Origin: an uncultured Eubacteriales bacterium | GTDB taxonomy: Bacteria; Bacillota; Clostridia; Oscillospirales; UBA644 | DNA length: 64,000 nucleotides | NCBI GenBank assembly: GCA_934438175.1 | Contig: CAKSBH010000002.1 | Span: 156,780 to 220,779 of the forward strand | Direction: 5' to 3' | Shown: piece after piece, positions 1 to 64,000 of the stretch | How the letters are laid out: every line of letters begins with the position of its first letter | Numbering within the stretch: the first letter of the stretch is position 1 | Translations under genes and position numbers: made by a program | The notes under the pieces: model-generated | Databases searched by the model: none | The model's input: the letters and a program-made list of their open reading frames with translations, nothing else | What the model was told of the DNA's origin: nothing

Positions 1-10
1 GAGGGATACC

Positions 11-1303
11 ATGAACAGCAACGATGTTGCCGTGACCCGGAACCTGATTTCGTTTCTGGAGAAAAGTCCGACGGCGTTTCAGGCGGTGGATCAGGTGGAG
101 GAACGTCTGAAACAGGCGGGCTTTGTGCCGCTTGCAGAGGAGATTCTGCCCGGGGGACGTTATTATGTGACCAAGAACCGTTCGGCTTTGGTGGCGTTTT
201 CCGTGCCGGAGAATGCCGATTCTTTTCAGATCGCCGCTGCCCATACGGATTCTCCGATGTTCCGTCTCAAGCCGGAATACGAAACGGAGAACGGTTTCTA
301 TGTGCGGCTGAATACGGAGCCGTACGGAGGAATGAATCTTTCCAGCTGGCTGGATCGTCCGCTGTCTGTGGCGGGGCGCGTGATCGTCCGCCGGAACGGC
401 GGGCTGGAAACCCGCAGCGTGGTGCTGAATCGGGATCTTCTGCTGATTCCCAGCGTATGCATCCATTTCAATCGCTCTGTCAACAACGGGTATTCCTATA
501 ACCCGGCGGTGGATCTGCCTCCGCTTGCCGCTTCATCGGGGCATAAGGGGGAGTTGCGGCTTCTGGTTGCCGAGGCGGCCGGTGTGTTGCCGGAGGAGAT
601 CGTGGGAAGCGACCTGTTTGTGTATAACCGTATGCCGGGAACTGTCTGGGGAACGGATGAGGAGTTCTTTTCCGCTCCGCGGATCGACGACCTGATGTGC
701 GTATACGGAATGCTGGAGGGCTTCTGTCGTGCCGGCCGGGACAAGGCCGTTTGCGTTCTTGCCGTTTTTGACAACGAAGAAACGGGAAGCGGTACCAAGC
801 AGGGGGCGGAAAGCATGTTCCTTCGCGGGGTGCTGAACCGGATCGCCTGTGCTCTCGGAAAGGATCCGGACCGGATGCTGGAATCCTCGCTGATGGTGTC
901 TGCCGATAACGGACATGCTCTGCATCCGAACCATCCGGAACTGAGTGACGGGCAGAATGCCCCGAAGATGAACGGCGGCGTGGTTCTGAAAACAAACGCA
1001 AACCAGAAATATGCCACGGACGGTGTTTCGGCGGCATTGTTTTCCGAAATCTGCGCAAAAGCCGGCGTCCCGCTTCAGGTATTTGCCAACCGGAGCGACA
1101 TCGGCGGCGGCTCGACGTTGGGAACGATTGCCGATCAGACCGTTCCGGTCAATACCGTGGACATCGGGATGGCGCAGCTTGCCATGCACTCGGCTTACGA
1201 GACGGCGGGCTGTGCGGATACGTCCCACCTGATCCGTGCCTGTGAGGCGTTTTTCAACACAGCGGTGGTCTGCCACCGGGACGGAGTTTATTCTTTGCGG
1301 TAA
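11..1303 (+). CDS. M18-family aminopeptidase
   Basis: 430-aa ORF with SD-like GAGGGA upstream. Full-length resemblance to M18 (aspartyl-type) aminopeptidases, e.g. AAHTDSP and GMAQLAMHSAYE regions. Terminator follows. Confidence 0.85.
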   Translation: MNSNDVAVTRNLISFLEKSPTAFQAVDQVEERLKQAGFVPLAEEILPGGRYYVTKNRSALVAFSVPENADSFQIAAAHTDSPMFRLKPEYETENGFYVRLNTEPYGGMNLSSWLDRPLSVAGRVIVRRNGGLETRSVVLNRDLLLIPSVCIHFNRSVNNGYSYNPAVDLPPLAASSGHKGELRLLVAEAAGVLPEEIVGSDLFVYNRMPGTVWGTDEEFFSAPRIDDLMCVYGMLEGFCRAGRDKAVCVLAVFDNEETGSGTKQGAESMFLRGVLNRIACALGKDPDRMLESSLMVSADNGHALHPNHPELSDGQNAPKMNGGVVLKTNANQKYATDGVSAALFSEICAKAGVPLQVFANRSDIGGGSTLGTIADQTVPVNTVDIGMAQLAMHSAYETAGCADTSHLIRACEAFFNTAVVCHRDGVYSLR

Positions 1304-1311
1304 AACAAGCA

Positions 1312-1349
1312 CGCCGGCAACCGGAACGGGAAGCCGGCGGCTTTTTTTC
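1312..1349 (+). terminator. intrinsic terminator
   Basis: Stem CGCCGGC (1312-1318) / GCCGGCG (1333-1339) followed by T7 (1342-1348). Confidence 0.7.
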
Positions 1350-1466
1350 GGAATGTCAAAAAGCCGCGGTTTGTCAAGGTTTTAACACAGGTTGTTCTTG
1401 AATTCCGGGAAAGAGCGTGATATAATAAAAACAAGCGGATATTCGGAGAAAGGAAGTTTGTTTTTT

Positions 1467-3359
1467 ATGAAAAAACAGTTTAAGACAGAATCCAAAAAAA
1501 TGCTGGATATGATGATCCATTCGGTGTATACCAACCGGGAGATCTTTTTGCGCGAGCTCATCTCCAATGCCAGCGACGCAATCGACAAGCGGGTGTTCGG
1601 TGCTCTGACAAACAGCGCTTCGGGGCTGGAGCGTTCGGATTATGCCATTACGATTGTCCGGGACGAGCCCGCCCGCACGCTGACCATCCGGGATAACGGC
1701 TGCGGCATGACCAGGGAAGAACTGGAAAACAACCTCGGTACCATTGCCCGCAGCGGCTCCGGACAGTTCAAAAAGGAAAACGAGGGCGCGGAGAACATCG
1801 ACATCATCGGGCAGTTCGGTGTGGGCTTCTACTCCGCCTTCATGGTGAGCGACCGTATCACCGTCCGCAGTTATGTGTACGGGGCGGATACGGGCTATCT
1901 GTGGCAGTCGGAGGGCGTGGACGGCTATACGATTGAACCGTGCGATTACCGGCAGGTCGGTTCCGAGATTGAACTGCATCTGCGTGAAGATACGGAAAAC
2001 GAAAAATACAGCGAATTTCTGGATTCGTACCGCATCGAGGGTCTGGTGCGCAAATATTCGGATTATATCCGTTATCCCATCCGGATGAGCGTGACCCGCT
2101 CCCGGCTCAAGGAGGGAACGGGAACGGACGGAAAAGAGCCGGAGTATGAATCCGTGACCGAGACGGAAACGCTCAACAGCAGGATTCCGCTGTGGCATAA
2201 AAAGCCCTCGGAGATTCAAAAGGAAGAATACAACGAGTTTTACAAGACGCATTTCTTCGATTTTGCCGACCCTGTGGATGTAATCCATTCCCGCACGGAG
2301 GGTACGGTTTCGTACGAGATGCTCCTGTTCATCCCCTCGAAGGCACCGTTTGATTATTACAGCAAGCAGTACGAAAAGGGTCTGCAGCTGTATGCTTCGG
2401 GCGTGATGATTATGGAAAAATGCGCCGACCTTCTGCCGGACTGCTTCAACTTCGTGCGCGGCGTTGTGGACAGTTCGGATCTGACACTGAACATTTCCCG
2501 CGAGACGCTGCAGCAGAATCATCAGGTGCGCGCAATCGCCCGGAATCTGGAAAAGAAGATCCGGGAGCGGTTGATGAAGCTGCAGGAAGAACAGCGGGAG
2601 AAGTATGAGGAATTCTTTGAGCAATTCGGCGTTCAGCTCAAATACGGCGCATATGCCGACTACGGGGCGAAGAAGGACGAGTTGCAGGATCTTCTTCTGT
2701 TCCGGTCTTCGCCGGAAAAGAAATATGTGACGCTGAAGGAATACGTGTCCCGGATGCCGACGGAGCAGAAATCCATTTACTATGCCACGGGCGAGACGCC
2801 CGAGCTGGCAGAAGCATTGCCCCGCACGGCGGCTGTCCGGGCGAAGGGCTATGAGGTGCTTCTTCTGACCGACGATATCGACGAATTTGTACTGCGTGTG
2901 CTGCAGAGCTATGCGGAAAAGAACTTTGTCAATGTATCCACGGAGAATCTCGACGTTTCTTCTGCCGAAGAAAAGGACGCGCTGAAAAAAGAAAACGAAG
3001 ACAGCAAGGATCTTCTGGCTTTTATGAAGGATACGCTGGGAGACGAGGTGAGCGCTGTGCGGTTCTCCAATACCGTCGGTACGCATCCGGTCAATCTGTC
3101 TTCCGAGGGCGAACTTTCCGCCGAAATGGCAAAGGTTCTCAACCGGATGCCGGGCTCCGGCGACCGTGCCAAAGCGCAGTTGGTGCTGGAAATCAACATG
3201 AACCATCCGGTTGCGGAAAAACTGCGTACGCTGTATGCGACAGATCGCGACCGGACGTCTGTATATGCGAGGATTCTGTACAATCAGGCACGTTTGATCT
3301 GCGGACTTCCGGTTCAGGATCCGGGAGCGCTGGCAGACCTTGTGGTGGGGCTGATGTGA
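1467..3359 (+). CDS. htpG: molecular chaperone HtpG (Hsp90)
   Basis: Hsp90 ATPase signature YTNREIFLRELISNASDAIDK. Start moved to ATG 1467 (MKKQFK...) because GGAGAAAGGAAG lies upstream. The track ORF start at 1392 has no SD. Confidence 0.95.
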   Translation: MKKQFKTESKKMLDMMIHSVYTNREIFLRELISNASDAIDKRVFGALTNSASGLERSDYAITIVRDEPARTLTIRDNGCGMTREELENNLGTIARSGSGQFKKENEGAENIDIIGQFGVGFYSAFMVSDRITVRSYVYGADTGYLWQSEGVDGYTIEPCDYRQVGSEIELHLREDTENEKYSEFLDSYRIEGLVRKYSDYIRYPIRMSVTRSRLKEGTGTDGKEPEYESVTETETLNSRIPLWHKKPSEIQKEEYNEFYKTHFFDFADPVDVIHSRTEGTVSYEMLLFIPSKAPFDYYSKQYEKGLQLYASGVMIMEKCADLLPDCFNFVRGVVDSSDLTLNISRETLQQNHQVRAIARNLEKKIRERLMKLQEEQREKYEEFFEQFGVQLKYGAYADYGAKKDELQDLLLFRSSPEKKYVTLKEYVSRMPTEQKSIYYATGETPELAEALPRTAAVRAKGYEVLLLTDDIDEFVLRVLQSYAEKNFVNVSTENLDVSSAEEKDALKKENEDSKDLLAFMKDTLGDEVSAVRFSNTVGTHPVNLSSEGELSAEMAKVLNRMPGSGDRAKAQLVLEINMNHPVAEKLRTLYATDRDRTSVYARILYNQARLICGLPVQDPGALADLVVGLM

Positions 3360-3364
3360 GAAAG

Positions 3365-3398
3365 AGTGCGGATGGAAACATCCGCACTTGACTTTTTG
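3365..3398 (+). terminator. intrinsic terminator after htpG
   Basis: AGTGCGGATG (3365-3374) / CATCCGCACT (3379-3388), then T5 (3393-3397). Confidence 0.7.
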
Positions 3399-3416
3399 CT
3401 TCGGCTTTGTTATAAT
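3388..3416 (+). promoter_or_regulatory. sigma-A type promoter
   Basis: TTGACT (3388-3393), 17-nt spacer, TATAAT (3411-3416). Confidence 0.45.
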
Positions 3417-3508
3417 TTCTCTGCGGATACGTTGCGGTGGGACACCCTGCCCGCCGTCCATGGCACGAGGTGGCGTATGCGTGGAATTCAGAGAAAGAGG
3501 GTAGAAAA

Positions 3509-3991
3509 ATGAAGAGATCGGCAAAGATTACAGCGTTACTGCTCGCGATTGTTCTGGCGTTGGCAGTTTTCTGCAGCTGCACGCCCGCAAAGAACCCGGA
3601 GAATCCGTCTCCGTCTTCCGGAACGGGAGATCCGGCACAGTCGTCGGCAACGAAAACGCTTTGGGATGATGCAACCTATACCGAGGACCGTGCCTTCGGT
3701 TCCGGCTCCAAAACGGTGCAGGTGGAAGTGAAGGTGGACAGCCATTCGGTAACGTTTACGCTGCATACCGATGCGGAGAAGCTGGGAGAAGCTCTTCTGG
3801 CGGAAAACCTGATTGCCGGAGAAGAATCCGCTTACGGGCTTTATGTAAAAACCGTCAACGGCATGCTGGCAGATTACGATACGGACAAGACGTATTGGGC
3901 GTTTTATAAAAACGGCGAATACATGTCGGTCGGCGTAGACGCCGCTGTCATTGCAGACGGCGAACATTACGAATTGGTTCTGGCAAAATAA
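3509..3991 (+). CDS. DUF4430-like secreted/lipoprotein
   Basis: Start at ATG 3509 (MKRSAKITALLLAIVLALAVFCSC, a signal peptide with Cys). The C-terminal YGLYVKTVNG...YWAFYKNGEY...GEHYELV pattern is typical of DUF4430 (transcobalamin-like fold). Confidence 0.75.
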   Translation: MKRSAKITALLLAIVLALAVFCSCTPAKNPENPSPSSGTGDPAQSSATKTLWDDATYTEDRAFGSGSKTVQVEVKVDSHSVTFTLHTDAEKLGEALLAENLIAGEESAYGLYVKTVNGMLADYDTDKTYWAFYKNGEYMSVGVDAAVIADGEHYELVLAK

Positions 3992-4002
3992 AAGAAAGAA
4001 TC

Positions 4003-4052
4003 AAAAAAAATCCGGCTCTTTTGCGCTGTGCCCGCAAAAGAGCCGGATTTTA
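4003..4052. terminator. bidirectional terminator between convergent genes
   Basis: 16-bp stem TCCGGCTCTTTTGCG.. (4011-4026) / ..CGCAAAAGAGCCGGA (4033-4048), flanked by A8 on the left and T4 on the right. Confidence 0.75.
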
Positions 4053-4652
4053 CTTGGAAAGAAAGACGTTTACGGTGTCGTAGACCCGCTGCGGATCCGG
4101 AATGTCGGCGAAGGCGGTCTGTACCTCCGACGGAAGCCCTGTTCCCGGTCTTCCCGAAAAAGCGGTCGCTGCCATGGATTCCGCGGCATCGCGGTACGCC
4201 CCCGGCAGAAAGCGCAGGGTTCCGGTTCCGTCTCCGTGAAGATCCATCTGAACGGAGGTGATGCTGCTGTAGCGGCATTCCCGTACGCACGTCTTTTTGC
4301 CGGTTCCGACAATCAGAACCCGACGGTTCGTGACGGCATAGACGGTTGTGCGGCGCAGTTCGTTTTCCGAAATGCCTTCTCCGAATGTGACAAACAGTCC
4401 CACAACCATGAACGGAATGGCGAACAGAGCCATGAGAGGAAATGCCTGAGATGCCACGACCGCCCACAAAACGGCAAAGCCGAAAAAGAAAAGCCCGAAG
4501 ATGCGGCGAAACAGGTTGCCCGGCTTCGGGCGTGCTTTCCGGGACGGTCTGCCGCACCATAAAAGCGATTCGTCTTCGGCAAGAAAGGGGCGGAGTGTCC
4601 GGCGGAGGTCTTCCTCTTCGCGTTCGCGGTCAACCCCGGATGAGTCGTTCAT
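4050..4652 (-). CDS. membrane protein with bacterial PH (DUF304-like) domain
   Basis: 200 aa with AAGGAG SD. Acidic N-terminus, two TM helices (IFGLFFFGFAVLWAVV, LFAIPFMVVGLFVTF), then a YAVTNRRVLIV... PH-like segment. Confidence 0.7.
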   Translation of the reverse strand: MNDSSGVDREREEEDLRRTLRPFLAEDESLLWCGRPSRKARPKPGNLFRRIFGLFFFGFAVLWAVVASQAFPLMALFAIPFMVVGLFVTFGEGISENELRRTTVYAVTNRRVLIVGTGKKTCVRECRYSSITSVQMDLHGDGTGTLRFLPGAYRDAAESMAATAFSGRPGTGLPSEVQTAFADIPDPQRVYDTVNVFLSK

Positions 4653-4731
4653 GGAAAAAAACTCCTTTGTTTTTTGATGAAATCAGTATACCATAGACAT
4701 AGAAAAAATGCAATCCTGCCACCAATCGTTC

Positions 4732-4760
4732 TTGACAATTTTTTGCAGAAGTTTTATAAT
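4732..4760 (+). promoter_or_regulatory. sigma-A type promoter of psuK-psuG
   Basis: TTGACA (4732-4737), 17-nt spacer, TATAAT (4755-4760). Confidence 0.6.
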
Positions 4761-4787
4761 GAAAAAAAACGGAGAGGCGGAACCCGG

Positions 4788-5705
4788 ATGAGATTTTCTG
4801 TAATCGGCGCGGCGAACGTGGACATCGGAGCGCGCTGCGCGCACGGTTTTATCCCCGGCGATTCCAACATCGGAAAAATTACCGTGACCTACGGCGGCGT
4901 AGCCCGAAACGTTGCGCAGGATCTTCGCCTGCTCGGGCATGAGGTGTCCCTGCTTGCCGCCTTTGGGAACGATGCGTTCGGCGCGGCGGTATATGACGAT
5001 TGTGTCAAAGCCGGGCTGGATCTTTCGCACGCATGGCGGGGAGAGGGAACCTCGTCGGCTTATGTTTTTGTTTGCGACAACGAGGGCGAGATGCGTGTCG
5101 CCGTATCGGATATGGACATCGCCGGGCAGATCACACCGTCGTTTCTGGAACGGAACCGTGCGTTCTGGGATTCTGCCGATGCCGTGGTTTTTGAGACGAA
5201 CCTGTCGCAGGATTCCGTTGGGGCGCTGGTGCGCATGGCGTCGGCTCCGCTGTATGTCGATACGGTTTCGTGCGAAAAGGCAAAAAAGTTGCTTCCCGTT
5301 CTGCAGGCGGGACTGGGGAAAAAGATCCATTCGCTGAAGACCAACGTGGCGGAGGCGCAGGTTCTGACGGGCGGCAGAATCCGGGACGGCAAAGATGCGC
5401 TGCTTGCGGCGGAAGTTTTGCAGGAAACCGGAATCGGAAGATGCTATCTGACGGCGGGGAAACACGGCGTTTATGTGGCGACAGCGGAGGAATCGTTTGT
5501 GCTTCCCGCCCCGGAAGTGACGGTCGTCAGTGCTACGGGTGCCGGCGATGCGTTTCTTGCCGGTGTGGCGGACGGTGCCGGGGAGAGTGCGAGGGTGTGT
5601 GCCATGCGGGGCATGGCGGTGAGCACCGTGACCCTGGCGGCGCCGGGCGCCGTAAATACGGAACTGTGCCGGGATCGGCTTCAGAATACAGAAGGAAGGA
5701 ATTGA
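4788..5705 (+). CDS. psuK: PfkB-family carbohydrate kinase, probable pseudouridine kinase
   Basis: Start ATG 4788 (MRFSVIGAANVDI...) after GGAGAGG. PfkB motifs include the C-terminal TGAGDAF. Sits directly upstream of psuG. Confidence 0.75.
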   Translation: MRFSVIGAANVDIGARCAHGFIPGDSNIGKITVTYGGVARNVAQDLRLLGHEVSLLAAFGNDAFGAAVYDDCVKAGLDLSHAWRGEGTSSAYVFVCDNEGEMRVAVSDMDIAGQITPSFLERNRAFWDSADAVVFETNLSQDSVGALVRMASAPLYVDTVSCEKAKKLLPVLQAGLGKKIHSLKTNVAEAQVLTGGRIRDGKDALLAAEVLQETGIGRCYLTAGKHGVYVATAEESFVLPAPEVTVVSATGAGDAFLAGVADGAGESARVCAMRGMAVSTVTLAAPGAVNTELCRDRLQNTEGRN

Positions 5706-5709
5706 GAAT

Positions 5710-6627
5710 ATGAATCAGTATCTGGATGTTGCACCGGAGGTCGCGGAAGCGCTCCGGCAGAATCGACCGGTGGTGGCGTTGGAATCCACCATCATTTCGC
5801 ACGGAATGCCGTATCCGCAGAATGTGCAGACGGCGCTGACTGTGGAGAAGACCATCCGGGAAAACGGAGCGGTTCCCGCAACCATCGCCGTGATCGGCGG
5901 TCGGCTCAAGGCGGGTTGCTCGGCGGAAGAAATCGAATATCTGGGAAAACAGGGACAGGCGGTTACCAAGGCATCCCGCCGGGATCTGCCGGTTCTTGTT
6001 GCCCGGAAGGCGGACGGTGCCACAACCGTGACGACAACGATGATGATTGCACATATGGCGGGCATTGACGTCTTTGCTACGGGCGGCATCGGCGGCGTTC
6101 ACCGCGGTGCGGAAACGACCATGGACATTTCCGCAGACCTGGAAGAGCTCGCCATGACTCCGGTTATGGTAATCTGCGCCGGGGCGAAATCCATTCTGGA
6201 TCTGGGGCTGACGCTGGAATACCTGGAAACAAAGGGGGTTCCGGTCATCGGTTACGGAACGGAGGAATTGCCTGCTTTCTATACGCGCAGAAGCGGGTTT
6301 AAGGTGGATTACCGCATCGACACGCCGGAGGATCTGGCGGCGGCGTTTTCCGCACAGCGCAATATGGGTCTGCGGGGCGGTATGCTGGTGACCAACCCCA
6401 TTCCGGAGCCCTACTCGATGGATCCCGATGTCATCAACCGGGCAATCGACGAGGCCGTGGCGGAAGCCCGTGCAAAGGGAATCCACGGCAAAGCGACCAC
6501 GCCGTTTTTGCTGGCGAAAATCAAGGATCTGACCGGCGGCGACAGCCTGGATGCGAACATTCAGCTGGTGCTGAACAATGCGCGGCTTGCGGCAAAAACC
6601 GCTGCGGCACTGTGTGCGAATCATTGA
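5710..6627 (+). CDS. psuG: pseudouridine-5'-phosphate glycosidase
   Basis: 305 aa. N-terminal VVALESTIISHGMPYPQN and overall PsuG/YeiN-like sequence. Confidence 0.92.
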   Translation: MNQYLDVAPEVAEALRQNRPVVALESTIISHGMPYPQNVQTALTVEKTIRENGAVPATIAVIGGRLKAGCSAEEIEYLGKQGQAVTKASRRDLPVLVARKADGATTVTTTMMIAHMAGIDVFATGGIGGVHRGAETTMDISADLEELAMTPVMVICAGAKSILDLGLTLEYLETKGVPVIGYGTEELPAFYTRRSGFKVDYRIDTPEDLAAAFSAQRNMGLRGGMLVTNPIPEPYSMDPDVINRAIDEAVAEARAKGIHGKATTPFLLAKIKDLTGGDSLDANIQLVLNNARLAAKTAAALCANH

Positions 6628-6641
6628 ATCGGTTCAAAAAG

Positions 6642-6670
6642 AGGCGACGGAAAAACCCGTCGCCTTTTTT
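6642..6670. terminator. bidirectional terminator (psuG / xre)
   Basis: AGGCGACGG (6642-6650) / CCGTCGCCT (6657-6665) with A-run before and T6 after. Overlaps the stop codon of the minus-strand gene. Confidence 0.75.
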
Positions 6671-7004
6671 ATTCGTTTGTCGTTTCGGAAGACGGATTGG
6701 CTCTTTGCTGTGAAAGCGGGCCGTCTTCCTGCCAAAGACCGTATTTCTTTATCAGATCCCGGATTTCGGCGAGGCATTTGCGCGCGTTTTCGTACGGATA
6801 CGTGCTCGGCTTCAGTCCAAGCAGCTCTGCCGGGTCCAGAAAAAGGATCTCGCAGATGCGTTTCAGCTGATCCAGACTCGGTTGCTGCAGCCCCCGTTCA
6901 ATTTTGGAGTAATTGGACTGATTCATCGGAATTTGTATTGCGACCTCGCGTTGTGAGAGGTCAAGGTCTTCGCGGGCATTGCGGATCTTTTCTCCGATTT
7001 CCAT
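6669..7004 (-). CDS. XRE-family helix-turn-helix transcriptional regulator
   Basis: 111 aa with AAGGAG SD. HTH_3 pattern IRNAREDLDLSQREVA...NQSNYSKIERG. Confidence 0.85.
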   Translation of the reverse strand: MEIGEKIRNAREDLDLSQREVAIQIPMNQSNYSKIERGLQQPSLDQLKRICEILFLDPAELLGLKPSTYPYENARKCLAEIRDLIKKYGLWQEDGPLSQQRANPSSETTNE

Positions 7005-7042
7005 GGCTGCAGTCTCCTTGAACCCATTTTCTTTTTTGGTAT

Positions 7043-7051
7043 ATTATAGCA
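7043..7051 (-). promoter_or_regulatory. extended -10 promoter of the XRE gene
   Basis: Minus strand reads TGcTATAAT (plus 7051..7043). No good -35 element. Confidence 0.45.
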
Positions 7052-7067
7052 TTTTTAACGGAAAGGG

Positions 7068-7096
7068 TTGACAAAATGTTGAAAATATACTATAAT
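7068..7096 (+). promoter_or_regulatory. orphan consensus sigma-A promoter (no downstream plus-strand gene)
   Basis: TTGACA (7068-7073), 17-nt spacer, TATAAT (7091-7096). Divergent from and overlapping the XRE promoter region. Confidence 0.55.
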
Positions 7097-7172
7097 TAAA
7101 ATAGGTTAGGTAGAAAACAACTATTTTATTCTGCTTTTTGGTAAAAAAGCGTTTGTTTGAAAGAAAAAATGA

Positions 7173-7216
7173 AAACAGAGAAAAAACGGGGGATTCCGGT
7201 TCTTCTCTGTTTTTTT
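7173..7216. terminator. bidirectional terminator (spo0A 3' end / orphan transcript)
   Basis: AAACAGAGAA (7173-7182) / TTCTCTGTTT (7203-7212). T-run continues to 7216 on plus. The minus strand has TTTTCATTTTTT after the stem. Confidence 0.6.
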
Positions 7217-7300
7217 GTGCAGGAAAAGGGGGCACTGCCCTTGGGCGGTGTCGAAACTTCTTCGGTTCGGGCTCAGAACCCCGATTTTTTCTGAGAGTTT

Positions 7301-8128
7301 TCAGAACCGGTATGCCGGCATGGTGGAGGAAGTTTTGTTTTTCAGCCGCAAACGGTCTGCAATCATGGCAATGAATTCGCTGTTGGTCGGTTTTCCGCGG
7401 TTGCTGTTGATGGAATAGCCGAAAATGGAGGTCAGGGTATCTACGTTTCCCCGATCCCATGCCACTTCGATGGCGTGTCGGATTGCCCGTTCCACACGGG
7501 AAGCCGAGGTTCCGAATTGTTTGGCAATGGTGGGATAAATAATCTTTGTTACCGCATTGATGGTGTCCGGCTCTTCGGTGGCGAGAATGATGGCTGCCCG
7601 GACGTAATGGTATCCCTTGACGTGGGCGGGAATTCCGATTTCCAGAATGATTGCCGTGACCTGTTCTTCAATATCCGAAGCAATGGGTGTGGAAAGGATG
7701 GACTGCGGCGCGGCGGCGTTGGCTGCCGATGACGGTTTTCCGCACAATTGGAACAGACGTTCACTGAGAATATCATAATTCACGGGTTTGACCAGGTAAT
7801 AGGACGCGCCGAGATGCATCATTTCTTTGATGATGACATCGCTGGTGATGGAGGACGCCACCACATACCGGATCCGTTTTGTTGTGCGGATGGAGAGTGC
7901 TTCTTTGAGAAACGCAATTCCGTCTGTCTTTGCGTGGATAATGTCGAAGATAACAACATCCGGTTGCTTGGTCCGAATGCATTCCAAAGCGGTTTTGGGA
8001 TCTCCGGTCGATTCCACAATACGGAAGCCGTTTCCCGTAAGCATGTCCCGTGTGGTTTGTCGGAAGTCCGAAGAATCGTCCAGAACCAATACCGTGATTT
8101 TTCCCTCGTTGTTTTCGTTCCCTTTCAA
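7301..8128 (-). CDS. spo0A: sporulation master regulator Spo0A
   Basis: Receiver domain (ITVLVLDDS...DVVIFDIIHAKTDG) plus the Spo0A-specific C-terminal DNA-binding domain (SRVERAIRHAIEVAWDRG...NSEFIAMIADRL). TTG start at 8128, 8 nt after GGGAGGT. Confidence 0.95.
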   Translation of the reverse strand: MKGNENNEGKITVLVLDDSSDFRQTTRDMLTGNGFRIVESTGDPKTALECIRTKQPDVVIFDIIHAKTDGIAFLKEALSIRTTKRIRYVVASSITSDVIIKEMMHLGASYYLVKPVNYDILSERLFQLCGKPSSAANAAAPQSILSTPIASDIEEQVTAIILEIGIPAHVKGYHYVRAAIILATEEPDTINAVTKIIYPTIAKQFGTSASRVERAIRHAIEVAWDRGNVDTLTSIFGYSINSNRGKPTNSEFIAMIADRLRLKNKTSSTMPAYRF

Positions 8129-8175
8129 GATTTTTTACCTCCCTGTGGCTGCGAGCCGGTGGATTTTATGGAAAT

Positions 8176-8204
8176 ATTATACAACACTGACCGATAAATT
8201 TCAA
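8176..8204 (-). promoter_or_regulatory. sigma-A type promoter upstream of spo0A
   Basis: Minus strand TTGAAA (8204..8199), 17-nt spacer, TATAAT (8181..8176). Confidence 0.45.
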
Positions 8205-8418
8205 GAATAATTTTGACAAATATGCAACAAACTTATCGACAGGAAAACCGTTATTTTCTCCGTTCTTGCAATTTTCTGTCGCATTCCAACAAAAAGTGCG
8301 AACTTAAATAAAATAATTCTGTTCTATGTTTCGGTTTGCCCTCTTGAAAGATGTGGCAGATTTCGGAAGATTTTAAGAACTTCGGTTTTGGTTCCGGGAT
8401 GAAAAATTGCGTAAAAGA

Positions 8419-8447
8419 TTGAAAAATGTCCGGATCTGTGCTATACT
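8419..8447 (+). promoter_or_regulatory. sigma-A type promoter of ABC-F gene
   Basis: TTGAAA (8419-8424), 17-nt spacer, TATACT (8442-8447). Confidence 0.5.
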
Positions 8448-8483
8448 GAAAAAAGACACAAAAATAAGAAAGGAAAGGGTTTT

Positions 8484-10370
8484 ATGACGGTTCTCTGCGC
8501 GGAAAATCTTGCCAAATCCTACGGGTCCAGGGAAATTCTGCACGGTGTTTCCTTCAAGATCGGATCTTCGGACCGGGTTGGTATTGTCGGCACGAACGGA
8601 ACGGGAAAAACGACGCTTCTGCGACTGATTTCCGGAGAAGAAGAGCCGGATGCGGGAACGCTTGCCATGGAAAAGAACACCCGGCTTTCTTATATGCATC
8701 AGAATGCTGCCTATACCTCCGAAAAAACGGCGGTGGAAGAGGTGGAGGAGGTTTTTGAGGCGGTTCGTGCCGTTGAGCAGCGGCTGGAAGAGCTGAACCG
8801 GCGGTTGGAACGGGAGCATACGCCCGAGCTGATTGCGCGGCAATGCGAATGGAACGAACGGTTTCTGGATATGGGCGGGCTGACGTATCACGGCCGTTCC
8901 CGTTCGGCGCTTCTGGGGCTTGGACTGACGGAGGAAGAACTGGCATTGCCGGTCTCGGCTCTGAGCGGCGGGCAGCGCACCTGCGTTTTGCTGGCGAAGA
9001 TCCTTCTGTCCGGCGCTTCACTGATTCTGCTGGATGAGCCGACCAACCATCTGGACATCCGGGCAACGGAGTGGCTGGAGGACTATCTGGTCAATTATCC
9101 CGGAGCCGTTGTGGTTGTGAGCCACGATCGGTTCTTTCTTGATCGGGTCTGCGGACGGATTTTTGAGGTTGAGCATCATCGGCTGACGGTGTATAACGGG
9201 AACTATACTTATTATAAAGAAAAAAAAGCGTTCGACGCGGAAGCGCTTCGCCGGGATTATGAGAAGAAGACCGAAGAGATCCGCCGTATTGAAGCCATGA
9301 TCGAGCAGCAGCGGCGGTTCGGACAGGAGCGGAACTTCGTTACCATCCGCAGTAAGCAGCACGAGATCGACCGCATCCGGGAAACGCTGGTTGTGCCGGA
9401 AACGCCGCCGGCGGAGATCCGGTTCCGCTTCCGACCTGCCGGAAATCCGGGCAATGAGATTCTGAACGTGGAGCATCTTACGCTTGGCTTTCCGGGAAAA
9501 ACGCTGGCGCAGGATGTGAATCTGTACGTCCGCAAGGGGGAGAAGATCTTTCTGACCGGAGCCAACGGCTGCGGCAAAACAACGCTTCTTCGCCGTATTG
9601 TCAAAGGCGAAGATTCCGCAATCCGGCTTGGTGTCGGAGTCCGGATCGGATATTTTGAACAGACCGGCGCGGTTCTGGACGACGGAAAAACGATTTTCGA
9701 TACGCTGTCCGACACCTATCCTTCTATGACGAATACGGAGATCCGCTCGGCGCTGGGCACGTTTTTGTTCCGGGGCGACGATGTGTTCAAACGGGTTGGC
9801 GATCTGAGCGGCGGCGAGCGTGCCCGGGTTTCGTTGGCACTGCTGATGCTGTCGCAGACCAACTTCCTTGTTCTGGACGAGCCGACCAACCATCTGGATC
9901 TCGCGTCGAAGGAAATTCTGGAGTCCGCCCTGAAGGAATATCCGGGGACCCTTCTTGTGGTGAGCCACGACCGCTATTTTGTCAACCGTCTTGCCGACCG
10001 TATCTATTATTTTGACCGCGGCGGTATCCGGTGCCATGACGGCAATTATCTTTCCCTTCTGCAGACGCTTCGGGAAGAAGAGGCGGAAGCACCGAAGGCG
10101 GCAACGACGCCCGGTGCCGGGGTTCTGGCGTATCGGGCAAAAAAACAGGAGGACGCCCGCATCCGCAGAGAGAAAAAGCGGCTGGAAACGCTGGAGAAAA
10201 ACATTGCCGAAGCGGAAAGCCGCATCCGCGCGCTGGAGAATGCCCTGTGCGAAGAAGACGTGGCTTCGGATTACGGAAAGATTACCGAGATCTCCGGGCA
10301 GTTGGAGCGGGAAAAAACGGATCTTGCCGCATGGTATGCGGAATGGGAAACGCTTTGTGACGGTGAATGA
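8484..10370 (+). CDS. ABC-F family ATPase (two ABC domains, no TM domain)
   Basis: 628 aa. Walker A GTNGTGKTT and GANGCGKTT, signatures LSGGQ and LSGGE, charged linker and coiled-coil C-terminus. Confidence 0.9.
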   Translation: MTVLCAENLAKSYGSREILHGVSFKIGSSDRVGIVGTNGTGKTTLLRLISGEEEPDAGTLAMEKNTRLSYMHQNAAYTSEKTAVEEVEEVFEAVRAVEQRLEELNRRLEREHTPELIARQCEWNERFLDMGGLTYHGRSRSALLGLGLTEEELALPVSALSGGQRTCVLLAKILLSGASLILLDEPTNHLDIRATEWLEDYLVNYPGAVVVVSHDRFFLDRVCGRIFEVEHHRLTVYNGNYTYYKEKKAFDAEALRRDYEKKTEEIRRIEAMIEQQRRFGQERNFVTIRSKQHEIDRIRETLVVPETPPAEIRFRFRPAGNPGNEILNVEHLTLGFPGKTLAQDVNLYVRKGEKIFLTGANGCGKTTLLRRIVKGEDSAIRLGVGVRIGYFEQTGAVLDDGKTIFDTLSDTYPSMTNTEIRSALGTFLFRGDDVFKRVGDLSGGERARVSLALLMLSQTNFLVLDEPTNHLDLASKEILESALKEYPGTLLVVSHDRYFVNRLADRIYYFDRGGIRCHDGNYLSLLQTLREEEAEAPKAATTPGAGVLAYRAKKQEDARIRREKKRLETLEKNIAEAESRIRALENALCEEDVASDYGKITEISGQLEREKTDLAAWYAEWETLCDGE

Positions 10371-10604
10371 CGGTTTCTGCGCGGATGGCGAAATGTACGG
10401 AAATCCGAACTTTTTCGCATTGCCTGTCCCTTCTTTGGTACACCTGTATGCATCTCTGTTGGATGTGCACAAAAAAGAATTGTTTTTTTTGGTGATAACG
10501 CCCTCTTTTCAAATCGGGGATTTTGTGGTATCATTTTTATGTTATAGAGCAGACTTTTGCGGCTGTTTTTTTTATTTGTTAAATATGTATGGAGGTACTT
10601 GGCA

Positions 10605-11726
10605 GTGGCAAGCGTAGTATTCAAGGGCATCGGAAAGGTTTATCCGGGCGGCGTCCGTGCCGTTACGGATTTTAACCTGAAGGTAAAGGATAAAGAATTC
10701 ATCGTTTTGGTCGGCCCTTCCGGTTGCGGGAAGTCCACAACTCTTCGTATGATCGCCGGTCTGGAAGAAATTTCCGAAGGCGAACTTTACATTGACGACC
10801 GTGTGGTGAACGATATTCCGCCGAAGGACCGGGATATTGCCATGGTGTTTCAGAACTACGCCCTGTATCCTCATATGACCGTATATGAAAATATGGCATT
10901 CGGTCTGAAACTGAGAAAGTTCTCCAAAGAGGAAATCAAGCGCCGCGTGGAAGAGGCAGCCCGGATTCTGGACATCTCGCATCTTCTGGAAAGAAGACCG
11001 AAGGCGTTGTCCGGCGGTCAGAGACAGCGTGTTGCTCTCGGCCGCGCCATTGTGCGTGAACCGAAGGTGTTCCTGCTTGACGAGCCGTTGTCCAACCTGG
11101 ATGCAAAGCTGCGTGCACAGATGCGTACGGAGATTTCCAAGTTGCACCTGCGTCTGGGTACCACCTTCATCTATGTTACCCACGACCAGACCGAAGCCAT
11201 GACGATGGCGACCCGTATCGTTGTTATGAAGGACGGGTTCATTCAGCAGGTCGATACCCCGCAGAATCTTTACGATTTCCCCGTCAACCTGTTTGTTGCC
11301 GGCTTCATCGGCTCGCCGCAGATGAACTTCTTTGAGGCGAAGCTGACGAGAAAAGAGGACGACTTCTTCCTGAACTTCGGGGATAATGTTCTGAAGATTC
11401 CCCGTAAGAAGATTCGTACCGAATATTATGAAAACGTCATCAAGTACGGTGGTAAGATGGTCATTGTCGGTCTTCGTCCGGAAGCCATCCACGATGAGCC
11501 CCGCCTGCTTGAGGAGTTCAAGGATACCGTGATTACCGCCAATGTCGAAGTGACGGAAATGATGGGTTCCGAAACGTATCTCTTCCTGGATGTCAACGGC
11601 TGCAAGATGACCGGCCGCGTTGCTCCGACCACCACGGCGAAGCCGGGCGACACCATTCAGGTTGCGTTGGATCTTTCCAAACTGCACCTGTTTGACATCG
11701 ATACGGAAGAAACCATTATCAACTGA
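10605..11726 (+). CDS. msmX: sugar ABC transporter ATP-binding protein (MsmX/MalK/UgpC type), orphan
   Basis: GTG start 10605, in frame and after GGAGG at 10591. [23 protein letters not shown], and a C-terminal MalK-like regulatory domain. No permease genes adjacent. Confidence 0.88.
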
Positions 11727-11784
11727 GTATTTGAGATCCCGGGAAAGTTTTTACGATGCGCAAAACAACAAGCTGAATTTGATA

Positions 11785-11831
11785 AGAGGAATGGTCCAAT
11801 CGGGTATTGGGTCATTCCTCTGTATGCTTTT
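11785..11831 (+). terminator. intrinsic terminator after msmX-like gene
   Basis: AGAGGAATG..CCAAT-loop-ATTGG..CATTCCTCT hairpin (11785-11821), then GTATGCTTTTT. Confidence 0.65.
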
Positions 11832-11857
11832 TAACCGGAAAAAGGGGGGCGTAAGGG

Positions 11858-12340
11858 GTGTCCACAGGCGTATCTTTTGTCAAAGTCCTGCCGGAATATC
11901 TTGCGTATCTCCGTGGTCTGGTATGTCGGTTTCCCTCGCATCATCGGGAGGATTTGGAGCAGGAGGGCTGGATCGGACTGTTCCGCGCGTGTGAAACATA
12001 CGACCGTTCCAAGGGCGTTCCGTTTGACGCGTACGCGAAATCCTGCATCCGCAACCGCATTCTGACGGCATACCGCCGGCTGAAAAAAGATGATGTCACC
12101 GAAGAATTGAACGAAGAAATCACGGCCGGAGCAACCTCCGGGGATGCCGAAGCCGCGAACATGTTTTTTGATGAGCTGCGCAGCTCTCTGACGGATCTGG
12201 AACGCCGGGTTCTGGATGAATATCTTGCCGACCGCAAATACAGCGAGATTGCGGAGACGCTGCATATCAGCGTCAAACAGGTGGACAATGCGCTTTCCCG
12301 GATCAAGCGCAAAATACGTCTCCGGTACGGAGAATTCTGA
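11858..12340 (+). CDS. small sigma-70 family RNA polymerase sigma factor (regions 2 and 4 only)
   Basis: 160 aa, GTG start. Region 2 DLEQEGWIGLFRACETYD...FDAYAKSCIRNRI. Region 4 HTH YSEIAETLHISVKQVDNALSRIKRKI. Confidence 0.8.
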   Translation: MSTGVSFVKVLPEYLAYLRGLVCRFPSHHREDLEQEGWIGLFRACETYDRSKGVPFDAYAKSCIRNRILTAYRRLKKDDVTEELNEEITAGATSGDAEAANMFFDELRSSLTDLERRVLDEYLADRKYSEIAETLHISVKQVDNALSRIKRKIRLRYGEF

Positions 12341-12559
12341 TGTTTATATGCCCTGCAAAATAGGCGCCCACAAGTTTTCATTCCTCTGCGGAAACATTCT
12401 TTCCAGGCGAAGCTTCCTTTGCCTTCCGACCGCGCACAGGTCGGGGGCTCGGACGTCACGGAAAACCGATGCAACCGGACAGGTGAAGGGATTTCGGCGA
12501 ACCGGTGTGATTCCGGTCATGGGCTTAGAAAAATTTACTTAAAGAGAGGTCTCCTTAAC

Positions 12560-12838
12560 ATGTTTGAAGATAAGGAACTGGTTTGCCAGGACTGCGGCAA
12601 AACTTTCGTTTTCACGGCGAAAGAGCAGGAATTTTATGCGGAAAAAGGTTTCCAGAACGAGCCGAAGCGCTGCAAAGAGTGCCGCGCTGCCAAGAAAGCT
12701 GCCGGCAAAGGCACGAGAGAGTATTTTGAAACGACTTGCTCGATGTGCGGCGGCGTAGCCAAGGTTCCGTTCCAGCCCAAAGGCGACAAACCGGTGTACT
12801 GCAGCGACTGCTTCGCAAAGCTGAAGAGCCAGGAATAA
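12560..12838 (+). CDS. zinc-ribbon protein with four CxxC motifs
   Basis: Start ATG 12560 after AGAGAGG. 92 aa carrying CQDC, CKEC, CSMC and CSDC. Belongs to a widespread small zinc-ribbon family of unknown role. Confidence 0.8.
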   Translation: MFEDKELVCQDCGKTFVFTAKEQEFYAEKGFQNEPKRCKECRAAKKAAGKGTREYFETTCSMCGGVAKVPFQPKGDKPVYCSDCFAKLKSQE

Positions 12839-12898
12839 GCCCTTTCCGGAAACGGAGGAATGAGGACGGTCGTGTGCGGATCGTTGTCATAAAAGCAT

Positions 12899-12931
12899 CC
12901 GCAGGACTGAAAAGTCCTGCGGTTTTTATTT
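12899..12931 (+). terminator. intrinsic terminator
   Basis: CCGCAGGACT (12899-12908), GAAA loop, AGTCCTGCGG (12913-12922), then TTTTTATTT. Confidence 0.85.
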
Positions 12932-12986
12932 GAAATCCCGGCGGCAGGAGAAATCCCGCCGGGCAGGGAGAGAGGAAAACGATGAT

Positions 12987-14090
12987 ATGAAGATTCTGGT
13001 TGCGCCGGATTCGTTCAAGGGCACTTTGAGTGCTGCCGAGATTTGCGGCATTGCGCGGGAGGCGCTGAAACGGAGAGATCCTCTTGCCGAGGTCGTTGAG
13101 ATTCCGATCGCCGACGGCGGTGAGGGAACGGTGGCGTGTTTTCACCGGGCACTTCCGGGGTCTGTTTTGCGGTCATATCCAGTGAGGGATCTGTATTTTC
13201 GTCCGGTCACGGCGACGGTCTGCTTTGACGGGACGACGGCGATTCTGGAGACGGCGTCCGTCGCGGGGCTGGACCCGCTTCGCCCGGATGTCGCCGATGC
13301 GTCCACCGTGGGGGTTGGGGAACTGATCCGCCATGTGTTGGACGACGGGGCGAAAACGGTGATTCTCGGGCTGGGCGGAAGCGGAACAAACGATGGCGGA
13401 ATCGGCATGGCAACGGCTCTCGGCGCACGGTTTACCGATGCGGACGGAACCCCCGTTTCTCCGACGGGGAAGGGGCTTCTTTCGGTTTCGCATGCCGATT
13501 TTTCCGGATTGGATGCCCGGATACGGACGTGCCGGTTTCTGGCTGCCTGCGATGTGAAGAACCCGCTGTACGGCATAAACGGGGCTGCGTTTGTGTTTGC
13601 CGGACAGAAAGGGGCGGATGCCCGGGAAATCCGTGAACTGGACGCGGGATTGCGGCGTCTGGCGGAGGTGGTTTTCCGGGATCTTGGCGCAGAAATGAAC
13701 CGTGCGGACGGCTCCGGTGCCGCAGGCGGTCTCGGCGCGGCGGTGCGCTGCTTCCTGGGCGGAGAATTGATGCCGGGAATTGAATGGATGCTGAAGACCG
13801 TGCGCTTTGAACAGCGGGTGCGGGATGCCGATGCGGTTCTGACCGGAGAGGGTTGCGTGGATCGGCAGACGCTGGAGGGAAAGGTTCCGTTCGGCGTGGC
13901 GGCACTTGCCGCAAAATACGGAAAGCCGGTGATCTGCCTGTGCGGAAAACGGGGAGACGGCTGGGAAGAATTGCTGAATCACGGCGTCAGCCGTGTGGTG
14001 TGCATCAATCCGGAGGGAACGGATTGGGAAACGGCACAGAGCCGATGCCGGGAAAATTTGTTTGATACGGTGTCTTCTCTTGCATTTTAA
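12987..14090 (+). CDS. glxK: glycerate kinase
   Basis: Start ATG 12987 (MKILVAPDSFKGTLSA, the canonical N-terminus). Glycerate kinase family sequence throughout. Confidence 0.9.
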   Translation: MKILVAPDSFKGTLSAAEICGIAREALKRRDPLAEVVEIPIADGGEGTVACFHRALPGSVLRSYPVRDLYFRPVTATVCFDGTTAILETASVAGLDPLRPDVADASTVGVGELIRHVLDDGAKTVILGLGGSGTNDGGIGMATALGARFTDADGTPVSPTGKGLLSVSHADFSGLDARIRTCRFLAACDVKNPLYGINGAAFVFAGQKGADAREIRELDAGLRRLAEVVFRDLGAEMNRADGSGAAGGLGAAVRCFLGGELMPGIEWMLKTVRFEQRVRDADAVLTGEGCVDRQTLEGKVPFGVAALAAKYGKPVICLCGKRGDGWEELLNHGVSRVVCINPEGTDWETAQSRCRENLFDTVSSLAF

Positions 14091-14140
14091 CGTGATTTTT
14101 GCTATAATAATCGGGAAAAGAACCGAAGGGAGATCCGAGA

Positions 14141-15400
14141 ATGTTTGAATTTCGGGAAGCCGATGTGAAGGAAGCCGGCGCATTCGGCGCGGCAAACGGG
14201 ATTTTCTGGCAGACGGCGGAATGGGCAAAGTTCCGCAGTGTGTTTCGTCCGGTCGGATTTGTGGGAACGGAGAACGGAAAAACCGTTCTGTCCTGTGTGA
14301 TGCTTTTGCTTCCGACGTATCTAACACGCTGGTCGGTCGGATACATTCCCCGCGGTTTTGTGTGTGATTATACCAATCGTCCGCTGGTGACAGCATTTAC
14401 GGAATATCTGAAGGCGTATCTGAAAAAACGCCATGTCGCCTATGTGGTGACGGATCCTCAGTGCGACTACCGGGTGGATTTCGAAGTGTGCGAAACGGAT
14501 ACCCGGGCGCTTCTGGAGGGGCTTGGGTATGAGAGAAACAACGGCCCCATGCTGAACCCCCGCACCAACTATCGGCTGCCGGTGGGGATTCTTCCGGATG
14601 CGGAGGAGGAAAAGAAGCGGCTGTATTCGCATTTTTCCAAGCGGCTGCAGGGCAATATTTCCACAACGCTGGCACGGGGTGTGACGGTAGAGCGCTGCCG
14701 GGGAGATCGTCTTCCGGAAGCGGTGGAGGAGTTTTACCGGCTTCTGACCGTAACGACGGAGATGAAGGGGTTCGGCCGCCGTACGGGGGACTATTACCGC
14801 CGGATGGCGCGTGATCTGGCGCCCTATGTGACCATTTACCTGTACTGGTATCATCGGGATGCGGATCTGGCGCGGCTGGAACCGGAAATCGCTGCGCTGG
14901 AGAAGCGGATGACGGAGCTTTGCCGGGAACTGGATGCTCCGGAAACGCCGCAGCCCAGAAAGGACCGTGTGGAAAAGGAGCGCAGAGAAACGGAAAAACA
15001 GTTGGTTGCGGCACGTAAGCACCGGGATATTGCCGCAAAGCTGCCGGAGCAGGTGTGTATTTCCGCGCATTTCTTTCTGCATGCCGGGAAGCAGACGTAC
15101 GTTCTGTTCGGCGGGAACGACCCGCTGATGCGGGAGCTGAAGCTGACCTCCACGTATTGGGATATGATCTGCGACACCGTGGATGCGGGCGCCGAGGTGT
15201 TCAACATGGGGGGGACGCTGAAGCTGGATTCCGAGGATGTCCGGCAGGATTCCGAATACAATCTGTATCAGTACAAAAAGCAGTACGACGGAGAACTTTC
15301 CGAGATGCCGGGCGAATATTTCCTGGTGGAGAACCGTCGGATGTTCCGGCTGCTGGAGTATAAGCTCCGCTATTTCCGCCGGGTGGTGTTCCGCTTCTGA
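14141..15400 (+). CDS. FemAB-family peptidoglycan interpeptide-bridge aminoacyltransferase
   Basis: 419 aa. FemAB-like two-lobed GNAT architecture with a central coiled-coil insert (LARLEPEIAALEKRMTELCRELD...). Confidence 0.75.
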   Translation: MFEFREADVKEAGAFGAANGIFWQTAEWAKFRSVFRPVGFVGTENGKTVLSCVMLLLPTYLTRWSVGYIPRGFVCDYTNRPLVTAFTEYLKAYLKKRHVAYVVTDPQCDYRVDFEVCETDTRALLEGLGYERNNGPMLNPRTNYRLPVGILPDAEEEKKRLYSHFSKRLQGNISTTLARGVTVERCRGDRLPEAVEEFYRLLTVTTEMKGFGRRTGDYYRRMARDLAPYVTIYLYWYHRDADLARLEPEIAALEKRMTELCRELDAPETPQPRKDRVEKERRETEKQLVAARKHRDIAAKLPEQVCISAHFFLHAGKQTYVLFGGNDPLMRELKLTSTYWDMICDTVDAGAEVFNMGGTLKLDSEDVRQDSEYNLYQYKKQYDGELSEMPGEYFLVENRRMFRLLEYKLRYFRRVVFRF

Positions 15401-16086
15401 TGGGGCGGCGGCTGGATGAGACGCTGGCGAATGCCGGGATCGGCTCGCGGGCGGATGTGCGGAAAAAGATTTTGTCCGGGCGGGTCTGCGTCAACGGTAT
15501 CCCGGTCCGGAAGCCGGATGCCCGTGTGGAGAGCGGAGACGTTCTGACGCTGGACGGGGAGGAAGTTCCGGCGGAACGTTATGTTTATCTTGCCATGAAC
15601 AAGCCGGTGGGGTATGTCAGCTCAACGGTTGGTGCAGACAGTCTGCTCGTGCTTGTGCCGGAACGGTATCGCCGCCGGGATCTTGCCTGCGCGGGGCGGC
15701 TGGACAAGGACACGTCGGGTTTGATTCTGCTGACCAACGACGGTGCGTTTGCTCATCGGGTAATCAGCCCGCGGCGGCATGTGGAAAAGACGTACGTTGC
15801 CGTATTGGAGCGGGAAATTACGGACAGTGACCGGGATCGGTTTGCCGCAGGGATGACGCTGCGGGACGGTTTGCGGACAATGCCGGCGAAACTGGAGCGG
15901 ACGGACCTGCCGGATACGGTGCGGGTGACGATCTGCGAGGGAAAATATCATGAGGTGCGGCGGATGTTTGCTGCTACCGGAAATTTTGTGAAAGAACTGA
16001 AGCGAATTGCCGTCGGCAGCGTTGTTCTGGACATCGCCGAGGGAGAGGTCCGTTGTCTGACCGAACAGGAAATTCGCGCTTTTTGA
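15400..16086 (+). CDS. rsuA: pseudouridine synthase, RsuA/RluB family (S4 domain + catalytic domain)
   Basis: ATG overlaps the preceding stop (TGATG). N-terminal S4 domain and catalytic motif GRLDKDTSGLILLTNDG. Confidence 0.85.
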   Translation: MGRRLDETLANAGIGSRADVRKKILSGRVCVNGIPVRKPDARVESGDVLTLDGEEVPAERYVYLAMNKPVGYVSSTVGADSLLVLVPERYRRRDLACAGRLDKDTSGLILLTNDGAFAHRVISPRRHVEKTYVAVLEREITDSDRDRFAAGMTLRDGLRTMPAKLERTDLPDTVRVTICEGKYHEVRRMFAATGNFVKELKRIAVGSVVLDIAEGEVRCLTEQEIRAF

Positions 16087-16099
16087 GGAGGATTTGGAA

Positions 16100-17164
16100 A
16101 TGAAACCGGAAAAATGCCGGGTGGCGCTAATCGGCTACGGAGGCATGGCGCATTGGCACGGCCGCCTTCTGAAAACGATGCCCGATGAATTTGAAGTGGT
16201 GGGGGCTTACGATATTGACCCGGATGCCTGCCGCCGTTTTGAGGAGGATTTCGGTATTCCTGCCTATCCGTCCATTGAGGCGTTGTGGCAGGATCCCCGT
16301 CCGGAGGTCTGTCTGGTTGCCGTACCGAACGACCTGCACCGGGATCTGGTGATCGGTACGCTGGAGCACGGGAAGGCAGCGGTCTGCGAAAAACCCGTGA
16401 CGCTTTCTTCCGGGGATCTGGAAGAGATGATTGCCGCCTCCGAGCGCACGGGATGCCTGTTTACGGTGCATCAGAACCGGCGCTGGGATGAGGATTACCG
16501 CACGGTCAGAAGGATCTGTGAGGAAAATCTGCTGGGCAAGGTGTTCAACGTCGAATCCCGTGTACACGGCTCCCGCGGAATTCCCGGAGACTGGCGCAAT
16601 ACGCCGGAACACGGCGGCGGGATGATCTACGACTGGGGCATCCATCTGTTTGATCAGATTCTGATGCTTACCGGCGGGAAGAAAATTGTGAGCGTTTATT
16701 GCGATCTGACGCATGTGACCAACGATGCCGTGGATGACGGGTTCAAGGCGCTTCTCCGGTTTGAGGACGGACTGCGCGCGCACATCGAGGTAGGGACTTC
16801 CAATTTTGTGGAATTGCCGCGCTGGTATGTGCAGGGAGAGAACGGAACGGCTGTGGTGGAAGACTGGGCGTTGCACGGAAGAATCGTGAAGGTGCGGGAT
16901 TGGGAGAATCGGGATGCCGTGCCGGTCGTTACGGCGGCGGGACTGACGAAAACCATGGCTCCCCGTACGGATGAGACCATTTCCGAGCAGCCGCTTCCGA
17001 CAGTTCATGCCGATATTCACGATTATTGGCGCAACATCCGTGATGTTCTGAACGGAACGGCGACCCCGTTTGTGACGCATGAGCAGTTGCGGAGATCGAT
17101 GAAACTGATGGAAGCATGCTTCCTTTCGGCGCGGGAAAATCAGGTGGTGAAGACATCGATATGA
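16100..17164 (+). CDS. Gfo/Idh/MocA family oxidoreductase
   Basis: ATG 16100 lies 8 nt after GAGGAGG; the track's TTG 16094 is too close to the SD. Rossmann N-terminus VALIGYGGMAHWH and motif EKPV. Confidence 0.85.
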   Translation: MKPEKCRVALIGYGGMAHWHGRLLKTMPDEFEVVGAYDIDPDACRRFEEDFGIPAYPSIEALWQDPRPEVCLVAVPNDLHRDLVIGTLEHGKAAVCEKPVTLSSGDLEEMIAASERTGCLFTVHQNRRWDEDYRTVRRICEENLLGKVFNVESRVHGSRGIPGDWRNTPEHGGGMIYDWGIHLFDQILMLTGGKKIVSVYCDLTHVTNDAVDDGFKALLRFEDGLRAHIEVGTSNFVELPRWYVQGENGTAVVEDWALHGRIVKVRDWENRDAVPVVTAAGLTKTMAPRTDETISEQPLPTVHADIHDYWRNIRDVLNGTATPFVTHEQLRRSMKLMEACFLSARENQVVKTSI

Positions 17165-17307
17165 GTGCGGTTTTTCTTTTGGAGCGCATTGTCGCCAAGC
17201 CGCCGTCTTCTGCCGATTATTATAAGCCGCTGATTACGCTTGCCGTTGTGGGAGTGTTGCTGCTGTTGGCGGTTTCTGCCGTTGTTCTGATCCGGAGACG
17301 AAAATAA
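17161..17307 (+). CDS. possible small tail-anchored membrane peptide (48 aa)
   Basis: ATG overlaps the upstream stop (ATGA). One C-terminal TM helix (LITLAVVGVLLLLAVSAVVLI) followed by RRRK. No recognisable family. Confidence 0.4.
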   Translation: MSAVFLLERIVAKPPSSADYYKPLITLAVVGVLLLLAVSAVVLIRRRK

Positions 17308-17312
17308 AGCAA

Positions 17313-17343
17313 GAAGCACACCGTCTGAACGGTGTGCTTCTTT
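17313..17343. terminator. bidirectional terminator
   Basis: GAAGCACACCG (17313-17323) / CGGTGTGCTTC (17330-17340). T-rich on both sides depending on the strand read. Confidence 0.75.
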
Positions 17344-17377
17344 GAGGGGAAGGATTGGGGGTATAAAAAGAGGAGGA

Positions 17378-17896
17378 TTATTCGGTTTCAATCAGTCCGT
17401 AGTCGCCGTTCCGGCGGCGGTACAGAACGGCAACCCGTTCGTCCGCGGTGCGGAAAATGAAGAAGTCGTGCCCCAGCAGATTCATCTGCAGAATGGCTTC
17501 CTCCGGGCTCATCGGCTTTGCTGAGACGGTTTTGCTGCGGACGATGCGGTAAGAGTCTTCCGGCTCGTTTTCGACAGGAGAATCGAAGACAAAACTGCTG
17601 TCCTTCAGACGTTTGGAAAGCTTGGTTTTGTGCTTGCGGATCTGGCGGATGAGAAGATCCACAATGTCGTCGATGCAATATTTGAAATCCGTATCCGTTG
17701 CCTGGGCACGGAAGATCAGCCCGCCGTAATCCACCGTAACTTCCACGGTGAAGCGATCTTCTTTTTCGTAGGTGAAAACCACATGGACAACGCAGTCGCC
17801 TTCAAAGAATTTTTCCAGTTTTTTGAATTTCTTTTCCGTGTAGGCCTTGGTGTCATCCCGAACCGTGCAGCGTCTTGATACATACTGGTACGTCAT
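17378..17896 (-). CDS. hpf: ribosome hibernation promoting factor, long form
   Basis: Start ATG 17896 (MTYQYVSRR...) after GGAGTG. S30AE/HPF N-domain plus C-terminal dimerisation domain (KPMSPEEAILQMNLLGHDFFIF). Confidence 0.92.
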   Translation of the reverse strand: MTYQYVSRRCTVRDDTKAYTEKKFKKLEKFFEGDCVVHVVFTYEKEDRFTVEVTVDYGGLIFRAQATDTDFKYCIDDIVDLLIRQIRKHKTKLSKRLKDSSFVFDSPVENEPEDSYRIVRSKTVSAKPMSPEEAILQMNLLGHDFFIFRTADERVAVLYRRRNGDYGLIETE

Positions 17897-18057
17897 CTTG
17901 TGTTCACTCCTTGTTCGTTTTTTTGAGAGAAGCGGTGTTCTCTTTCTACTTTTATTATACCATAAAAACAGCGGAAAAGAAAGGAATTTCTTTCGGCACG
18001 AATTGAGAAAATGCGGCACGTTTTTTAGCCAGTTGTGCCAATCTTTGAAAAAGGGGC

Positions 18058-18120
18058 TTTACAAGGCAGCGAAAGTTTGATATAATAAAAGAGCGGGTGC
18101 GAAAAATGCACCCGTTTTTT
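18058..18120 (+). promoter_or_regulatory. promoter followed immediately by a terminator-like hairpin (leader of the HAD-patatin pair)
   Basis: TTTACA (18058-18063), 17-nt spacer, TATAAT (18081-18086). Then CGGGTGC (18094-18100) / GCACCCG (18108-18114) plus T6 (18115-18120). Confidence 0.45.
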
Positions 18121-18144
18121 GATAAGAACAAAGGAGACGTGCTC

Positions 18145-18843
18145 ATGGGACTTGGACTGACTACGGTGTTTCTGGACTGGGACGACACGCTGATTGATTT
18201 TTCCGTAAGCGAGAAAAACGCGCTGACCCGCACGATGGCGGCGTTCGGCACAACGCTGACGGCAGAAATGCTGGCGCGGTACAGCGAGCTGAATCTTTCG
18301 TGCTGGAAGCGCTTTGAACGGGGCGAAATGGAAAAATCCCGTGTGTATCTGGAGCGGTATGAGCTTCTGTTTGCGGAGTATGGTCTGCCGTACGATCCCG
18401 TTGCGTTCAATGCCCGGTATCTTTCGGAGCTTGCCGAGGAAGTTCCCGCCTTTGACGGTGCGGAGGATCTTTGCCGGCTTCTGCACAAACGGTATGACGT
18501 CTATGTCGTAACAAACGGCGATCGGAACGGGCAGTTCCGACGGATTGCCAAAAGCGGGCTGGAGCCGTATTTTGACGGCGTGTTTGTGTCGGAGCGCATC
18601 GGCGTGGGAAAACCGAAAAAGGCGTATTGGGATTATGTGTTTGCCCACATCCGCGAGACCGACGCTTCCCGCACCATGATTGTGGGGGATTCTCTGACAT
18701 CGGACATGGCATCGGCGGATACGGTGCCGGGCATGAAGACGTGCTGGGTCAATCCGCACGGAAAGAAAACGGATCGGATCCTGACCTGGGAAGTGAAGAA
18801 TCTGAGGGAGCTCATTTCCCGCTTCTCGGAGGAAGAGGTATGA
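18145..18843 (+). CDS. HAD-superfamily hydrolase (YjjG-like nucleotidase subfamily)
   Basis: ATG 18145 after AAGGAG. Motif I FLDWDDTLID and motif IV GDSLTSD. Confidence 0.8.
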   Translation: MGLGLTTVFLDWDDTLIDFSVSEKNALTRTMAAFGTTLTAEMLARYSELNLSCWKRFERGEMEKSRVYLERYELLFAEYGLPYDPVAFNARYLSELAEEVPAFDGAEDLCRLLHKRYDVYVVTNGDRNGQFRRIAKSGLEPYFDGVFVSERIGVGKPKKAYWDYVFAHIRETDASRTMIVGDSLTSDMASADTVPGMKTCWVNPHGKKTDRILTWEVKNLRELISRFSEEEV

Positions 18844-20117
18844 CAAAGCGGGCGTTGGTTCTCGGCGGCGGCGGAAGCCGCGGCTCTTATGAGTTCGGTG
18901 CGGTTGTTGCCCTGAAAGAGCTTGGCGTGGAATACGATACGGTCATCGGAACCTCCATCGGGGCTCTCAATGCGGTATTCATTGCACAGGGCGACATGGA
19001 TCTTTATGAAAAACTGTGGAACAGCATCACCATCGACCGGGTGATGAAAGACGGCATCAATCTTTACGACGATCTTTCCCGCTATCGCAACGGGGAGATC
19101 GGGAAGTTCTTCAAGACCTACCGGAAGAACGGCGGTGCAGACATTTCACCGCTGATTCATCTGGTCCGCAGCAACATTGATGAGGAGAAGGTTCGCCGTT
19201 CGCCGGTCCGCCTCGGCGTTGTTACGGTGAAATTCCCGTCCTTTGAGCCGGTGGAGATTATGGTGGACAAAATGCCGGTGGGTTCCCTGGTGGATTATGT
19301 CATCGCCTCCGCCTCGCTGTTTCCTGCCTTTCCGACCTATAAGATGTTTGGCAACGAATACATCGACGGCGGCTATTACGACACGGTTGCGGCAAATTTT
19401 GCCTTTGATCAGGGTGCCGAAGAGGTGGTTTGCTTCGATCTGCTTCCGTCACAGGAGCACCCTCATCTGAAGCAGCGTTCGTGCGTAAAATATATCTGTC
19501 CCGCGCGCAATCTCGGCAGTGTGCTTCTGTTTGAGCAGGAGGTTCTTTCCTCCAACCGCCGCCGCGGATACAACGATACCATGAAGAACTACGGAAAATA
19601 TGCCGGCGGAGAGTATGCGTTTGAACCCGGTTCTCTGTTGGGAAGCCGCCGCGCGGCACAGCAGCTTTCGCTGTCGGTGTGCCGGGCAGAGGCGAAAATG
19701 GCACCGAAAAACGCATTGGGAAAAATTCATATGCCGGCACCGCTTTCGGAACGGCTGAACCGGCAGTTGGCTCTGTTTCCGGTCAGCCGCCCGGAGAATG
19801 AGCTGCTTGCCGCCGGTGAGATCTGCGGAAATCTTCTGGGTGCTGACGATACGGAGGTTTCCCGGCTGCGGCTGTTCAAGCATGACCGGATGGCGCAGCT
19901 GCCAACATCGGCGGCAACGGGAGCGGTGCAGCGGATGCGGGGGAGAACCCCGGTCGAACTGCGCGGCATTCTGAATCCTGCGTCTCCCGCTATGCGCATT
20001 GCCGTTCTGGCGGAGGTATTGCGGCAGGACGGACCGACCTCGCCCCGTGTGGTGGATGCGGCACAGGCGTTTACGGAGGAATTCCTTGCGGCGTTGTTTA
20101 TTACGTCCGCTGTCTGA
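18840..20117 (+). CDS. patatin-like phospholipase with ~200-aa C-terminal extension
   Basis: ATG 18840 overlaps the HAD stop (ATGA). Oxyanion GGGGSRGSY, nucleophile GTSIG and the DGG region are present. Confidence 0.85.
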   Translation: MTKRALVLGGGGSRGSYEFGAVVALKELGVEYDTVIGTSIGALNAVFIAQGDMDLYEKLWNSITIDRVMKDGINLYDDLSRYRNGEIGKFFKTYRKNGGADISPLIHLVRSNIDEEKVRRSPVRLGVVTVKFPSFEPVEIMVDKMPVGSLVDYVIASASLFPAFPTYKMFGNEYIDGGYYDTVAANFAFDQGAEEVVCFDLLPSQEHPHLKQRSCVKYICPARNLGSVLLFEQEVLSSNRRRGYNDTMKNYGKYAGGEYAFEPGSLLGSRRAAQQLSLSVCRAEAKMAPKNALGKIHMPAPLSERLNRQLALFPVSRPENELLAAGEICGNLLGADDTEVSRLRLFKHDRMAQLPTSAATGAVQRMRGRTPVELRGILNPASPAMRIAVLAEVLRQDGPTSPRVVDAAQAFTEEFLAALFITSAV

Positions 20118-20126
20118 AAAACGCAA

Positions 20127-20161
20127 CAGGCGCAGCCGTTTGGCTACGCCTGATTTTTTTG
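20127..20161. terminator. bidirectional terminator
   Basis: CAGGCGcAGCC-GTTT-GGCTaCGCCTG (20127-20152), then AT8. Confidence 0.7.
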
Positions 20162-20449
20162 TTCTTTGCCCTCGGCCTGTTGGTGGTCGTGACGTTTGTT
20201 GATAAAATAAATGGGAACGTTTGCCGAGACGATCAGCAGATTGAGGATGTAGACCGCCAGAACAAAATTGATCTGCCCGGCAAGAATCTTTGCCGCGATC
20301 CCGGCAATGTAACCGAGGATAATCAGCAGAATGAATTGAATGCTCATGGATTTCGCCGTTTTTGCTTTGAAATTCTTGATGACCGAAAGCGGCCAGGAAA
20401 TTCCGAAGCAGACCAGCATGAGAGTTTCCAGTAATTCGGTTGGATTCAT
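20144..20449 (-). CDS. small 3-TM membrane protein, PQ-loop/SemiSWEET-like
   Basis: 101 aa. ISWPLSVIKNFKAKTAKSMS resembles the PQ-loop motif with Q replaced by L. Three predicted TM helices. Confidence 0.5.
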   Translation of the reverse strand: MNPTELLETLMLVCFGISWPLSVIKNFKAKTAKSMSIQFILLIILGYIAGIAAKILAGQINFVLAVYILNLLIVSANVPIYFINKRHDHQQAEGKEQKNQA

Positions 20450-20502
20450 TTTTTTGCCCTTCTTTTTACACGTTTTCTCAGGATAATACCATTATAGCAT
20501 TG

Positions 20503-20548
20503 ACAAAGCATAATGTCTAATATATAATATAAATACAAAGCATAATGT
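20503..20548. repeat. 14-nt direct repeat x2 in the LysR / PQ-loop intergenic region
   Basis: ACAAAGCATAATGT at 20503-20516 and 20535-20548, a 32-bp period. Confidence 0.9.
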
Positions 20549-20575
20549 ATATCTTATGAATGGCGGGCAACGGAG

Positions 20576-21454
20576 ATGGAGATCACACAGATTCGGTATT
20601 TTCTTGAGGTGGCGGAGAGCGGGCATGTTACCCGAAGCGCCGAAAAGCTGCACATCGCTCAGCCGGCGCTGTCGCAAACCATCCGGCGGCTGGAAAACGA
20701 ACTCGGGGTTCCGCTGTTTGTGAAGGACGGCAGGAATATCGTTCTGACGGAGTACGGAAAATATCTCCGGGAGCGACTGATGCCGTTTATGCAGACGCTG
20801 GAGGAGATTCCGCGAAAGCTTGCCGAGATGCGGAAACTGGAAGAGCGCACCGTTTATCTCAAGGTTCTGGCGGCATCAACGCTGATTACGGAAGCCGTCA
20901 TTCTGTTCCAGGCCGCGCACGAGGATGTGATGGTAAGACTGTTGCAGAACAGCGAGGAGCCGTTGTATGACATCGAGGTGACCACGCGGCTTCCGCATCT
21001 GCGGGGTGACGGTGCGGGTGACAGTGATTTTGTGTGCCCGGAGCAGATCTTTCTGGTTGTTCCCAACAGCGGAAAATATGCGGGCCGGAACATCCTCTGT
21101 CTGAAAGAGGCGGAAAACGAGGGCTTTATCGGGCTGATGGGTTCCCGGCAGTTCCGGACAATCTGCGACCAGTTCTGCCACCGTGCCGGCATCCGTCCGA
21201 CCTATGTGTTTGAGAGTGACAGTCCTGCCGCCGTGCAGAATATGATTGCGGCGAATATGGGGGTCGGGTTCTGGCCGGAATTCAGCTGGGGGAAGCTTCA
21301 CAACAAAAAAGTGAAGCGGATGGAGGTGTCGGATGTGGAGTGCCGGCGGGAACTGGTGGTGTCCCGGAACAGGAACCGGCAGAACCGTGTTGCCGAAGAA
21401 TTTTTTGTATTTCTGAAAACCTATCTGCTCAAAAAAGCCCGGCATCGGGGCTGA
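20576..21454 (+). CDS. LysR-family transcriptional regulator
   Basis: 292 aa. N-terminal HTH ITQIRYFLEVAESGHVTRSAEKLHIAQPALSQTIRRLE and a LysR substrate-binding domain. Confidence 0.9.
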   Translation: MEITQIRYFLEVAESGHVTRSAEKLHIAQPALSQTIRRLENELGVPLFVKDGRNIVLTEYGKYLRERLMPFMQTLEEIPRKLAEMRKLEERTVYLKVLAASTLITEAVILFQAAHEDVMVRLLQNSEEPLYDIEVTTRLPHLRGDGAGDSDFVCPEQIFLVVPNSGKYAGRNILCLKEAENEGFIGLMGSRQFRTICDQFCHRAGIRPTYVFESDSPAAVQNMIAANMGVGFWPEFSWGKLHNKKVKRMEVSDVECRRELVVSRNRNRQNRVAEEFFVFLKTYLLKKARHRG

Positions 21455-21560
21455 GGATTTTTGGTTTTCGTATTTTCAACATTTTTTGCGGCAGTACTTG
21501 AAAACGCGGAAGAATTCTGTTATAATATATTATGTAAAAATACAATGGATAGGTGTCTGT

Positions 21561-22148
21561 ATGCGTGTCGTTGCGGGAAAAGCCAGGGGAACCAAGCTGA
21601 AGACGCCGGCGGAGGACATGCCGGTGCGTCCGACGTCCGACCGGGTGAAAGAGGCATTGTTCAGCGCCGTGCAGTTTGATATCCGCGGTGAGGTGCTGGA
21701 TCTGTTTGCCGGTTCCGGGCAGTTGGGCATTGAGGCGCTGAGCCGGGGTGCCGATTTTGCCGTATTCTGCGATCACGAACAGCGAAGCATCGATCTGATT
21801 GCCTTCAATGTCGGAAAGGTGCATATGGAGGCGCAAAGCGAGATCCGGCTGACCGATTATAAACGGTATCTCCGGCACGACTGTCATCGCCGTTTTCATC
21901 TGGTTCTGATCGATCCGCCCTACGGAACCGGATTGTCGGACAGAGCGCTTTCGTATGTGGCGGAGGGGACTTGCCTGGACGCGGATGCCGTGGTTGCGGT
22001 GGAGTGTCCGGCGGACGAAAAAAAGCCGGAACGCGTCGGCGTGCTTGCGCTGTACCGTCGGTATACCTATGGGACGGTATCGTTTGCGGTATACAGGAGG
22101 GAGAGCGGAACCGATGAAAGTCACAGCGCTTTGCCCGGGGAGCTTTGA
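21561..22148 (+). CDS. rsmD: 16S rRNA (guanine966-N2)-methyltransferase RsmD
   Basis: ATG 21561 (MRVVAGKARG...RPTSDRVKEALF). SAM motif DLFAGSGQLGIEALSRGA and DPPY. Confidence 0.9.
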   Translation: MRVVAGKARGTKLKTPAEDMPVRPTSDRVKEALFSAVQFDIRGEVLDLFAGSGQLGIEALSRGADFAVFCDHEQRSIDLIAFNVGKVHMEAQSEIRLTDYKRYLRHDCHRRFHLVLIDPPYGTGLSDRALSYVAEGTCLDADAVVAVECPADEKKPERVGVLALYRRYTYGTVSFAVYRRESGTDESHSALPGEL

Positions 22149-22623
22149 TCCCATCACGACCGGCCATGTGCGGCTGATTGAACGGGCGGCTTCCGTTTTT
22201 GATGAGGTTGTCGTCTGCGTTGCGGAGAACGATGTGAAAGTTTATACCTTTTCCGCCGGGGAGCGGGAGATTCTGTGCCGGAAGGCACTGGCGTTTCTCC
22301 GAAACGTGCGGGTGGTGCGCTGGGACGGAATGACGGCAGACGCCGTGGATGCGTTCGGAGCATCGGTTATCGTGAAGGGGATCCGGAACGAAACGGATTT
22401 TGCATATGAAACGGAGATGGCGCGGTATAACGTTGCGCGGAATCCCCGCGCGGAAACGCTGTTTTTGCCGGCAGAGCCGTGTTGGGAGCATGTCAGTTCC
22501 ACCGAACTGAAACGCCGGCTTCGCGGGAACCCGCCGGATGTGTCTCTGATACCGGAGGCGATCCGGGAAGAAGTTGTCAGAAAAATATCTTGGATAGAGA
22601 GCAAGGAGAAAGAAAATGAGTAA
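22114..22623 (+). CDS. coaD: phosphopantetheine adenylyltransferase
   Basis: ATG 22114 after GGAGGGAG. PGSFDPITTGH motif. Overlaps the rsmD 3' end. Confidence 0.92.
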   Translation: MKVTALCPGSFDPITTGHVRLIERAASVFDEVVVCVAENDVKVYTFSAGEREILCRKALAFLRNVRVVRWDGMTADAVDAFGASVIVKGIRNETDFAYETEMARYNVARNPRAETLFLPAEPCWEHVSSTELKRRLRGNPPDVSLIPEAIREEVVRKISWIESKEKENE

Positions 22624-23131
22624 CGATTTTTACAAGACCCTGGAAGAAATGGAAGACATGATGGAGGAAGCGGCGCGGGTTCCGTTTTCCAAAACCAAAT
22701 GCATTCTGGACAGTGAAAAGTTCTTTGATCTGCTTGATGATCTCAAAAAGAACATCCCCGAAGAGATGAAAAAGTCCAAAGAGCTTCTGGAAAACAAAGA
22801 TACCATGATGAATCAGGCGAAGGACGATTCCGACCTGATGATTGAGCGTGCCAAGAAAGCGGCGGAGCAGATGCTGGTGAAGGCGAAGAAGAGTTCCGAT
22901 GCCATCATCGAGCGAGCCAAAGCGCAGGCGGAGACGATGGTCAACGAGCAGGAGGTTCTGATTGTGGCAAAGGAGCGTGCCGCCGAGATCATCGAAAAAG
23001 CAAAGAACGATTCCATGAAGATGAAGAATATGACGGTGTCGTACATCGACGACGTGGTGACGAATTCCGAACGGTCTCTGCAGGCGGCTCTGACTGCCGT
23101 GCAGAAGGCAAAACAGGAATACAACAAATAA
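22616..23131 (+). CDS. coiled-coil protein of unknown function (V-ATPase subunit-H-like / ATPase b-like repeats)
   Basis: 171 aa, AAGGAG SD. Highly charged with repeated ERAK/AEQ heptads. Confidence 0.7.
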   Translation: MSNDFYKTLEEMEDMMEEAARVPFSKTKCILDSEKFFDLLDDLKKNIPEEMKKSKELLENKDTMMNQAKDDSDLMIERAKKAAEQMLVKAKKSSDAIIERAKAQAETMVNEQEVLIVAKERAAEIIEKAKNDSMKMKNMTVSYIDDVVTNSERSLQAALTAVQKAKQEYNK

Positions 23132-23136
23132 AAACG

Positions 23137-24672
23137 ATGAAACAAAAGGGATTCAGGCGGATCGTATGTGCGGTCTGCCTCCTTCTGTCTTTTCTGCTTT
23201 CTTCCTGTTCGCTGTCCTCCCTTCTGGACGGGCTGGAAGAGAAGAAACCGGAGGACGGCGGAACGTCGGACGCACCGCATCTGACGCTTGGTTTTTTTGA
23301 AAACGATTCTCTTGTGCCGTACTTTGCGCAGCACCGCACAAACCGTGAGGTGCTGACGCTGGTGTTCTGCGGGTTGTATGCTGTGGATGCCTCGTATACG
23401 GCGCAGCCGGTTCTGGCAGAGCGCGGGGAATGGAGCGGAAACACGCTGACCGTGACGCTGAGAGAGCAGGCGGTGTTTTCCGACGGCTCACCGCTGACGG
23501 CAGAGGACTGCGTTTTTTCGTATAACCTTGCCGCTTCGGACGGTTCGGTGTACCGGGACCGCTTCTCGTCCATCCGGGCGTGGCGGGCGGTGGACAATCG
23601 GACGTTTGAGGTGGAATTCTCGTCCGGAAACCCGTATCAGGTCAATCTGCTGGATCTTCCCATTCTCAGAACGGGTACGGAAACGGCGGATCTTCCCGTC
23701 GGTGCGGGACGGTATTTTTTCAAGCGCTCGCCCGAGAAAACGGGGAAAGACGGGCTTCGTCTGTACCGCAATGAGAATTTTCCGGGAGAGCCCGCTGTGG
23801 CGGATACGGTGGAACTGACGTTGGTCTCTTCCGATGAAGATCTTCTGTACGCCTTCAATTACGGCGGCTCGGATGTTCTGTACCGGGATCTCGCCGGCGG
23901 AACCGCATCCTACCGTGTCAGTGCGCAGACCGTTCCCTGTCTGTCCAATCGCCTGACGTATGCAGCCATCAATCCTTCCCGGGAAATTTTTTCCAACGGG
24001 GCGTTGGTGCTGCGGGCGTTGCAGCAGTTGACGGACCGCGCGTCGGTGGACGCGCTGCTGGGAGGATGCGGAAAAGCCGTGTGGACACCGTTCAATCCCG
24101 GCTGGTCGGTGACGCAGAATGCCGGCTTCGCCCCGGATACCGGCACGGAGGACGGTGCGCGGGACGCTTTTTACAAGGCGCGCTGGTACCGGAACTCCGA
24201 AACGCAGCGGCTGGAATGGTATGGGAAGGAAATCTCGCTTACCATCATCGTTGCGGCGGAAAACGCGTTTGAGGAACCGGTTGCGCAGAATCTTGCCGCC
24301 CGGCTGGAATCCTTCGGCGTACGTGCTTCGGTACGCGTTCTCGGGCAGAAGGATTATGCCGAAGCGGTACGGCAGGGGACTTATGATCTTCGGATCGGGA
24401 CCGTGGAGATTTCCGCGGATATGAATCTGTCCGCTCTCTATGCCGATGCCCGTGTTCCGGTTTCTGCGGAGCTGCAGCAGAAAACCGCGCAGTTTCTGCG
24501 GGGAGAATGTTCTGCCATGGAACTGAACACTGTGTTTCAGGAGCAGCTGCCGCTGATTCCGTTGTATTACACCTCCTATGCCGTGGCGGTCAACATGAGG
24601 GTAGAGGGAACCTTTCTTCCCACCCCGACTTCCCTGCTCGGCGGACAGGAGACCTGGGAAAAGAAAAAATAA
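23137..24672 (+). CDS. family-5 (peptide/nickel type) ABC substrate-binding lipoprotein, orphan
   Basis: 511 aa. Signal peptide with lipobox LLSSC. SBP_bac_5-like sequence. No permease or ATPase genes nearby. Confidence 0.75.
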   Translation: MKQKGFRRIVCAVCLLLSFLLSSCSLSSLLDGLEEKKPEDGGTSDAPHLTLGFFENDSLVPYFAQHRTNREVLTLVFCGLYAVDASYTAQPVLAERGEWSGNTLTVTLREQAVFSDGSPLTAEDCVFSYNLAASDGSVYRDRFSSIRAWRAVDNRTFEVEFSSGNPYQVNLLDLPILRTGTETADLPVGAGRYFFKRSPEKTGKDGLRLYRNENFPGEPAVADTVELTLVSSDEDLLYAFNYGGSDVLYRDLAGGTASYRVSAQTVPCLSNRLTYAAINPSREIFSNGALVLRALQQLTDRASVDALLGGCGKAVWTPFNPGWSVTQNAGFAPDTGTEDGARDAFYKARWYRNSETQRLEWYGKEISLTIIVAAENAFEEPVAQNLAARLESFGVRASVRVLGQKDYAEAVRQGTYDLRIGTVEISADMNLSALYADARVPVSAELQQKTAQFLRGECSAMELNTVFQEQLPLIPLYYTSYAVAVNMRVEGTFLPTPTSLLGGQETWEKKK

Positions 24673-24677
24673 AAAGC

Positions 24678-24713
24678 GTGCCCTCCGGATATCCGGAGGG
24701 CACTTGTTTTTTT
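24678..24713. terminator. bidirectional terminator
   Basis: GTGCCCTCCGGA (24678-24689) / TCCGGAGGGCAC (24692-24703), then TTGTTTTTTT. Confidence 0.85.
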
Positions 24714-24719
24714 ACGGAA

Positions 24720-25289
24720 TTATTCAAAGTAAAGCTCGTGGATTCTCTTTTTCGCTTCACGGATCCGGCGGCTGAAGACGCAGGTGAAGATGATGTCGCA
24801 GATTCCGTCGATAATCAGCGAAATTCCGGCGAACATCATAACCGTGTCAAAGGTGTCGAACATCACCAGGATGCCCAGCGCAACCGTGAGTACGGAAAGG
24901 AGAAGCATAAAGCCCCAGCCCTTGATGTGCGCACGGGCACAGTCGATGCTGTCTACCAGAGAGGTGCTGCCGTCGATGACAATGAACAGACCGAAAATAA
25001 CGGTCAGCAGTTCTTTGACCATGGAGGGATTGATCAGGCAGAAAGCGCCGGAAAGCAGAAGCGCAATGCCGATGATCAGGGAATGCGCACTGAAGGCAAA
25101 GCCGTAAAGAATGAAGGTTACGACCGCAACGACCCCGGCGCAAAGCAACGTGATTCCGGAAACCGTGCAGAGAACATCCGCCGATTCTTTCGGAAGAACA
25201 AGGAACAGGACGCCGATGGCAATGGCGAGAACGGCAATGAGGATTCCGCTCCATTTCATTTTTGTAATGGCTTTTTTGATTTGACTCAT
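24720..25289 (-). CDS. HdeD-family (DUF308) membrane protein
   Basis: 189 aa. Six TM segments with the repeated DUF308 pattern. GGAAGGA SD. Confidence 0.8.
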   Translation of the reverse strand: MSQIKKAITKMKWSGILIAVLAIAIGVLFLVLPKESADVLCTVSGITLLCAGVVAVVTFILYGFAFSAHSLIIGIALLLSGAFCLINPSMVKELLTVIFGLFIVIDGSTSLVDSIDCARAHIKGWGFMLLLSVLTVALGILVMFDTFDTVMMFAGISLIIDGICDIIFTCVFSRRIREAKKRIHELYFE

Positions 25290-25316
25290 AAAAAATCTTC
25301 CTTCCCTATGATTTTT

Positions 25317-25943
25317 TTATCTTTTCTCCGTGTTACACGAATGAAAATTCGAAGAGGATGTCTGGGAAAGGCGCTGGGTCGCGCCCTGAATCTGGTCCGA
25401 CAGCGCCGTGTGAAGAAAACGAACCAATTCTTCCGGCGAACGGTCGATTTCTCCCCGCAGCCAGCTTTCCGTCAGGGCTCCGACCGCGAGCACGCAGAAC
25501 CTTGTGGCAATCCGCAAATCTTCCCGGCTTCCGGCAAGCGGACCGATTTCCGCACAGATCTGCCGGATGGTGTTGGAAACCATGTTGTAGATGTCTTCTT
25601 CAAAAAAATGACGGAGACGTCCGCGCTCCACCGAAATCAGCGCCATGTAGCAGAATTCCCGGTTTTCGTCCAGATACCGGAACAGCTGAAGAAGCCCGTC
25701 CTTACGGACAAGCCCGGTCTGTGCGTCGTACAGAAGCGGAAGCGCTTCCTGCTCAAACGTCCAGCGCAGCAGGGCATAGATATCGTCAAAGTGATAATAG
25801 AAGTTCTGACGGCGGATTCCGCAACGGTCGGTGATGTCCCGGATTGCGATCCGGTCCAGCGGCTTTTGCTGCATCAGCGCCTTCAGCGCGCACGACATCT
25901 TTTTTTTGGTCTGTTCCGAAGAAGAATAAGTCTGTTTCTGCAC
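25317..25943 (-). CDS. TetR/AcrR-family transcriptional regulator (DhaS-like C-terminal domain)
   Basis: GTG start 25943, 9 nt after GGAGG. HTH IAIRDITDRCGIRRQNFYYHFDD. The track start at 26033 has no SD. Confidence 0.8.
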   Translation of the reverse strand: MQKQTYSSSEQTKKKMSCALKALMQQKPLDRIAIRDITDRCGIRRQNFYYHFDDIYALLRWTFEQEALPLLYDAQTGLVRKDGLLQLFRYLDENREFCYMALISVERGRLRHFFEEDIYNMVSNTIRQICAEIGPLAGSREDLRIATRFCVLAVGALTESWLRGEIDRSPEELVRFLHTALSDQIQGATQRLSQTSSSNFHSCNTEKR

Positions 25944-26068
25944 GGAATCTTTCCTCCTTCGCGACAAAGCCCTGTTTTCTCGTCTTTTTCTGTTTTCAGT
26001 ATAGCACATTTTTTCAGACTTATCACGGGTCAAATCAAATAAAATGTCATATTTTATGGGGATTTTTC

Positions 26069-27646
26069 TTATTTTCCGCTTGCACCGTAGTTGGACAGCA
26101 CGCGGGCGGAGGGGTCATTTACGTCGCAGCCGCGCCAGGTGCGGTTCGGCATCCAGAAGTCCGGAATCATCTGCGACTGCCCGGGATAGTATTTTTCAAA
26201 GATCTCACGGTACAGCAGAGATTCTTTGGTGAAGGGAACTGCGTGCGCGTATTCACGGCGGCGTGTTTCGAATTCCGCATCGGTGTAGCGGCTTTCGGCG
26301 TATTCCTTGAGATCGTCCACCATGGAATGACCGACGGCGTCGGAGAATGCCGCTTTTTCCCGGTACAGGATTTCGTGCGGCAGATAGTCGCCCTCAAAAG
26401 CGTGACGAAGCAGATATTTTCCGATTCCGTAGGTGTTTTGCTTTTTCTTCGGATCGACCGAAAGAACGTATTGTACGAAATCCAGATCGCCGAACGGAAC
26501 CCGTGCCTCCAGGGATTGAGAGGAGATGCACCGGTCGGCACGCAGGACATCGTATTCATGCAGTTCCCGGATCCTTTTTTCGGATTCCTTTTGGAATTCC
26601 TCGGCGGACGGGGCAAAATCGGTGTATTTATAGCCGAACAGTTCGTCCGAGATTTCGCCGGTGAGCAGCACGCGGATGTCGGTATGGCGGTGAATCCAGC
26701 GGCAGAGCAGATACATTCCCATGGATGCGCGCACGGTTGTGATGTCAAACGTGCCCAGCTGCCGGATGACCTCTTCCAGAGAGTCCAGAACTTCCTGCCG
26801 GGTCATGGTCACCTCGGTGTGATCGCTGCCGATGTAATCCGCCACCTGACGGGCATATTTCAGGTCAATGGCATCGGTGTCCATGCCGATGGCAAAGGTC
26901 CGCAGGGGCTTTTGCTCTTTTTTTGCGGCAATGGCACAGACCAGGGAAGAATCCAGCCCCCCGGACAGGAGGAATCCGACCTTGGCATCGGAAACAAGGC
27001 GTTTCTCCACGCCCGCCGTCAGTTTTTCACGGATGTTCCGGCATACGGTTTCCACGCTGTCTTCGCACACGTTCTGCACGTTTGTGATATCGCGGTAGCA
27101 GACGAATTTTCCGTCCTTCCAGTAATGTCCGGGCGGGAACGGGAGAATGGTTCCGCAGAGTCCGACCAGGTTTTTGGGTTCACTGGCAAAAACGATCACG
27201 CCGCGGCGGTCATAGCCGTAGTACAGCGGACGGATGCCGATGGGGTCCCGCGCGGCAAGGTATCTGCCGGTTGCTCCGTCGTACAGGATCATCGCGAATT
27301 CCGCGTCCAGCATGCCGAACATGTTTTCGCCGTATTTGCGGTACAGCGGCAAAAGGATCTCACAGTCCGAGCCGCTGCGGAACGTGTACTCCGTCTGCAG
27401 TTCCTGTTTCAGTTTTTCATAACCGTAGATTTCTCCGTTGCAGACCGCAAAGCTTCCGTCCAGCTCAAACGGCTGCATTCCGGCGTCGGTCAAGCCCATG
27501 ATTGCCAGGCGGTGAAAGCCCAGAAGTCCTTTGCCGGTATCGAGAATCCGGCTTTTGTCCGGTCCCCGCGAGACGGTGGCGGCAAAGCCCTCTTCAAAGG
27601 ATGCGAGGTCGGCGCCGGCGCCGCAGTAGCCCATAATGGAACACAT
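26069..27646 (-). CDS. asnB: asparagine synthase (glutamine-hydrolysing)
   Basis: 525 aa. Ntn nucleophile Cys2 (MCSIMGY) and PP-loop SGGLDSS. Confidence 0.92.
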   Translation of the reverse strand: MCSIMGYCGAGADLASFEEGFAATVSRGPDKSRILDTGKGLLGFHRLAIMGLTDAGMQPFELDGSFAVCNGEIYGYEKLKQELQTEYTFRSGSDCEILLPLYRKYGENMFGMLDAEFAMILYDGATGRYLAARDPIGIRPLYYGYDRRGVIVFASEPKNLVGLCGTILPFPPGHYWKDGKFVCYRDITNVQNVCEDSVETVCRNIREKLTAGVEKRLVSDAKVGFLLSGGLDSSLVCAIAAKKEQKPLRTFAIGMDTDAIDLKYARQVADYIGSDHTEVTMTRQEVLDSLEEVIRQLGTFDITTVRASMGMYLLCRWIHRHTDIRVLLTGEISDELFGYKYTDFAPSAEEFQKESEKRIRELHEYDVLRADRCISSQSLEARVPFGDLDFVQYVLSVDPKKKQNTYGIGKYLLRHAFEGDYLPHEILYREKAAFSDAVGHSMVDDLKEYAESRYTDAEFETRRREYAHAVPFTKESLLYREIFEKYYPGQSQMIPDFWMPNRTWRGCDVNDPSARVLSNYGASGK

Positions 27647-27670
27647 GGCGTTTTGTTTCCTTTCCGTGTT

Positions 27671-27835
27671 TTAATCCCATGCGGAGGTATCGGCTCCGTA
27701 CGGGGAGGGATATTCCGACGTGTTTTCGATCCGGAGCGGCTGGGACGGGTCGGTGACCATACGCATGGGATGGCGGGGCACATCGTAGTGAAACGGATAT
27801 GTGGTGCGGGTGGTTTGCTCGGTTTTTGTTTTCAT
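27671..27835 (-). CDS. unannotated small ORF, 54 aa, between glnN and asnB
   Basis: Hand translation: MKTKTEQTTRTTYPFHYDVPRHPMRMVTDPSQPLRIENTSEYPSPYGADTSAWD. AAAGGAG SD 8 nt upstream, starting 3 nt after the glnN stop. GC-rich third positions like neighbouring genes. Below the 60-aa cutoff of the ORF track. Confidence 0.55.
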   Translation of the reverse strand: MKTKTEQTTRTTYPFHYDVPRHPMRMVTDPSQPLRIENTSEYPSPYGADTSAWD

Positions 27836-27853
27836 AACGGAATCTCCTTTTTT

Positions 27854-29950
<2,097 letters not shown>

Positions 29951-29967
29951 ACCGAAATCCTCCTTAC

Positions 29968-30008
29968 AAAATAAAAAAGGCAATGCGTCCTGCGGGACGT
30001 CATTGCCT
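29968..30008 (-). terminator. leader terminator T2 (glnN operon)
   Basis: RNA AGGCAAUGaCGUCC-CGCA-GGACGCAUUGCCU followed by UUUUUUAUUUU. Lies between the promoter and the glnN SD. Confidence 0.8.
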
Positions 30009-30064
30009 CGGTTTTCATAAAAAAAGGCGTCTGAGAGCCAAAACTCAAAGACGCCATTGCCTTT
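29993..30064 (-). promoter_or_regulatory. two ANTAR-type hexaloop hairpins (H1, H2), candidate antiterminator elements
   Basis: H1 AAAGGC[AAUGGC]GUCUUU (30064..30047). H2 CGaGGC[AAUGAC]GUCcCG (30010..29993). Loops have A1 and G4. Each competes with the 5' arm of T1 or T2. Confidence 0.6.
30019..30055 (-). terminator. leader terminator T1 (glnN operon)
   Basis: RNA GGCGUCU..GAG-UUUUGG-CUC..AGACGCC followed by U7. Confidence 0.75.
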
Positions 30065-30073
30065 ATGAGTGCT

Positions 30074-30102
30074 ATTATACAGGATGGAAACGGATTTGTC
30101 AA
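30074..30102 (-). promoter_or_regulatory. sigma-A promoter of glnN-sORF-asnB
   Basis: Minus strand TTGACA (30102..30097), 17-nt spacer, TATAAT (30079..30074). Confidence 0.7.
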
Positions 30103-30156
30103 GGGCTCTTCCGCAATTTTTTTGTTGCAAAAAAAGGATTTCCTTTTTCTTTTTTC

Positions 30157-30186
30157 TTGACAAGCGCGGGGAGATTGTGTTATAAT
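30157..30186 (+). promoter_or_regulatory. sigma-A promoter of the glutamate synthase-glnA-ANTAR operon
   Basis: TTGACA (30157-30162), 18-nt spacer, TATAAT (30181-30186). Confidence 0.65.
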
Positions 30187-30196
30187 GCTTGCCATA

Positions 30197-30214
30197 ATGA
30201 GCAAAGACGTTCAT
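30197..30214 (+). promoter_or_regulatory. ANTAR-type hexaloop hairpin H3
   Basis: AUGAGC[AAAGAC]GUUCAU. 6-bp stem, loop with A1 and G4. Overlaps the 5' arm of T3. Confidence 0.6.
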
Positions 30215-30253
30215 TCCGACGGGTTTTTTCCTGTTTGAATGGGCGTCTTTTTC
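30203..30253 (+). terminator. leader terminator T3
   Basis: AAAGACGUUCAUUC (30203-30216) pairs over 14 positions with GAAUGGGCGUCUUU (30237-30250), followed by UUUUUCUAUU. Confidence 0.8.
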
Positions 30254-30282
30254 TATTCTCGGAAAAGGACGGAAAGCAGACG

Positions 30283-31374
30283 ATGAAATGGGAAGGCGAA
30301 ATTCGTATCCCCTCCGGATGTGCGGTTGCGGCGGTGATCTCCCGGGACGGACGGCGGATGACGGGGGAGACGGTGATGCGGGGAATGTTGCCCATGCACG
30401 ACCGCTCCAATGGATTGGGCGGCGGCTTTGCGGCATACGGAATCTATCCGGAGTATCGGGATTTTTATGCGCTGCATCTCTTTTTTACCGACCGGGAAGC
30501 GCGGCATACCTGTGAAGAACTTCTGAAAGACCGGTTTGAAATTGTGAAGGATGAGCGGATTCCAATCTGCCGTATTCCGGAAATTACGGACGTTCCGTTG
30601 ATCCGCCGGTATTTTGTGGCGCCGCTGGCCTCCGTGCTGATGCGGCTTCAGTTGGACGAGAAGGAATATGTGGTGCGGACGGTGACGGAGATTAACACGA
30701 AGATCCGGGGGGCGTATGTGTTTTCCAGCGGGAAGAATATGGGAACCTTCAAGGCGGTGGGCTTTCCGGAGGATGTGGGAAGGTTTTACCGGCTGGAGGA
30801 ATATGCGGGATATCTCTGGACGGCGCACGGGCGGTATCCCACCAATACGCCGGGCTGGTGGGGCGGAGCCCATCCGTTTTCGTTGCTGGACACCTCGGTG
30901 GTTCACAACGGTGAGATTTCTTCTTACGACGCCAACCGCCGCTGTATGGAGATGTTCGGCTATTCCTGTACGCTGCAGACCGACACGGAGGTTATTGCTT
31001 ATATTGCCGATTACCTTCTGCGCCGGCAGGGGTTGACGCTTCGGGAGATGGCATCGGTCATTGCAGCGCCGTTCTGGAGTACCATCCGCACCCGTCCTCC
31101 GAAGGAGGCGGAGGAACTGTGCTATCTGCGGCAGATGTTTCCCGGTCTTCTGATTACCGGTCCGTTTTCGGTCATCTTCGGATTTACCGGCGGGCTGATG
31201 GCACTGAACGACCGGCTGAAGCTGCGTTCGATGGTAACGGCGGAAAAGGGTGATCTTGTATATTTTGCCAGTGAAGAGGCCGCGATTCGGGCAATGGAGC
31301 CGGCGGCGGAAAATCTGTATGCCCCGATGGGCGGTGAACCGGTTGTGGTTCGGGTAAAGGAGGGGTGCTTCTGA
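30283..31374 (+). CDS. class-II glutamine amidotransferase (glutamate synthase N-terminal domain homologue, stand-alone)
   Basis: ATG 30283 ([18 protein letters not shown]...). Gn_AT_II-type sequence ([18 protein letters not shown]). First gene of a split glutamate synthase set. Confidence 0.8.
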
Positions 31375-32879
31375 TGGAGCGTTCGTTTTTGCTTCCGGAA
31401 TTCGACGTGATACGGAATCCGGAGCGATGTGTGAACTGCCGGGTCTGTGAGCGGCAATGCTCGCACGGTGTCCATGTGTTTGACCCGAAAACAAAGACCA
31501 TGGTCAGTGACGAGGCGCGCTGTGTGGACTGCCAGCGCTGTGCGGTGTATTGTCCGACACGGGCTCTGAAGATTGTGCGGAACGGCGCTGCTCTGCGCCC
31601 AAACGCCAACTGGAGCGGTGCAACGGTGCAGGAAATCTACCGGCAGGCAGCCAGCGGAGGTGTGTTGCTTTCTTCCATGGGAAATCCGCAACCTCTTCCC
31701 GGATATTGGGAACGGATGCTGATCAACTCCTCACAGGTGACCAACCCGCCGATCGACCCCTTGCGGGAACCGATGGAAACGAAGGTGTTTCTGGGCAGTA
31801 AGCCGGCTTCGGTCTGCCGCGGTGAGGACGGGCGGCTGAAGACGGAGCTGCCGCCGCGGCTTGCGCTTTCCATGCCGGTGATGTTTTCCGCCATGAGCTA
31901 TGGATCGGTCAGTTATCGTGTTCATGCGTGTCTTGCCCGCGCGGCAAGACGGCTTGGAACCTTCTACAATACCGGGGAGGGCGGACTGCATGAGGATTTC
32001 TTCCCTTACGGGGATTGTACGGTGGTACAGGTGGCTTCCGGGCGGTTCGGCGTTCATGCCGGATATCTCCGTGCGGGTGCGGCGGTCGAGATCAAAATGG
32101 GGCAGGGTGCCAAGCCGGGAATCGGCGGACATCTGCCGGGAACAAAGATTGTGGGGGACGTTTCCCGGACGCGGATGATTCCGGAGGGCGCCGATGCCAT
32201 TTCTCCGGCACCGCATCACGATATCTATTCCATTGAGGATCTGCGCCAGCTGGTGTATTCCATCAAGGAAGCCACGCAGTATCGCAAGCCGGTTCTGGTC
32301 AAGGTCGCAGCGGTTCACAACATCGCCGCCATCGGTTCGGGCATTGCGCGGAGCGGGGCTGACATTCTTGTGATTGACGGCTTCCGGGGCGGAACGGGAG
32401 CGGCACCGACCCGGATCCGGGATCATGTGGGAATTCCGGTGGAGCTGGCACTTGCCGCCGTGGATACCCGTTTGCGGGAGGAAGGAATCCGGGAAAGAAT
32501 CTCTCTTGTGGCGGGAGGAAGCATTCGGTCTTCCGCCGATGTGGTGAAGGCCATCGCGCTCGGTGCCGATTGCTGCTATGTGGCAACGGCAGCGCTGCTG
32601 GCTCTCGGCTGTCATCTGTGCCGGAATTGCTCCGACGGGCAGTGTGCGTGGGGAATTGCCACCCAGCGGCCGGAACTGGTCGACCGCCTGGATATTGAAG
32701 AGGGAGCGGAGCGGTTGGTGAATCTGATGACCGCATGGCGGCATGAAATCAAGGAAATGATGGGCGGAATGGGCATCAATTCCATTGAGGCACTGCGGGG
32801 AAACCGGCGGATGCTGCGCGGCGTGGGCATGACGGAAAAGGAACTGGAGATTCTCGGAATTGCCCATGCCGGCGAGTAG
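31374..32879 (+). CDS. glutamate synthase FMN-binding domain protein fused to 2x[4Fe-4S] ferredoxin domain
   Basis: ATG 31374 overlaps the upstream stop; AAGGAGG lies 11 nt upstream. CVNCRVCERQC and CVDCQRCAVYCP clusters. GltB central-domain motif GQGAKPGIGGHLPG. Confidence 0.88.
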   Translation: MERSFLLPEFDVIRNPERCVNCRVCERQCSHGVHVFDPKTKTMVSDEARCVDCQRCAVYCPTRALKIVRNGAALRPNANWSGATVQEIYRQAASGGVLLSSMGNPQPLPGYWERMLINSSQVTNPPIDPLREPMETKVFLGSKPASVCRGEDGRLKTELPPRLALSMPVMFSAMSYGSVSYRVHACLARAARRLGTFYNTGEGGLHEDFFPYGDCTVVQVASGRFGVHAGYLRAGAAVEIKMGQGAKPGIGGHLPGTKIVGDVSRTRMIPEGADAISPAPHHDIYSIEDLRQLVYSIKEATQYRKPVLVKVAAVHNIAAIGSGIARSGADILVIDGFRGGTGAAPTRIRDHVGIPVELALAAVDTRLREEGIRERISLVAGGSIRSSADVVKAIALGADCCYVATAALLALGCHLCRNCSDGQCAWGIATQRPELVDRLDIEEGAERLVNLMTAWRHEIKEMMGGMGINSIEALRGNRRMLRGVGMTEKELEILGIAHAGE

Positions 32880-32981
32880 CGCAGCCGGAGGACTTTGGGC
32901 GTGCCGGAAAATTTTTTCAGATTTATCCTGTTTTTTATTCAAAATCCTATGGAAAAATGTCGGGGGATGTGATATAATACA

Positions 32982-33704
32982 ATGTCGTGGATTGACGCAA
33001 GCGGAATGGACTTTTCCGCTTTGAACGAAGCAATCCGGAATGCCGGAAACAACTGCCGGATCCGCAACTGTCTGGGGCAACGGTTTCTTGCCGCAGGGAA
33101 GGAATCCGGGTCTGTACAGATTGAAGGAATTCCGGGGAATGCGCTCGGCGCTTATCTGGAAGGCGCGGACCTGACGGTATACGGCAATGCGCAGGATGCG
33201 GTGGGAGACACCATGAACGCCGGCTCGATTACGGTGTACGGAAGCGTCGGGGATGCCGTCGGTTATGCCATGCGCGGCGGCGAGATCCTGATTCGGGACA
33301 ATGCCGGATATCGTGCGGGCATTCACATGAAGGAATACCGCGGGAAGAAACCGGTTCTCGTCATCGGAGGAAGAACAGGGAGTTTTCTCGGCGAATATCA
33401 GGCAGGGGGGCTGATTCTGGTTCTTGCCCTGCACCGGGACGGACGTCCCTCCGTAGGCAATTTTCCGGGAACGGGGATGCATGGCGGAAAAATGATGCTG
33501 CGCGGAGACGTGTCCGGGATCCGTTTTCCGGAACAGACCGTCCGCCGGGAGGCGACGGCGGAGGATTTGGCGGAGGCAGAGCCGTATCTGCGGCGGTATG
33601 CGGAGCGGTGCGGTGCGGATGCGGAGTTTCTGCTTCGTTCTTCCTATACTGTGGTCACGCCGGGCGGAGCCAATCCGTATCGGCAGATGTATGTATCAAA
33701 TTAA
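32982..33704 (+). CDS. GXGXG-motif protein (glutamate synthase alpha-subunit C-terminal domain homologue)
   Basis: 240 aa. Repeated G-x-G beta-helix motif (YGNAQDAVGDTMNAGSITVYGSVGDAVGYAMRGGEILIRDNAGYRAG). No SD in front of the ATG. Confidence 0.85.
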   Translation: MSWIDASGMDFSALNEAIRNAGNNCRIRNCLGQRFLAAGKESGSVQIEGIPGNALGAYLEGADLTVYGNAQDAVGDTMNAGSITVYGSVGDAVGYAMRGGEILIRDNAGYRAGIHMKEYRGKKPVLVIGGRTGSFLGEYQAGGLILVLALHRDGRPSVGNFPGTGMHGGKMMLRGDVSGIRFPEQTVRREATAEDLAEAEPYLRRYAERCGADAEFLLRSSYTVVTPGGANPYRQMYVSN

Positions 33705-33723
33705 GAAAGGCGGGGTTGCGCGG

Positions 33724-34941
33724 ATGCGATATTCAAAAGAAGAAATCCGGCAGTATGTGGCGGAGGAGGACGTCAAGTTTATCCGCATGGCGTTCTGCGA
33801 TGTATACGGCAGACCGAAAAATATCTCCGTGATGCCGGAAGAGCTGGAGCGTGCCTTCTCCTACGGCATTGCCATTGATGCGTCCGCCATTGCGGGATTC
33901 GGCGGAGAGATTCACTCGGACCTGCTTCTTCATCCGGATCCCTCGTCCCTGTCGCTTCTTCCGTGGAGACCGGAGCACGGGCGTGTGGTGCGGATGTTCT
34001 GCCGTGTGTCGTATCCCGACGGAACGCCGATGGAAGCCGATGCGCGCACGCTGCTTTGCCGTGCCGTTGCGGAGGCGGAGAAGGAGGGGCTTTCGTTTGC
34101 GTTCGGTTCGGAGATGGAATTTTATCTGTTTTGCCGTGACGAGAACGGCGAACCTACCCGGATTCCGTACGATCGTGCCGGCTATATGGACATGGCACCG
34201 GAGGACAAGGGGGAAAACGTGCGCCGGGAAATCTGCCTGACGCTGGAGCAGATGGGAATCCGTCCGGAGAGCTCGCATCACGAGGAGGGCCCGGGACAGA
34301 ACGAGATTGATTTCCGGTATTCCGACCCGCTGGAGGCGGCGGATCATGCCGTGACGTTCCGCTCGGCGGTGCATACGATTGCGGCACGCAACGGGCTTTA
34401 TGCGGATTTTTCGCCGAAGCCGCTTCCGCATCAGCCCGGAAACGGGATGCACATCAACCTGTCGGTCCGGTCCGCGGACGGACGGGAGGTCATGCCGCAG
34501 GTTCTGGCGGGCATTCTGAAGCATATCCGGGAAATGACCGTATTTCTGAACACAACCGAAGATTCGTACCGCCGGTTCGGAAGCAACAAGGCGCCGGGCT
34601 ATGTGTCCTGGTCGAGCGAAAACCGTTCGCAGCTGATCCGCATTCCGGCAGCCGAGGGGGAATACCGCCGCGCGGAGCTGCGTTCTCCCGACCCGCTGTG
34701 CAATCCGTATCTGGCGTTTGCCCTGCTGATCTATGCCGGGTTGGACGGCGTCCGGAGCGGAGCGGAACTTCCGCCCGCAGTGGATCTGAATCTGTATACG
34801 GCACCGGAATCGGTGCGGAAGATGTATCCGGCGCTTCCCCGGACGTTGGCGGAGGCACGGAAAACGGCGGCGGAAAGTGATTTTATCGGCTCGGTTCTGC
34901 CGCAGGCCATTCTCCGTCCGTATCTGGAAACGGAAAACTGA
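33724..34941 (+). CDS. glnA: glutamine synthetase type I (short, 405 aa)
   Basis: ATG 33724 (MRYSKEEIRQYVAEEDVKFIRMAFCDVYG...). GS beta-grasp and catalytic domain motifs (GSEMEFYLF, NGMHINLS). Confidence 0.88.
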   Translation: MRYSKEEIRQYVAEEDVKFIRMAFCDVYGRPKNISVMPEELERAFSYGIAIDASAIAGFGGEIHSDLLLHPDPSSLSLLPWRPEHGRVVRMFCRVSYPDGTPMEADARTLLCRAVAEAEKEGLSFAFGSEMEFYLFCRDENGEPTRIPYDRAGYMDMAPEDKGENVRREICLTLEQMGIRPESSHHEEGPGQNEIDFRYSDPLEAADHAVTFRSAVHTIAARNGLYADFSPKPLPHQPGNGMHINLSVRSADGREVMPQVLAGILKHIREMTVFLNTTEDSYRRFGSNKAPGYVSWSSENRSQLIRIPAAEGEYRRAELRSPDPLCNPYLAFALLIYAGLDGVRSGAELPPAVDLNLYTAPESVRKMYPALPRTLAEARKTAAESDFIGSVLPQAILRPYLETEN

Positions 34942-34977
34942 CTGGAACCGGGAAAACAAGCGGAAGGAGGGGCTTTT

Positions 34978-38632
<3,655 letters not shown>

Positions 38633-38648
38633 AGGACGGTAAAACACT

Positions 38649-39917
38649 ATGCTTACTGCGATTGTCGGTATCAACTGGGGCGATGAGGGAAAGGGCCGTA
38701 TGGTCGACCTTCTTTCTTCGGATTATGACATCATTTGCCGCTACCAGGGCGGAAACAATGCAGGCCACACGGTGGTCAACGAGAGGGGAAAATTCGTTCT
38801 GAATCTTCTTCCCTCCGGAATTCTGCGCGAGACCACGGTCAACGTCATGGGCAACGGCATGGTCATTGACATTGAGCATCTGGTAAACGAAAGCAAGAAA
38901 CTGACGGATCAGGGCATCCGCATCACGCCGGAAAATCTCAAGATCAGCGACCGCGCCATTGTCTGCCTGCCGTATCACCGGATGCAGGACATTATGGAGG
39001 AGGAGCGTCTTGCCGATAAGAAATACGGCTCTACCCGCCGCGGCATTGCTCCCGTTTATGCCGATAAATATATGAAAAAGGGCATCCGTACCGCCGATCT
39101 TCTTCATACGGATTCTTTGTATGAGAAGGTGCATGACATCGTGGAATGGAAAAACATCACCGTTACCGGTTACGGCCATGAGGCGCTTCGTGCAGACGAT
39201 GTGATGGACTGGCTGAAAACGTACGGCGCTCAGGTTGCTCCGTTTATTACGGATGTTTCCGAATATCTGTATCGTGCCGTGGATGAGGGCAAGAACATCA
39301 TGTTCGAGGCACAGCTCGGCGCTTTGCGTGATATCGATTTCGGCATCTATCCTTACACGTCCTCTTCGCAGACCCTGGCGGCATTCGGCCCCATCGGTGC
39401 CGGAATCCCCGGTGTGAAGCTGAATAAGACCATCGGAATCATGAAGGCCTATTCCACCTGTGTGGGCGAGGGTCCGTTCACGGCGGAAATGTTCGGGGAA
39501 GAAGCCGAGAAGCTGCGCGCCGCCGGCGGTGAGTACGGTGCCGCAACCGGAAGACCCCGCCGTGTGGGTCCGTTTGATGTGCCCGCGTCCCGTTACGGTG
39601 TGCGTGTGCAGGGAGCGGATACCATTGCCTTGACCAAACTGGACGTTCTCTCTTATCTGGATAAGATTCCGGTCTGCACGGCATACGAGGTGGACGGCGA
39701 GAAGACCACGGTGTTCCCCACGGGCGACCGTCTGAACCGCGCCAAACCGGTGATTGAGTATGTGGACGGTTTCGGAGATGTGTCCTCGTGCCGTCGTTAT
39801 GAAGATCTGCCCGATGCCGCCAAAGCGTATGTACGGTATCTGGAAGAGGCAGTCGGCTGCCGGATTGAATATGTTTCGGTCGGTGCCGGAAGAGAAGAAT
39901 ATATTCATATCGGCTGA
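38649..39917 (+). CDS. purA: adenylosuccinate synthase
   Basis: 422 aa. GDEGKGRMVD and GGNNAGHT motifs. Confidence 0.95.
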   Translation: MLTAIVGINWGDEGKGRMVDLLSSDYDIICRYQGGNNAGHTVVNERGKFVLNLLPSGILRETTVNVMGNGMVIDIEHLVNESKKLTDQGIRITPENLKISDRAIVCLPYHRMQDIMEEERLADKKYGSTRRGIAPVYADKYMKKGIRTADLLHTDSLYEKVHDIVEWKNITVTGYGHEALRADDVMDWLKTYGAQVAPFITDVSEYLYRAVDEGKNIMFEAQLGALRDIDFGIYPYTSSSQTLAAFGPIGAGIPGVKLNKTIGIMKAYSTCVGEGPFTAEMFGEEAEKLRAAGGEYGAATGRPRRVGPFDVPASRYGVRVQGADTIALTKLDVLSYLDKIPVCTAYEVDGEKTTVFPTGDRLNRAKPVIEYVDGFGDVSSCRRYEDLPDAAKAYVRYLEEAVGCRIEYVSVGAGREEYIHIG

Positions 39918-39963
39918 GTGATACGGAAAAGACGTTTTGGCTGAATCACAGGGACTTTTTCCG

Positions 39964-40001
39964 GGATCTCCCCCGTCCGTCGGACGGGGGAGATCCTTTT
40001 T
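39964..40001 (+). terminator. intrinsic terminator after purA
   Basis: GGATCTCCCCCGTC (39964-39977) / GACGGGGGAGATCC (39983-39996), then T5. Confidence 0.85.
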
Positions 40002-40059
40002 GCGGAAAGTCCCGTTTTTAGCAAAATGAGCAAAAAAACATAAAGAATACGCTTTTCTC

Positions 40060-40088
40060 TTGACGAAAACAAAAAAATGGAGTATAAT
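40060..40088 (+). promoter_or_regulatory. sigma-A promoter of the glycosyltransferase gene
   Basis: TTGACG (40060-40065), 17-nt spacer, TATAAT (40083-40088). The -10 sits in a 10-nt tandem duplication, GGAGTATAAT x2 (40079-40098). Confidence 0.55.
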
Positions 40089-40210
40089 GGAGTATAATAA
40101 GAACCACGCTGGGCAGGGAACAAGAAATTCAGGAGGCAGACGGAGCGGTTTCCGACTGCCCGCCGGACGATTTCCGGCATGAATGGAAAGTCAAGGAGAT
40201 TTTTAACAGT

Positions 40211-41554
40211 ATGGGATATTATGAAGCGATTAATATGATCTTCGGTATCATTTACATCGTTTTCAGCTTGATCATGGTTCATTTCATCGTGTTCGGCATT
40301 GTCGGGCTGTTTCACCGTAAGCGGTATCCGAAGACCGACCGGATCAACCGGTACGGCGTTATCATACCTGCCCGGAACGAAGAGAATGTGGTCGGCGGTC
40401 TGATCGAAAGCGTGCAGAAAAACAATTACCCGCAGGACAAGCTGCAGATTTTTGTGATTGCGCACAACTGTACGGACCGTACCGCCGAGATTGCCCGGAG
40501 CATGGGCGCCACGGTGTATGAATACAACAATCCGGAAGAAAACACCATGGGCTATGCGTTCCGGCATCTGTTCTCGTGCATCGAGCGGGATTACGGAACC
40601 CAGAATTATGACGGATTTTTCCTGTTCAACGCGGACAATGTGCTGGATCAGAATTATTTTTCCCGCATGAACGATGCGTTTGAATACTACGATAAACGCT
40701 ATGTCATCACGTCCTACCGCAATTCCAAGAATTTCGGAAGCAATCTTCTTTCGGGTCTGTACGGAATTTATTTCCTTACCGGGTGCCGGATGGAAAGTTG
40801 CGGCAGAACGGCGCTCGGCTGTTCCACCCGTGTGCAGGGAACCGGATACGTCATCAATTCCAATCTGGTCAAGAACGGCTGGGATTATGTTTCGCTGACG
40901 GAGGACTGGGAATTTTCTGCGGATCAGGTGCTGATGAACAACCGCATCCGTTATTGCGATGACGCGATTTTCTACGACGAACAGCCCACATCTTTCCGGA
41001 TTATGTGGCGCCAGCGTGTCCGCTGGTCCCGGGGGCATCTTCTGGTGTTCTGCGCGCGGGCAAAGGATCTGCTCCGTTCGCTGTTTTCCCGTGAAGTACG
41101 GCATAAATATTCGTTGTACGACCTGACCACCAACATGATTCCGTCCAGTTTGATCTGGTTTGCGCTGTTTCTTCTTCAGCTCGTACTGCTTCTGATCACA
41201 CCGCTTGTTTCTCCCGGTGTTTCCTTCCAGGAAATTTTTCTGCGGATGGGCGACAGTTTCTGGAATCCGGCGGGTCTTCTGTGGATCTGGTTGCGCAACG
41301 CGCTGTTTTCCACGGTGATTCTGATGATCAGTGCCGCCGTCATTTTCGTTACCGAACGGAAGCGGATCAAGAATGTTTCGCTGGGCAAAAAGATTCTGGT
41401 TTCTTTGTTCTGGCCGTTGTTCCTTGCCATTCAGCTGCCCATGGATATTCAGGCGCTGTTTTCCAAAAACCTCGGCTGGAAACCGATTCCTCACGCGGAC
41501 AAGACCACGTTTGATAAGGTGAACGAGGGCTTTGCCGATGAGGAAGCAATATGA
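40211..41554 (+). CDS. membrane-embedded family-2 glycosyltransferase (processive, PgaC/cellulose-synthase-like topology)
   Basis: 447 aa, AAGGAG SD. N-terminal TM, GT-A core (IIPARNEE...FVIAHNCTD...FNADN), RxRW-type motif (QRVRWSRG), and C-terminal TM helices. Confidence 0.85.
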   Translation: MGYYEAINMIFGIIYIVFSLIMVHFIVFGIVGLFHRKRYPKTDRINRYGVIIPARNEENVVGGLIESVQKNNYPQDKLQIFVIAHNCTDRTAEIARSMGATVYEYNNPEENTMGYAFRHLFSCIERDYGTQNYDGFFLFNADNVLDQNYFSRMNDAFEYYDKRYVITSYRNSKNFGSNLLSGLYGIYFLTGCRMESCGRTALGCSTRVQGTGYVINSNLVKNGWDYVSLTEDWEFSADQVLMNNRIRYCDDAIFYDEQPTSFRIMWRQRVRWSRGHLLVFCARAKDLLRSLFSREVRHKYSLYDLTTNMIPSSLIWFALFLLQLVLLLITPLVSPGVSFQEIFLRMGDSFWNPAGLLWIWLRNALFSTVILMISAAVIFVTERKRIKNVSLGKKILVSLFWPLFLAIQLPMDIQALFSKNLGWKPIPHADKTTFDKVNEGFADEEAI

Positions 41555-42309
41555 TTTTTTTCAGAAAACAAAAAGTCAGGGCGGGGTGCAGCCGCTCTGA
41601 CTGTTTTCCTTTTGGCAGAGAGATTCCCGTTGCGGTTCTGCGGAAGCCGGTGCGGAATCTGCGTATTTCGGTCCGGTCTCCGGACGGTTCCGTCACCGTG
41701 ACGGCTCCCCGCTCCGTATCGGATGCGGAGATCCGTGCGTTTCTTTCGGATAAAAAAGAATGGATTCTTCGCAGCCGTGAGCGGATTCTCCGCCTGGCAG
41801 CCGAGCGTCCGACCCGGTTTGCGGATGGGGAAGAACTGTTTTTCCGGGGTGTGCCGTACCGGCTGGAGGTCCGTGCCGGTGCAGGAAACGGATTGACGCT
41901 TGAGGGAAATCGTGCCGTTCTGACGGTGTGTCGTCCGGAGGATGAGACACTGCGGACACGCACCGTGCTGGATGCCTACCGGGACGATTTGCGGAAAACG
42001 GCAGCGAAGTGGTTTTCCTTCTGGGGCGAAAAAACCGGGCTGTACTGTCGGTCCTGGCAGATCCGGCAGATGACCACCCGTTGGGGATCCTGCAGTCCGC
42101 ATGCCCGCACCGTGCGACTGAATCTCCGGCTTGCCGAACGTCCGGAGGAAGCCGTCTGCTATGTGGTTCTGCACGAGCTTGCCCATTTGCGGGAAGCCAA
42201 CCACGGCCCCCGTTTTCAAGCCATTCTGAACGAGTATCTGCCGGAATGGAAAGCCATCCGCCGGCGTTTGCGCGAGCCGCAGGCCGCGGCGGAACGAAAG
42301 GAGCAATGA
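41551..42309 (+). CDS. YgjP-like M48/DUF45 metal-dependent hydrolase
   Basis: Start overlaps the upstream stop. HELAHLREANHGPRF zinc motif. Confidence 0.8.
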   Translation: MIFFRKQKVRAGCSRSDCFPFGREIPVAVLRKPVRNLRISVRSPDGSVTVTAPRSVSDAEIRAFLSDKKEWILRSRERILRLAAERPTRFADGEELFFRGVPYRLEVRAGAGNGLTLEGNRAVLTVCRPEDETLRTRTVLDAYRDDLRKTAAKWFSFWGEKTGLYCRSWQIRQMTTRWGSCSPHARTVRLNLRLAERPEEAVCYVVLHELAHLREANHGPRFQAILNEYLPEWKAIRRRLREPQAAAERKEQ

Positions 42310-42968
42310 ACATGGAGTATCGTGAACTGTGTTGGGAATCGTTTGCCCGGAAGGATCATTTTTCTTATTTTTCTTCCATGCAGAACCCGTATGTCGGCGT
42401 GACGGTGGAAACGGATATCGGGGAACTGCCCCGTTTGTGCAGGGAAACCGGAACCCCGTTTTTTCTGACCGTTCTGTATGCCGTGAGCCGCGCGGCGAAC
42501 GCCGTGCCGCAGTTGAGGCAGCGCATTGTAAACGGACGTCCCGTTGAGTTCGACCGGTGCGACACGTCTCATACGGTTCTCCGTCCGGACGGAACGTACG
42601 GCTACTGCCGTCTGCGGGAGGATGCTCCGTTTGAGGAGTTTCTTTTGTATGCCCGGCCTCTGTATGAAGCGGCGAAACATTCCGAGGGGCTGAAGGAGGA
42701 AGACGATCTTCTGGGCTGCTTTTTCGTATCTTCCCTGCCGTGGATTTCTTTTTCCTCGCTGGTGCAGCCGACCCCGACCCCGGCAGACAGCAATCCCCGG
42801 ATTGTGCTGGGAAAATATGTGCAGAACGGGCTCCGCTGGTCAATGCCCGTCGCGGTTCTGGCCAATCATGCGCTGGTGGACGGCGTGCATCTGGCTGCTT
42901 TTTACGATGCCCTTGCCGCCGGGCTTTCCGGGCTGGAGGATGCCTTGCGGGGAAAAAATAAAAACTGA
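42306..42968 (+). CDS. chloramphenicol-acetyltransferase-family (CAT-like) protein
   Basis: ATG 42306 overlaps the upstream stop (ATGA). CAT-family N-terminus (W..F.RK.HF..F) and catalytic region NHALVDGVH. Confidence 0.75.
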   Translation: MNMEYRELCWESFARKDHFSYFSSMQNPYVGVTVETDIGELPRLCRETGTPFFLTVLYAVSRAANAVPQLRQRIVNGRPVEFDRCDTSHTVLRPDGTYGYCRLREDAPFEEFLLYARPLYEAAKHSEGLKEEDDLLGCFFVSSLPWISFSSLVQPTPTPADSNPRIVLGKYVQNGLRWSMPVAVLANHALVDGVHLAAFYDALAAGLSGLEDALRGKNKN

Positions 42969-43024
42969 AAAAAGGGTCGCAGATCCGACGCCTCTTCGGG
43001 AGGACGCGGATGCGACCCTTTGTG

Positions 43025-43070
43025 CCGGAGACGTTTTCTTCCGAAACCGTCTCCGGTTTTTTGTTTTTTG
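43025..43070 (+). terminator. intrinsic terminator (second of two hairpins after the CAT-like gene)
   Basis: CCGGAGACG (43025-43033) / CGTCTCCGG (43048-43056), then TTTTTTGTTTTTT. Preceded by a long GC-rich imperfect hairpin at 42974-43018. Confidence 0.8.
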
Positions 43071-43071
43071 T

Positions 43072-43952
43072 TCAGTCCAGCGCGATGACGGTAATCATGC
43101 AGTCAAACGAATCCAGAATGAAATTGTAGTTCTCCTGCTCAAAAGAGAACGAAAGTTTGACCTGGGTATCCTTTGCGTTGTAAATCCGGTTGAAGACAAA
43201 GGATTGCTGAATGTTCCGTGCTTCCATGGCGCCTTCGTGGTGTTGGGTGCGTGTACGCCGCTTGCAGAGATCGTTGTCATAGCCGTCGGTCATCACAACG
43301 CAGAACTGCCCGTCGCAGTTGGTGCTTACGGCAATCGACCCGCTGATGCACACGCTGTAGGTATGGCCTTTTTTGAGTGTGATCGTATTCTGATTGCAGG
43401 ATACCAGACCGCCGGAGCTCAGTTTTTCCTGAAAATACGGGCGCGCCTTTTCTCTCTGAAGAAAAATACGGGGGGGGGGAAAAACCGCCGGTTGCGTAGA
43501 ACCAGCCCGTGCAGATGCCGTCGTTGCCCGGATCGCCTTTTTCCCCGGGATCGCCTTTGTCTCCCGGTTCTCCGTCGGATGCCGCCGCTTTCACGCCGGT
43601 GTCGGTCGTGCCGATCCACCAGGTTCCGTTTTCTCCGATGAAGGGCGTATCTCCATCCCTGCCGGGAAGCCCGTCAACGCCGTCGGTTCCGTCGCTGCCG
43701 GAGCGTGTCAAGAGATACCAGGTCGTGCCATTCGTTTCCGCTGCCGGTTTTCCATTGAATCGCCGTGCCGTTGTTGCGCACTTCCGGCAATTCGACGGTG
43801 CTGCCTGCCGGCTTGCTCCGTCCGGTAAACAGGAGAACCGTGCAAAGAATCAGAAGAAGGCAGCATACGGTCAGAAGAGTTCCCATCAAGAAATTCCGGT
43901 TGTTAAATTCCGGTTGTTTTTCATCGCGTTTCCTCCGTTTGAAAAATAGCAT
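43072..43952 (-). pseudogene. membrane-anchored collagen-like repeat protein, disrupted by two frameshifts
   Basis: Three consecutive minus-strand ORFs in three frames. (1) TM anchor plus IQWKTGSGNEWHDLVSLDTL. (2) GXY runs (GSDGTDGVDGLPGRDGDT, GEPGDKGDPGEKGDPGNDG) flanking FIGENGTWWIGTTDTGV. (3) ~130-aa beta-rich C-terminal domain. Frame changes occur near 43700 and at the C10 tract. No SD at the ATG. Confidence 0.7.
43470..43479 (-). repeat. homopolymeric tract, C10 on the coding strand (G10 on plus) followed by T5/A5
   Basis: Counted directly: G at 43470-43479. Site of the second frame change; a 9-C tract would join the middle and C-terminal reading frames. Confidence 0.9.
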
Positions 43953-44005
43953 CGCGGCGGTTTTTCGCCGATGCCCACACCGCGGAGGAGCATCGGCGGA
44001 CGGGA

Positions 44006-44599
44006 TCAGGTTTGATCGGGGGTGTTTGCTTTGTACCGTTCCACAAACAGTGCCACGCCCTGTTTCAGAAGATCCATCTGGGCTTTCAGGTAATATTCGT
44101 CTTCAAACATGGCGTAGTGTACGCATGCCCGCACAAAAATGAAGATCAGCGGTGTGATGACCGTATACGGAATGCCGATTTTCGGTTCCAGCTGTTTCGC
44201 GTATTCGGTATAGCGCGTGTTGACGCCCTCAAAGAATTTCTTGCCGTATTCCCGGTATTTCGGAAGCGTGTAGACCTGGTACATCAGACGGTATTTCTTG
44301 CCGTGCTCCTTCGCCGTCCAATACGGGACGGTTTCGATGAACCGCGGAACATCCCTGGGGTCGGTGGGGGCTTTGGACATAAACTCGTCCTCCACCTTTG
44401 CCATGCAGTATGCCGTCGATTCCAGAATCAGCTCATCCAAATTCCGGAAATAGCAATACAGATTGCCCGTTGTACAGTTGCATGCCTTCGCAAGGGCTTT
44501 GATGCCTGTGCCGGTCAGTCCGTTTTCGGCATAGCATGCAAAGCATTTTTCCATGAGTTCTTCTTTTTTCTCATTGTGCTGCTGTTCGGTTGTTTTCAT
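44006..44599 (-). CDS. TetR/AcrR-family transcriptional regulator
   Basis: ATG 44599 (MKTTEQQHNEKKEELMEKCFACYAENGLTGTGIKALAKACNCTTGNLYCYF) after GGAAGGA. 197 aa. Confidence 0.85.
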   Translation of the reverse strand: MKTTEQQHNEKKEELMEKCFACYAENGLTGTGIKALAKACNCTTGNLYCYFRNLDELILESTAYCMAKVEDEFMSKAPTDPRDVPRFIETVPYWTAKEHGKKYRLMYQVYTLPKYREYGKKFFEGVNTRYTEYAKQLEPKIGIPYTVITPLIFIFVRACVHYAMFEDEYYLKAQMDLLKQGVALFVERYKANTPDQT

Positions 44600-44633
44600 A
44601 AAAATCCTTCCCGTCAAAACCAACGGATTAATT

Positions 44634-44647
44634 GTTATTAGTATAAC
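44634..44647. promoter_or_regulatory. palindrome overlapping the TetR -10 (candidate operator)
   Basis: GTTAT-TAGT-ATAAC. Minus-strand TATACT at 44645..40, with TTGCCT 17 nt upstream. Confidence 0.35.
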
Positions 44648-44871
44648 ATATCTTTTATGAAAAGGCAAGTCCGGAACGCCGTTTCGGAGGAAAAATTACG
44701 GTTTTCGGAATATGGACCCGGAAAGGGACGGATTTTCGGGGAAATTCCGGCTTTGAGTCCGCGGGCGGATCTCTGTCCGGCATGCGGCGCGGAAAAGAAG
44801 CGGAAGCTGCGGGCGCTTCGGTAGATTCGGATGCTTTTTCCTCTGCGGAAAGCCGCGGGACGGGGAAACCG

Positions 44872-44916
44872 GTGAAAAAATAAAACCGTCAGACATCCTG
44901 GGATGTCTGACGGTTT
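44872..44916 (-). terminator. intrinsic terminator after tRNA-Leu
   Basis: Minus strand AAACCGTCAGACATCC / GGATGTCTGACGGTTT hairpin (44916..44883), then TTTTATTTTTT. Confidence 0.85.
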
Positions 44917-44917
44917 C

Positions 44918-45004
44918 TGGTGCGGACGGGGGGACTTGAACCCCCACGGGAAAACTCCCACTACCCCCTCAAAGTAGCGTGTCTGCCAATTCCACCACGA
45001 CCGC
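44918..45004 (-). tRNA. tRNA-Leu, anticodon GAG
   Basis: 87 nt: GCGGTCGTGGTGGAATTGGCAGACACGCTACTTTGAGGGGGTAGTGGGAGTTTTCCCGTGGGGGTTCAAGTCCCCCCGTCCGCACCA. Cloverleaf folded by hand: anticodon loop UUGAGGG, long variable arm, GTTCAAGT T-loop, encoded CCA. One U5-U68 mismatch in the acceptor stem. Confidence 0.9.
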
Positions 45005-45026
45005 ATATCGGTTTGGAACGCAACTT

Positions 45027-45055
45027 ATTATATCAGAAAAGCACGGCTTTGTCAA
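45027..45055 (-). promoter_or_regulatory. sigma-A promoter of tRNA-Leu
   Basis: Minus strand TTGACA (45055..45050), 17-nt spacer, TATAAT (45032..45027). Confidence 0.65.
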
Positions 45056-45094
45056 TATCTTTTTGAGGGCTGCGGAATTTTTTTTGCAACCGCA

Positions 45095-45123
45095 TTGACA
45101 AACCCTGAGAAAGAAACTATAAT
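45095..45123 (+). promoter_or_regulatory. sigma-A promoter of the yicC-remA-gmk-rpoZ-priA block
   Basis: TTGACA (45095-45100), 17-nt spacer, TATAAT (45118-45123). Confidence 0.65.
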
Positions 45124-45176
45124 ATAAGATGAATTATTATGGAGTAGTATCTTTATCCATTCAGGAGGACGAATCT

Positions 45177-46055
45177 ATGATCCGAAGCATGACCGGATTC
45201 GGTCGGGCGCGGGAGGTTCTGCACGGGCGGGACATTTCCGTGGAGATCAAATCGGTGAATCATCGGTTTCTGGAGACCTTTGTCCGGGTTCCCCGCACCT
45301 ATTCTTTTTTGGAGGAACCGATTCGCAGTGCCGTTCAGCAGCGCATTGCGCGGGGCAAGGTGGAAATCTCCGTTTCCCTTGACGATTCTCAGACGGATAC
45401 CGGTGTTATCCGGTTCAACCGCAATCTTTTCGAGCAGTATTACGGGGTGCTGAACGAGGTGGCGTCTTCTTACGGGCTTCCGTTTTCGCCCGATGCCACG
45501 CTGGCTCTGCGTCTGCCGGATGTTCTTTCCGCCTCTTCCGAAGAGACCGATACCGATGCTGTATGGCAGGATGTCCGGACCGTTCTGGAAGCGGCGCTGG
45601 ATGCCTTTGTGGCACAGCGGGAGTGTGAGGGAGCGCGGCTTGCCTCCGATATTGTGGGCAAGTGCGGAGAGATCCTTTCTCATGTTGATTTCATTGAATC
45701 CCGCTCCGGGATGCTGGTGGAGGAATACATTGCGAAGCTGCGCAAGCGCATCGAGGCGCTTCTCGGAGACACGAAGGTGGACGAGCAGCGGCTTCTGACC
45801 GAGACGGCAATCATGGCGGACCGGCTTGCCGTGGACGAAGAGATTGTGCGTCTGCACGCGCATTGCGACACTCTGGCGGAGATGTTCCGTTCCGGAACGT
45901 CGAACGGCAAGAAGATGGACTTTATCATCCAGGAGATGAACCGGGAAATCAACACCATTTCGTCCAAGATCGGGGATCTTGACGTAACCCGCCGGGTGAT
46001 TGAAGTTAAGACCTGTATCGAAAAAATCCGCGAGCAGGTTCAGAATATCGAATAA
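45177..46055 (+). CDS. yicC: YicC-family stress-induced protein (endoribonuclease YloC/YicC)
   Basis: ATG 45177 (MIRSMTGFGRA...) after AGGAGG. C-terminal DUF1732 region EEIVRLHAH...QEMNREINT. Confidence 0.9.
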   Translation: MIRSMTGFGRAREVLHGRDISVEIKSVNHRFLETFVRVPRTYSFLEEPIRSAVQQRIARGKVEISVSLDDSQTDTGVIRFNRNLFEQYYGVLNEVASSYGLPFSPDATLALRLPDVLSASSEETDTDAVWQDVRTVLEAALDAFVAQRECEGARLASDIVGKCGEILSHVDFIESRSGMLVEEYIAKLRKRIEALLGDTKVDEQRLLTETAIMADRLAVDEEIVRLHAHCDTLAEMFRSGTSNGKKMDFIIQEMNREINTISSKIGDLDVTRRVIEVKTCIEKIREQVQNIE

Positions 46056-46079
46056 GGGAAGCAAAACGGGGAGAATTGT

Positions 46080-46343
46080 ATGAAACTGATTAACATCGGC
46101 TTCGGAAACGTGGTGGCGGCAAACCGTATCGTTGCCATTGTCAGCCCGGATTCGTCGCCCATCAAGCGCATTGTGTCCGATGCAAAAGAAAACGGGACGC
46201 TCATTGATGCCACGTACGGAAGACGGACCCGCGCCGTCATCATCACCGACAGCGAACATGTCATTCTCAGCGCCGTCCAGCCGGAAACGGTTGCCGGACG
46301 TGTCGATCCCGAAGATGTCGGGGAGGAAGACGAGGATGACTAA
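46080..46343 (+). CDS. remA: RemA/YlzA (DUF370) regulator
   Basis: 87 aa. [30 protein letters not shown] is near-canonical RemA. Confidence 0.9.
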
Positions 46344-46896
46344 GGGCAGACTTTTTATTGTTTCCGGGCCTTCGGGCGTGGGAAAGGATACCGTTGTGGG
46401 CGAAGTGCTCAAGCGGCTTCCCGATGCGTTTCTTTCGGTGTCGTACACCACGCGGGAGCCGCGGGGACGGGAAAAAGAGGGCGTGGATTATTTTTACATC
46501 ACCCGCGAGCAGTTTGAGCAGGAGGTTGCCGCCGGCAATATGCTGGAATACTGCGACTATGTGTCCGCGATGTACGGAACGCCGCGTCCGCCGGTGGAAC
46601 AGGCGCTTTCGGAGGGGAAACCGGTGTTTCTGGTGATTGAGCGCGTGGGAATGGAAAAGGTGAAGCAGGTGTATCCGGATGCCGTGACCGTGTTTCTGGC
46701 GCCGCCCTCCATGGATGCCCTGACGGAGCGTCTGACCGGACGGAAATCCGATTCGCCGGAAAAAATCCGCAAGCGTCTTGCCGAGGCGAAGAACGAACTG
46801 AGCCACCAGGACGAATACAAGCATGTTGTGGTCAACGATGATCTCGACCGGACGGTCGAAGAGATTCTTCATATTGTAAAACAATCGATGAAATAA
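46336..46896 (+). CDS. gmk: guanylate kinase
   Basis: ATG 46336. P-loop GPSGVGKDT and TTREPRGRE motif. Confidence 0.93.
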
Positions 46897-46913
46897 TTTT
46901 TGAGGTGAAAAAA

Positions 46914-47132
46914 ATGCTTTATCCCAGTATTCCGCAGTTGATTACCGATCATTCCAAGCAGTGCCGCTACTCGCTGGTCATTGCCGTGGCGAAGGAAGCC
47001 CGGGTGATTGCCGACGAAAAAGAAGCCGAAGGCGAACGGTTGGAAGACCGCGCGGTTTCGCTTGCCGTCAAGGCGTTTGCCGACGGAAAAGCCAGTTATT
47101 CCGAGGATCGCAGCGTTTCTTACAATGACTGA
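46914..47132 (+). CDS. rpoZ: DNA-directed RNA polymerase subunit omega
   Basis: ATG 46914, 7 nt after GAGGTG. MLYPSI..L......RYSLVIAVAKEAR pattern. Confidence 0.85.
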   Translation: MLYPSIPQLITDHSKQCRYSLVIAVAKEARVIADEKEAEGERLEDRAVSLAVKAFADGKASYSEDRSVSYND

Positions 47133-49554
47133 AAGCGCCTTTGTCGCGATCGAAGGGGTTCCTTACGAGGCGGACCGGCTGTTTGAATATGCCGTGCCGG
47201 AGGATCTTACCCCTCTCGTTTTTCCGGGAGCCGTGGTTCTTTGCCCGTTCGGCGCGGGAGACCGGAAGCGCCGCGGGGTTGTGTTTTCCGTGGGAAAAGC
47301 CGGTTCATCGGCGCGCAAGCCGCTTGCCGGTGTGACGGACGTCGGCTTTGCGCTGAATCCGGAATCCCTCCGGTTGGCGGAATATGTGCGGGGGAAATAC
47401 TTCTGCACGTATTTCGATGCCGTCCGCTGTGTGCTTCCTCCCGGAATTTTCGGGGCGACCGAGCGATTTTACGAGGAAATCTGCTGCAAAGACGAGAAGC
47501 TTCACGCCTATTTTGCCGCAAACGGCGGCAGGGCGGAGCGCCGGAAGCTGCAGGCCGATCTGGGCCGTGCCGGCTATACCCGGCTGCTGCGTGCCGTCCG
47601 GGACGGCGAGGCGCGGGAGGTGTTCCGGTCGCAATCGGTCCGTTCCCGGACGCAGCGCACCGTATCGGTCGGACCGCAGGCGGAGGCGTATCGGCGCACG
47701 CTTGCGCAAAGCACGTCTGCGACGGCAGAGAAGCATCGGGCGGTTCTGGCCTTTCTGACGGAGCACGGCGAGAGTGTTCCTTCGGAGGTGTGCCGTGCTG
47801 CCGGCGTCGGAGAGGGTGTGCTGAAAACCCTGGAAAAAAAAGAAGCGGTCCGTTTCGGTCTGCGGGAGCAGGCGAGGGATCCGCTGGGGGAACGGCGCGG
47901 AGAGGTCCGTCCCGATCCCATTGTTCTTTCCGAAGAGCAGCAGAAAGCGTTTGATGAGATCTCGGCACAGTTCGGCTCCGGGAAGACGCATCTTCTGTAC
48001 GGGGTGACCGGCAGCGGAAAAACGCATGTTTATCTGGCTCTGACCGACCGGATTCTTGCCGAGGGCAAGCGTGTGCTTCTGCTGGTTCCCGAAATTCTTC
48101 TGACGCTGCAGATTGTGGACATCTTCTGCCGCCGGTACGGAAAGGATCTTGCCGTTCTGCACAGCGGTCTTTCCGCCGGAGAACGGTTTGACGAGTGGCA
48201 CCGGATTGCCTCCGGAGAATGCCGCATCGTCGTGGGGACGCGTTCGGCGGTGTTCGTTCCGCTTCGGGATCTCGGACTGATTCTGATTGACGAAGAGCAG
48301 GAACATACCTACCGTTCGGAAATGACCCCAAAATACAGCGCCGTGGAGGTGGCATCGTTCCGTGTGCGGGAGGCAGGGGCTTTGCTTCTGACCGCATCCG
48401 CCACCCCGTCGTTTGAACGCTTTCGGGCGGCGACGGAGGGAAAGATCGGATACTCCGGAATCCTCCACCGCTATAATGCCCGCCCGCTTCCCAAAACGCT
48501 TGTTGTGGATATGACAAGAGAGCAGCAGGAGGGAAACTCCTCGCTTTTCAGCCGGGAGCTTTCCACGCAGATCCGTGAAAATCTTGCCCGGAAGGAGCAG
48601 ACGGTTCTGTTTATGAACCGTCGCGGATACAGCTCGTTTGTGTCCTGTCCTTCCTGCAAATATGTGTTCCGCTGTGAAAGCTGCGGTATTCCCATGACGT
48701 ATCACCGTGCCGGAAACGAGTTGGTCTGCCATTATTGCGGAGCCCGGAGACCGGTTCCCGATCTCTGCCCCGAATGCGGCGGACATACCATCCGCTATGC
48801 CGGGGCGGGAACGCAGAAGGCGGAGGAGGAGCTGCAAAGAAAATTCCCCGAAGCACGGATTCTCCGCATGGACGGCGATACGGTGACCCGCAAAGGCGAG
48901 CGCGACCGTCTTCTTACGGCGTTCCGCCGCGGAGAGGCGGATGTTCTGCTGGGTACCCAGATGATTACCAAGGGGCTGGATTTTCCCAATGTAACGCTGG
49001 TGGGCGTGCTGATGGCGGATTCGCTTCTGTATTCCTCGGATTTCCGCGCGTACGAAAAAACGTTTTCCGTTCTGACGCAGGTCATCGGTCGTGCCGGACG
49101 GGCGGAAAAAGAGGGCCGTGCCGTTGTGCAGACGTATTCTCCGTCCCATACGGTGCTGGGGTTTGCCTTCCGTCAGGATTACGGCGGATTCTTCCGTCAG
49201 GAAAGCGGACTCCGCAAAATTCTCGGCTATCCTCCGTACTGTGACCTTTGTCAGGTCGTATTTCTGGCGGATACCGTTGCCCGTGCCTTTGTCGGCGCCG
49301 AGGAGTGGATCCGCATGGTGTCCGAGGCCGTAAAAACCGAGGAATATGCCCGGCTTCCGGTCTGCATTATCCGCCCCCGTGAAACGGCGGTTCCGATGGA
49401 AAAGGGCAGACACCGGGTGCGTGTGCTGATGAAATGCCGGGATATCACGCTGATGCGGCGGATGCTTTCCGTGCTGTATATAGAATATCGGAAAAACAAA
49501 GAATTCAAAGACGTGACCGTGGATCTTACCATGAATCCCGCGGTCATTGTATGA
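47125..49554 (+). CDS. priA: primosomal protein N' (replication restart helicase PriA)
   Basis: ATG 47125 overlaps the rpoZ end. Walker A GVTGSGKT, DEEQ box, and Cys-rich zinc region CPSC...CESC...CHYC...CPEC. Confidence 0.93.
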   Translation: MTESAFVAIEGVPYEADRLFEYAVPEDLTPLVFPGAVVLCPFGAGDRKRRGVVFSVGKAGSSARKPLAGVTDVGFALNPESLRLAEYVRGKYFCTYFDAVRCVLPPGIFGATERFYEEICCKDEKLHAYFAANGGRAERRKLQADLGRAGYTRLLRAVRDGEAREVFRSQSVRSRTQRTVSVGPQAEAYRRTLAQSTSATAEKHRAVLAFLTEHGESVPSEVCRAAGVGEGVLKTLEKKEAVRFGLREQARDPLGERRGEVRPDPIVLSEEQQKAFDEISAQFGSGKTHLLYGVTGSGKTHVYLALTDRILAEGKRVLLLVPEILLTLQIVDIFCRRYGKDLAVLHSGLSAGERFDEWHRIASGECRIVVGTRSAVFVPLRDLGLILIDEEQEHTYRSEMTPKYSAVEVASFRVREAGALLLTASATPSFERFRAATEGKIGYSGILHRYNARPLPKTLVVDMTREQQEGNSSLFSRELSTQIRENLARKEQTVLFMNRRGYSSFVSCPSCKYVFRCESCGIPMTYHRAGNELVCHYCGARRPVPDLCPECGGHTIRYAGAGTQKAEEELQRKFPEARILRMDGDTVTRKGERDRLLTAFRRGEADVLLGTQMITKGLDFPNVTLVGVLMADSLLYSSDFRAYEKTFSVLTQVIGRAGRAEKEGRAVVQTYSPSHTVLGFAFRQDYGGFFRQESGLRKILGYPPYCDLCQVVFLADTVARAFVGAEEWIRMVSEAVKTEEYARLPVCIIRPRETAVPMEKGRHRVRVLMKCRDITLMRRMLSVLYIEYRKNKEFKDVTVDLTMNPAVIV

Positions 49555-49562
49555 GGTGAAAC

Positions 49563-50021
49563 ATGGCAATCCGAAACATTGTAAAAGAAGGGGACGACAC
49601 CCTGAAAAAAGTCTGCCGGCCGGTGGAACACTTTGACGACCGTCTGCGCGAGCTGGTGGAGGATATGAAGGATACGCTGAAAAAGGCGGACGGACTCGGT
49701 CTTGCCGCCCCGCAGATCGGCGTTCTGCGCCGCATTTTCGTTTTGCTGGATGACGATGAAACGATGCGCACCATGATCAATCCGGAGATCGTTCTTGCCG
49801 AAGGAACGCAGGAAGCCCAGGAGGGGTGTCTGTCTGTTCCCGGCGTTTTCGGAAAAACCGTCCGTCCCGCTCATGTGATTGTCCGTGCCAAGGATGAATA
49901 CGGAAACGACGTGACGATGGACCGGCGCGGCATCACCGCCGTGTGCCTCTGCCATGAAAACGATCATCTCAACGGCATCCTGTTTCGGGAACACGTAACG
50001 GAATATCTGGATGCGGAATAA
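49563..50021 (+). CDS. def: peptide deformylase
   Basis: Motifs GLAAPQIG, EGCLSVPG and HENDHLNG. Confidence 0.95.
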   Translation: MAIRNIVKEGDDTLKKVCRPVEHFDDRLRELVEDMKDTLKKADGLGLAAPQIGVLRRIFVLLDDDETMRTMINPEIVLAEGTQEAQEGCLSVPGVFGKTVRPAHVIVRAKDEYGNDVTMDRRGITAVCLCHENDHLNGILFREHVTEYLDAE

Positions 50022-50033
50022 AGGAGCGGTCCG

Positions 50034-50939
50034 ATGAGAATTTTGTTTATGGGCACCTCGGATTTCGCCGTGGCGAGCATGCGCAGTCTGGTCGATGCGG
50101 GGAAAACGCCCTGTGCGGTCTTTTCCCAGCCCGACCGTCCCCGCGGAAGGGGTTATACTATGACGCCCACGCCGGTCAAGGCCTATGCGTTGACGTGCGG
50201 GATTCCGGTCTATACCCCGGAGACGCTGAAGGACGGGGCGGTGCTTCCGCTTTTGCGTGAACTGGCGCCGGATGTAATCTGCGTGGCGGCGTACGGGAAA
50301 ATTCTGCCTCGATATGTGCTGGATTTTCCGAAGTACCGGTGCATCAATGTTCACGGCTCGCTGCTGCCCAAATACCGGGGAGCGGCGCCGATCCAGCGCG
50401 CCATCATGGCAGGGGAAACGGTGACGGGTGTGACCACCATGCTGATGGAGGAGGGGCTGGATACCGGCGATATGCTGCTGAAACAGGAGGTGCCGATTCT
50501 TCCGGACGACGATTTCGGCACCCTTCACGATAAACTTGCCGCTGTGGGCGGAGAACTGCTGGTGCGGACGCTGGATGCCCTGGAGGCGGGAACGCTGGTT
50601 CCGGAAAAGCAGGAGGGTGAGACCTGCTACGCTTCCATGATTGACAACGAAACACGCCGGCTGGATTTTTCGCTTCCGGCACAGCAGCTGGTCAACCGGA
50701 TCCGTGCTCTTTCGCCGGCACCGTGTGCCGTGTGTACGCTGGACGGGAAGCCCGTGAAAATTTTCCGTGCCCATGCGCTGGCGGAAACGACTTCGCTTGC
50801 TCCCGGTGAGATTGTGCGCGGGCTTTGTGTGGCGACGGGAGACGGTGTGCTTTCGGTGGATGAACTGCAGCCGGAAGGAAAAAAACGTGTGGCTGCGGCG
50901 GATTATCTCAACGGACACAAACCGGTCCGTTTTGTGTGA
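50034..50939 (+). CDS. fmt: methionyl-tRNA formyltransferase
   Basis: MRILFMGT...; HGSLLPKYRGAAPIQ motif. Confidence 0.95.
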   Translation: MRILFMGTSDFAVASMRSLVDAGKTPCAVFSQPDRPRGRGYTMTPTPVKAYALTCGIPVYTPETLKDGAVLPLLRELAPDVICVAAYGKILPRYVLDFPKYRCINVHGSLLPKYRGAAPIQRAIMAGETVTGVTTMLMEEGLDTGDMLLKQEVPILPDDDFGTLHDKLAAVGGELLVRTLDALEAGTLVPEKQEGETCYASMIDNETRRLDFSLPAQQLVNRIRALSPAPCAVCTLDGKPVKIFRAHALAETTSLAPGEIVRGLCVATGDGVLSVDELQPEGKKRVAAADYLNGHKPVRFV

Positions 50940-51005
50940 AATCGGATTATTTTTGCCCGATCTGCATATTCTGAAACAAGGACGTGCCGCTTTCCGCGGC
51001 GGGAG

Positions 51006-52025
51006 ATGACGATGAAAACGGATCTTTCCTCGCTGACCTATGAGGAGCTTGAACGGGTTCTGACCGAAAACGGAGAACCGAAATTCCGTACCGGGCAGAT
51101 TTTTTCCTGGTTTGCCCGCGGGGTGTTTTCCTTTGCGGAGATGAGCGATCTTTCCAAGCCGCTGCGGCAGAAGTTGGAAGATACCTGCACCGCCGCCTCC
51201 CTAACGGTTCGCAAAAAACTGGAATCGGCGGACGGAACGGTGAAATATCTGTTTGCGCTGGCGGACGGGCAGCTGATTGAAACCGTGGTCATGACCTACG
51301 AGCACGGAAAGAGTGTCTGCATTTCTTCTCAGGCGGGATGCCGTATGGGCTGCCGCTTCTGTGCCAGCACGCTGACGGGCAAGGCAAGGGATCTGACGGC
51401 GGGCGAGATGCTTGCGCAGGTTTCCTTTGCGCGGCGGGAGCACGGGATTTCCCATGTTGTGGTGATGGGGGTCGGAGAGCCGCTGGACAATTACGACAAT
51501 CTGGTTATCTTTTTGCGGAATCTCAACGACCGGCGCGGAATGAACCTGGGGCTTCGCCATGTTTCGGTCTCCACCTGTGGGCTGGTGGACCGGATGGACG
51601 CGCTGGCGCGTGAGAATTTTCCGCTTACGCTGTCGGTGTCGCTGCATGCTCCGGACAACGAAACACGGGATCGGCTGATGCCGGTCAACAAAAAATATCG
51701 GGTGGAAGAACTGATTGCCGCCTGCCATCGGTATCTGGAGGCGACAGGGCGGCGCATTTCGTTTGAATATACGATGGTTCGCGGAATCAACGACAGCCCC
51801 GCGCACGCACGCCGTCTGGCGGTGCTGGTAAGCGGGATGCTGTGCCATGTCAATGTGATTCCCGTGAACTATGTGCCCGAACGGGGGCTATATCCGTCGG
51901 ACAAGGCGACGGTTCGCAGGTTCTGTCAGATTCTGGAGCGGGAGCGCGTGAATGTTACCGTGCGCCGGACACTCGGCGGCGACATCAACGCCTCGTGCGG
52001 ACAATTAAGACATTCGGAGGAGTGA
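51006..52025 (+). CDS. rlmN: 23S rRNA/tRNA (adenine-C2)-methyltransferase RlmN (radical SAM)
   Basis: FRTGQIFSWF N-terminus. CxxxCxxC cluster GCRMGCRFCAS. C-terminal DINASCGQL. Confidence 0.93.
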   Translation: MTMKTDLSSLTYEELERVLTENGEPKFRTGQIFSWFARGVFSFAEMSDLSKPLRQKLEDTCTAASLTVRKKLESADGTVKYLFALADGQLIETVVMTYEHGKSVCISSQAGCRMGCRFCASTLTGKARDLTAGEMLAQVSFARREHGISHVVVMGVGEPLDNYDNLVIFLRNLNDRRGMNLGLRHVSVSTCGLVDRMDALARENFPLTLSVSLHAPDNETRDRLMPVNKKYRVEELIAACHRYLEATGRRISFEYTMVRGINDSPAHARRLAVLVSGMLCHVNVIPVNYVPERGLYPSDKATVRRFCQILERERVNVTVRRTLGGDINASCGQLRHSEE

Positions 52026-52029
52026 GAGT

Positions 52030-52773
52030 ATGGTTGCAGTGGGAAAGACCGACGTCGGAAAGGTGCGGACGTCCAATCAGGACCGGGTTTTTGTACGGGT
52101 TCTGGAAAAAGAACGTGCTTATGCCGTTGTATGTGACGGAATGGGCGGACACGCCGGCGGAGAAGTTGCCAGTGAACTGGCGTCGGAATGCATCCGGGAA
52201 GGACTGGACCGCATCCGGGAGGGTGCTTCTGCGGAGGAGATTCTGCTGCGGATGACCGATGCCGTGAAAAAAGCAAACCGCAAGGTCTTTGCCGAGGGTC
52301 TCTGCCGGGAGGAGCTGCGCGGAATGGGTTCTACGGCGGTGGTCGCCTATCTCTGCGGCAGGGTTCTTCTGATTGCGCATGTGGGCGACAGCCGTGCCTA
52401 TCTGTTCGGTGCGGACGGAACCGCCCGGCAGCTGACGCAGGATCATTCGCTGATGCAGGAAATGATCGATCGGGGGGAGATTCTGCAGGAGCAGTCGGAA
52501 AAATTCCCGTATAAAAACCTGATTACCCGCGCCGTCGGCATTGAGCCGGAGGTGCGTGTGGATACCGGGGTGTTTGACTGGCATGACGGCGATACGGTTC
52601 TGCTTTGCTCGGACGGGTTGTCCAACACCGTAAAACTGCCGCAGATGCAGGCAATCCTCGCCGAGGAAAAAGCCGATGGCTCCCGTGCCTGCCGCCGGCT
52701 GATCGATCTTGCCAACCGGAACGGCGGCCCGGACAACATCACCGTTGCCGTGCTGAAGACGGACGAAGAATAA
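52030..52773 (+). CDS. stp: PP2C-family Ser/Thr phosphatase
   Basis: GKVRTSNQD...CDGMGGH...NGGPDNITV. Directly upstream of prkC. Confidence 0.92.
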   Translation: MVAVGKTDVGKVRTSNQDRVFVRVLEKERAYAVVCDGMGGHAGGEVASELASECIREGLDRIREGASAEEILLRMTDAVKKANRKVFAEGLCREELRGMGSTAVVAYLCGRVLLIAHVGDSRAYLFGADGTARQLTQDHSLMQEMIDRGEILQEQSEKFPYKNLITRAVGIEPEVRVDTGVFDWHDGDTVLLCSDGLSNTVKLPQMQAILAEEKADGSRACRRLIDLANRNGGPDNITVAVLKTDEE

Positions 52774-52790
52774 AACGGGAGAGAAAAAGG

Positions 52791-54557
52791 ATGGATAAAT
52801 TGATCGGAACCGTTCTGGACGGACGTTATATCATTCGCGAGATCATTGGCACCGGAGGCATGAGCATTGTATACCGGGCGGAGGACGTGCTGGAGGACCG
52901 CAACGTCGCCGTCAAGGTGCTGAAGGAAGAGTTTGTGTCGGATCTCAAGTTCCGCCGCCGCTTTCTCAACGAATCCCGTGCCATTGCCATGCTTTCGCAT
53001 GAAAACATCGTGGACGTGGTGGATGTCTGCTTTGAGGGCCCGGTTCAGTATATCGTGATGGAATACATCGAGGGCAAGACGCTCAAGGATTATATGGCGG
53101 AAAAGGGCGTTTTGGGTGTGGATGAGGCGTTGGGATATACAACGCAGATTCTGCGTGCCCTGGAGCATGCCCACGAGCGCGGGATTGTTCATCGGGATAT
53201 CAAGCCGCAGAACATCATGCTTCTGGAAAACGGGCGCATCAAGGTGACGGACTTCGGGATCGCTCACGTTTCTTCCAACGAAACGGTCACAATGTCCGAA
53301 ATGGCGATCGGTTCGGTGCATTACATCAGCCCTGAGCAGGCCAAGGGACATGCGACCGACGAGAAGAGCGACCTGTATTCCACCGGCGTGGTGCTGTATG
53401 AGATGGTTACGGGACAGCTTCCGTTTGACAGCGACACCGCCGTTTCCGTGGCGCTGATGCAGGTTCAGCAGACGGCGCGGGTTCCGTCGGAGATTGTTCC
53501 CACGCTGCCCAAGGCGATTGACCAGATTGTGATGAAAGCCATGCGGAAGATTCCGGAGGAGCGGTATCAGCACGCATCGGAAATGCTTGCGGATATTGAG
53601 AAATACAACGAAAATCACGAGATTGTTTTTCCCTATGACTTTTCCGACGAAACAAAGGCGGCGCCTTTGCCGGAATTATTCGGAGAAAAAAAGATGAACG
53701 GAAAAAAGAAAAAAGCCGTTTCCGGAGCCCGGACACGGCGCAGATACAACCGGATTCTGTCGCTGGCGATCGGGATTGCCGCCGCCGTTGTTCTGGTGGT
53801 TCTCGGCTATCGGCTGATGACCTTCGGCATCGGGGCTCTGGTGGGGGAATACGTTTCCGTGCCGGATTTCCGGGGCAGTGATCTCAGCGTCGTGCAGACG
53901 GAATATCTGGCAGACAAAAACTTCAAGCTGGAGTATGAATACGAATACAACGACTCGGCGGCATACGGAATCATTCTGTCGCAGACGCCGGAGCCCGGAA
54001 AGAAGATCGGCGCGGGAGAAACCGTTACCGTGCATCTTTCCGTGAGCAAGGGTTCGCAGACGACCGTTGTGCCGAAGATTGTCGGTCTTCTTCTTTCCGA
54101 TGCGAAGATCCGCCTGACGCAGAACTTTCTGACGTACGACCTGAGCTTCCGTGAGGATAAGACGAAGCCGGAAAACACGGTTCTGTCCTGTTCGCCGCTT
54201 CCCGGCGAAACGGTTCCGGTCGGGGCGACGATTTCCATTGTTATCAGCACGCGCAGTGTGCAGAGCACCGTCTCCGTGCCCAATGTGACGGGACGCACCA
54301 ACACGGAGGCCATGCGTATGCTGACGGAGGCGGGGCTTCTGTATGTGGTGAAGCAGAGCTACAGCGAAACGTACCCGGCGGGCTGGGTGATGTCGCAGAC
54401 GCCGATCGGCGGCGAAAAGGTGGCGCCGAATACCACGATTACCCTGTATGTCAGCCGCGGTCCCATCCCGACTCCGGACCCTGTGAACTCGGACGGCGAG
54501 GAGACCGGCTCGGACGGTCAGGAAACCGGTTCCGACGCGCAGGAAGAAACCGAATGA
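52791..54557 (+). CDS. prkC: Ser/Thr protein kinase with three PASTA repeats
   Basis: ATG 52791. GTGGMSIVY, HRDIKPQN and DFG motifs. One TM helix, three PASTA-like units, acidic SDGEETGSDGQETGSD tail. Confidence 0.93.
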   Translation: MDKLIGTVLDGRYIIREIIGTGGMSIVYRAEDVLEDRNVAVKVLKEEFVSDLKFRRRFLNESRAIAMLSHENIVDVVDVCFEGPVQYIVMEYIEGKTLKDYMAEKGVLGVDEALGYTTQILRALEHAHERGIVHRDIKPQNIMLLENGRIKVTDFGIAHVSSNETVTMSEMAIGSVHYISPEQAKGHATDEKSDLYSTGVVLYEMVTGQLPFDSDTAVSVALMQVQQTARVPSEIVPTLPKAIDQIVMKAMRKIPEERYQHASEMLADIEKYNENHEIVFPYDFSDETKAAPLPELFGEKKMNGKKKKAVSGARTRRRYNRILSLAIGIAAAVVLVVLGYRLMTFGIGALVGEYVSVPDFRGSDLSVVQTEYLADKNFKLEYEYEYNDSAAYGIILSQTPEPGKKIGAGETVTVHLSVSKGSQTTVVPKIVGLLLSDAKIRLTQNFLTYDLSFREDKTKPENTVLSCSPLPGETVPVGATISIVISTRSVQSTVSVPNVTGRTNTEAMRMLTEAGLLYVVKQSYSETYPAGWVMSQTPIGGEKVAPNTTITLYVSRGPIPTPDPVNSDGEETGSDGQETGSDAQEETE

Positions 54558-55441
54558 GTCAAAACGGAAGGATTGTCCGGGGCGTGGGCGGGCTGTATAC
54601 CGTGCGCTGTGAAGACGGGGTGCGGGAATGCCGTGCCCGCGGTGCGTTCCGCCGGGAGGGGCTGACCCCTTTGGTGGGCGACTACGTTACGGTGTCGGAC
54701 GGCGTAATCGACGCCGTTCTGCCCCGCAGAAACCATCTGATCCGCCCCGCGTGCGCAAACATCGACAAGCTGATTCTGGTTGCTGCCCTGTCTTCTCCGG
54801 ATCCCAATTTGTATACGCTGGACAAAATGCTGACCATTGCGTATTATCACCACATCGAGCCGGTTCTGGTGCTTAACAAAAGCGATCTGGACGATGTGCA
54901 GAACCTGCGGAGCATTTATCGGGGGCTTCCGCTCCGGGTTCTGGAGTTGCAGGCATCCTCCGGGGATCCGGCGCAGGCGGAACCGCTTCGGCGTGAGATC
55001 TGCGGGTGCACAGTTGCGTTCAGCGGAGCGTCGGGGGTGGGAAAATCCACACTGGTCAATCTGCTGGATCCTTTTCGGGAACGCCGGACGGGAGCGGTCA
55101 GCGAAAAACTCGGCCGCGGCCGTCATACCACGCGGTGCGTGGAGCTGTACGAGATGTGCGGCGGCGAGGTGATGGATACGCCGGGCTTCAGCAATCTGTT
55201 GTTTGAATATTTTGATCTTGCGGACCGGACGGAGCTTGCCGGCTGTTTCCCGGAATTCCGTCCGTATCTCGGACAGTGCCGGTTTGACGACTGTCATCAC
55301 TTCCGGGAACCGGACTGTGCCGTCTCGCAGGCGGTGCGGGACGGAAAAATTCCGGAAAGCCGGTACCGCAACTATTGTGCCATGTATGAGGAGCTGGGCG
55401 AGCCGCAGACATGGAAAACGAAAAAGGGGAAACCGTTATGA
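54554..55441 (+). CDS. rsgA: ribosome small-subunit-dependent GTPase A
   Basis: Circularly permuted GTPase (NKSDL..., GASGVGKSTL) with a C-terminal zinc-finger Cys/His cluster. Confidence 0.92.
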   Translation: MSQNGRIVRGVGGLYTVRCEDGVRECRARGAFRREGLTPLVGDYVTVSDGVIDAVLPRRNHLIRPACANIDKLILVAALSSPDPNLYTLDKMLTIAYYHHIEPVLVLNKSDLDDVQNLRSIYRGLPLRVLELQASSGDPAQAEPLRREICGCTVAFSGASGVGKSTLVNLLDPFRERRTGAVSEKLGRGRHTTRCVELYEMCGGEVMDTPGFSNLLFEYFDLADRTELAGCFPEFRPYLGQCRFDDCHHFREPDCAVSQAVRDGKIPESRYRNYCAMYEELGEPQTWKTKKGKPL

Positions 55442-56334
55442 AGAAAAAGATTTTTCGGATTTTGTGTCTGCTTCTCTGTGCCGTGTTTGTTTTTTCCGTT
55501 ATGGCAGCGGCGGATTTCGGCAATGCCGAAGGCGGCGGCGACTGGGATTTCGGGGACAGCGACTGGGGAGACAGTGACTGGGGCGACAGTGACTGGGGCG
55601 ACAGCGATTTCGGCGGTGTTCTCTTTCTGCTTTCCGACGGCAATCCGGTGGTGATTCTGATTGTGGTTGCCGTGCTGATTGTGTTCTTTATTCTGCGCAA
55701 CCGGAAGAACGGGGGCTCCTCCGTGATGCCGACGCAGAAGGTGATGCCCCGCGACTATGCAGCCATTGAGACGGCGGTTCTTGCCAAGATCCATGCCGTT
55801 GATCCAGCTTTTGCGGTGGAGGATTTCAAGACCTTTGCCGGGGATGTTCTGGTGCGGGCGCAGAAAAGCTGGGAAGAAAAGAATTTGCGTGCGTTCCGCC
55901 CGTATATCAGCGACACGTATTTCAACACCGTCCATGCTCAGCTGGAGGAATTCATCCGGCAGAAAAAAACCAATCATTTGGACGGAACGTGTGTGGTTGA
56001 CACCTATCTGACCGGGTTTGAAACGAACGACCGGTATGAGGTTCTGACCGTGCGGATCAAAGCCACGTTGTTTGACTATGTGACCGACGACGCCACGGGG
56101 AACCTGCTTTCGGGCAGCCAATCCGACCGGCAGACCCGCTATTACTGCCTGACGTTTATCCGCACGGCGGGAAAGAAGACCGCGGTGGGTGAAAAACTTT
56201 CTTCCGCCACCTGCCCGAACTGCGGCGCGCCGCTGCAGCTGACGGCGGCAGGCGTGTGCGAATATTGCATGAGCGTGATTACCACAAGCGAATTTGACTG
56301 GGTTCTGAACCGGTATGAGCTGTGGCGCGACTGA
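55438..56334 (+). CDS. Tim44-like domain membrane protein with acidic repeat ectodomain and C-terminal zinc ribbon
   Basis: ATG 55438 overlaps the rsgA stop. Signal/TM segment, (GD[WS]D[FW])x5, a TM helix, a Tim44-like domain (DPAFAVEDFKTFAGDVLVRAQKSWEE...), and CPNCGAP...CEYC. Confidence 0.75.
   Translation: MKKKIFRILCLLLCAVFVFSVMAAADFGNAEGGGDWDFGDSDWGDSDWGDSDWGDSDFGGVLFLLSDGNPVVILIVVAVLIVFFILRNRKNGGSSVMPTQKVMPRDYAAIETAVLAKIHAVDPAFAVEDFKTFAGDVLVRAQKSWEEKNLRAFRPYISDTYFNTVHAQLEEFIRQKKTNHLDGTCVVDTYLTGFETNDRYEVLTVRIKATLFDYVTDDATGNLLSGSQSDRQTRYYCLTFIRTAGKKTAVGEKLSSATCPNCGAPLQLTAAGVCEYCMSVITTSEFDWVLNRYELWRD
55537..55611 (+). repeat. five tandem 15-nt coding repeats
   Basis: GGNGACWGBGAYTKS units at 55537, 55552, 55567, 55582 and 55597, encoding GDWDF GDSDW GDSDW GDSDW GDSDF. 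Confidence 0.9.
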
Positions 56335-56350
56335 TTTTCGGACAAACGGA

Positions 56351-56387
56351 AAGATCCCGGCAATACCACAGGTATTGCCGGGATCTT
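56351..56387. terminator. bidirectional terminator-type hairpin between convergent genes
   Basis: AAGATCCCGGCAATACC (56351-56367) / GGTATTGCCGGGATCTT (56371-56387). Perfect 17-bp stem with only short T stretches on either side. Confidence 0.65.
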
Positions 56388-56401
56388 AATGTTTCGGAGA
56401 T

Positions 56402-56674
56402 TCAGTTTTTCTTTTCGTTCAATACGTTTTTGCCGTAAAGATTGAAGCGGAACAGAAAACTTTCGTCCTCCGGTTTTTCGCATTCGATTCTTGCCTTGCT
56501 GACGATTCCGCCCTCAATGAGCGTCGTCAGACCGATCAGCTGGCACAGCTTGCTTTTCAGATTCAGTCGGTCTCCCTCGGGCGTAACCAGATAAACGGCA
56601 CCCTTGCAGAGGTCGATGGCTTTCATGAATTCTTGGAGATCCACTTTGTGCAGTTCAATTGCATCCAATGCCAT
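56402..56674 (-). CDS. small hypothetical protein, possibly HPr-fold-like
   Basis: 90 aa. The segment GAVYLVTPEGDRLNLKSKLCQLIGLTTLIEGG resembles the second half of HPr-family proteins. No clear phospho-His motif. Confidence 0.55.
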   Translation of the reverse strand: MALDAIELHKVDLQEFMKAIDLCKGAVYLVTPEGDRLNLKSKLCQLIGLTTLIEGGIVSKARIECEKPEDESFLFRFNLYGKNVLNEKKN

Positions 56675-56878
56675 AAATATACACTCCCTTATCCGGTGAT
56701 TTTTTGATTTTTTCTTTTCCCTCTACAGTATAGCAAAAAAAAGACAATCGGTCAAGCACGGTTCCCGATTTTTTTCGACAGATTTGACAAACCGGGCTTT
56801 TTTTGTTATTCTTAGAACGCCGACCCCGCGGTTTTGCCGCGGTCATACGGGATGAGCGCAAATGTCCGGAACGGAAAA

Positions 56879-56906
56879 TTTCCGGCAGGACGTTTTTCCG
56901 GCAGGA
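56879..56906 (+). repeat. 12-nt direct repeat x2 just upstream of the WYL regulator gene
   Basis: TTTCCGGCAGGA at 56879-56890 and 56895-56906, a 16-nt period. Confidence 0.9.
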
Positions 56907-56939
56907 GCGGCTTAACATGGATAAAAGGAGATGCCGAAG

Positions 56940-57680
56940 ATGAGCGGACAAGGGGCAAGAACGCTGTATCTGCTGAAAATTCTGATGCGGGAATCCGACC
57001 GGGAGCATCCGCTGGGACTTTCGGAGTTGACGGAAAAACTGGCGGAATACGGAGTTTCGGCTGAGCGCAAGGCGCTGTACCGGGATCTGAGCGTTTTGCG
57101 CGACTGCGGCTTTGACGTGGTGAAAAAACGGGGGAAAACGCTGGGGTATTATCTGCAGAACCGTTGGCTGACCGGGGACGATCTGCGTACGCTTGCCGAT
57201 GCCGTTGCGGCGGCGGACTTTCTTCCGCGGAGACGCAGTGCGGAGCTTCTTCGCCGGCTGGAACAGCTGCTTCCCGACTGTGATGAGCGGGGGATGGAGC
57301 CGCTGACGTACACAACGGTGCGCACGGAATTCCGCGCCGCAGAGAAATACGCGCTGATCCGTCAGGCGTGCGAGACGGGGCGGCGGCTCCGGTTTTCGTA
57401 CCGGCCCCGGGGCGAAAAGGAGCGGGAATATCTGCTTTCGGTGTACGGACTGATCCGCTCCGGCGGTCTGTGGCTCTGCGCGGGAAGCACGTCTCTGGAC
57501 GATTCCATTGGATTTTTCCGTCTGGAGCGGATGTCTGCGCTTTCGGTCTCCGGTGAGGCGGCGGAGGATATCCGGGTGGTGACCGGCGATATGGATTTCA
57601 AGCCGGGACGTTTCGCAGACGGCGCCGCGCAGACCGGGGTGTTTGACGAGGCGGACGGAATTTTTGAGGAGCATTTGTGA
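56940..57680 (+). CDS. HTH + WYL-domain transcriptional regulator
   Basis: ATG 56940, 10 nt after AAAGGAG. N-terminal wHTH (RTLYLLKILMRESDREHPLGLSELTEKL). WYL-type domain (RLRFSYRPRG...LLSVYGLIRSGGLWLCAG...FFRLERM). Confidence 0.8.
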   Translation: MSGQGARTLYLLKILMRESDREHPLGLSELTEKLAEYGVSAERKALYRDLSVLRDCGFDVVKKRGKTLGYYLQNRWLTGDDLRTLADAVAAADFLPRRRSAELLRRLEQLLPDCDERGMEPLTYTTVRTEFRAAEKYALIRQACETGRRLRFSYRPRGEKEREYLLSVYGLIRSGGLWLCAGSTSLDDSIGFFRLERMSALSVSGEAAEDIRVVTGDMDFKPGRFADGAAQTGVFDEADGIFEEHL

Positions 57681-57755
57681 GAAAAATTTCCCGGCAGAGC
57701 CGGGAATCGGGCGGCACGCCGGGGAGGGCTTGCCTTTGTGTGCAGAAATTTCCAC

Positions 57756-57785
57756 TTGACAAAAAAAGGAAGCCCATGCTAAAAT
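57756..57785 (+). promoter_or_regulatory. promoter of the large secreted protein gene
   Basis: TTGACA (57756-57761), 18-nt spacer including TGc, TAAAAT (57780-57785). Confidence 0.5.
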
Positions 57786-57839
57786 AAAAGAAAAAATCTG
57801 TCGAAATCTGGAAAGATCGGGGACATCAGCGGAGGATGT

Positions 57840-60506
57840 ATGAAGCGGATGGTGCGAAAACCGGCGGCAGTTCTTGTCGCGGTTCTTTTTTTTATGTTGC
57901 TTGCCGTGCTGCCGGCTCTGGCGCAGGGGGATCTTCCGGATGCCTATACCGAAATCTCCGCGGAAGCCGGATGGTTTTTTACGGCAGCCGAAACAACGGT
58001 ATACACCGAGCCCTCCGCTTCTTCGGCACCAATGCGCACGCTTTCTGCCGGTGAACTGGTCTGGATTGTTTCCTCGGGGACGTCGGCGGACGGGAATACC
58101 TGGCGGAAAATCGGGACTTTTGAGGGGCTGAACGACGATCTGCCCGGCGGGTATCTGGACGCCGGCCGTGTTTCTCCGATTGTTCCGGGCGGATACCGCA
58201 TTTCCCCGAATCTGTCGGTCAAGCTGCTGGCGCGGAGCGGACCGGCAAAGACCTACGACCGGGTCGGCTCGTTTTCGGCGGGAACGAAGCTGGATGTGCT
58301 GGAAATTTCGGAAAGCGGCTTCGGCCGTGTTTCCCAGGACGGTGTTACGGGCTGGGTTTTTCTCGGCTATACCCGCTATACCGGAGAGGAACCGGTGGGC
58401 GGCTTTGTTCTTTCGTTTGATGCCGCCGGCGGAACGGGGGCTCCGCTTGCCATGCGGATCACGGCATCTTCCCCGGTTTCGCTTCCCCTGAAAACGCCGG
58501 TGCGGGACGGCTATGCGTTCTGCGGCTGGGCGGAAGCGCCGGGGCAGACCGAGGTGGTTTACCGTACCGGATCCTCCTATCAGGGCTCTTCGGACGCGAC
58601 GCTGTATGCCGTGTGGATTCCGGCGACGACCACGGACGGCATCCGGCAGAAACTGGATTCCCTGCGCTCGGTCTATCCGGACCGGTGGTTCTGGAATCAC
58701 CGGGTCTCCTCCTCGTCCGACCGGGCAAGTTCTCTGCTGTCCTCTTCGCGCAAGCAGGGCGAGCGGTTCTCGGATTCGGTTTCGCAGACGCCGTGTGCCA
58801 CGCATTCCGGTTCGTGCGCCGTGGGAAAATACGACTGCAACGTGTTTGACAACGCCATGCAGTGCTTCGGCTTTGCGCGGAAGCTGTTTTATGAAATTTA
58901 CGGAGAGCGTGTTTACGGCGCGGCAAAGCATACCGATGTCGCCAACGTGGCGGTGGGGGATTTTATTTCCGTGCGCAACAATTCGCATTATGCCATTGTT
59001 CTGTCACGCACCGACACGTCCGTCACGGTCGTTTCCTGCAATTTTTCCGGACTGGGTGCGGCGTACCGCTGTCAGATCCGCTGGGACACGCCCACGTATG
59101 AGATTTCGGAGCTGACGTATTATGTGCGCGCCACGAATTATGCCGTAGCGGACGGGACGTCCTATTCGGTTGTATACGACGCGAACGGCGGCGAAAACGC
59201 CCCGGCACCGCGCTGGAAAGCCGCCGGCGCTGCGCTGACGGTAACATCGGCGGAGCCGTTCCGCGAGGGATGCGAGTTCCTGGGCTGGGCAACGGAAAAG
59301 AATTCTTCCGTGGTGGTGTACCGGGCGGGGGACAGCATCCGGGAGGATTGTGACCGGACGCTGTATGCCGTCTGGGGGCACGACCATCGGTATGAGGAAG
59401 CCGTAACGCTTCCCACCTGCACGGCGGGGGGCTTTACCGCACACATCTGCTCGGTCTGCGGGGATACTTACCGGGACGCGTTTACGGAAGCGACGGGGCA
59501 TGCTTTCGGGGACTGGATTGTGAGACAGGAGCCCACAACGGAAGCCGAAGGCGTCCGGAGCCATGTCTGCGGAGATTGCGGGCAGGAAGAGACCGAGCCG
59601 CTGCCGAAGCTTCCCGCGCTGGCGTTCCGCAGTGCTTCGCTTGCGCTGCACAGCGATCTGACCGTGGTGTTTTCGCTGGATCGTTCTCTGTTGGAGGCGG
59701 GCGGCTATACGGGGGCGTATGTGGTGTTCTCCTGGGACGGAGAAGAGGAAACCGTTGTGACGGCGTATACGGAGACGGAAACGGCGCTGCTGTTCCGCTT
59801 TGAAAACATTGCACCGTTCCGCATGGGAGACACCTTTACCGCAACGCCTTACGCGGTGCGCGACGGAAAGACCGTAGCGGGCAAGGCGCAGCCGTACGGC
59901 ATCGGCTCGTACTGTATGCGCAAGCTTTCGCAGAGCACGACCGATGCGAAAACACGCACGCTGCTGGTGGATCTTCTGCGCTACGGCGCGGCGACCCAGC
60001 AGTACACCGGGTATCGGACCGATGCGCTTGCCGACGCCTTTCTGACGGAGGAGCAGGCGGCATGGGGGACGGAAAAGATTCCCGCTATGGTCTCCGTGAC
60101 GGATCCTGCCTATATTCCGCTGGAGGGTGCGGAGATTGTATGGAAATCGGCATCGCTTGTGCTGAAGACCCGTATTTCCGTCCGCACGGTGTTCGCGGCG
60201 GAGAAGACGGATGGCTTGAGCGTCCGTGTGACGGACCGGGAGGGGAATCTTCTGGAGGAGATTACGGATTTTGAGGAAGCCGGAGCCGGAAGATATGCCG
60301 TAAGCTTCGACGGATATTCCTCGGCAAAACTTTCGGCGTATCTTCTGTTTACCGTTTGCCGGGACGGAAAGCCGGTTTCGCATACGCTGGCATACAGCGC
60401 GGAATCGTATTGCTCCGGTAAACAGAACGCGGCGGACGAGACGCTTGCCGCTCTGGTCATTGCCCTGATGCGGTACGGAAACGCCAGCGTGGCTTACGCA
60501 ACATGA
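57840..60506 (+). CDS. large secreted multidomain protein (SH3b-like, Listeria-Bacteroides-type repeats, papain-like Cys-peptidase/amidase-like core, Cys-rich module)
   Basis: 888 aa. Signal peptide ...LPALAQG. SH3b-like segments (TVYTEPSASSAPMRTLSAGELVWIV, GWVFLGYTRY). Two repeat modules ending ATLYAVW / RTLYAVW. Candidate Cys/His pair (NAMQCFGFARKLF, NNSHYAIV). CSVCG...CGDCG module. Confidence 0.75.
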   Translation: MKRMVRKPAAVLVAVLFFMLLAVLPALAQGDLPDAYTEISAEAGWFFTAAETTVYTEPSASSAPMRTLSAGELVWIVSSGTSADGNTWRKIGTFEGLNDDLPGGYLDAGRVSPIVPGGYRISPNLSVKLLARSGPAKTYDRVGSFSAGTKLDVLEISESGFGRVSQDGVTGWVFLGYTRYTGEEPVGGFVLSFDAAGGTGAPLAMRITASSPVSLPLKTPVRDGYAFCGWAEAPGQTEVVYRTGSSYQGSSDATLYAVWIPATTTDGIRQKLDSLRSVYPDRWFWNHRVSSSSDRASSLLSSSRKQGERFSDSVSQTPCATHSGSCAVGKYDCNVFDNAMQCFGFARKLFYEIYGERVYGAAKHTDVANVAVGDFISVRNNSHYAIVLSRTDTSVTVVSCNFSGLGAAYRCQIRWDTPTYEISELTYYVRATNYAVADGTSYSVVYDANGGENAPAPRWKAAGAALTVTSAEPFREGCEFLGWATEKNSSVVVYRAGDSIREDCDRTLYAVWGHDHRYEEAVTLPTCTAGGFTAHICSVCGDTYRDAFTEATGHAFGDWIVRQEPTTEAEGVRSHVCGDCGQEETEPLPKLPALAFRSASLALHSDLTVVFSLDRSLLEAGGYTGAYVVFSWDGEEETVVTAYTETETALLFRFENIAPFRMGDTFTATPYAVRDGKTVAGKAQPYGIGSYCMRKLSQSTTDAKTRTLLVDLLRYGAATQQYTGYRTDALADAFLTEEQAAWGTEKIPAMVSVTDPAYIPLEGAEIVWKSASLVLKTRISVRTVFAAEKTDGLSVRVTDREGNLLEEITDFEEAGAGRYAVSFDGYSSAKLSAYLLFTVCRDGKPVSHTLAYSAESYCSGKQNAADETLAALVIALMRYGNASVAYAT

Positions 60507-60524
60507 GAGGAGAAAAGAAAAAAG

Positions 60525-60562
60525 ACAGCCGCCGGATTCTCCGGCGGCTGTTTCTGTTTTTT
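60525..60562. terminator. bidirectional terminator
   Basis: ACAGCCGCCGGA (60525-60536) / TCCGGCGGCTGT (60540-60551), then TTCTGTTTTTT. A-rich on the left. Confidence 0.85.
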
Positions 60563-60565
60563 CTG

Positions 60566-63193
60566 TCAGGTGTTGGGACGAAGTTTGCGCTGAAAGAATT
60601 TGACCAGTTCCACGATGGGAATTGTCATGGCGGCAAGCCCGATGGCGATGCCGTATTCCGCGAGCGATACCGGGGTGAAGCCGAACAGCGTGGAAAGGAA
60701 CGGAATCTCGCAGACGGCGGTGGTTGCCAGCAGACTGCAGACTGCCGCGCCGAACAGCATCCGGTTGTGCGTCTTCAGCCCGAAGATGGAGCCGCGCTGA
60801 GAGCGCATGTTGAAGCTGTGGAAGATCTCCGCCATGCTCATGGTCAGAAACGCCATGGTCGTTCCGTCCGCACTGTTTTCCAGCGCGATTCTTCCGTTGG
60901 TGTACAGATCGCCGAGGAAGAAGGAGAGCAGGGTCAGGGCGGCAATCAGAATGCCCTGATAGGCGATATCGATGCCCATGCCGTCGGAGAAGATGCCGGC
61001 GTCTTTGCGGCGGGGACGGCGTTTCATAATGCCCGGCTCCGCCTTTTCCATGCCGAGAGCAAGTGCCGGGAAGCAGTCGGTAACCAGGTTGATCCACAGC
61101 AGATGGACCGGATCCAGAATGGTGAAGCCCAGAAGCGTCGCCGCAAAGATGCTGAGAACCTCGCTCATGTTGGAGCCGAGCAGGAACTGGATGGCTTTGC
61201 GGATGTTGTCGTAGATGCGGCGTCCTTCTTCGACGGCGTGGACGATGGTGGCGAAGTTGTCGTCTGCCAGAACCATATCGGCAACGTTCTTGGTCACATC
61301 CGTTCCGGTGATGCCCATGCCGACCCCGATGTCGGCGGATTTGATGGACGGCGCGTCGTTGACGCCGTCTCCCGTCATGGCGGTGACGTAGCCGGCATTC
61401 CGCCAGGCATTGACGATGCGGGTTTTGTGCTCCGGCTGAACACGGGCGTATACGGCGATGTCGCGGAAGCATTTTTCAAATTCTTCGTCGCTCATGCGGG
61501 AAAGCTCGGAGCCGGTGATGGCGCGGCGTCCCTCTGTGAGGATGCCCAGTTCTTTGGCGATGGCGATGGCGGTGTCGATGTGGTCGCCGGTAATCATGAT
61601 GGCGCGCACGCCGGCGTCGTTGCATTCTTCAATGGCGGCTTTGACCTCCGGGCGCACCGGGTCGATCATGCCGGTCAGACCGAGGAAGCAAAGATCCTGC
61701 TCTGCTGTGGCGGCATCTTCTTTCGGCATGGTGTCGTAGAGACGCATGGCTGCTGCCAGCACACGCAGGGCACGGTCTGCCATGGCTTTGTTCCGGATAA
61801 GAATGGTGGCACGGACCTCATCGGTCATCGGCAGAATCTTTCCGTCCTTCCAATAGGAGGTGCAGCGGTCAAGAATCACGTCGGGAGCGCCCTTGGTGTA
61901 CTGGACGGTCTGCGAGCCCTTGCGGTGGAAGGTGGTCATCATCTTGCGGGAGCTGTCAAACGGAATTTCGCCGACACGGGGAGATGCCTTTTCTGCTTCG
62001 GATTTACGGATGCCGGTCTTCGCCGCATAGGCAACCAGCGCCGCTTCCGTCGGTTCGCCGCTGACCGAGCCGTCCTCTTCCAGACGGGCATCGGAGCAGA
62101 GACACATGGCTTCGGCAAGCAGGGGGAGATCGGAGCCGAAGGCATCCACAACGGTCATCCGGTTCTGCGTCAGCGTTCCGGTTTTGTCGGAGCAGATGAT
62201 CTGTGCGCAGCCCAGCGTTTCCACGGCGGTGAGCTTGCGGATGATGGCGCTGCGCCTGGACATATTGGTGACACCGATGGACAGCACCACGGTCACAACG
62301 GCGGCAAGACCTTCCGGAATGGCGGCAACGGCAAGCGAAACGGCGACCATGAACGAGTTGAGAACGGTTTCAAATTCCAGCCCGGATCGAAGCAGCTGTA
62401 CTGCGAAGATGACCACACAGATGCCGAGAACCAGTTTGGTGAGAATGCCGGACAGCTGCGACAGCTTGATCTGCAGCGGTGTCTGACCGTCTGAGGCACG
62501 GCTGATGGCGTCGGCGATCTTGCCCATTTCGGTATCCATGCCCGTTTCCGTAACCACAAATCTGCCGCGTCCGTATACAACGGTGCTGCCGGTGTAGACC
62601 ATGTTTTTGCGGTCACCCAGCGGTACGGTTCCGTCGGAAAGCTGCAGAACATCAATCATTTTGTTGACGGGCACACTTTCGCCGGTGAGGGCGGATTCTT
62701 CGATTTTGAGCCCGGCGTTTTCCAGAAGACGTCCGTCTGCGGGAACCGCATCGCCCGCTTCCAGAAGAACCACATCGCCCACCACGAGATCCTCGCTGGG
62801 GATGCTGACCACTTTTCCGTCCCGCAGAACACGGGAGGTGGCACTGTTCATCTTCTGCAATGCCTCAATTGCCTTTTCCGCCTTGCTTTCCTGGTATACG
62901 CCCAGCACGGCGTTGACGATGACGACAAACAGAATGATGAAGACATCGGCAAAGCTTTCGTTGTTGCAGATGGCAATCACGGCGCTGATGGCGGCGGCGA
63001 CCAGAAGAATGATGGTCATCGGGTCTGCCATCTGTGCGAAGAACCGTTTGATCCACGGGTCCTTTTTGGCTTCCTTCAGCCGGTTCTTCCCGTTCTGGGC
63101 AAGACGCCTTGATGCTTCCTGCTGTTGCAGCCCCTGTGCGGAAGACTGCGTGTTTTCCAGTGCGTGCTCGGCACTGTCTGCATAGTAGTTCAT
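60566..63193 (-). CDS. P-type cation-translocating ATPase (P2-type, Ca2+/Mn2+ class)
   Basis: 875 aa. Phosphorylation motif DKTGTLT, hinge TGDGVNDAP, TGES actuator motif, about 10 TM segments. Confidence 0.92.
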   Translation of the reverse strand: MNYYADSAEHALENTQSSAQGLQQQEASRRLAQNGKNRLKEAKKDPWIKRFFAQMADPMTIILLVAAAISAVIAICNNESFADVFIILFVVIVNAVLGVYQESKAEKAIEALQKMNSATSRVLRDGKVVSIPSEDLVVGDVVLLEAGDAVPADGRLLENAGLKIEESALTGESVPVNKMIDVLQLSDGTVPLGDRKNMVYTGSTVVYGRGRFVVTETGMDTEMGKIADAISRASDGQTPLQIKLSQLSGILTKLVLGICVVIFAVQLLRSGLEFETVLNSFMVAVSLAVAAIPEGLAAVVTVVLSIGVTNMSRRSAIIRKLTAVETLGCAQIICSDKTGTLTQNRMTVVDAFGSDLPLLAEAMCLCSDARLEEDGSVSGEPTEAALVAYAAKTGIRKSEAEKASPRVGEIPFDSSRKMMTTFHRKGSQTVQYTKGAPDVILDRCTSYWKDGKILPMTDEVRATILIRNKAMADRALRVLAAAMRLYDTMPKEDAATAEQDLCFLGLTGMIDPVRPEVKAAIEECNDAGVRAIMITGDHIDTAIAIAKELGILTEGRRAITGSELSRMSDEEFEKCFRDIAVYARVQPEHKTRIVNAWRNAGYVTAMTGDGVNDAPSIKSADIGVGMGITGTDVTKNVADMVLADDNFATIVHAVEEGRRIYDNIRKAIQFLLGSNMSEVLSIFAATLLGFTILDPVHLLWINLVTDCFPALALGMEKAEPGIMKRRPRRKDAGIFSDGMGIDIAYQGILIAALTLLSFFLGDLYTNGRIALENSADGTTMAFLTMSMAEIFHSFNMRSQRGSIFGLKTHNRMLFGAAVCSLLATTAVCEIPFLSTLFGFTPVSLAEYGIAIGLAAMTIPIVELVKFFQRKLRPNT

Positions 63194-63210
63194 ACGACAC
63201 CTTCCTTAAA

Positions 63211-63262
63211 AATTAAGAAAAAGACTCACGAAGAAAAACGCAGGACGCTTCTTCGTGAGTCT
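63211..63262 (-). terminator. leader terminator upstream of the P-type ATPase
   Basis: Minus strand AGACTCACGAAGA (63262..63250) / TCTTCGTGAGTCT (63234..63222), then TTTTTCTT. Lies between the promoter and the SD. Confidence 0.8.
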
Positions 63263-63355
63263 CATCATTTCATTCAGCCCAGACGGAAAAGCTCCATCGG
63301 TTGTTGGGTGGTGAAGCGACGTGACCGAACACGGCGCCGATTACTCCCTCACTGA
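63255..63355 (-). promoter_or_regulatory. riboswitch candidate, yybP-ykoY (Mn2+)-like
   Basis: 5' GUGAG-GGAGUAAUCGG... and 3' ...GAUGAGA-CUCAC can form a closing helix. Resembles the conserved GGGGAGUAG / GAGAGAC elements. The 3' strand of that helix is part of the terminator's 5' arm. Confidence 0.4.
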
Positions 63356-63369
63356 TTTCAATTTTGTTT

Positions 63370-63398
63370 ATTGTAGCACATCCGGATTGTTTTGTCAA
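63370..63398 (-). promoter_or_regulatory. sigma-A promoter of the ATPase leader
   Basis: Minus strand TTGACA (63398..63393), 17-nt spacer, TACAAT (63375..63370). Confidence 0.6.
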
Positions 63399-63414
63399 GC
63401 CGCCCCGGCGTTTC

Positions 63415-64000
63415 TTATTTGGCGTTGCGCCCCCGCATGATCTGCTTCATACGGATGGAATGATCCAGTTCCTTTTTGCGCAGACGCATGGATTTCGGTG
63501 TAACTTCCACCAGTTCGTCGTCCGCGATGAACTCAAGCGCCTGCTCCAGACTGAACTTGACGGGAGGAACAAGACGCAGGGCATCGTCGTGTCCGGACGA
63601 GCGGATGGCGGTCATGTGCTTCTTCTTGCACACGTTGACCACGATGTCGTCGCCTTTGGCGGCGCGGCCGACGATCTGACCGGCATAGACCATGTCGGCA
63701 GGGTCGATGAACATGGCACCGGAATCCTGCGAGTTGAAGATGCCGTAGGTGGTTGCTTCGCCTGTTTCAAAGGCAACCAGAGAACCGTTGGCACGGCGGG
63801 GAATGTCGCCGCGGAACGGCTTGTAGCTGTCAAACACCGAGGTCATGATGCCCTCGCCGCGGGTATCGGTCATAAACTCGCTGCGATAGCCGAACAGACC
63901 GCGGGACGGAATGAGAAATTCCAGACGGGTGCGGGACCCGATGTTGGTCATGTGCAGCAGCTCGCCCTTGCGGGTTCCCATCTTTTCCATCACGGAACCG
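63415..64000 (-). CDS. typA: translational GTPase TypA/BipA, C-terminal part (gene continues past the window end)
   Basis: The translation matches the BipA C-terminal domains (LEFLIPSRGLFGYRSEFMTDTRGEGIM...LRLVPP...EFIADDELVEVTPKSMRLRK). Confidence 0.92.
   Translation of the reverse strand, partial: GSVMEKMGTRKGELLHMTNIGSRTRLEFLIPSRGLFGYRSEFMTDTRGEGIMTSVFDSYKPFRGDIPRRANGSLVAFETGEATTYGIFNSQDSGAMFIDPADMVYAGQIVGRAAKGDDIVVNVCKKKHMTAIRSSGHDDALRLVPPVKFSLEQALEFIADDELVEVTPKSMRLRKKELDHSIRMKQIMRGRNAK

What the first reader, a model, noticed from the sequence alone, without database searches (positions are those of the whole stretch)
27671..27835. Unannotated 54-codon ORF with a strong SD wedged between GSIII and asparagine synthase
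This ORF is below the 60-aa cutoff of the supplied track. On the minus strand, glnN stops at 27854-27856. The sequence AAAGGAG follows 3 nt later, and after 8 more nt there is an ATG at 27835. This opens a 54-codon frame ending in TAA at 27671-27673, 24 nt before the asnB start. The product is MKTKTEQTTRTTYPFHYDVPRHPMRMVTDPSQPLRIENTSEYPSPYGADTSAWD. It has no Cys and no hydrophobic segment, is Pro/Thr-rich and is probably disordered. Third codon positions are GC-rich like the flanking genes, and no terminator separates it from either neighbour, so it should be co-transcribed under the dual attenuator. I do not recognise the family. Its position between two glutamine-handling enzymes suggests a small modulator protein; cyanobacterial GS is controlled by small inactivating factors, for example. 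That idea is speculation.
Basis: partly seen in the sequence, partly recalled or inferred. Interest (0 to 1): 0.55.

Follow-up and report, generated by a model that had tools for sequence, protein, structure and literature searches.

The report
Conserved microprotein gene between glnN and asnB
The 54-codon ORF is a real small gene, a very divergent member of an unnamed family of disordered ~55-residue proteins that gut Clostridia carry inside their nitrogen-assimilation operon and that nearly always end in Trp-Asp/Glu; what the protein does is untested.

Summary
glnN (GSIII) stops at 27854-27856, AAAGGAG lies at 27844-27850, the ATG is at 27835, TAA is at 27671-27673, and asnB starts 24 nt later.

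Several results say the ORF is coding:
- Codon usage fits the flanking genes only in this frame.
- The RNA shows no excess structure.
- The frame is intact in all 11 related contigs, with seven protein variants.
- No terminator separates it from either neighbour.

Standard searches find only its own species cluster. Small ORFs in the same slot of other Clostridia exposed a family of about 400 clusters at 90% identity. Members are almost all 55-56 aa, have no Pfam or NCBIfam model and are under purifying selection. They always lie in (gdh)-glnN-(amt/PII)-sORF-[Asn T-box]-asnB or aspS. Of 119 representatives, 112 end in W-D/E.

The window protein shares only the C-terminal motif, plus length, ribosome-binding site and position. 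Membership is therefore probable, not proven.

AlphaFold predicts disorder. My best guess is a trans-acting microprotein that docks on a nitrogen-assimilation enzyme, with GSIII favoured. This is inference only. It shows no relation to the cyanobacterial inactivating factors. Interest is moderate.

The parts
27671..27835 (-). Small ORF: 54 codons plus TAA. Product: MKTKTEQTTRTTYPFHYDVPRHPMRMVTDPSQPLRIENTSEYPSPYGADTSAWD
   Evidence: Searches confirm the frame. Codon usage is positive only in this frame and GC3 is 0.69. The RNA fold z-score is +0.89, so there is no excess structure. The frame is intact in 11 related contigs and the exact protein is on at least 40 contigs.
27844..27850 (-). Shine-Dalgarno AAAGGAG, 8 nt upstream of the ATG
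   Evidence: Eight of the nine family members with DNA in hand have GAAAGGAG, and one (L081) has AAGGAGG, ending 7-9 nt before the start.
27674..27700 (-). Codons for the C-terminal motif Y-G-A-D-T-S-A-W-D, directly followed by the stop. The family motif is [YF]-[AS]-x-[ND]-T-[TSA]-x-W-[DE]-stop.
   Evidence: A C-terminus-anchored score matrix built without the window cluster gives 13.9 bits. That ranks 7th of 8732 ORFs; the six above it are all family members in the same slot, and the next unrelated ORF scores 8.5. hhalign aligns residues 44-54 to the family's last 11 columns with P=0.0035. The motif is invariant in all seven strain variants.
27854..29950 (-). glnN, type III glutamine synthetase, 698 aa. 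It contains the invariant motif [19 protein letters not shown] (residues 118-136).
26069..27646 (-). asnB, glutamine-hydrolysing asparagine synthase B, 525 aa, with the N-terminal Met-Cys
   Evidence: NF006949 at 623 bits against a cut-off of 499.
27656..27665 (-). Weaker ribosome-binding site of asnB (GGAAAGGAAA) in the 24-nt gap after the sORF stop. There is no T-box here, unlike most relatives.
   Evidence: for the sequence. Rfam finds no T-box in the window.
30074..30102 (-). Sigma-70-type promoter TTGACA-17-TATAAT of the glnN-sORF-asnB transcript
   Evidence: 12 of 12 positions match. It is conserved in relatives.
29968..30054 (-). glnN leader with two tandem terminator-like hairpins. Each is preceded by a GGCAATG(G/A)CGTC box.
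   Evidence: for the sequence. One search detects the inner stem of the second hairpin. One search shows conservation in L111, L002 and L001, and a single copy in L112, L113 and L004.

Best explanation
The ORF is a translated small gene. It is the middle cistron of a glnN-sORF-asnB transcript that starts at the promoter at 30102..30074 and passes the tandem-terminator leader.

It is most likely a fast-evolving, species-specific member of an undescribed Clostridia microprotein family. Members of that family are about 55 aa, hydrophilic and predicted to be disordered. Each has a strong ribosome-binding site and sits in the nitrogen-assimilation operon, after glnN or the Amt-PII gene and before the asparagine unit.

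The conserved part is a C-terminal linear motif, [YF]-[AS]-x-[ND]-T-[TS]-x-W-[DE], that ends exactly at the carboxy terminus.

Inferred mechanism: the protein is made together with GSIII and AsnB and acts in trans. It docks its free C-terminal tail on an enzyme of the operon and tunes that enzyme's activity or assembly. GSIII is the favoured target because glnN is the one enzyme gene present in every operon that carries the sORF.

Shown here: it is coding, it is co-transcribed, the family exists and is under purifying selection, and the synteny holds. Inferred only: action in trans, the target, and the direction of the effect.
For: **Coding in the window**
- Ribosome-binding site AAAGGAG with 8-nt spacing.
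- Codon log-likelihood +0.48 in frame only, and GC3 of 0.69.
- No RNA structure beyond shuffled controls, z = +0.89.
- Frame intact in 11 related contigs. pN/pS is 0.15-0.31, against 0-0.13 for glnN and asnB, on very few substitutions.

**Co-transcription**
- No terminator-like site on the coding strand between the three genes, and a perfect promoter upstream of glnN.

**The family**
- A profile search found 420 clusters among 472 candidates. The best 119 representatives are almost all 55-56 aa, have no Pfam domain and are named 'hypothetical protein'.
- 112 of the 119 end in W-D or W-E.
- dN/dS is 0.07-0.37 with synonymous sites near saturation. Differences by codon position are 313, 261 and 584.
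- Motif codons vary synonymously and the stop codon varies between TAA and TGA.

**Synteny**
- Wherever the contig reached far enough (all but three short ones), the order was (gdh)-glnN-(amt/PII)-sORF-[Asn T-box]-asnB or aspS. This includes loci found through the sORF alone.

**The window's link to the family**
- C-terminal score 13.9 bits, first among 8726 non-family ORFs, about 6 SD above the mean.
- hhalign aligns end to end with P = 0.0035.
- Same length, ribosome-binding site and slot.
- A MAFFT alignment also matches F15, P20, D29-P30 and L34.

**Disorder**
- AlphaFold gives pLDDT 65.6 and 66.2, pTM 0.13 and 0.14, and no secondary structure.

**Lead for GSIII as the target**
- The tail [ST]-[AT]-W-D matches T-A-W-D in the GSIII motif GYTAWDPTS, which is nearly invariant in all 88 GSIII sequences (A126 is T in 2).
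- That 4-mer pattern occurs once in 36,787 residues of long ORFs in the window, and that one site is the GSIII motif.
Against: - An HMM of the family built without the window cluster does not detect the window ORF at all. phmmer against 1.84 billion representatives finds only its own cluster. hhalign probability is only 9%. Homology therefore rests on about 10 residues plus context.
- The closest GSIII relatives lack the sORF. These are L111 at 84% identity with a 30-nt glnN-asnB spacer, L112 and L113 with glnN-aspA, and L002. The window gene is confined to one species, and a recent origin or capture cannot be excluded.
- Among 88 GSIII loci the family is patchy, occurring in about 10 lineages.
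- Nothing here tests translation, binding or any effect on enzymes. A fused-chain AlphaFold test was not possible.
- The GSIII tail similarity was noticed after the fact, with an expected chance of about 0.02 per protein. The proposed equivalence of WDPTS to the GSI FDGSS loop was not confirmed: hhalign aligned only the catalytic core.
- The strain-level pN/pS rests on only 1-3 substitutions of each kind.
Confidence: 0.5

Rival explanations
1. It is a cis-acting translated leader (uORF). Translation of the sORF, or stalling of the ribosome on the conserved C-terminal ...T-x-W-D-stop as in TnaC-type arrest peptides, would control expression of the downstream asparagine unit. It could do so by translational coupling to asnB, by blocking Rho, or by affecting folding of the T-box that starts 12-26 nt after the stop in most members.
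For: - Between subfamilies, conservation is concentrated in the last 10 or so residues and ends exactly at the stop. That is typical of arrest peptides.
- The sORF always directly precedes the asparagine unit. An Asn T-box begins 12-26 nt after the stop in the main subfamily.
- Where the T-box is absent, asnB starts 10-35 nt after the stop in the window, L054, L081 and L037.
- The asnB ribosome-binding site in the window is weaker than that of the sORF.
Against: - Within the main subfamily the whole 45-residue body is conserved, for example DFKEQTPE and PDPLYEKAFLSRED, not only the tail.
- A 235-nt T-box separates the sORF from asnB in most members, which rules out direct coupling there.
- Many relatives have the same T-box placed directly after the preceding gene with no sORF, so the T-box does not need it.
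- There is no run of Asn codons (one Asn codon in the window) and no terminator or antiterminator after the sORF in the window.
- The stop codon identity varies between TAA and TGA.
Confidence: 0.17
2. It is a functional small protein whose role is unrelated to GSIII or AsnB, for example a stress or stationary-phase protein or a partner of Amt-PII or of a protein encoded elsewhere. It would simply ride on the nitrogen-regulated transcript.
For: - It is coding, is under purifying selection and sits in a conserved slot, as for the best explanation.
- The upstream neighbour varies: glnN, the Amt-PII fusion, or an 89-aa ORF in L098. The downstream gene can be aspS instead of asnB.
- No single enzyme neighbour is directly adjacent in all cases.
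Against: - Strict confinement to this one operon wherever the contig reached far enough argues for a role in nitrogen or asparagine metabolism.
- No paralogue was seen elsewhere in the window.
Confidence: 0.2
3. The window ORF is a chance or very young open frame in the glnN-asnB spacer with no function. Its resemblance to the family tail would be coincidence.
For: - No homologue is detectable by HMM or phmmer.
- It is absent from the nearest relatives.
- The start region resembles the asnB upstream region of L111: GAGATTCGGAGG against GGAGATTCCG.
- A 54-codon open frame has a chance of about 0.075 per frame.
Against: - Strong ribosome-binding site and frame-specific codon usage.
- The tail motif scores best among 8726 unrelated ORFs and ends exactly at the stop.
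- Same length and slot as the family.
- No frame disruption in 11 contigs whose neighbouring genes differ at up to about 7% of synonymous sites, and the motif is invariant.
Confidence: 0.08
4. It is a precursor of a ribosomally made natural product, for example a lasso peptide, processed by the adjacent asparagine-synthetase-like enzyme. Alternatively the region is a degenerate T-box or another structured RNA and not a gene.
For: - Lasso cyclases are AsnB homologues and their precursors are 40-60 aa (general knowledge; PMC7533575 surfaced).
- Relatives carry a T-box at this position.
Against: - asnB is the housekeeping enzyme: NF006949 at 623 bits against a cut-off of 499. The lasso cyclase model NF033535 scores only 102 bits against a cut-off of 525.
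- No protease or RiPP-recognition gene is nearby.
- The same glnN-asnB pair exists in most species without the sORF.
- Rfam finds no T-box or other family here even at E<=10, and the fold z-score is +0.89.
Confidence: 0.02

Closest known systems
Unnamed Clostridia small-protein family found here (clusters P0002-P0120; e.g. NCBI 'hypothetical protein IJ043_02450' and 'IKK10_04550' from Clostridia MAGs)
   Same: Length of 54 aa against 55-56 aa, with a hydrophilic, disordered character. GAAAGGAG-type ribosome-binding site. Same slot between glnN or amt-PII and the asparagine unit, on the same strand. The C-terminus ends in [YF]-x-x-[ND]-T-[ST]-x-W-D.
   Different: Only 11-22% identity over the whole length. 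The central PDPLYEKAFLSRED block is reduced to D-P..P-L. The window protein is not detected by a family HMM. There is no T-box after it. It is confined to one species.
Cyanobacterial GS inactivating factors IF7 (GifA) and IF17 (GifB)
   Same: They are small proteins that regulate a glutamine synthetase by direct binding, and IF7 is largely disordered (my own knowledge; reviewed in PMC6316151).
   Different: They act on type I GS, not GSIII. They are basic, are encoded away from the GS gene and are made under nitrogen excess through NtcA repression and a glutamine riboswitch. Here the protein is acidic to neutral and co-transcribed with glnN, no Rfam family was found at the locus, and no curated protein family matched.
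Small protein sP26 of Methanosarcina mazei (23 aa; binds GlnA1 and enhances its activity) and GS regulation by oligomer modulation
   Same: sP26 is a microprotein induced together with GS under nitrogen limitation, and it is reported to bind GS and stimulate it (Gutt et al. 2021, cited in PMC11800386; PMC11957540, PMC10651883). This is the closest functional analogy if the sORF acts on GSIII.
   Different: sP26 is archaeal and acts on a type I-alpha GS. It is half the size, has no sequence relation and is not in the GS operon. No interaction data exist for the present family.
C-terminal tails of GlnR and TnrA that bind feedback-inhibited GS in Bacillota
   Same: A short disordered C-terminal segment of a partner protein docks on GS (PMC9249791, PMC4335299).
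   Different: Those are DNA-binding regulators with MerR-type domains that bind type I GS. The sORF has no DNA-binding domain.
Regulatory arrest and leader peptides (TnaC, SecM, MifM; attenuation leaders)
   Same: A short ORF with a good ribosome-binding site lies directly upstream of a regulated gene. Between subfamilies, conservation is focused on the C-terminal residues next to the stop.
   Different: There is no run of codons for the regulating amino acid and no downstream terminator or antiterminator in the window. The whole peptide is conserved within the main subfamily, and the T-box works without it in many relatives.

Membership tests
Unnamed 'TxWD-tail' microprotein family of Clostridia (this study) | Length 53-62 aa with a strong GAAAGGAG-type ribosome-binding site 7-9 nt before the start | tested here: met
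   The window has 54 aa and AAAGGAG with 8-nt spacing. The lengths of the 119 representatives are given.
Unnamed 'TxWD-tail' microprotein family of Clostridia (this study) | Position on the operon strand, after glnN or amt-PII and directly before the asparagine unit (T-box, asnB or aspS) | tested here: met
   In the window it lies 18 nt after the glnN stop and 24 nt before asnB.
Unnamed 'TxWD-tail' microprotein family of Clostridia (this study) | C-terminus [YF]-[AS]-x-[ND]-T-[TSA]-x-W-[DE] followed directly by the stop | tested here: met
   The window has Y-G-A-D-T-S-A-W-D-stop, with one mismatch (G where the family has A or S). The anchored score is 13.9 bits, first among 8726 non-family ORFs.
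Unnamed 'TxWD-tail' microprotein family of Clostridia (this study) | Statistically significant similarity over the whole length (HMM or profile-profile) | tested here: not met
   A family HMM built without the window cluster gives no hit at E<=100 among 726 window ORFs. phmmer finds only its own cluster. hhalign covers only the last 11 residues, with P=0.0035 and probability 9%.
Unnamed 'TxWD-tail' microprotein family of Clostridia (this study) | Central block PDPLYEKAFLSRE(D/N)K (main subfamily) or LEQPFLSE (subfamily 2) | tested here: not met
   The window has only D29-P30..P33-L34 at the aligned columns.
Cyanobacterial GS inactivating factors (IF7/IF17) | Sequence homology to GifA or GifB | not tested
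   No IF7 or IF17 sequence or model was at hand. Pfam, NCBIfam and PDB searches gave no hit of any kind.
Cyanobacterial GS inactivating factors (IF7/IF17) | Target is a type I GS, and expression is controlled by a glutamine riboswitch and NtcA | tested here: not met
   The adjacent enzyme is type III. Rfam finds no glutamine riboswitch in the window. The gene is co-transcribed with glnN.
Amino-acid attenuation leader peptides | Run of codons for the regulating amino acid, plus overlapping terminator and antiterminator hairpins downstream | tested here: not met
   The window ORF has one Asn codon. No terminator-like site follows it on its strand, and the fold z-score is +0.89.
Nascent-chain arrest peptides (TnaC type) | Ribosome stalling at or near the stop that depends on the peptide sequence | not testable with these tools
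   Only the pattern of C-terminal conservation is compatible with this. Testing it needs toeprinting or ribosome profiling.
Lasso-peptide or other RiPP precursor | Dedicated AsnB-like cyclase, leader protease and recognition element, and a core peptide with a ring-forming Asp/Glu at position 7-9 plus a tail | tested here: not met
   The lasso cyclase model scores 102 bits against a cut-off of 525, while AsnB scores 623 bits against 499. No protease or recognition gene is in the neighbourhood. In the putative core, GADTSAWD, the only Asp within the ring-forming range (position 7-9) is the C-terminal residue, so no tail would be left.
T-box leader (RF00230) | Match to the covariance model between glnN and asnB | tested here: not met
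   There is none in the window at the gathering threshold or at E<=10. L064 has one at 6334-6568 with 71 bits.

The most novel reading that the evidence does not exclude
[quoted passage not shown] Its free C-terminal ...T-x-W-D tail copies the GSIII segment G-Y-T-A-W-D-P-T-S, which is nearly invariant in all 88 GSIII sequences examined.

That segment may be the GSIII counterpart of the Asp50' 'latch' loop (FDGSS) of type I GS. In type I GS the neighbouring subunit contributes this loop to complete the ammonium site.

By competing with or supplementing that contact, the disordered microprotein would tune GSIII assembly or activity after a nitrogen shift, in step with asparagine synthesis.
Probability: 0.12. 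Interest if true: 0.75.

Novelty: new variant of a known kind. Interest (0 to 1): 0.47.

Why it matters
Type III glutamine synthetase is the main ammonium-assimilating enzyme of many gut Clostridia and Bacteroidota. The 2025 review PMC11800386, as far as I read it, names no protein partner for type III GS and notes that the role of one of its loops is unknown.

A widespread, selected microprotein family sits inside the glnN operon. It occurs in roughly 400 sequence clusters in gut and rumen metagenomes, with no curated model and no cultured host seen here. Its invariant free C-terminal Trp-Asp gives a concrete, cheap handle: a synthetic 12-mer peptide, pull-downs and enzyme assays. With it one can ask whether GSIII or AsnB is controlled after translation in these organisms.

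It is also a clean example of a microprotein that evolves so fast that only a terminal linear motif and synteny reveal its relatives. Standard annotation and homology searches miss such cases.

If it proves to be only a passenger gene or a leader peptide, the finding is of modest, local interest.

Tried and rejected
1. Direct homology searches with the 54-aa sequence gave nothing beyond its own 90% cluster. I tried Pfam, NCBIfam, a word-indexed search of 5.8 billion proteins, and exhaustive phmmer against 1.84 billion representatives.

2. tblastn of the peptide against 80 GSIII loci gave only noise, with E >= 0.26. The family came to light only when I listed ORFs in the orthologous spacers.

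3. A family HMM built without the window cluster did not detect the window ORF. I replaced it with a C-terminus-anchored score matrix and hhalign.

4. I rejected the structured-RNA or T-box-remnant reading. Rfam finds nothing at E<=10 and the fold z-score is +0.89.

5. I rejected the lasso/RiPP reading (scores, context).

6. I rejected read-through fusion of glnN, the sORF and asnB. All three share one frame in the window, but the spacing in L054 is not a multiple of three (coordinates), so this is coincidence.

7. The 932-aa antisense ORF at 25844..28642(+) and two overlapping same-strand ORFs have no Pfam hits. I treat them as artefacts of codon bias.

8. I tried to model a GSIII-sORF fused chain with AlphaFold. 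A hand-joined sequence gave a misaligned MSA, with the GSIII C-termini pulled onto the sORF. I did not submit it.

9. hhalign of GSIII against a type I-like GS aligned only the catalytic core. The WDPTS = FDGSS equivalence therefore remains unverified.

10. Five literature searches found no description of this family or of any small protein linked to GSIII or AsnB in Clostridia. The GSIII structure paper (doi 10.1016/j.str.2011.02.001) is not held.

11. My by-eye guess that the 89-aa ORF in L098 is HPr-like got no Pfam support, so I dropped it.
Full report
**1. The observation**

Read on the minus strand, the region is exactly as described.
- glnN ends with TGA at 27856-27854.
- AAAGGAG lies at 27850-27844.
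- The ATG is at 27835, followed by 54 sense codons.
- TAA is at 27673-27671.
- A 24-nt gap contains a weaker ribosome-binding site, GGAAAGGAAA, and asnB starts at 27646.

The upstream gene has the three GSIII domains. Its real start is the Met at 29950, giving 698 aa. The downstream gene is a canonical asparagine synthase B, at 623 bits against a cut-off of 499.

Upstream of glnN there is a perfect TTGACA-17-TATAAT promoter at 30102..30074. Relatives conserve it. No terminator-like site on the coding strand separates glnN, the ORF and asnB.

**2. Is it a gene?**

An open 54-codon frame in a 207-nt spacer is not remarkable, at about 0.075 per frame. Other evidence makes the case.
- GC3 is 0.69, against 0.73 for glnN and 0.70 for asnB. 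A codon-usage log-likelihood trained on the two neighbours is +0.48 in this frame and negative in the other five.
- The RNA folds no better than shuffled controls, z = +0.89.
- Rfam finds nothing credible here even at E<=10: three sub-threshold, implausible hits.
- The exact protein has been called on at least 40 public contigs, including NCBI assembly GCA_964318985.1 and a 586-kb ENA contig whose stretch examined is identical to the window. Its 90% cluster holds seven variants.
- The frame is intact in 11 related contigs. pN/pS is 0.15-0.31, against 0-0.13 for the neighbours, on only 1-3 changes of each kind. The last eight residues are invariant.

**3. Relatives**

Searches with the sequence alone fail. 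Pfam and NCBIfam give nothing. The word-indexed search and an exhaustive phmmer run over 1.84 billion representatives find only its own cluster.

I then fetched 80 GSIII loci from species-representative genomes. The glnN-asnB adjacency is widespread. The spacer is 10-112 nt, or 236-803 nt, or 1.1-2.3 kb (mostly about 2 kb, holding an Amt-PII fusion gene).

Listing ORFs in the mid-sized spacers showed small ORFs with the same strong ribosome-binding site in the same slot. All end in ...T-x-W-D/E.

A profile built from these recovered 420 clusters among 472 candidates. The top 119 representatives are almost all 55-56 aa, have no Pfam domain and are named only 'hypothetical protein' in Clostridia MAGs.
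- The main subfamily reads M..KK..F.PQ[IV]DFKEQTPE..LK.EKPDPLYEKAFLSREDK..[ST]EYA[QR]NTTTWD.
- A second subfamily of 60 aa reads ...PDEEPELH.P.EE..LEQPFLSE.GE.E.G[FY]S.NTS.W[DE].
- 112 of the 119 end in W-D or W-E. The rest are single-residue variants or stop-loss singletons.

The family is protein-coding. Across seven species, dN/dS is 0.07-0.37 with synonymous sites close to saturation. Differences by codon position are 313, 261 and 584. The motif codons differ synonymously and the stop is TAA or TGA.

**4. Context of the family**

Wherever the contig reached far enough (all but three short ones), the order is (gdh)-glnN-(amt/PII)-sORF-[Asn T-box]-asnB. This includes loci found through the sORF alone.

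In L042 the gene after the T-box is an AspRS with a GAD domain. In L100 the region after the T-box matches the L042 aspS region, but that comparison was made in a shifted reading frame and L100 was not rechecked.

The element after the sORF is a T-box: RF00230 at 71 bits, E = 1.8e-15, below the gathering score of 93. Reading the specifier loop in register across nine or more loci gives AAC (Asn) followed by A.

The T-box starts 12-26 nt after the sORF stop. Many relatives have the same T-box directly after the preceding gene with no sORF. The window, subfamily 2, L037 and L083 have the sORF but no T-box.

On a GSIII tree the sORF is patchy, in about 10 of 88 lineages.

**5. Does the window ORF belong to the family?**

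- Against: a family HMM built without the window cluster does not detect it, and overall identity is 11-22%.
- For: a 12-residue score matrix anchored at the C-terminus, also built without the window cluster, gives the window ORF 13.9 bits. It ranks 7th of 8732 ORFs in the window plus 80 loci. All six above it are family members in the same slot, two of them newly recognised (L037, L042). The next unrelated ORF scores 8.5, and the mean is -12.2 with SD 4.4.
- hhalign aligns residues 44-54 end to end with the last 11 family columns, P = 0.0035, although its probability is only 9%.
- Length, ribosome-binding site, strand and slot agree. MAFFT needs one 2-residue gap within the shared body and also matches F15, P20, D-P and L34.

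I put membership at about 75-80%.

The nearest GSIII relatives lack the sORF. L111 (84%) has a 30-nt spacer whose sequence resembles the window's sORF start region. L112 and L113 have glnN-aspA. L002 has a 67-nt spacer. The window gene is therefore species-restricted, and loss in relatives cannot be told apart from capture.

**6. What it does**

AlphaFold predicts no fold for the window protein or for a main-family member: pLDDT 65.6 and 66.2, pTM 0.13 and 0.14, no secondary structure. There are no PDB or NCBIfam relatives.

The protein is disordered and strongly translated, its conservation peaks in a short motif at a free C-terminus, and it is made from the same transcript as GSIII and AsnB. 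The simplest reading is a trans-acting microprotein that docks on a partner through that tail.

glnN is the only enzyme gene present in all operons that carry the sORF. The tail [ST]-[AT]-W-D repeats T-A-W-D of the GSIII segment GYTAWDPTS, which is nearly invariant in 88 of 88 sequences (A126 is T in 2). That pattern occurs once in 36,787 residues of long ORFs in the window, at that very site.

From my own knowledge of GS, [FYWL]-D-G-S-S is the type I signature that holds Asp50', the 'latch' contributed by the neighbouring subunit. WDPTS may be its GSIII counterpart. hhalign aligned only the catalytic core, so I could not verify this. This is a lead noticed after the fact, not a result.

The main rival is a cis-acting leader or arrest peptide. 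The stop-anchored conservation and the constant position before the asparagine unit favour it. Whole-length conservation within the main subfamily, the intervening T-box, the many T-boxes without an sORF, and the lack of any attenuator after the window ORF count against it.

I rejected the lasso/RiPP, T-box-remnant and read-through readings.

**7. Comparison with what is known, and novelty**

The functional analogies are IF7/IF17 of cyanobacteria, sP26 of Methanosarcina, and the GlnR/TnrA tails. All of them act on type I GS (PMC6316151, PMC11800386, PMC9249791). I found no sign of a relation to any of them, though no direct sequence comparison was made, and the regulatory set-up differs.

Five literature searches found nothing on this family.

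It is an undescribed family of a familiar general kind: a microprotein inside a metabolic operon. Its function is unknown. Interest is moderate. It would rise if the peptide proves to bind GSIII.

Noticed in passing
L064:6334-6568. Also L033, L042, L078, L085, L098-L110, L001, L003, L004, L007, L008, L012 and L031, just upstream of asnB. Absent from window 27647-27853.: An Asn-specific T-box (specifier read as AAC followed by A) sits inside the operon, directly after the preceding gene's stop. It scores 71 bits, below Rfam's gathering score of 93, so default annotation misses it. After the antiterminator there is only a conserved 5-bp CAGCA/TGCTG helix and no U-run, so its expression platform is unclear. 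The window species has lost it or never had it.
   Followed up: partly
window 29968-30102 (-): The glnN leader has a perfect sigma-70 promoter followed by two tandem terminator hairpins. Each is preceded by a GGCAATG(G/A)CGTC box, so the first box could pair with the 3' arm of the second hairpin. The leader is conserved in relatives: two copies in L111, L002 and L001, one copy in L112, L113 and L004. L112 and L113 carry an ANTAR response regulator divergently upstream. No Rfam family matches.
   Followed up: partly
L042:6129-7895; also L001, L003, L012, L033, L037 and L098-L110: A 575-588-aa fusion of an ammonium transporter (PF00909) with a C-terminal PII domain (PF00543) lies between glnN and the sORF or T-box in many relatives. 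It is absent from this operon in the window.
   Followed up: partly
window 25844-28642 (+) and 24507-26042 (+): Two long antisense open frames were seen. One of 932 aa lies opposite asnB, the sORF and the glnN 3' end. One of 511 aa lies opposite the tetR and DUF308 genes. The 932-aa frame has no Pfam hit. It stays open because glnN, the sORF and asnB happen to share one reading frame. I judge both to be codon-bias artefacts.
   Followed up: yes
L083:5746-6000: The 255-nt spacer between glnN and the sORF holds a weak remnant of the Amt N-terminus (tblastn E=0.005). This suggests a deleted amt-PII gene. After the sORF a 13-bp hairpin without a U-run replaces the T-box.
   Followed up: partly
L098:4706-4975: An extra 89-aa ORF with its own ribosome-binding site lies between amt-PII and the sORF. 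It has no Pfam hit.
   Followed up: partly
L100:3414-5551 against L101:4989-6050: Two metagenome contigs carry the identical sORF protein and a T-box, but the next gene differs. In L100 the region matches the L042 aspS region (the comparison was made in a shifted reading frame and not rechecked). In L101 the next gene is asnB.
   Followed up: no
L089:3190-4757: One metagenome contig of the window species has asnB split into 75-aa and 427-aa pieces, with 10 gap positions relative to the window, while the sORF is intact. This may be an assembly error or a pseudogene.
   Followed up: no
L111:5098-5127 against window 27836-27853: In the closest relative that has a glnN-asnB junction, the 30-nt spacer (aaaaagaaaacGAGATTCGGAGGataacggt-ATG asnB) resembles the window's glnN-sORF spacer (aaaaaaGGAGATTCCGtt-ATG sORF). 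This would fit either a clean deletion of the sORF in L111 or its insertion in the window lineage.
   Followed up: partly

Follow-up and report, generated by a model that had tools for sequence, protein, structure and literature searches.

Several proteins with an ANTAR domain act as antiterminators, among them EutV on the eut genes of Enterococcus and Listeria, NasR on nasF and AmiR on amiE. The RNA targets of these proteins are hairpins with a hexaloop, of which A1 and G4 are the defining positions (Ramesh et al. 2012), that is closed by a C-G pair and overlaps the 5' arm of a terminator. Each site has two such hairpins. In structural work on EutV the ANTAR dimer was seen to contact hexaloops one at a time, and the minimal site was redefined as a single hexaloop (PMC8934654). 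Walshe et al. (2022) predicted that single-hexaloop sites are possible, and expected them where there is no race with the polymerase, e.g. in the sequestration of sRNAs (PMC8934654). Antitermination by EutV depends, in vivo and in vitro, on the presence of both hairpins and on a short linker, and an extension of the linker by 20 nt abolishes EutV action (PMC8934654). A further ANTAR protein, NitR, is encoded after glnA in Clostridium saccharobutylicum; papers that cite the primary work (Stutz et al. 2007) report it as an antiterminator, with GS/GOGAT induced under nitrogen limitation (PMC6316151, PMC4676874). In the literature searched, where the primary NitR work was judged through these citing papers, single-hexaloop attenuators of clostridia were not described.

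The locus analysed here lies in a stretch of 64,000 nucleotides, the window, and consists of two divergent nitrogen-assimilation operons whose leaders carry three hairpin-terminator units (Table 1). Like the EutV, NasR and AmiR systems, it combines A1/G4 hexaloops, C-G closing pairs and overlap with the terminator 5' arm with an ANTAR protein encoded nearby and target genes of nitrogen metabolism. Unlike those sites, in which two hairpins stand 5-12 nt apart, it has one hairpin per terminator, and complete hairpin-terminator units are repeated in series. As in C. saccharobutylicum and Clostridium acetobutylicum, the ANTAR gene is located right after glnA and is clustered with glutamate synthase genes; unlike the NitR loci as the citing papers describe them, the locus includes a split archaeal-type GOGAT, a divergent operon of GSIII (glnN) and asnB, and pyrG-purB-purA within the regulator's operon. 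We consider it likely that the units are ANTAR-protein-dependent transcription attenuators of both nitrogen operons. Antitermination by ANTAR proteins, NitR included, is known; the single-hairpin architecture is new.

Table 1. Leader elements and genes of the two nitrogen operons in the window. Free energies are predicted values.
Feature	Position	Strand	Details
glnN-operon promoter	30074..30102	-	TTGACA-17-TATAAT, 12/12 consensus positions
gltB-glnA-ANTAR operon promoter	30157..30186	+	TTGACA-18-TATAAT, 12/12 consensus, TG extension
H1, 5'-terminal candidate antiterminator hairpin	30047..30064	-	AAAGGC[AAUGGC]GUCUUU; -3.5 kcal/mol
H2, second candidate antiterminator hairpin	29993..30010	-	CGAGGC[AAUGAC]GUCCCG, one A-C mismatch; -2.2 kcal/mol
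H3, 5'-terminal candidate antiterminator hairpin	30197..30214	+	AUGAGC[AAAGAC]GUUCAU; -4.3 kcal/mol
T1, predicted intrinsic terminator	30019..30055	-	GGCGUCU...AGACGCC then U7; -17.4 kcal/mol
T2, second predicted intrinsic terminator	29968..30009	-	U6; -21.2 kcal/mol; ends 3 nt before glnN Shine-Dalgarno
T3, long predicted intrinsic terminator	30203..30253	+	U5; -26.8 kcal/mol
glnN, type III glutamine synthetase	27854..29950	-	Pfam GSIII_N (2.8e-79), Gln-synt_C-ter, Gln-synt_C; first gene under T1, T2
Small ORF between glnN and asnB	27671..27835	-	
asnB, glutamine-dependent asparagine synthase	26069..27646	-	Pfam Asn_synthase, GATase_7; downstream of glnN
Split glutamate synthase	30283..33704	+	Pfam; GATase_2 30283-31374, FMN/Fe-S domain 31365-32879, GXGXG 32982-33704
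glnA, type I glutamine synthetase	33724..34941	+	Pfam; 405 aa; start as called in identical contigs
ANTAR regulator, pseudo-receiver N-terminal domain	34978..35565	+	Pfam ANTAR 65.1 bits, cut-off 27.3
pyrG; purB; purA	35577-37202; 37199-38632; 38649-39917	+	Pfam; same transcription unit, downstream of ANTAR gene
Strong terminator closing the plus operon	39964..40001	+	GGATCTCCCCCGTCCG-T-CGGACGGGGGAGATCC then T5

Both consensus promoters had been predicted in an earlier note on this stretch, together with the three hairpins and the three terminators, and all of these elements are found where the note placed them, the hairpins and terminators in the sequence and in minimum-free-energy folds. T1, T2 and T3 are G+C-rich stem-loops directly followed by a U-tract, and all three are located between promoter and start codon on the transcribed strand; z scores of the folds against shuffled sequences were -6.35 and -4.01. 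The note had also equated the 5' arm of each terminator with the loop and 3' strand of its hairpin. This is correct for H1 and H3: the T1 arm comprises the 3' half of the H1 loop and the H1 3' strand, and the T3 arm comprises the H3 loop, its 3' strand and the next few bases. The T2 arm additionally takes in most of the H2 5' strand. Since the terminator takes its lower 5' arm from the loop and 3' strand of the hairpin, hairpin and terminator are mutually exclusive folds, as they are in known ANTAR targets.

A covariance model of the whole unit gave 54.7 bits for the T1 unit and 28 bits for each of the T2 and T3 units in the window. This model replaced a first ad hoc terminator filter that was too lax, as it failed to detect H2 while calling 14 "units" within the window. 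The 12-mer RGCAAWGRCGTY occurs four times in the window (0.21 expected by chance), three times within the 332-bp glnN/gltB intergenic region; the view that this core is confined to the leaders had to be given up, since a fourth exact copy is present at 6067..6078 (minus strand), in coding-looking DNA with no hairpin, terminator or unit-model match. Attenuation by a leader peptide was also considered; the sole AUG of the glnN leader has no Shine-Dalgarno sequence.

Pfam domains confirmed the gene calls for GSIII, GATase_2, Glu_synthase, GXGXG, GSI and ANTAR. Gene asnB follows glnN in 52 of 80 loci, and the interval between the two genes in the window holds neither a promoter nor a unit. The small ORF in this interval had been listed as a member of the operon, a proposal that finds no backing in the comparison: none of the 80 related loci contains a relative of it, and Pfam and NCBIfam gave no match. 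The gene order of the split glutamate synthase is kept in 38-50 loci. The glnA gene more likely starts at 33724, encoding 405 amino acids. The ANTAR gene belongs to the plus operon, as had been proposed, but it is not the last gene there, because pyrG starts 11 nt later and is followed by purB, which overlaps pyrG, by purA after a gap of 16 nt, and by the first strong terminator downstream of the ANTAR gene.

The leaders were compared with those of 80 glnN loci in other Clostridia, of which at least 78 carry one or two hairpin-terminator units upstream of glnN (pattern search detected 75, and the covariance model added three). The unit of this class is AAAGGC[AANGGC]GUCUUU plus terminator, and that of the gltB class is AUGAGC[AAAGGC]GUUCAU plus terminator; 47 of 50 gltB-operon leaders match RUGRNC[ANNGNN]GUUCRY. 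The stems of the two classes differ by compensatory changes (pair 3: GC 96, AU 39; pair 4: AU 91, GC 40; pair 5: AU 87, UA 38), each of these pairs being at least 95% paired across both classes, and much of this between-class covariation may stem from a single ancestral event. Loop and closing pairs (C-G, then G.U) are unchanged. The hairpins are both conserved and covarying in the orthologous leaders, in line with the earlier proposal: 94% of the alignment cells are paired and 12 are double changes, a level that none of 500 shuffles reached. For the terminator, 92% are paired and 101 cells are double changes, and its helix occupies alignment columns 9-23, the same columns as the hairpin loop and 3' strand. 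Second units with the CGAGGC stem of H2 were also found in loci L001, L002 and L003, and in L001 and L003 the mismatch is replaced by an A-U pair. A pattern scan of metagenomes yielded true units, as judged by the model, in only about 35 of the 80 loci kept; the scan pattern covers 15 bases, and many chance matches are expected in a collection of that size.

The loop profile of 137 unique hairpins is A1 (137), A2 (137), N, G4 (137), R, C. The closing pair is C-G in 137/137, and the second pair is G.U in 127, A-U in 8 and G-C in 2. Hairpin extraction required C-A..G..G, and the figure of 100% for A1, G4 and C-G is therefore partly due to selection. An A1/G4 hexaloop hairpin is present at the expected position in 124 of 125 model-defined units of related loci, which is a less biased figure, although the model was seeded from those same matches. 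In the window, A1 and G4 are present in H1 (AAUGGC), H2 (AAUGAC) and H3 (AAAGAC), and the pairs atop the stem are conserved; validated sites likewise close with C-G. The seed alignment published by Ramesh et al. (2012) contains C[AAUGGC]G, C[AAAGGC]G and C[AAAGAC]G among its validated loops. The H1 loop is identical to the P1 loops of nasF, eutG and eutP, and the loops of the family match the nasF and eutG/P/A hairpins. The assignment of the hexaloops to the ANTAR-target type, proposed before from the loop pattern, is thereby upheld, as both the loop sequences and the closing pairs recur in validated eut and nasF hairpins.

The protein encoded at 34978-35565 is the presumed trans-acting antiterminator. 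In each of the 38 loci with a complete flank, its gene comes directly after glnA (linkage was scored within 8-kb flanks), a nearby position as is usual for ANTAR targets. The N-terminal domain matches Response_reg with 16.4 bits (cut-off 30.2), and the closest solved relative of the protein is Rv1626 (1e-13). At the position aligned with the phospho-accepting Asp of Rv1626 the window protein has His, and the 39 orthologues have N (34), S (4) or H (1); the acidic DD pocket is changed to V-S. The protein thus differs from receivers of the EutV, Rv1626 and NasT type, which have the phospho-acceptor Asp and the acidic pocket, and its domain is like the pseudo-receiver of AmiR. NitR-type pseudo-receiver ANTAR proteins form more than 7,000 sequence clusters. 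As the phospho-acceptor Asp is missing, control is probably exerted by a partner protein or ligand, as for AmiR and NasT, and not by a kinase.

The atypical pseudo-receiver domain, together with the departure of the unit from the dual-hairpin definition behind all validated ANTAR sites, could be taken to mean that the attenuators are real but are stabilised by another RNA-binding protein or by a small molecule. We regard this as unlikely. Validated ANTAR hairpins have exactly these loops and this closing pair, every complete locus has an ANTAR gene linked to it, and no known metabolite aptamer is as small as a hairpin of 18 nt. A search of the intergenic region against Rfam gave no family at the gathering threshold, and only chance-level matches at E values up to 10.

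Whether the hairpins act singly was judged from their position, spacing and number. The hairpins of the family begin 7-12 nt past the -10 box, i.e. about 2-5 nt into the predicted transcript, which agrees with the placement of H1 and H3 near the transcription starts in the earlier note, and 78 of 79 promoter-proximal units of related loci have the promoter-to-hairpin spacing of the glnN leader. With the hairpin at about +2 to +5, there is no room for an upstream recruiting hairpin (P1). A second A1/G4 hexaloop 10-40 nt away was found for 21 of 125 units, compared with 28.9 +/- 4.6 in shuffled sequences, i.e. fewer than by chance and with no enrichment. The two tandem hairpins with a short linker that Ramesh et al. 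(2012) used as a criterion are thus not found here. An ANTAR-target covariance model with two hairpins, built from seven validated eut sites (K. oxytoca nasF was omitted, as MAFFT misaligned its P1), gave 13.0 and 10.7 bits in the window. The covariance-model check suggested earlier thus gave only weak half-matches: one real hairpin was aligned each time, and one of these half-matches took untranscribed promoter DNA as "P1". Two other candidates for a second element were rejected, the apical hairpin of the terminator as "P2" (its loops differ in length and sequence) and the AAAGGC-AAAGGC direct repeat as a single-strand recognition element (it is missing from the gltB class).

About half of the glnN leaders have two hexaloop hairpins, and an ANTAR dimer has two RNA-binding domains (PMC8934654), so that H1 and H2 might be P1 and P2 of one classical dual-hairpin site with T1 incidental. 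This reading is improbable: only a single hairpin is present in 39 of 75 glnN leaders, and the same holds for essentially every gltB leader; hexaloops of successive units are separated by a median of 73 nt (range 39-194), whereas the eut hairpins keep to their short spacing and a 20-nt extension kills EutV action. Moreover, every hairpin comes with a separate covarying terminator and U-tract, and H1 must work before H2 is transcribed. A single hairpin for each terminator and whole units in tandem characterise the family at large and are no peculiarity of the window, and the departure from the textbook site that the earlier note described holds. Apart from the corrections given above, all parts of the earlier interpretation that were accessible to computation were upheld.

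A third explanation sees in the quasi-palindrome AAAGGCGTCTTT the DNA operator of a dimeric repressor, or takes the terminators to be constitutive, with the alternative fold never used. It draws on the near self-complementarity of the 12-mer, the matches of the covariance model to the antisense strand and the position of the first units just downstream of the promoter, but is very hard to credit. Second units are found at 40-190 nt from the promoter, with U-tracts behind them. The hairpin 5' strand lies outside the palindrome, and yet it covaries with the 3' strand and is not the same in the glnN and gltB classes. The apical stems of the terminators covary freely like RNA helices, and constitutive terminators of -17 to -27 kcal/mol would silence essential assimilation genes.

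For attenuation by the ANTAR protein, the favoured reading, we propose the following mechanism. By default the leader would fold into the strong terminator and RNA polymerase would halt before the first gene, glnN-asnB being placed behind two serial stops and gltB1-gltB2-gltB3-glnA-ANTAR-pyrG-purB-purA behind one. Alternatively, the first 20 nt or so of the leader or unit could form the weak hairpin of 6 bp, whose A-A-N-G-R-C hexaloop is closed by a C-G pair followed by G.U. Active ANTAR protein, presumably under nitrogen limitation, would bind this one hexaloop upon its emergence from the polymerase; the bound hairpin would stay closed and withhold the 5' arm of the terminator, allowing read-through. 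Two serial units would multiply the on/off ratio of glnN. The regulator gene is part of the operon that it would regulate, which would imply positive feedback.

The proposed switch resembles the RAT elements of BglG/SacY, where a single protein-stabilised hairpin also covers the terminator 5' arm and termination is the default. The ANTAR fold is nevertheless unrelated to CAT/PRD, and RAT is a 29-30-nt element with internal loops in sugar-PTS control, in contrast to the hexaloop hairpin described here. Tandem riboswitches and tandem T-boxes similarly consist of complete sensor-terminator units in series, from which a sharper and deeper response is expected; their sensors are metabolite or tRNA aptamers, whereas the candidate sensor here is a protein-binding hairpin. 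Compared with the minimal site of Walshe et al. (2022), the single hexaloops of this family face terminators, in direct competition with transcription. The need of EutV for both hairpins counts against co-transcriptional action of a single one. On the wider proposal, that a single hexaloop at the 5' end suffices co-transcriptionally and, with a kinase-independent NitR-type protein, serves as the master post-initiation nitrogen switch of gut and rumen Clostridia, our judgement is evenly balanced.

The unit is not restricted to genes for GSIII, GOGAT and GSI. It was also found upstream of genes for GDH, Amt, a Na+/glutamate symporter, three classes of aminotransferases, SAICAR synthetase (purC) and CTP synthase (pyrG). 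The presence of GDH under the same control as GS/GOGAT is physiologically unexpected and counts against the attenuator model.

Nitrogen control in these gut anaerobes is largely unstudied, and the classical regulators NtrC, GlnR and TnrA of Proteobacteria and Bacillus are not known to apply to them. The units provide a candidate nitrogen regulon and its regulator, from sequence alone, for Oscillospirales, Lachnospirales and related gut anaerobes, and the pseudo-receiver domain of the regulator points to a sensing partner. ANTAR is among the commonest RNA-binding output domains in bacteria, and searches for its targets use a dual-hairpin model from three systems. The window locus and its roughly 170 relatives form a natural, conserved set of single-hexaloop sites, which permits a direct test of one hexaloop against a terminator in a kinetic race, the point left by the 2022 EutV-RNA structure. 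If the single-hexaloop proposal is true, the dual-hairpin rule would be a peculiarity of EutV, NasR and AmiR and not a property of the ANTAR domain, and searches with dual-hairpin models would have missed most ANTAR targets in Firmicutes.

The 332-bp intergenic region between the starts of glnN and of the first glutamate-synthase gene holds two promoters arranged back to back, each matching the consensus at 12 of 12 positions in a simple promoter scan. Promoters, terminators and hairpins all match the description in the earlier note exactly. Both leaders fold much better than shuffled sequence (z = -6.35 and -4.01), and their minimum-free-energy structures are the intrinsic terminators T1, T2 and T3. 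The overlapping hexaloop hairpins H1, H2 and H3 are predicted to be weak compared with T1-T3, so termination would be the default and a hairpin would need outside help to compete. We call one hexaloop hairpin, together with the terminator that overlaps its loop and 3' strand, a unit.

Features of the two leaders and of the neighbouring genes in the window
Feature	Position	Strand	Remarks
glnN start codon	29950	-	
First glutamate-synthase gene, start	30283	+	
glnN-side promoter	30102..30074	-	TTGACA-17-TATAAT
Glutamate-synthase-side promoter	30157..30186	+	TTGACA-18-TATAAT
T1	30055..30019	-	predicted -17.4 kcal/mol, ends U7
T2	30009..29968	-	predicted -21.2 kcal/mol, ends U6
T3	30203..30253	+	predicted -26.8 kcal/mol, ends U5
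H1			AAAGGC[AAUGGC]GUCUUU, predicted -3.5 kcal/mol
H2			CGAGGC[AAUGAC]GUCCCG, predicted -2.2 kcal/mol
H3			AUGAGC[AAAGAC]GUUCAU, predicted -4.3 kcal/mol
A/T inverted repeat	30117-30135		TTTTTTTG-TTG-CAAAAAAA
ANTAR gene	34978-35565	+	
pyrG, purB, purA	35577-39917	+	
First strong terminator 3' of the ANTAR gene	39964..40001	+	
54-aa ORF between glnN and asnB	27671-27835	-	good Shine-Dalgarno sequence, AAGGAG
TetR-family regulator	25317-26033	-	3' of asnB
DUF308 membrane protein	24720-25289	-	3' of asnB
Terminator after the DUF308 gene	24713-24666	-	clean; R1 score 19.5 bits
tRNA gene	44921-45004	-	sole Rfam match in the window at gathering score

Only 3 nt separate the U-tract of T2 from the glnN Shine-Dalgarno sequence (29951-29985, minus strand). 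In the minimum-free-energy fold of this leader the run CCUUUUUUAU pairs with AAGGAGG, a predicted pairing that could add a translational layer once read-through has occurred. The A/T inverted repeat lies halfway between the divergent -35 boxes and could represent paired UP elements or the site of a DNA-binding regulator; similar T-run/A-run tracts sit before the -35 box in many related loci.

Four copies of the 12-mer RGCAAWGRCGTY are present in the 64 kb, where 0.21 would be expected, three of them inside the intergenic region. A scan by eye had missed the fourth exact copy, AGCAAAGACGTC at 6067..6078 on the minus strand; it lies in coding-looking DNA with no surrounding hairpin or terminator and no match to the unit model, and is probably a chance match. 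In a search of the window with R1, a covariance model built on the terminator fold, H1-T1, H2-T2 and H3-T3 were the only units at significant scores, antisense echoes aside. These echoes (24.7 and 14.3 bits on the antisense strand of T1 and T2; 29974-30066, plus strand) arise because the terminator arms are quasi-palindromic (AAAGGCGUCUUU versus AAAGACGCCUUU), and they recur in many loci. The only other weak R1 match in the window is the terminator after the DUF308 gene, which lacks a hexaloop hairpin.

A scan for GlnN relatives, with one genome per species, gave 80 loci (73-82% identity), all from Clostridia or close relatives (Oscillospirales, Lachnospiraceae, Christensenellales and one Allobaculum). 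Almost all of their glnN leaders contain aaagGCAAnGGCGTcttt followed by a terminator. At least one unit was found by pattern search in 75 of the 80 loci (one in 39, two in 35, three in 1), and the covariance model added three more. Covariation, proposed in the earlier note as a check, was evident in both helices of an alignment of 64 units (A1) used for pair counts. The hairpin helix is 94% paired, with 12 double-change cells across four of the six pairs; its covariation was matched in none of 500 shuffles, and slid controls fell to 36-62% paired. The terminator helix is 92% paired with 101 double-change cells and pairs loop position 3 with the 3' arm; thus the terminator truly consumes the loop. 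In one Lachnospiraceae contig (L019, 514-1100, plus strand) a 153-aa ORF lies 3' of a unit; judged by eye it looks like an IS200/IS605 transposase, and it may be an insertion that cut the unit off from the gene it once preceded.

The leader of the first glutamate-synthase gene contains RUGRNC[ANNGNN]GUUCRY in 47 of 50 loci, typically as AUGAGC[AAAGGC]GUUCAU; there is never more than one unit, and a terminator at -12 kcal/mol or below comes next each time. This gltB class has the same loop as the glnN class, closed by the same C-G pair and the same G.U pair after it, and the next three pairs are swapped in compensatory fashion. Among 137 unique hairpins, collected with a pattern that imposed C-A..G..G and inflates conservation at those positions, the main counts are 96 G-C and 39 A-U at pair 3, 91 A-U and 40 G-C at pair 4, and 87 A-U and 38 U-A at pair 5, with at least 95% paired at each of the three. 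This between-class covariation, the best in the family, may go back to a small number of evolutionary events. The swaps support a hairpin whose loop and top would be read by sequence and whose lower stem by shape, like EutV sites, where mutagenesis showed it. They also rule out an AAAGGC-AAAGGC direct repeat as the recognition element.

The best explanation, which we consider probable, is that termination at T1-T3 is the default and would be relieved when the ANTAR protein clamps one hexaloop hairpin at the 5' end of the RNA. The switch would be deepened by the two serial units ahead of glnN, and the regulator's own gene, lying under T3, would give positive feedback. As the earlier note had it, the hairpins bear the hallmark of ANTAR targets: H1, H3 and the family consensus have loops identical in every letter, C-G closing pair included, to those of validated hairpins in nasF (CGCGCC[AAUGGC]GGCGCG, GGAU[AAAGGC]GUCC), eutG (GUGUAC[AAUGGC]GUAUAC, GAAGC[AAAGAC]GCUUC) and eutA (UUAAGC[AAAGGC]GCUUAA) (seed alignment of Ramesh et al. 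2012). The ANTAR gene lies directly 3' of glnA in all 38 loci with a long enough flank, and its product in the window scores 65 bits against the Pfam ANTAR cut-off of 27.3. Set beside these likenesses, binding of the hairpin by another factor is unlikely. ANTAR control of Firmicutes GS/GOGAT genes is not a new idea. In Table S2 of Ramesh et al. 2012, sites are predicted ahead of genes for glutamine synthetase, ANTAR and glutamate synthase, among others in Desulforudis, Carboxydothermus, Alkaliphilus and C. lentocellum, and NitR of C. saccharobutylicum is cited as a GS/GOGAT antiterminator in passages of PMC6316151 and PMC4676874.

The closest solved relatives of the ANTAR protein, a member of a family of more than 7,400 clusters (E < 1e-10), are Rv1626 (1e-13) and EutV. 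At 16.4 bits, its N-terminal domain misses the Pfam receiver cut-off of 30.2. In the alignment, His stands where the phospho-acceptor Asp would be and V-S takes the place of the acidic DD pocket; across 39 orthologues from the 80 loci the acceptor position holds Asn (34), Ser (4) or His (1), never Asp. From this pseudo-receiver, as in AmiR, we infer that a partner protein or a ligand, rather than a kinase, probably controls the protein; naming GS or a PII protein as that partner is a guess.

By definition an ANTAR target had two hexaloop hairpins with 5-12 nt between them, and shortening the linker, lengthening it or adding 20 nt abolished EutV action (Ramesh et al. 2012; PMC8934654). The present family lies outside this two-hairpin definition. 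A hexaloop hairpin is at the expected place in 124 of 125 model-defined units, and a second hexaloop with A and G at positions 1 and 4 was found 10-40 nt away in only 21 of the 125, below the 28.9 +/- 4.6 obtained with shuffled flanks. Of 79 promoter-proximal units, 78 have a near-consensus promoter whose end lies 7-12 nt ahead of the stem, which puts the start of the hairpin at about +2 to +5 in the transcript and leaves no room for another hairpin before it in the RNA; the same holds for 38 gltB leaders. R2, a dual-hairpin model from seven validated eut sites, scored only 13.0 and 10.7 bits in the window and aligned one real hairpin per match: in one, H3 serves as the second hairpin (P2) and promoter DNA as a spurious P1; in the other, H1 serves as P1 beside a spurious P2. 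Where leaders have two hairpins, these lie a median of 73 nt apart, each with its own terminator. The arrangement of one hairpin per terminator, with complete units in series, thus extends from the window to the family, and it is quite improbable that H1 and H2 act together as one long-linker dual site. A DNA operator, or constitutive terminators, can be dismissed almost entirely next to two covarying, mutually exclusive helices. One hexaloop per terminator matches a 2022 structure in which the ANTAR dimer grips one hexaloop at a time, and which redefined the minimal site as a single hexaloop; that work predicted single-hexaloop sites only where there is no race against polymerase (PMC8934654). 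Some short Table S2 entries may be members of the single-hairpin family read as dual hairpins.

Pfam matches in the window bear out the calls of GSIII, asparagine synthase, three glutamate-synthase domains, GSI and ANTAR. The longest glnA ORF (plus strand, 447 aa, start 33598) overlaps the GXGXG gene; gene calls on identical contigs place the start at 33724 (405 aa), and Pfam coverage is unaffected. The 54-aa ORF, which the earlier note had counted into a glnN-sORF-asnB operon, drew no hit from Pfam or, by tblastn, from any of the 80 related loci, and is likely not a conserved gene. Nor does the ANTAR gene end the plus operon: it lies mid-operon, with pyrG 11 nt after it, then purB (overlapping) and purA (16-nt gap) before the first strong terminator, so T3 appears to govern eight genes. 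The gene gaps and the terminator position suggest that one transcript carries GOGAT, GS and ANTAR together with these nucleotide-synthesis genes, whose pathways use up glutamine or aspartate. In other loci, pyrG and purC are each preceded by a separate unit. Across the 80 loci and about 35 metagenome contigs passing the model, units also precede genes for glutamate dehydrogenase, an ammonium transporter, a Na+/glutamate symporter, class I/II, III and IV aminotransferases, SAICAR synthetase and CTP synthase.

The finding of the earlier note is correct and well interpreted. The units appear to be a new architectural variant of the known ANTAR system, not a new kind of regulation, and their wide conservation makes them worth an experiment.

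Follow-up and report, generated by a model that had tools for sequence, protein, structure and literature searches.

The interval 43072-43952 on the minus strand of the window (the whole 64,000-nucleotide stretch of DNA that was analysed) is very probably a decaying pseudogene. It appears to be the remains of a gene for a membrane-tethered, collagen-stalked fibre of about 390 aa with a TNF/C1q-type head, and as the sequence now reads a full-length product would be impossible. The case is built on the ancestry of the interval as a single gene, on three lesions that are both reproducible and polymorphic among metagenomes, on searches in which no intact allele was found, on the pairing with a TetR gene and on the predicted fold of the head. 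As a pseudogene it is ordinary, and the ancestral protein, though of a known kind, is an uncharacterised one. In the species, an Oscillospiraceae bacterium of the human gut, the gene would have been inactivated and would then have eroded through replication slippage and microhomology events. The window allele has gathered three of these: 14 nt duplicated behind the start codon, 341 bp lost from the repeat region, and a T/C tract grown to T5C10. The surviving head and stalk segments contain no internal stops and are 75-85% identical to intact orthologues, which suggests that the decay is recent; some leftover function of the fragments is formally conceivable.

A single ancestral gene in three reading frames

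The interval holds three minus-strand open reading frames (43952..43674, 43711..43277 and 43353..43072), each in a different frame, as the earlier note had described. When the intact homologue P0001 was compared with the window by tblastn, frame -3 matched its residues 36-69 at 43802-43701 (E 3e-8), frame -1 its residues 184-307 at 43690-43331 (E 2e-25), and frame -2 its residues 266-399 at 43473-43075 (E 4e-65), whereas residues 70-183 had no counterpart. The three frames thus match consecutive parts of one protein, a collinearity far beyond chance. In all homologues the trio corresponds to a single reading frame and never to separate genes, so that its reading as one gene holds; these intact homologues, of 330-470 aa, come from related gut Clostridia and cover 93-100% of the reconstructed query. 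Of the intact orthologues found, the closest is that of locus L015, with 413 aa and a head domain 85% identical to that of the window.

Three segments of the ancestral protein can be recognised. The first (43702..43890, minus strand), supported by the frame -3 match, by alignment and by a survey of the N-termini of 57 homologues, encodes a signal-anchor helix (FLMGTLLTVCCLLLILCTVLLF) and the first stalk module (EVRNNGTAIQWK...WHDLVSLDTL). The second (43485..43697, minus strand), supported by the frame -1 match and alignment, carries six Gly-X-Y triplets, the TPFIGENGTWWIGTTDTGVKA module, 6-7 further Gly-X-Y triplets and CTGWFYATGG. The third (43072..43470, minus strand) encodes the 132-aa C-terminal head (RIFLQ...ITVIALD), predicted to be a TNF/C1q-like jelly roll, together with the stop codon. 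The motifs quoted earlier are all present, namely the TM helix, IQWKTGSGNEWHDLVSLDTL, six plus six G-X-Y triplets around FIGENGTWWIGTTDTGV and the C-terminal ...ITVIALD; the protein size of about 290 aa given with them was too small, for the ancestor reconstructed from contig L002 has about 390 aa and three stalk modules.

The start of the gene also needs revision. The ATG at 43952, for which the earlier note had remarked the lack of a Shine-Dalgarno sequence, indeed has none, and it is not the start. The real start is the ATG at 43922..43924 (MKNNRN...; minus strand), 7 nt downstream of a GGAGG at 43932..43936 that was read from the sequence and has a counterpart in loci L095 and L097. Both the start codon and the remark went wrong because the 14-nt duplication had been overlooked. 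In the window allele the true start is followed by 12 codons and then a stop, while in alleles without the duplication it reads in frame into MKNNRNFLMGTLL...; the homologues begin with MK(T/N)GKKLLTGTLL.

Three lesions in the window allele

Comparison with other alleles and alignment to homologues, a check that the earlier note had proposed, placed the indels as a duplication, a 341-bp deletion and a T/C tract, which makes three frame-breaking lesions against the two described before. The first is a 14-nt tandem duplication of AACAACCGGAATTT at 43891..43918 (minus strand), which shifts the frame by +14 nt; it is present in the window and in contigs L001, L004, L005, L010, L011 and L014, and missing from L002, L003 and L007. 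The second is marked by the junction CCGG at 43698..43701 (minus strand), where an out-of-frame deletion has removed a Gly-X-Y run together with stalk modules 2 and 3: the region measures 348 nt in L002, L010, L013 and L014 versus 7 nt in the window, L001, L003 and L011, and the difference of 341 leaves a remainder of 2 when divided by 3. Microhomologies CGCTCCGG / CGCCCCGG flank the deletion. The first frame change had therefore been located correctly (43701-43698), while its explanation by one extra C gives way to the deletion seen on comparing alleles.

The third lesion is a T5C10 homopolymer pair on the coding strand at 43470..43484 (minus strand), a net gain of 7 nt relative to the in-frame ancestral form, which would be T2C6 (GGT TCC CCC CGT = G-S-P-R). 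The C10 tract noted earlier is real, appearing as G10 on the plus strand at 43470-43479, and is the sole G/C homopolymer of at least 8 in the 64 kb. At the same site the closest relatives showed no homopolymer, L015 reading GGCGGCTTACCACGT and L098 reading GGTAATTCGCCCCGC. No other split gene was noticed in the window by a crude gene tiling based on GC3, a scan that is not rigorous; it left four gaps of at least 500 bp, the two largest of which contain ordinary long ORFs.

Broken haplotypes across metagenomes

Other copies of the locus were retrieved through the exact TetR protein, found on 11 contigs, and through the exact 93-aa C-terminal ORF, found on 13 contigs, from independent human-gut metagenomes and different assemblers. 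The gene is fragmented in every contig that covers it, and in 13/13 contigs the 93-aa ORF was called as a separate gene. At least five haplotypes occur in the species, all of them broken. The window shares with L001 and L011 the haplotype of duplication, deletion and T5C10; L003 has the deletion with T4C9; L002 has a TAG nonsense codon (TGG>TAG) with T2C7; L010, L013 and L014 have the duplication, the TAG, 63 bp of extra Gly-X-Y sequence and T6C9 with a G>A change; and L004 and L005 have the duplication without the deletion, on contigs that stop before the rest of the gene. The TAG codon is found in every allele that retains that region and an out-of-frame tract in every allele that covers the tract site, and all four combinations of duplication and deletion occur, a distribution that requires recombination or recurrence. 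After two single-nucleotide repairs L002 yields a 390-aa protein collinear with that of L015; it additionally has a Gly>Glu change in a triplet.

No intact allele of the species was found among the 90%-identity representatives of a collection of 15 billion proteins, in which the best match to the reconstructed query was 58% identical, and exact-pattern scans of JGI metagenome contigs gave no further alleles. A scan of genome contigs did not pick up the species of the window; L015, with 68% in the best segment, came closest. Intact alleles in related strains, which the earlier note had thought worth looking for, were found only as orthologues in relatives.

Decay and its alternatives

Could the breaks be errors of sequencing or assembly, the gene being intact in the organism and its frameshifts artefactual, for instance homopolymer miscalls? 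One of the lesions lies in the T5C10 pair, a classic site of miscalls, and the window is no more than one consensus sequence. Miscalled homopolymers, however, would produce neither a 14-nt duplication nor a 341-bp deletion, a nonsense codon is found in the alleles that lack the deletion, and random errors would not repeat themselves identically from sample to sample: the window allele is exact in L001 and L011, and a second allele is exact in L010, L013 and L014, from different samples and assemblers. The separate calling of the C-terminal ORF in all 13 contigs and a protein collection without an intact allele point the same way, and the earlier judgement that poor assembly was not to blame is borne out; we regard error as extremely improbable. 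Programmed recoding, in which ribosomal frameshifting or transcriptional slippage at C10 and elsewhere would join the three frames, deserves next to no credence. Long homopolymers can promote transcriptional slippage, and the segments have stayed free of internal stops. Recoding would nevertheless have to bypass three unlike shifts (+14 nt, -341 nt and net +7 nt), none of which is conserved, as the orthologues are plain single ORFs; the deletion junction has no slippery sequence, and other alleles differ in their lesions, one of these being a nonsense codon. Since independent assemblies carry different broken haplotypes and no intact allele was found, assembly error can be ruled out, and both recoding and phase variation become unlikely.

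Phase variation would make this a contingency gene, in which slippage of the T/C tract, and perhaps the 14-nt duplication, toggles a surface fibre. A polymorphic tract inside an ORF, with a length that varies by haplotype (T2C7, T4C9, T5C10, T6C9), would suit such a switch, as would the four combinations of duplication and deletion, which hint at recurrence, and the nature of the product, a surface structure being the usual target. Yet 0/4 of the tract alleles (T5C10, T4C9, T2C7 and T6C9 plus G>A) are at an in-frame, or ON, length, all being consensus metagenome assemblies in which minority in-frame variants would be invisible, and each allele covering the gene also has an irreversible lesion, either the TAG or the 341-bp deletion. 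The tract is moreover constant in length within a haplotype across samples, and its lack in the closest intact orthologues means that it is not a conserved switch. We consider phase variation very unlikely. Selected loss, in which the fibre became a liability, for example as a phage receptor or antibody target, and was knocked out repeatedly, is a real if unlikely possibility. Selection of this kind often acts on surface fibres, more than one kind of disabling lesion segregates, and the TetR partner is perfectly conserved. On the other side stand a sample of five haplotypes only and the fact that one ancestral knockout followed by neutral erosion fits equally well, because the out-of-frame tract and the TAG are found in every allele that keeps those sites. 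Decay of a once intact fibre gene is hence the reading that we adopt.

The TetR gene and the neighbourhood of the locus

Directly upstream of the pseudogene lies its conserved partner, an intact gene for a TetR/AcrR-family regulator of 197 aa (44006..44599, minus strand). The identical protein occurs on 11 contigs from independent metagenomes, and orthologues with 76-83% identity are situated immediately upstream on the same strand in the 11 other loci examined. At 90% identity it falls into a cluster of 888 proteins from Oscillospiraceae or Ruminococcaceae that bear the name TetR/AcrR; against NCBIfam it gave sub-threshold AcrR-like matches only. A promoter scan identified the promoter-like site TTGCCT-17-TG-TATACT (44668..44640); an imperfect dyad comes after it at about 44633..44618, and the two together span 44618..44668 on the minus strand. 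An alignment of 10 loci shows that cTTGa-17-TGnTATACTA is conserved and is followed by a dyad of the AAC(T/G)-N-(A/C)GTT type, and these elements are likely the promoter and operator of a two-gene unit. An attenuator or terminator in the region between the TetR and fibre genes was considered and rejected: a hairpin with UAUUUUU is present there, but its fold is no better than that of shuffled sequences (z = -0.7).

At the other end, two stable hairpins lie between convergent genes (42965..43056, minus strand; -55.4 kcal/mol, z = -6.6, with 0/200 shuffles as stable in RNA folding). The second (about 43021-42971, then U6) has the sequence of an intrinsic terminator and is assigned as that of the pseudogene transcript; the first is predicted to act as the terminator for the plus-strand CAT-family gene, and a plus-strand terminator-like site lies at 43043-43060. 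On one side the locus is bordered by YicC, RemA, Gmk, PriA, Def and Fmt, and on the other by the CAT-family, SprT-like, GT2, PurA and PurB genes. These are housekeeping genes with no phage genes nearby, and the idea of a prophage-borne tail fibre gene was dropped; in other species the locus is found in different housekeeping contexts. A tRNA-Leu gene lies just upstream of TetR in the window. As a sign of an integrated element this adjacency was discarded, any tRNA being nearby in only 2/11 other loci, and of different kinds.

Architecture and proposed function of the intact family

Intact members of the family have an N-terminal signal-anchor or a lipobox, followed by Gly-X-Y runs that alternate with modules common to phage fibres, and the core of the earlier reading was right: the protein is collagen-like, is anchored in the membrane and has a globular head at its C-terminus. 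In most of the 57 homologues MK(T/N)GKK is followed by a hydrophobic segment of 24-25 residues; some have a lipobox (FAGC, AAGC, SGC or GIAC), and no exosporium-targeting leader was found at the N-terminus, both judged by eye from the sequences. All of the members scanned (10/10) match Pfam Collagen (PF01391; best E 4.8e-20). The window remnant scores 19.3 bits, below the cut-off of 27.2, because few triplets (12-13) are left. The stalk modules match tail-fibre and tail-assembly families of PHROGs (phrog_19976, E 1e-27; phrog_6320, phrog_5073 and phrog_1806), and in Pfam and NCBIfam the only matches were to Collagen and, below threshold, to Scl/Lcl.

The head was modelled as a monomer by AlphaFold2 from an alignment of 58 sequences, giving an all-beta fold with a pLDDT of 85.7 and a pTM of 0.80. 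Foldseek placed this model near 4-1BBL, TL1A, EDA-A1, FasL, the TNF-like lectin PLTL and phage fibre knobs in the PDB (TM 0.5-0.6) and near phage collagen-repeat, BclA and C1q proteins in BFVD, with TM up to 0.68 across the PDB and BFVD matches. The head of about 130 aa is thus predicted to be a TNF/C1q-type jelly roll, and the model supports the fold that the earlier note had proposed for the C-terminus. By sequence it stands apart: Pfam BclA_C (PF18573), C1q (PF00386) and TNF (PF00229) had no match at E <= 1 in the reconstructed protein and nine intact homologues, the head had no match in PHROGs, and profile and single-sequence searches of the PDB returned only low-complexity Gly-X-Y matches (8zxl 'spindlefibril/axialfibril' and animal collagens), which are uninformative on the head and the modules. 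Only 46 cluster representatives (50% identity) of 1.84 billion are matched by the head domain. The label 'BclA-type' used earlier consequently suits the architecture and fold, and fails for the sequence family and for the N-terminus, which is not an exosporium leader.

The ancestor, of about 390 aa, would have been fixed in the cytoplasmic membrane by an N-terminal signal-anchor that is not cleaved off and would have faced outwards, its Gly-X-Y runs alternating with short beta-rich modules common to phage fibres and its head of about 130 aa placed at the end. If BclA, phage fibre knobs and TNF ligands with collagen stalks are a guide, the intact protein probably forms a trimeric fibre on the cell surface and binds a ligand through its head; the intact gene is probably co-transcribed with and controlled by the upstream TetR repressor gene. 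We infer trimerisation, surface display, ligand binding, TetR control and the choice between neutral and selected loss; the function is deduced from the architecture and a predicted monomer fold with a TM of only 0.5-0.6 to TNF ligands. A bolder view would see the intact family as an undescribed class of gut-commensal fibre, TetR-controlled, with a membrane- or lipid-tethered collagen stalk of sufficient length to span the cell wall and an ectodysplasin-like TNF-fold head that binds a host, glycan or phage ligand, and would explain the lesions as selected shedding or contingency switching by repeat slippage instead of neutral decay. We think this quite improbable.

For annotation, the three ORFs belong together in a single pseudogene entry that lists the three lesions, and 'correcting' the breaks as if they were errors of assembly would be a mistake. 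The analysis also delimits a narrow family that carries no annotation: collagen-stalk proteins of human-gut Oscillospiraceae, tethered to the membrane and tipped by a TNF/C1q-like head, with TetR upstream in the loci checked. It offers a starting point for work on the surface fibres of uncultured gut Clostridia and on how these are regulated. At the population level the locus is a clean example of how a repeat-rich surface gene erodes through tandem duplication, microhomology deletion and homopolymer expansion.

Comparison with known systems

The streptococcal Scl1/Scl2 and Legionella Lcl adhesins are likewise collagen-like proteins of the cell surface, and they match the family in NCBIfam through the Gly-X-Y region only, with scores of 43-59 bits against cut-offs of 325-500. 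The polarity of Scl is opposite, the globular domain being N-terminal and the LPXTG anchor C-terminal. Collagen-like tail fibres and minor tail proteins of phages with C1q/TNF-like knobs are similar in two respects: the stalk modules match PHROG fibre families, and structures like the head occur as knobs in phage 'Collagen triple helix repeat' proteins of BFVD, as the CBD in the fibre of cyanophage A-1(L) (8ke9) and as the knob in the spike of phi812 (9eul). They differ in that the present head has no PHROG match, that the protein has a membrane anchor and that the gene has a housekeeping locus and a conserved TetR upstream.

BclA and BclA-like collagen-like proteins of the exosporium or of appendage tips in Bacillus and Clostridioides carry a C-terminal BclA_C domain (PF18573) of the TNF/C1q superfamily (PMC12357932). 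The family shares with them an N-terminal anchoring segment, a polymorphic Gly-X-Y stalk with a collagen repeat number that differs between alleles and species, and a predicted jelly-roll head of about 130 aa. Unlike BclA, it has no PF18573, C1q or TNF sequence match, a signal-anchor of 24-25 residues or a lipobox in place of the exosporium leader, three or four non-collagen modules that break up the stalk, a paired TetR gene, and hosts among gut Oscillospiraceae with no spore link seen. EDA-A1, a eukaryotic type II membrane protein, has the same order of N-terminal anchor, short collagen-like stalk and TNF-fold head (1RJ7; TM 0.52-0.57). It differs in the extra stalk modules and bacterial host of the present family, and at 6-9% identity common descent is unsupported. 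As a resemblance of design only, EDA-A1 may be taken as the nearest analogue for the way in which the intact fibre would work.

One ancestral gene in three reading frames

Translation of 42700-44900 in all frames confirms three minus-strand ORFs, each in a different frame (43952..43674, 43711..43277 and 43353..43072), and all the motifs quoted in the earlier note are present in the window. That note read the ORFs as one gene, and the homologues agree, since the relatives are single proteins collinear with the fragments, which rules out three separate genes. An intact homologue of 399 aa (P0001) gave three collinear tblastn matches in the window, at 43802-43701 in frame -3 (residues 36-69, E 3e-8), 43690-43331 in frame -1 (residues 184-307, E 2e-25) and 43473-43075 in frame -2 (residues 266-399, E 4e-65), with no counterpart of its residues 70-183. 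A reconstructed protein of 280 aa, used as query in a protein search, brought up some 965 relatives; the top 120 are single proteins of 333-479 aa at 89-100% query coverage. Pfam annotation among the relatives is Collagen only, and just one of them carries a name, as a hypothetical protein of Vescimonas sp. Of the intact orthologues found, the nearest comes from an uncultured Clostridia MAG (locus L015), where it is an ORF of 413 aa whose C-terminal head domain is 85% identical. The feature is a true pseudogene, broken throughout the sampled population, and belongs to an unannotated family of putative surface proteins with a collagen stalk and a TNF-like head.

Three lesions in the window allele

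The coding strand at the start reads GGAGG-N7-ATG AAA AAC AAC CGG AAT TTA ACA ACC GGA ATT TCT TGA, where AACAACCGGAATTT stands twice in tandem (43918-43905 and 43904-43891). Removal of one copy gives MKNNRNFLMGTLLTVCC..., which continues in frame into the TM helix and matches the homologues' start MK(T/N)GKKLLTGTLL, so that the true start is the ATG at 43924-43922 with its perfect Shine-Dalgarno, while the ATG at 43952, which has none, is fortuitous. The remark that the ATG lacks an SD thus concerned the wrong codon, and the count of two frame changes missed the duplication at 43918-43891 as a third lesion.

The first frame change was correctly located (43701-43698), but alignment of same-species loci identifies it as the junction of a 341-bp deletion instead of a single extra C: between CTTGACACGCTCC and ACGGAACCGACGG lie 348 nt in undeleted same-species alleles against 7 nt in the window. 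The deletion (341 mod 3 = 2) removed one Gly-X-Y run together with modules 2 and 3, and its breakpoints have CGCTCCGG / CGCCCCGG in common. The other change, placed in a C10 tract, is real, and T5C10 at 43484-43470 is out of frame; an in-frame gene would need T2C6 (GGT TCC CCC CGT = G-S-P-R), and the corresponding residues of relatives are SPR or LPR. On the plus strand this tract is G10 at 43470-43479, the sole G/C homopolymer of at least 8 in the 64 kb.

Broken alleles across metagenomes

Exact matches were found on 11 contigs for the upstream TetR protein and on 13 contigs for the 93-aa C-terminal ORF. These contigs derive from human-gut metagenomes that are independent of one another and were built with different assemblers, and the C-terminal piece is called as a separate gene in 13/13. 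Haplotype A (window, L001/L009, L011) carries the duplication, the deletion and T5C10, and haplotype B (L003/L012) the deletion and T4C9 without the duplication, neither having other lesions. Haplotype C (L002) has neither duplication nor deletion and carries T2C7, a TGG>TAG nonsense change and a Gly>Glu change in a triplet. Haplotype D (L010, L013, L014) is undeleted, with the same TAG, an extra in-frame 63 bp of Gly-X-Y and T6C9 plus G>A; the duplication is present in L010 and L014, and unscored in L013, which begins within the repeat. Haplotype E (L004, L005) has the duplication without the deletion, on contigs that end before the tract. All four combinations of duplication and deletion occur, which requires recombination or recurrence. 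Because the same lesions are found again in separate samples and assemblers, and every allele in the aligned loci is broken, the breaks are not assembly artefacts.

Two single-nucleotide repairs of haplotype C yield a 390-aa protein collinear with L015, longer than the ~290 aa claimed earlier. A search of representatives at 90% identity from a collection of 15 billion proteins gave no protein >58% identical to the reconstruction, two JGI scans found no further alleles, and the proposed check for intact alleles in related strains found none within the species and the intact orthologue in L015. The earlier interpretation therefore stands in outline, and is revised on three points: what the first shift is, the third lesion with the true start, and the ancestral length. 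On a 1-kb contig of the same species (L007, 1-1024) the fibre start codon is ATG>CTG, and ...EVRNNGT is followed by unrelated sequence, VPVFASIKLHQSWVRKENVTDADGN..., that the window lacks; either a rearrangement, a further allele or a chimeric contig accounts for it.

Tract length varies among haplotypes, as phase variation through the T/C tract would have it, but it is constant inside each haplotype, the four tract alleles are all out of frame, every full allele has a second lesion that cannot be reversed, and the nearest intact orthologues lack a homopolymer there. Recoding that joins the three frames would have to bypass three unrelated shifts, none of which is conserved. A single ancestral knockout with neutral slippage-driven erosion fits the loss behind the pseudogene, although the four combinations of duplication and deletion need recombination or recurrence besides, and the loss may instead have been selected.

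Architecture of the intact family

Alignment of relatives gives the module order as MK..KK with a hydrophobic anchor, three (I/L)QW(K/R)Y..(E/D)W..L..L..LKG modules each followed by Gly-X-Y runs, a TPFIGENGNWWIGxTDTGVKA module, further Gly-X-Y, and a C-terminal domain of roughly 135 aa ending in ITxIALD. Most of 57 homologues begin with MK(T/N)GKK and a hydrophobic segment of 24-25 residues consistent with an uncleaved signal-anchor; in a few a lipobox takes its place (LFAGC, LAAGC, LFSGC; GIAC or GVAC by eye), and either way the protein would be tethered outside the membrane. The stalk modules and Gly-X-Y runs match PHROG tail-fibre/tail-assembly families (phrog_19976, E 1e-27, among others). 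The family diversifies through duplication and module shuffling. Some related genomes hold two copies, in tandem in L015 (42-746, 913-2154) and L026 (3168-3542 and 4505-4852) and at separate loci in CP091722.1 (L016 and L023); the upstream L015 copy has a different module in place of the FIGENG module.

Modelling of the head, from the residues encoded at 43470-43075 in the window and an alignment of 58 sequences, gave an all-beta structure (pLDDT 85.7, pTM 0.80). Foldseek against the PDB matched it to 4-1BBL (E 4e-4, TM up to 0.61), to the further TNF-superfamily ligands TL1A, EDA-A1, FasL and TNF, and to the Photorhabdus TNF-like lectin PLTL, the cyanophage A-1(L) short-fibre CBD and the phi812 spike knob, while BFVD matches are phage 'Collagen triple helix repeat', 'BclA protein' and 'C1q domain' proteins. 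The suggested C1q/TNF-like jelly roll is thus supported at the level of predicted fold and not of sequence, where the head matched none of the BclA_C (PF18573), C1q and TNF models; BclA_C has been assigned to the TNF/C1q superfamily (PMC12357932). PDB sequence searches matched in Gly-X-Y only, and a PHROG search gave nothing for the head. The domain is rare (of 1.84 billion cluster representatives, 46 match it at E <= 1e-3) and C-terminal in full-length matches, with several partial internal matches in a few long ones. Four long proteins, P0152 (1607 aa), P0160, P0173 and P0183, have 4-15 partial head matches each, which may be part-jelly-roll repeats or compositional matches.

TetR partner and genomic setting

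In the window, L095 and L097, some 80-90 nt separate the fibre gene from a TetR/AcrR gene directly upstream in the same orientation. The arrangement recurs in L017-L024 and L026, although the genes farther out, listed for L095 and L097, differ. Across these 11 loci TetR is 76-83% identical to that of the window, against only 33-61% for the fibre heads. At 90% identity the window TetR belongs to a cluster of 888 members. A cTTGa-17-TGnTATACTA promoter (extended -10) with an adjacent dyad is conserved ahead of TetR in 10 loci, gene and promoter/dyad occupying 44006-44668 on the minus strand; in the TetR-fibre gap a promoter scan gave no promoter-like site and RNA folding no significant structure. 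From this layout we infer a putative TetR-autoregulated bicistronic unit. Within the gap (43950-43990, minus strand) there is a hairpin, GCAUCGGCG-AAAAAC-CGCCGCGAUGC, followed by UAUUUUU, and an upstream arm, CGCCGAUGC, could pair alternatively, attenuator-like; the fold is no better than that of shuffled sequence (z = -0.7). That TetR persists in the species as the gene downstream of it decays suggests other targets for it.

The locus does not lie in a prophage, and housekeeping genes flank it: YicC, RemA, Gmk, PriA, Def and Fmt on one side, and a CAT-family acetyltransferase, SprT-like, GT2, PurA and PurB on the other. The pseudogene is followed 3' by a strong hairpin and U6, and between it and the convergent CAT-family gene (about 42312-42968, plus strand) two very stable back-to-back hairpins (42965-43060, z = -6.6) look like a bidirectional terminator pair. 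A tRNA-Leu(GAG) gene (44918-45004, minus strand) lies immediately upstream of the TetR-fibre cassette; among 11 related loci only two show a tRNA close by (Asn in L023, Pro in L024), so the adjacency is probably due to chance and does not mark a site of integration.

Comparison with known fibre proteins

Bacterial and phage collagen-like fibre proteins are already well known, and the pseudogene derives from a further member of this kind. In the intact protein a trimeric collagen stalk would project from the membrane through the wall and present a ligand-binding TNF/C1q-like head. This proposed mechanism is by analogy with BclA, phage fibres and ectodysplasin-A1, a type II membrane protein, all of which function in this manner.
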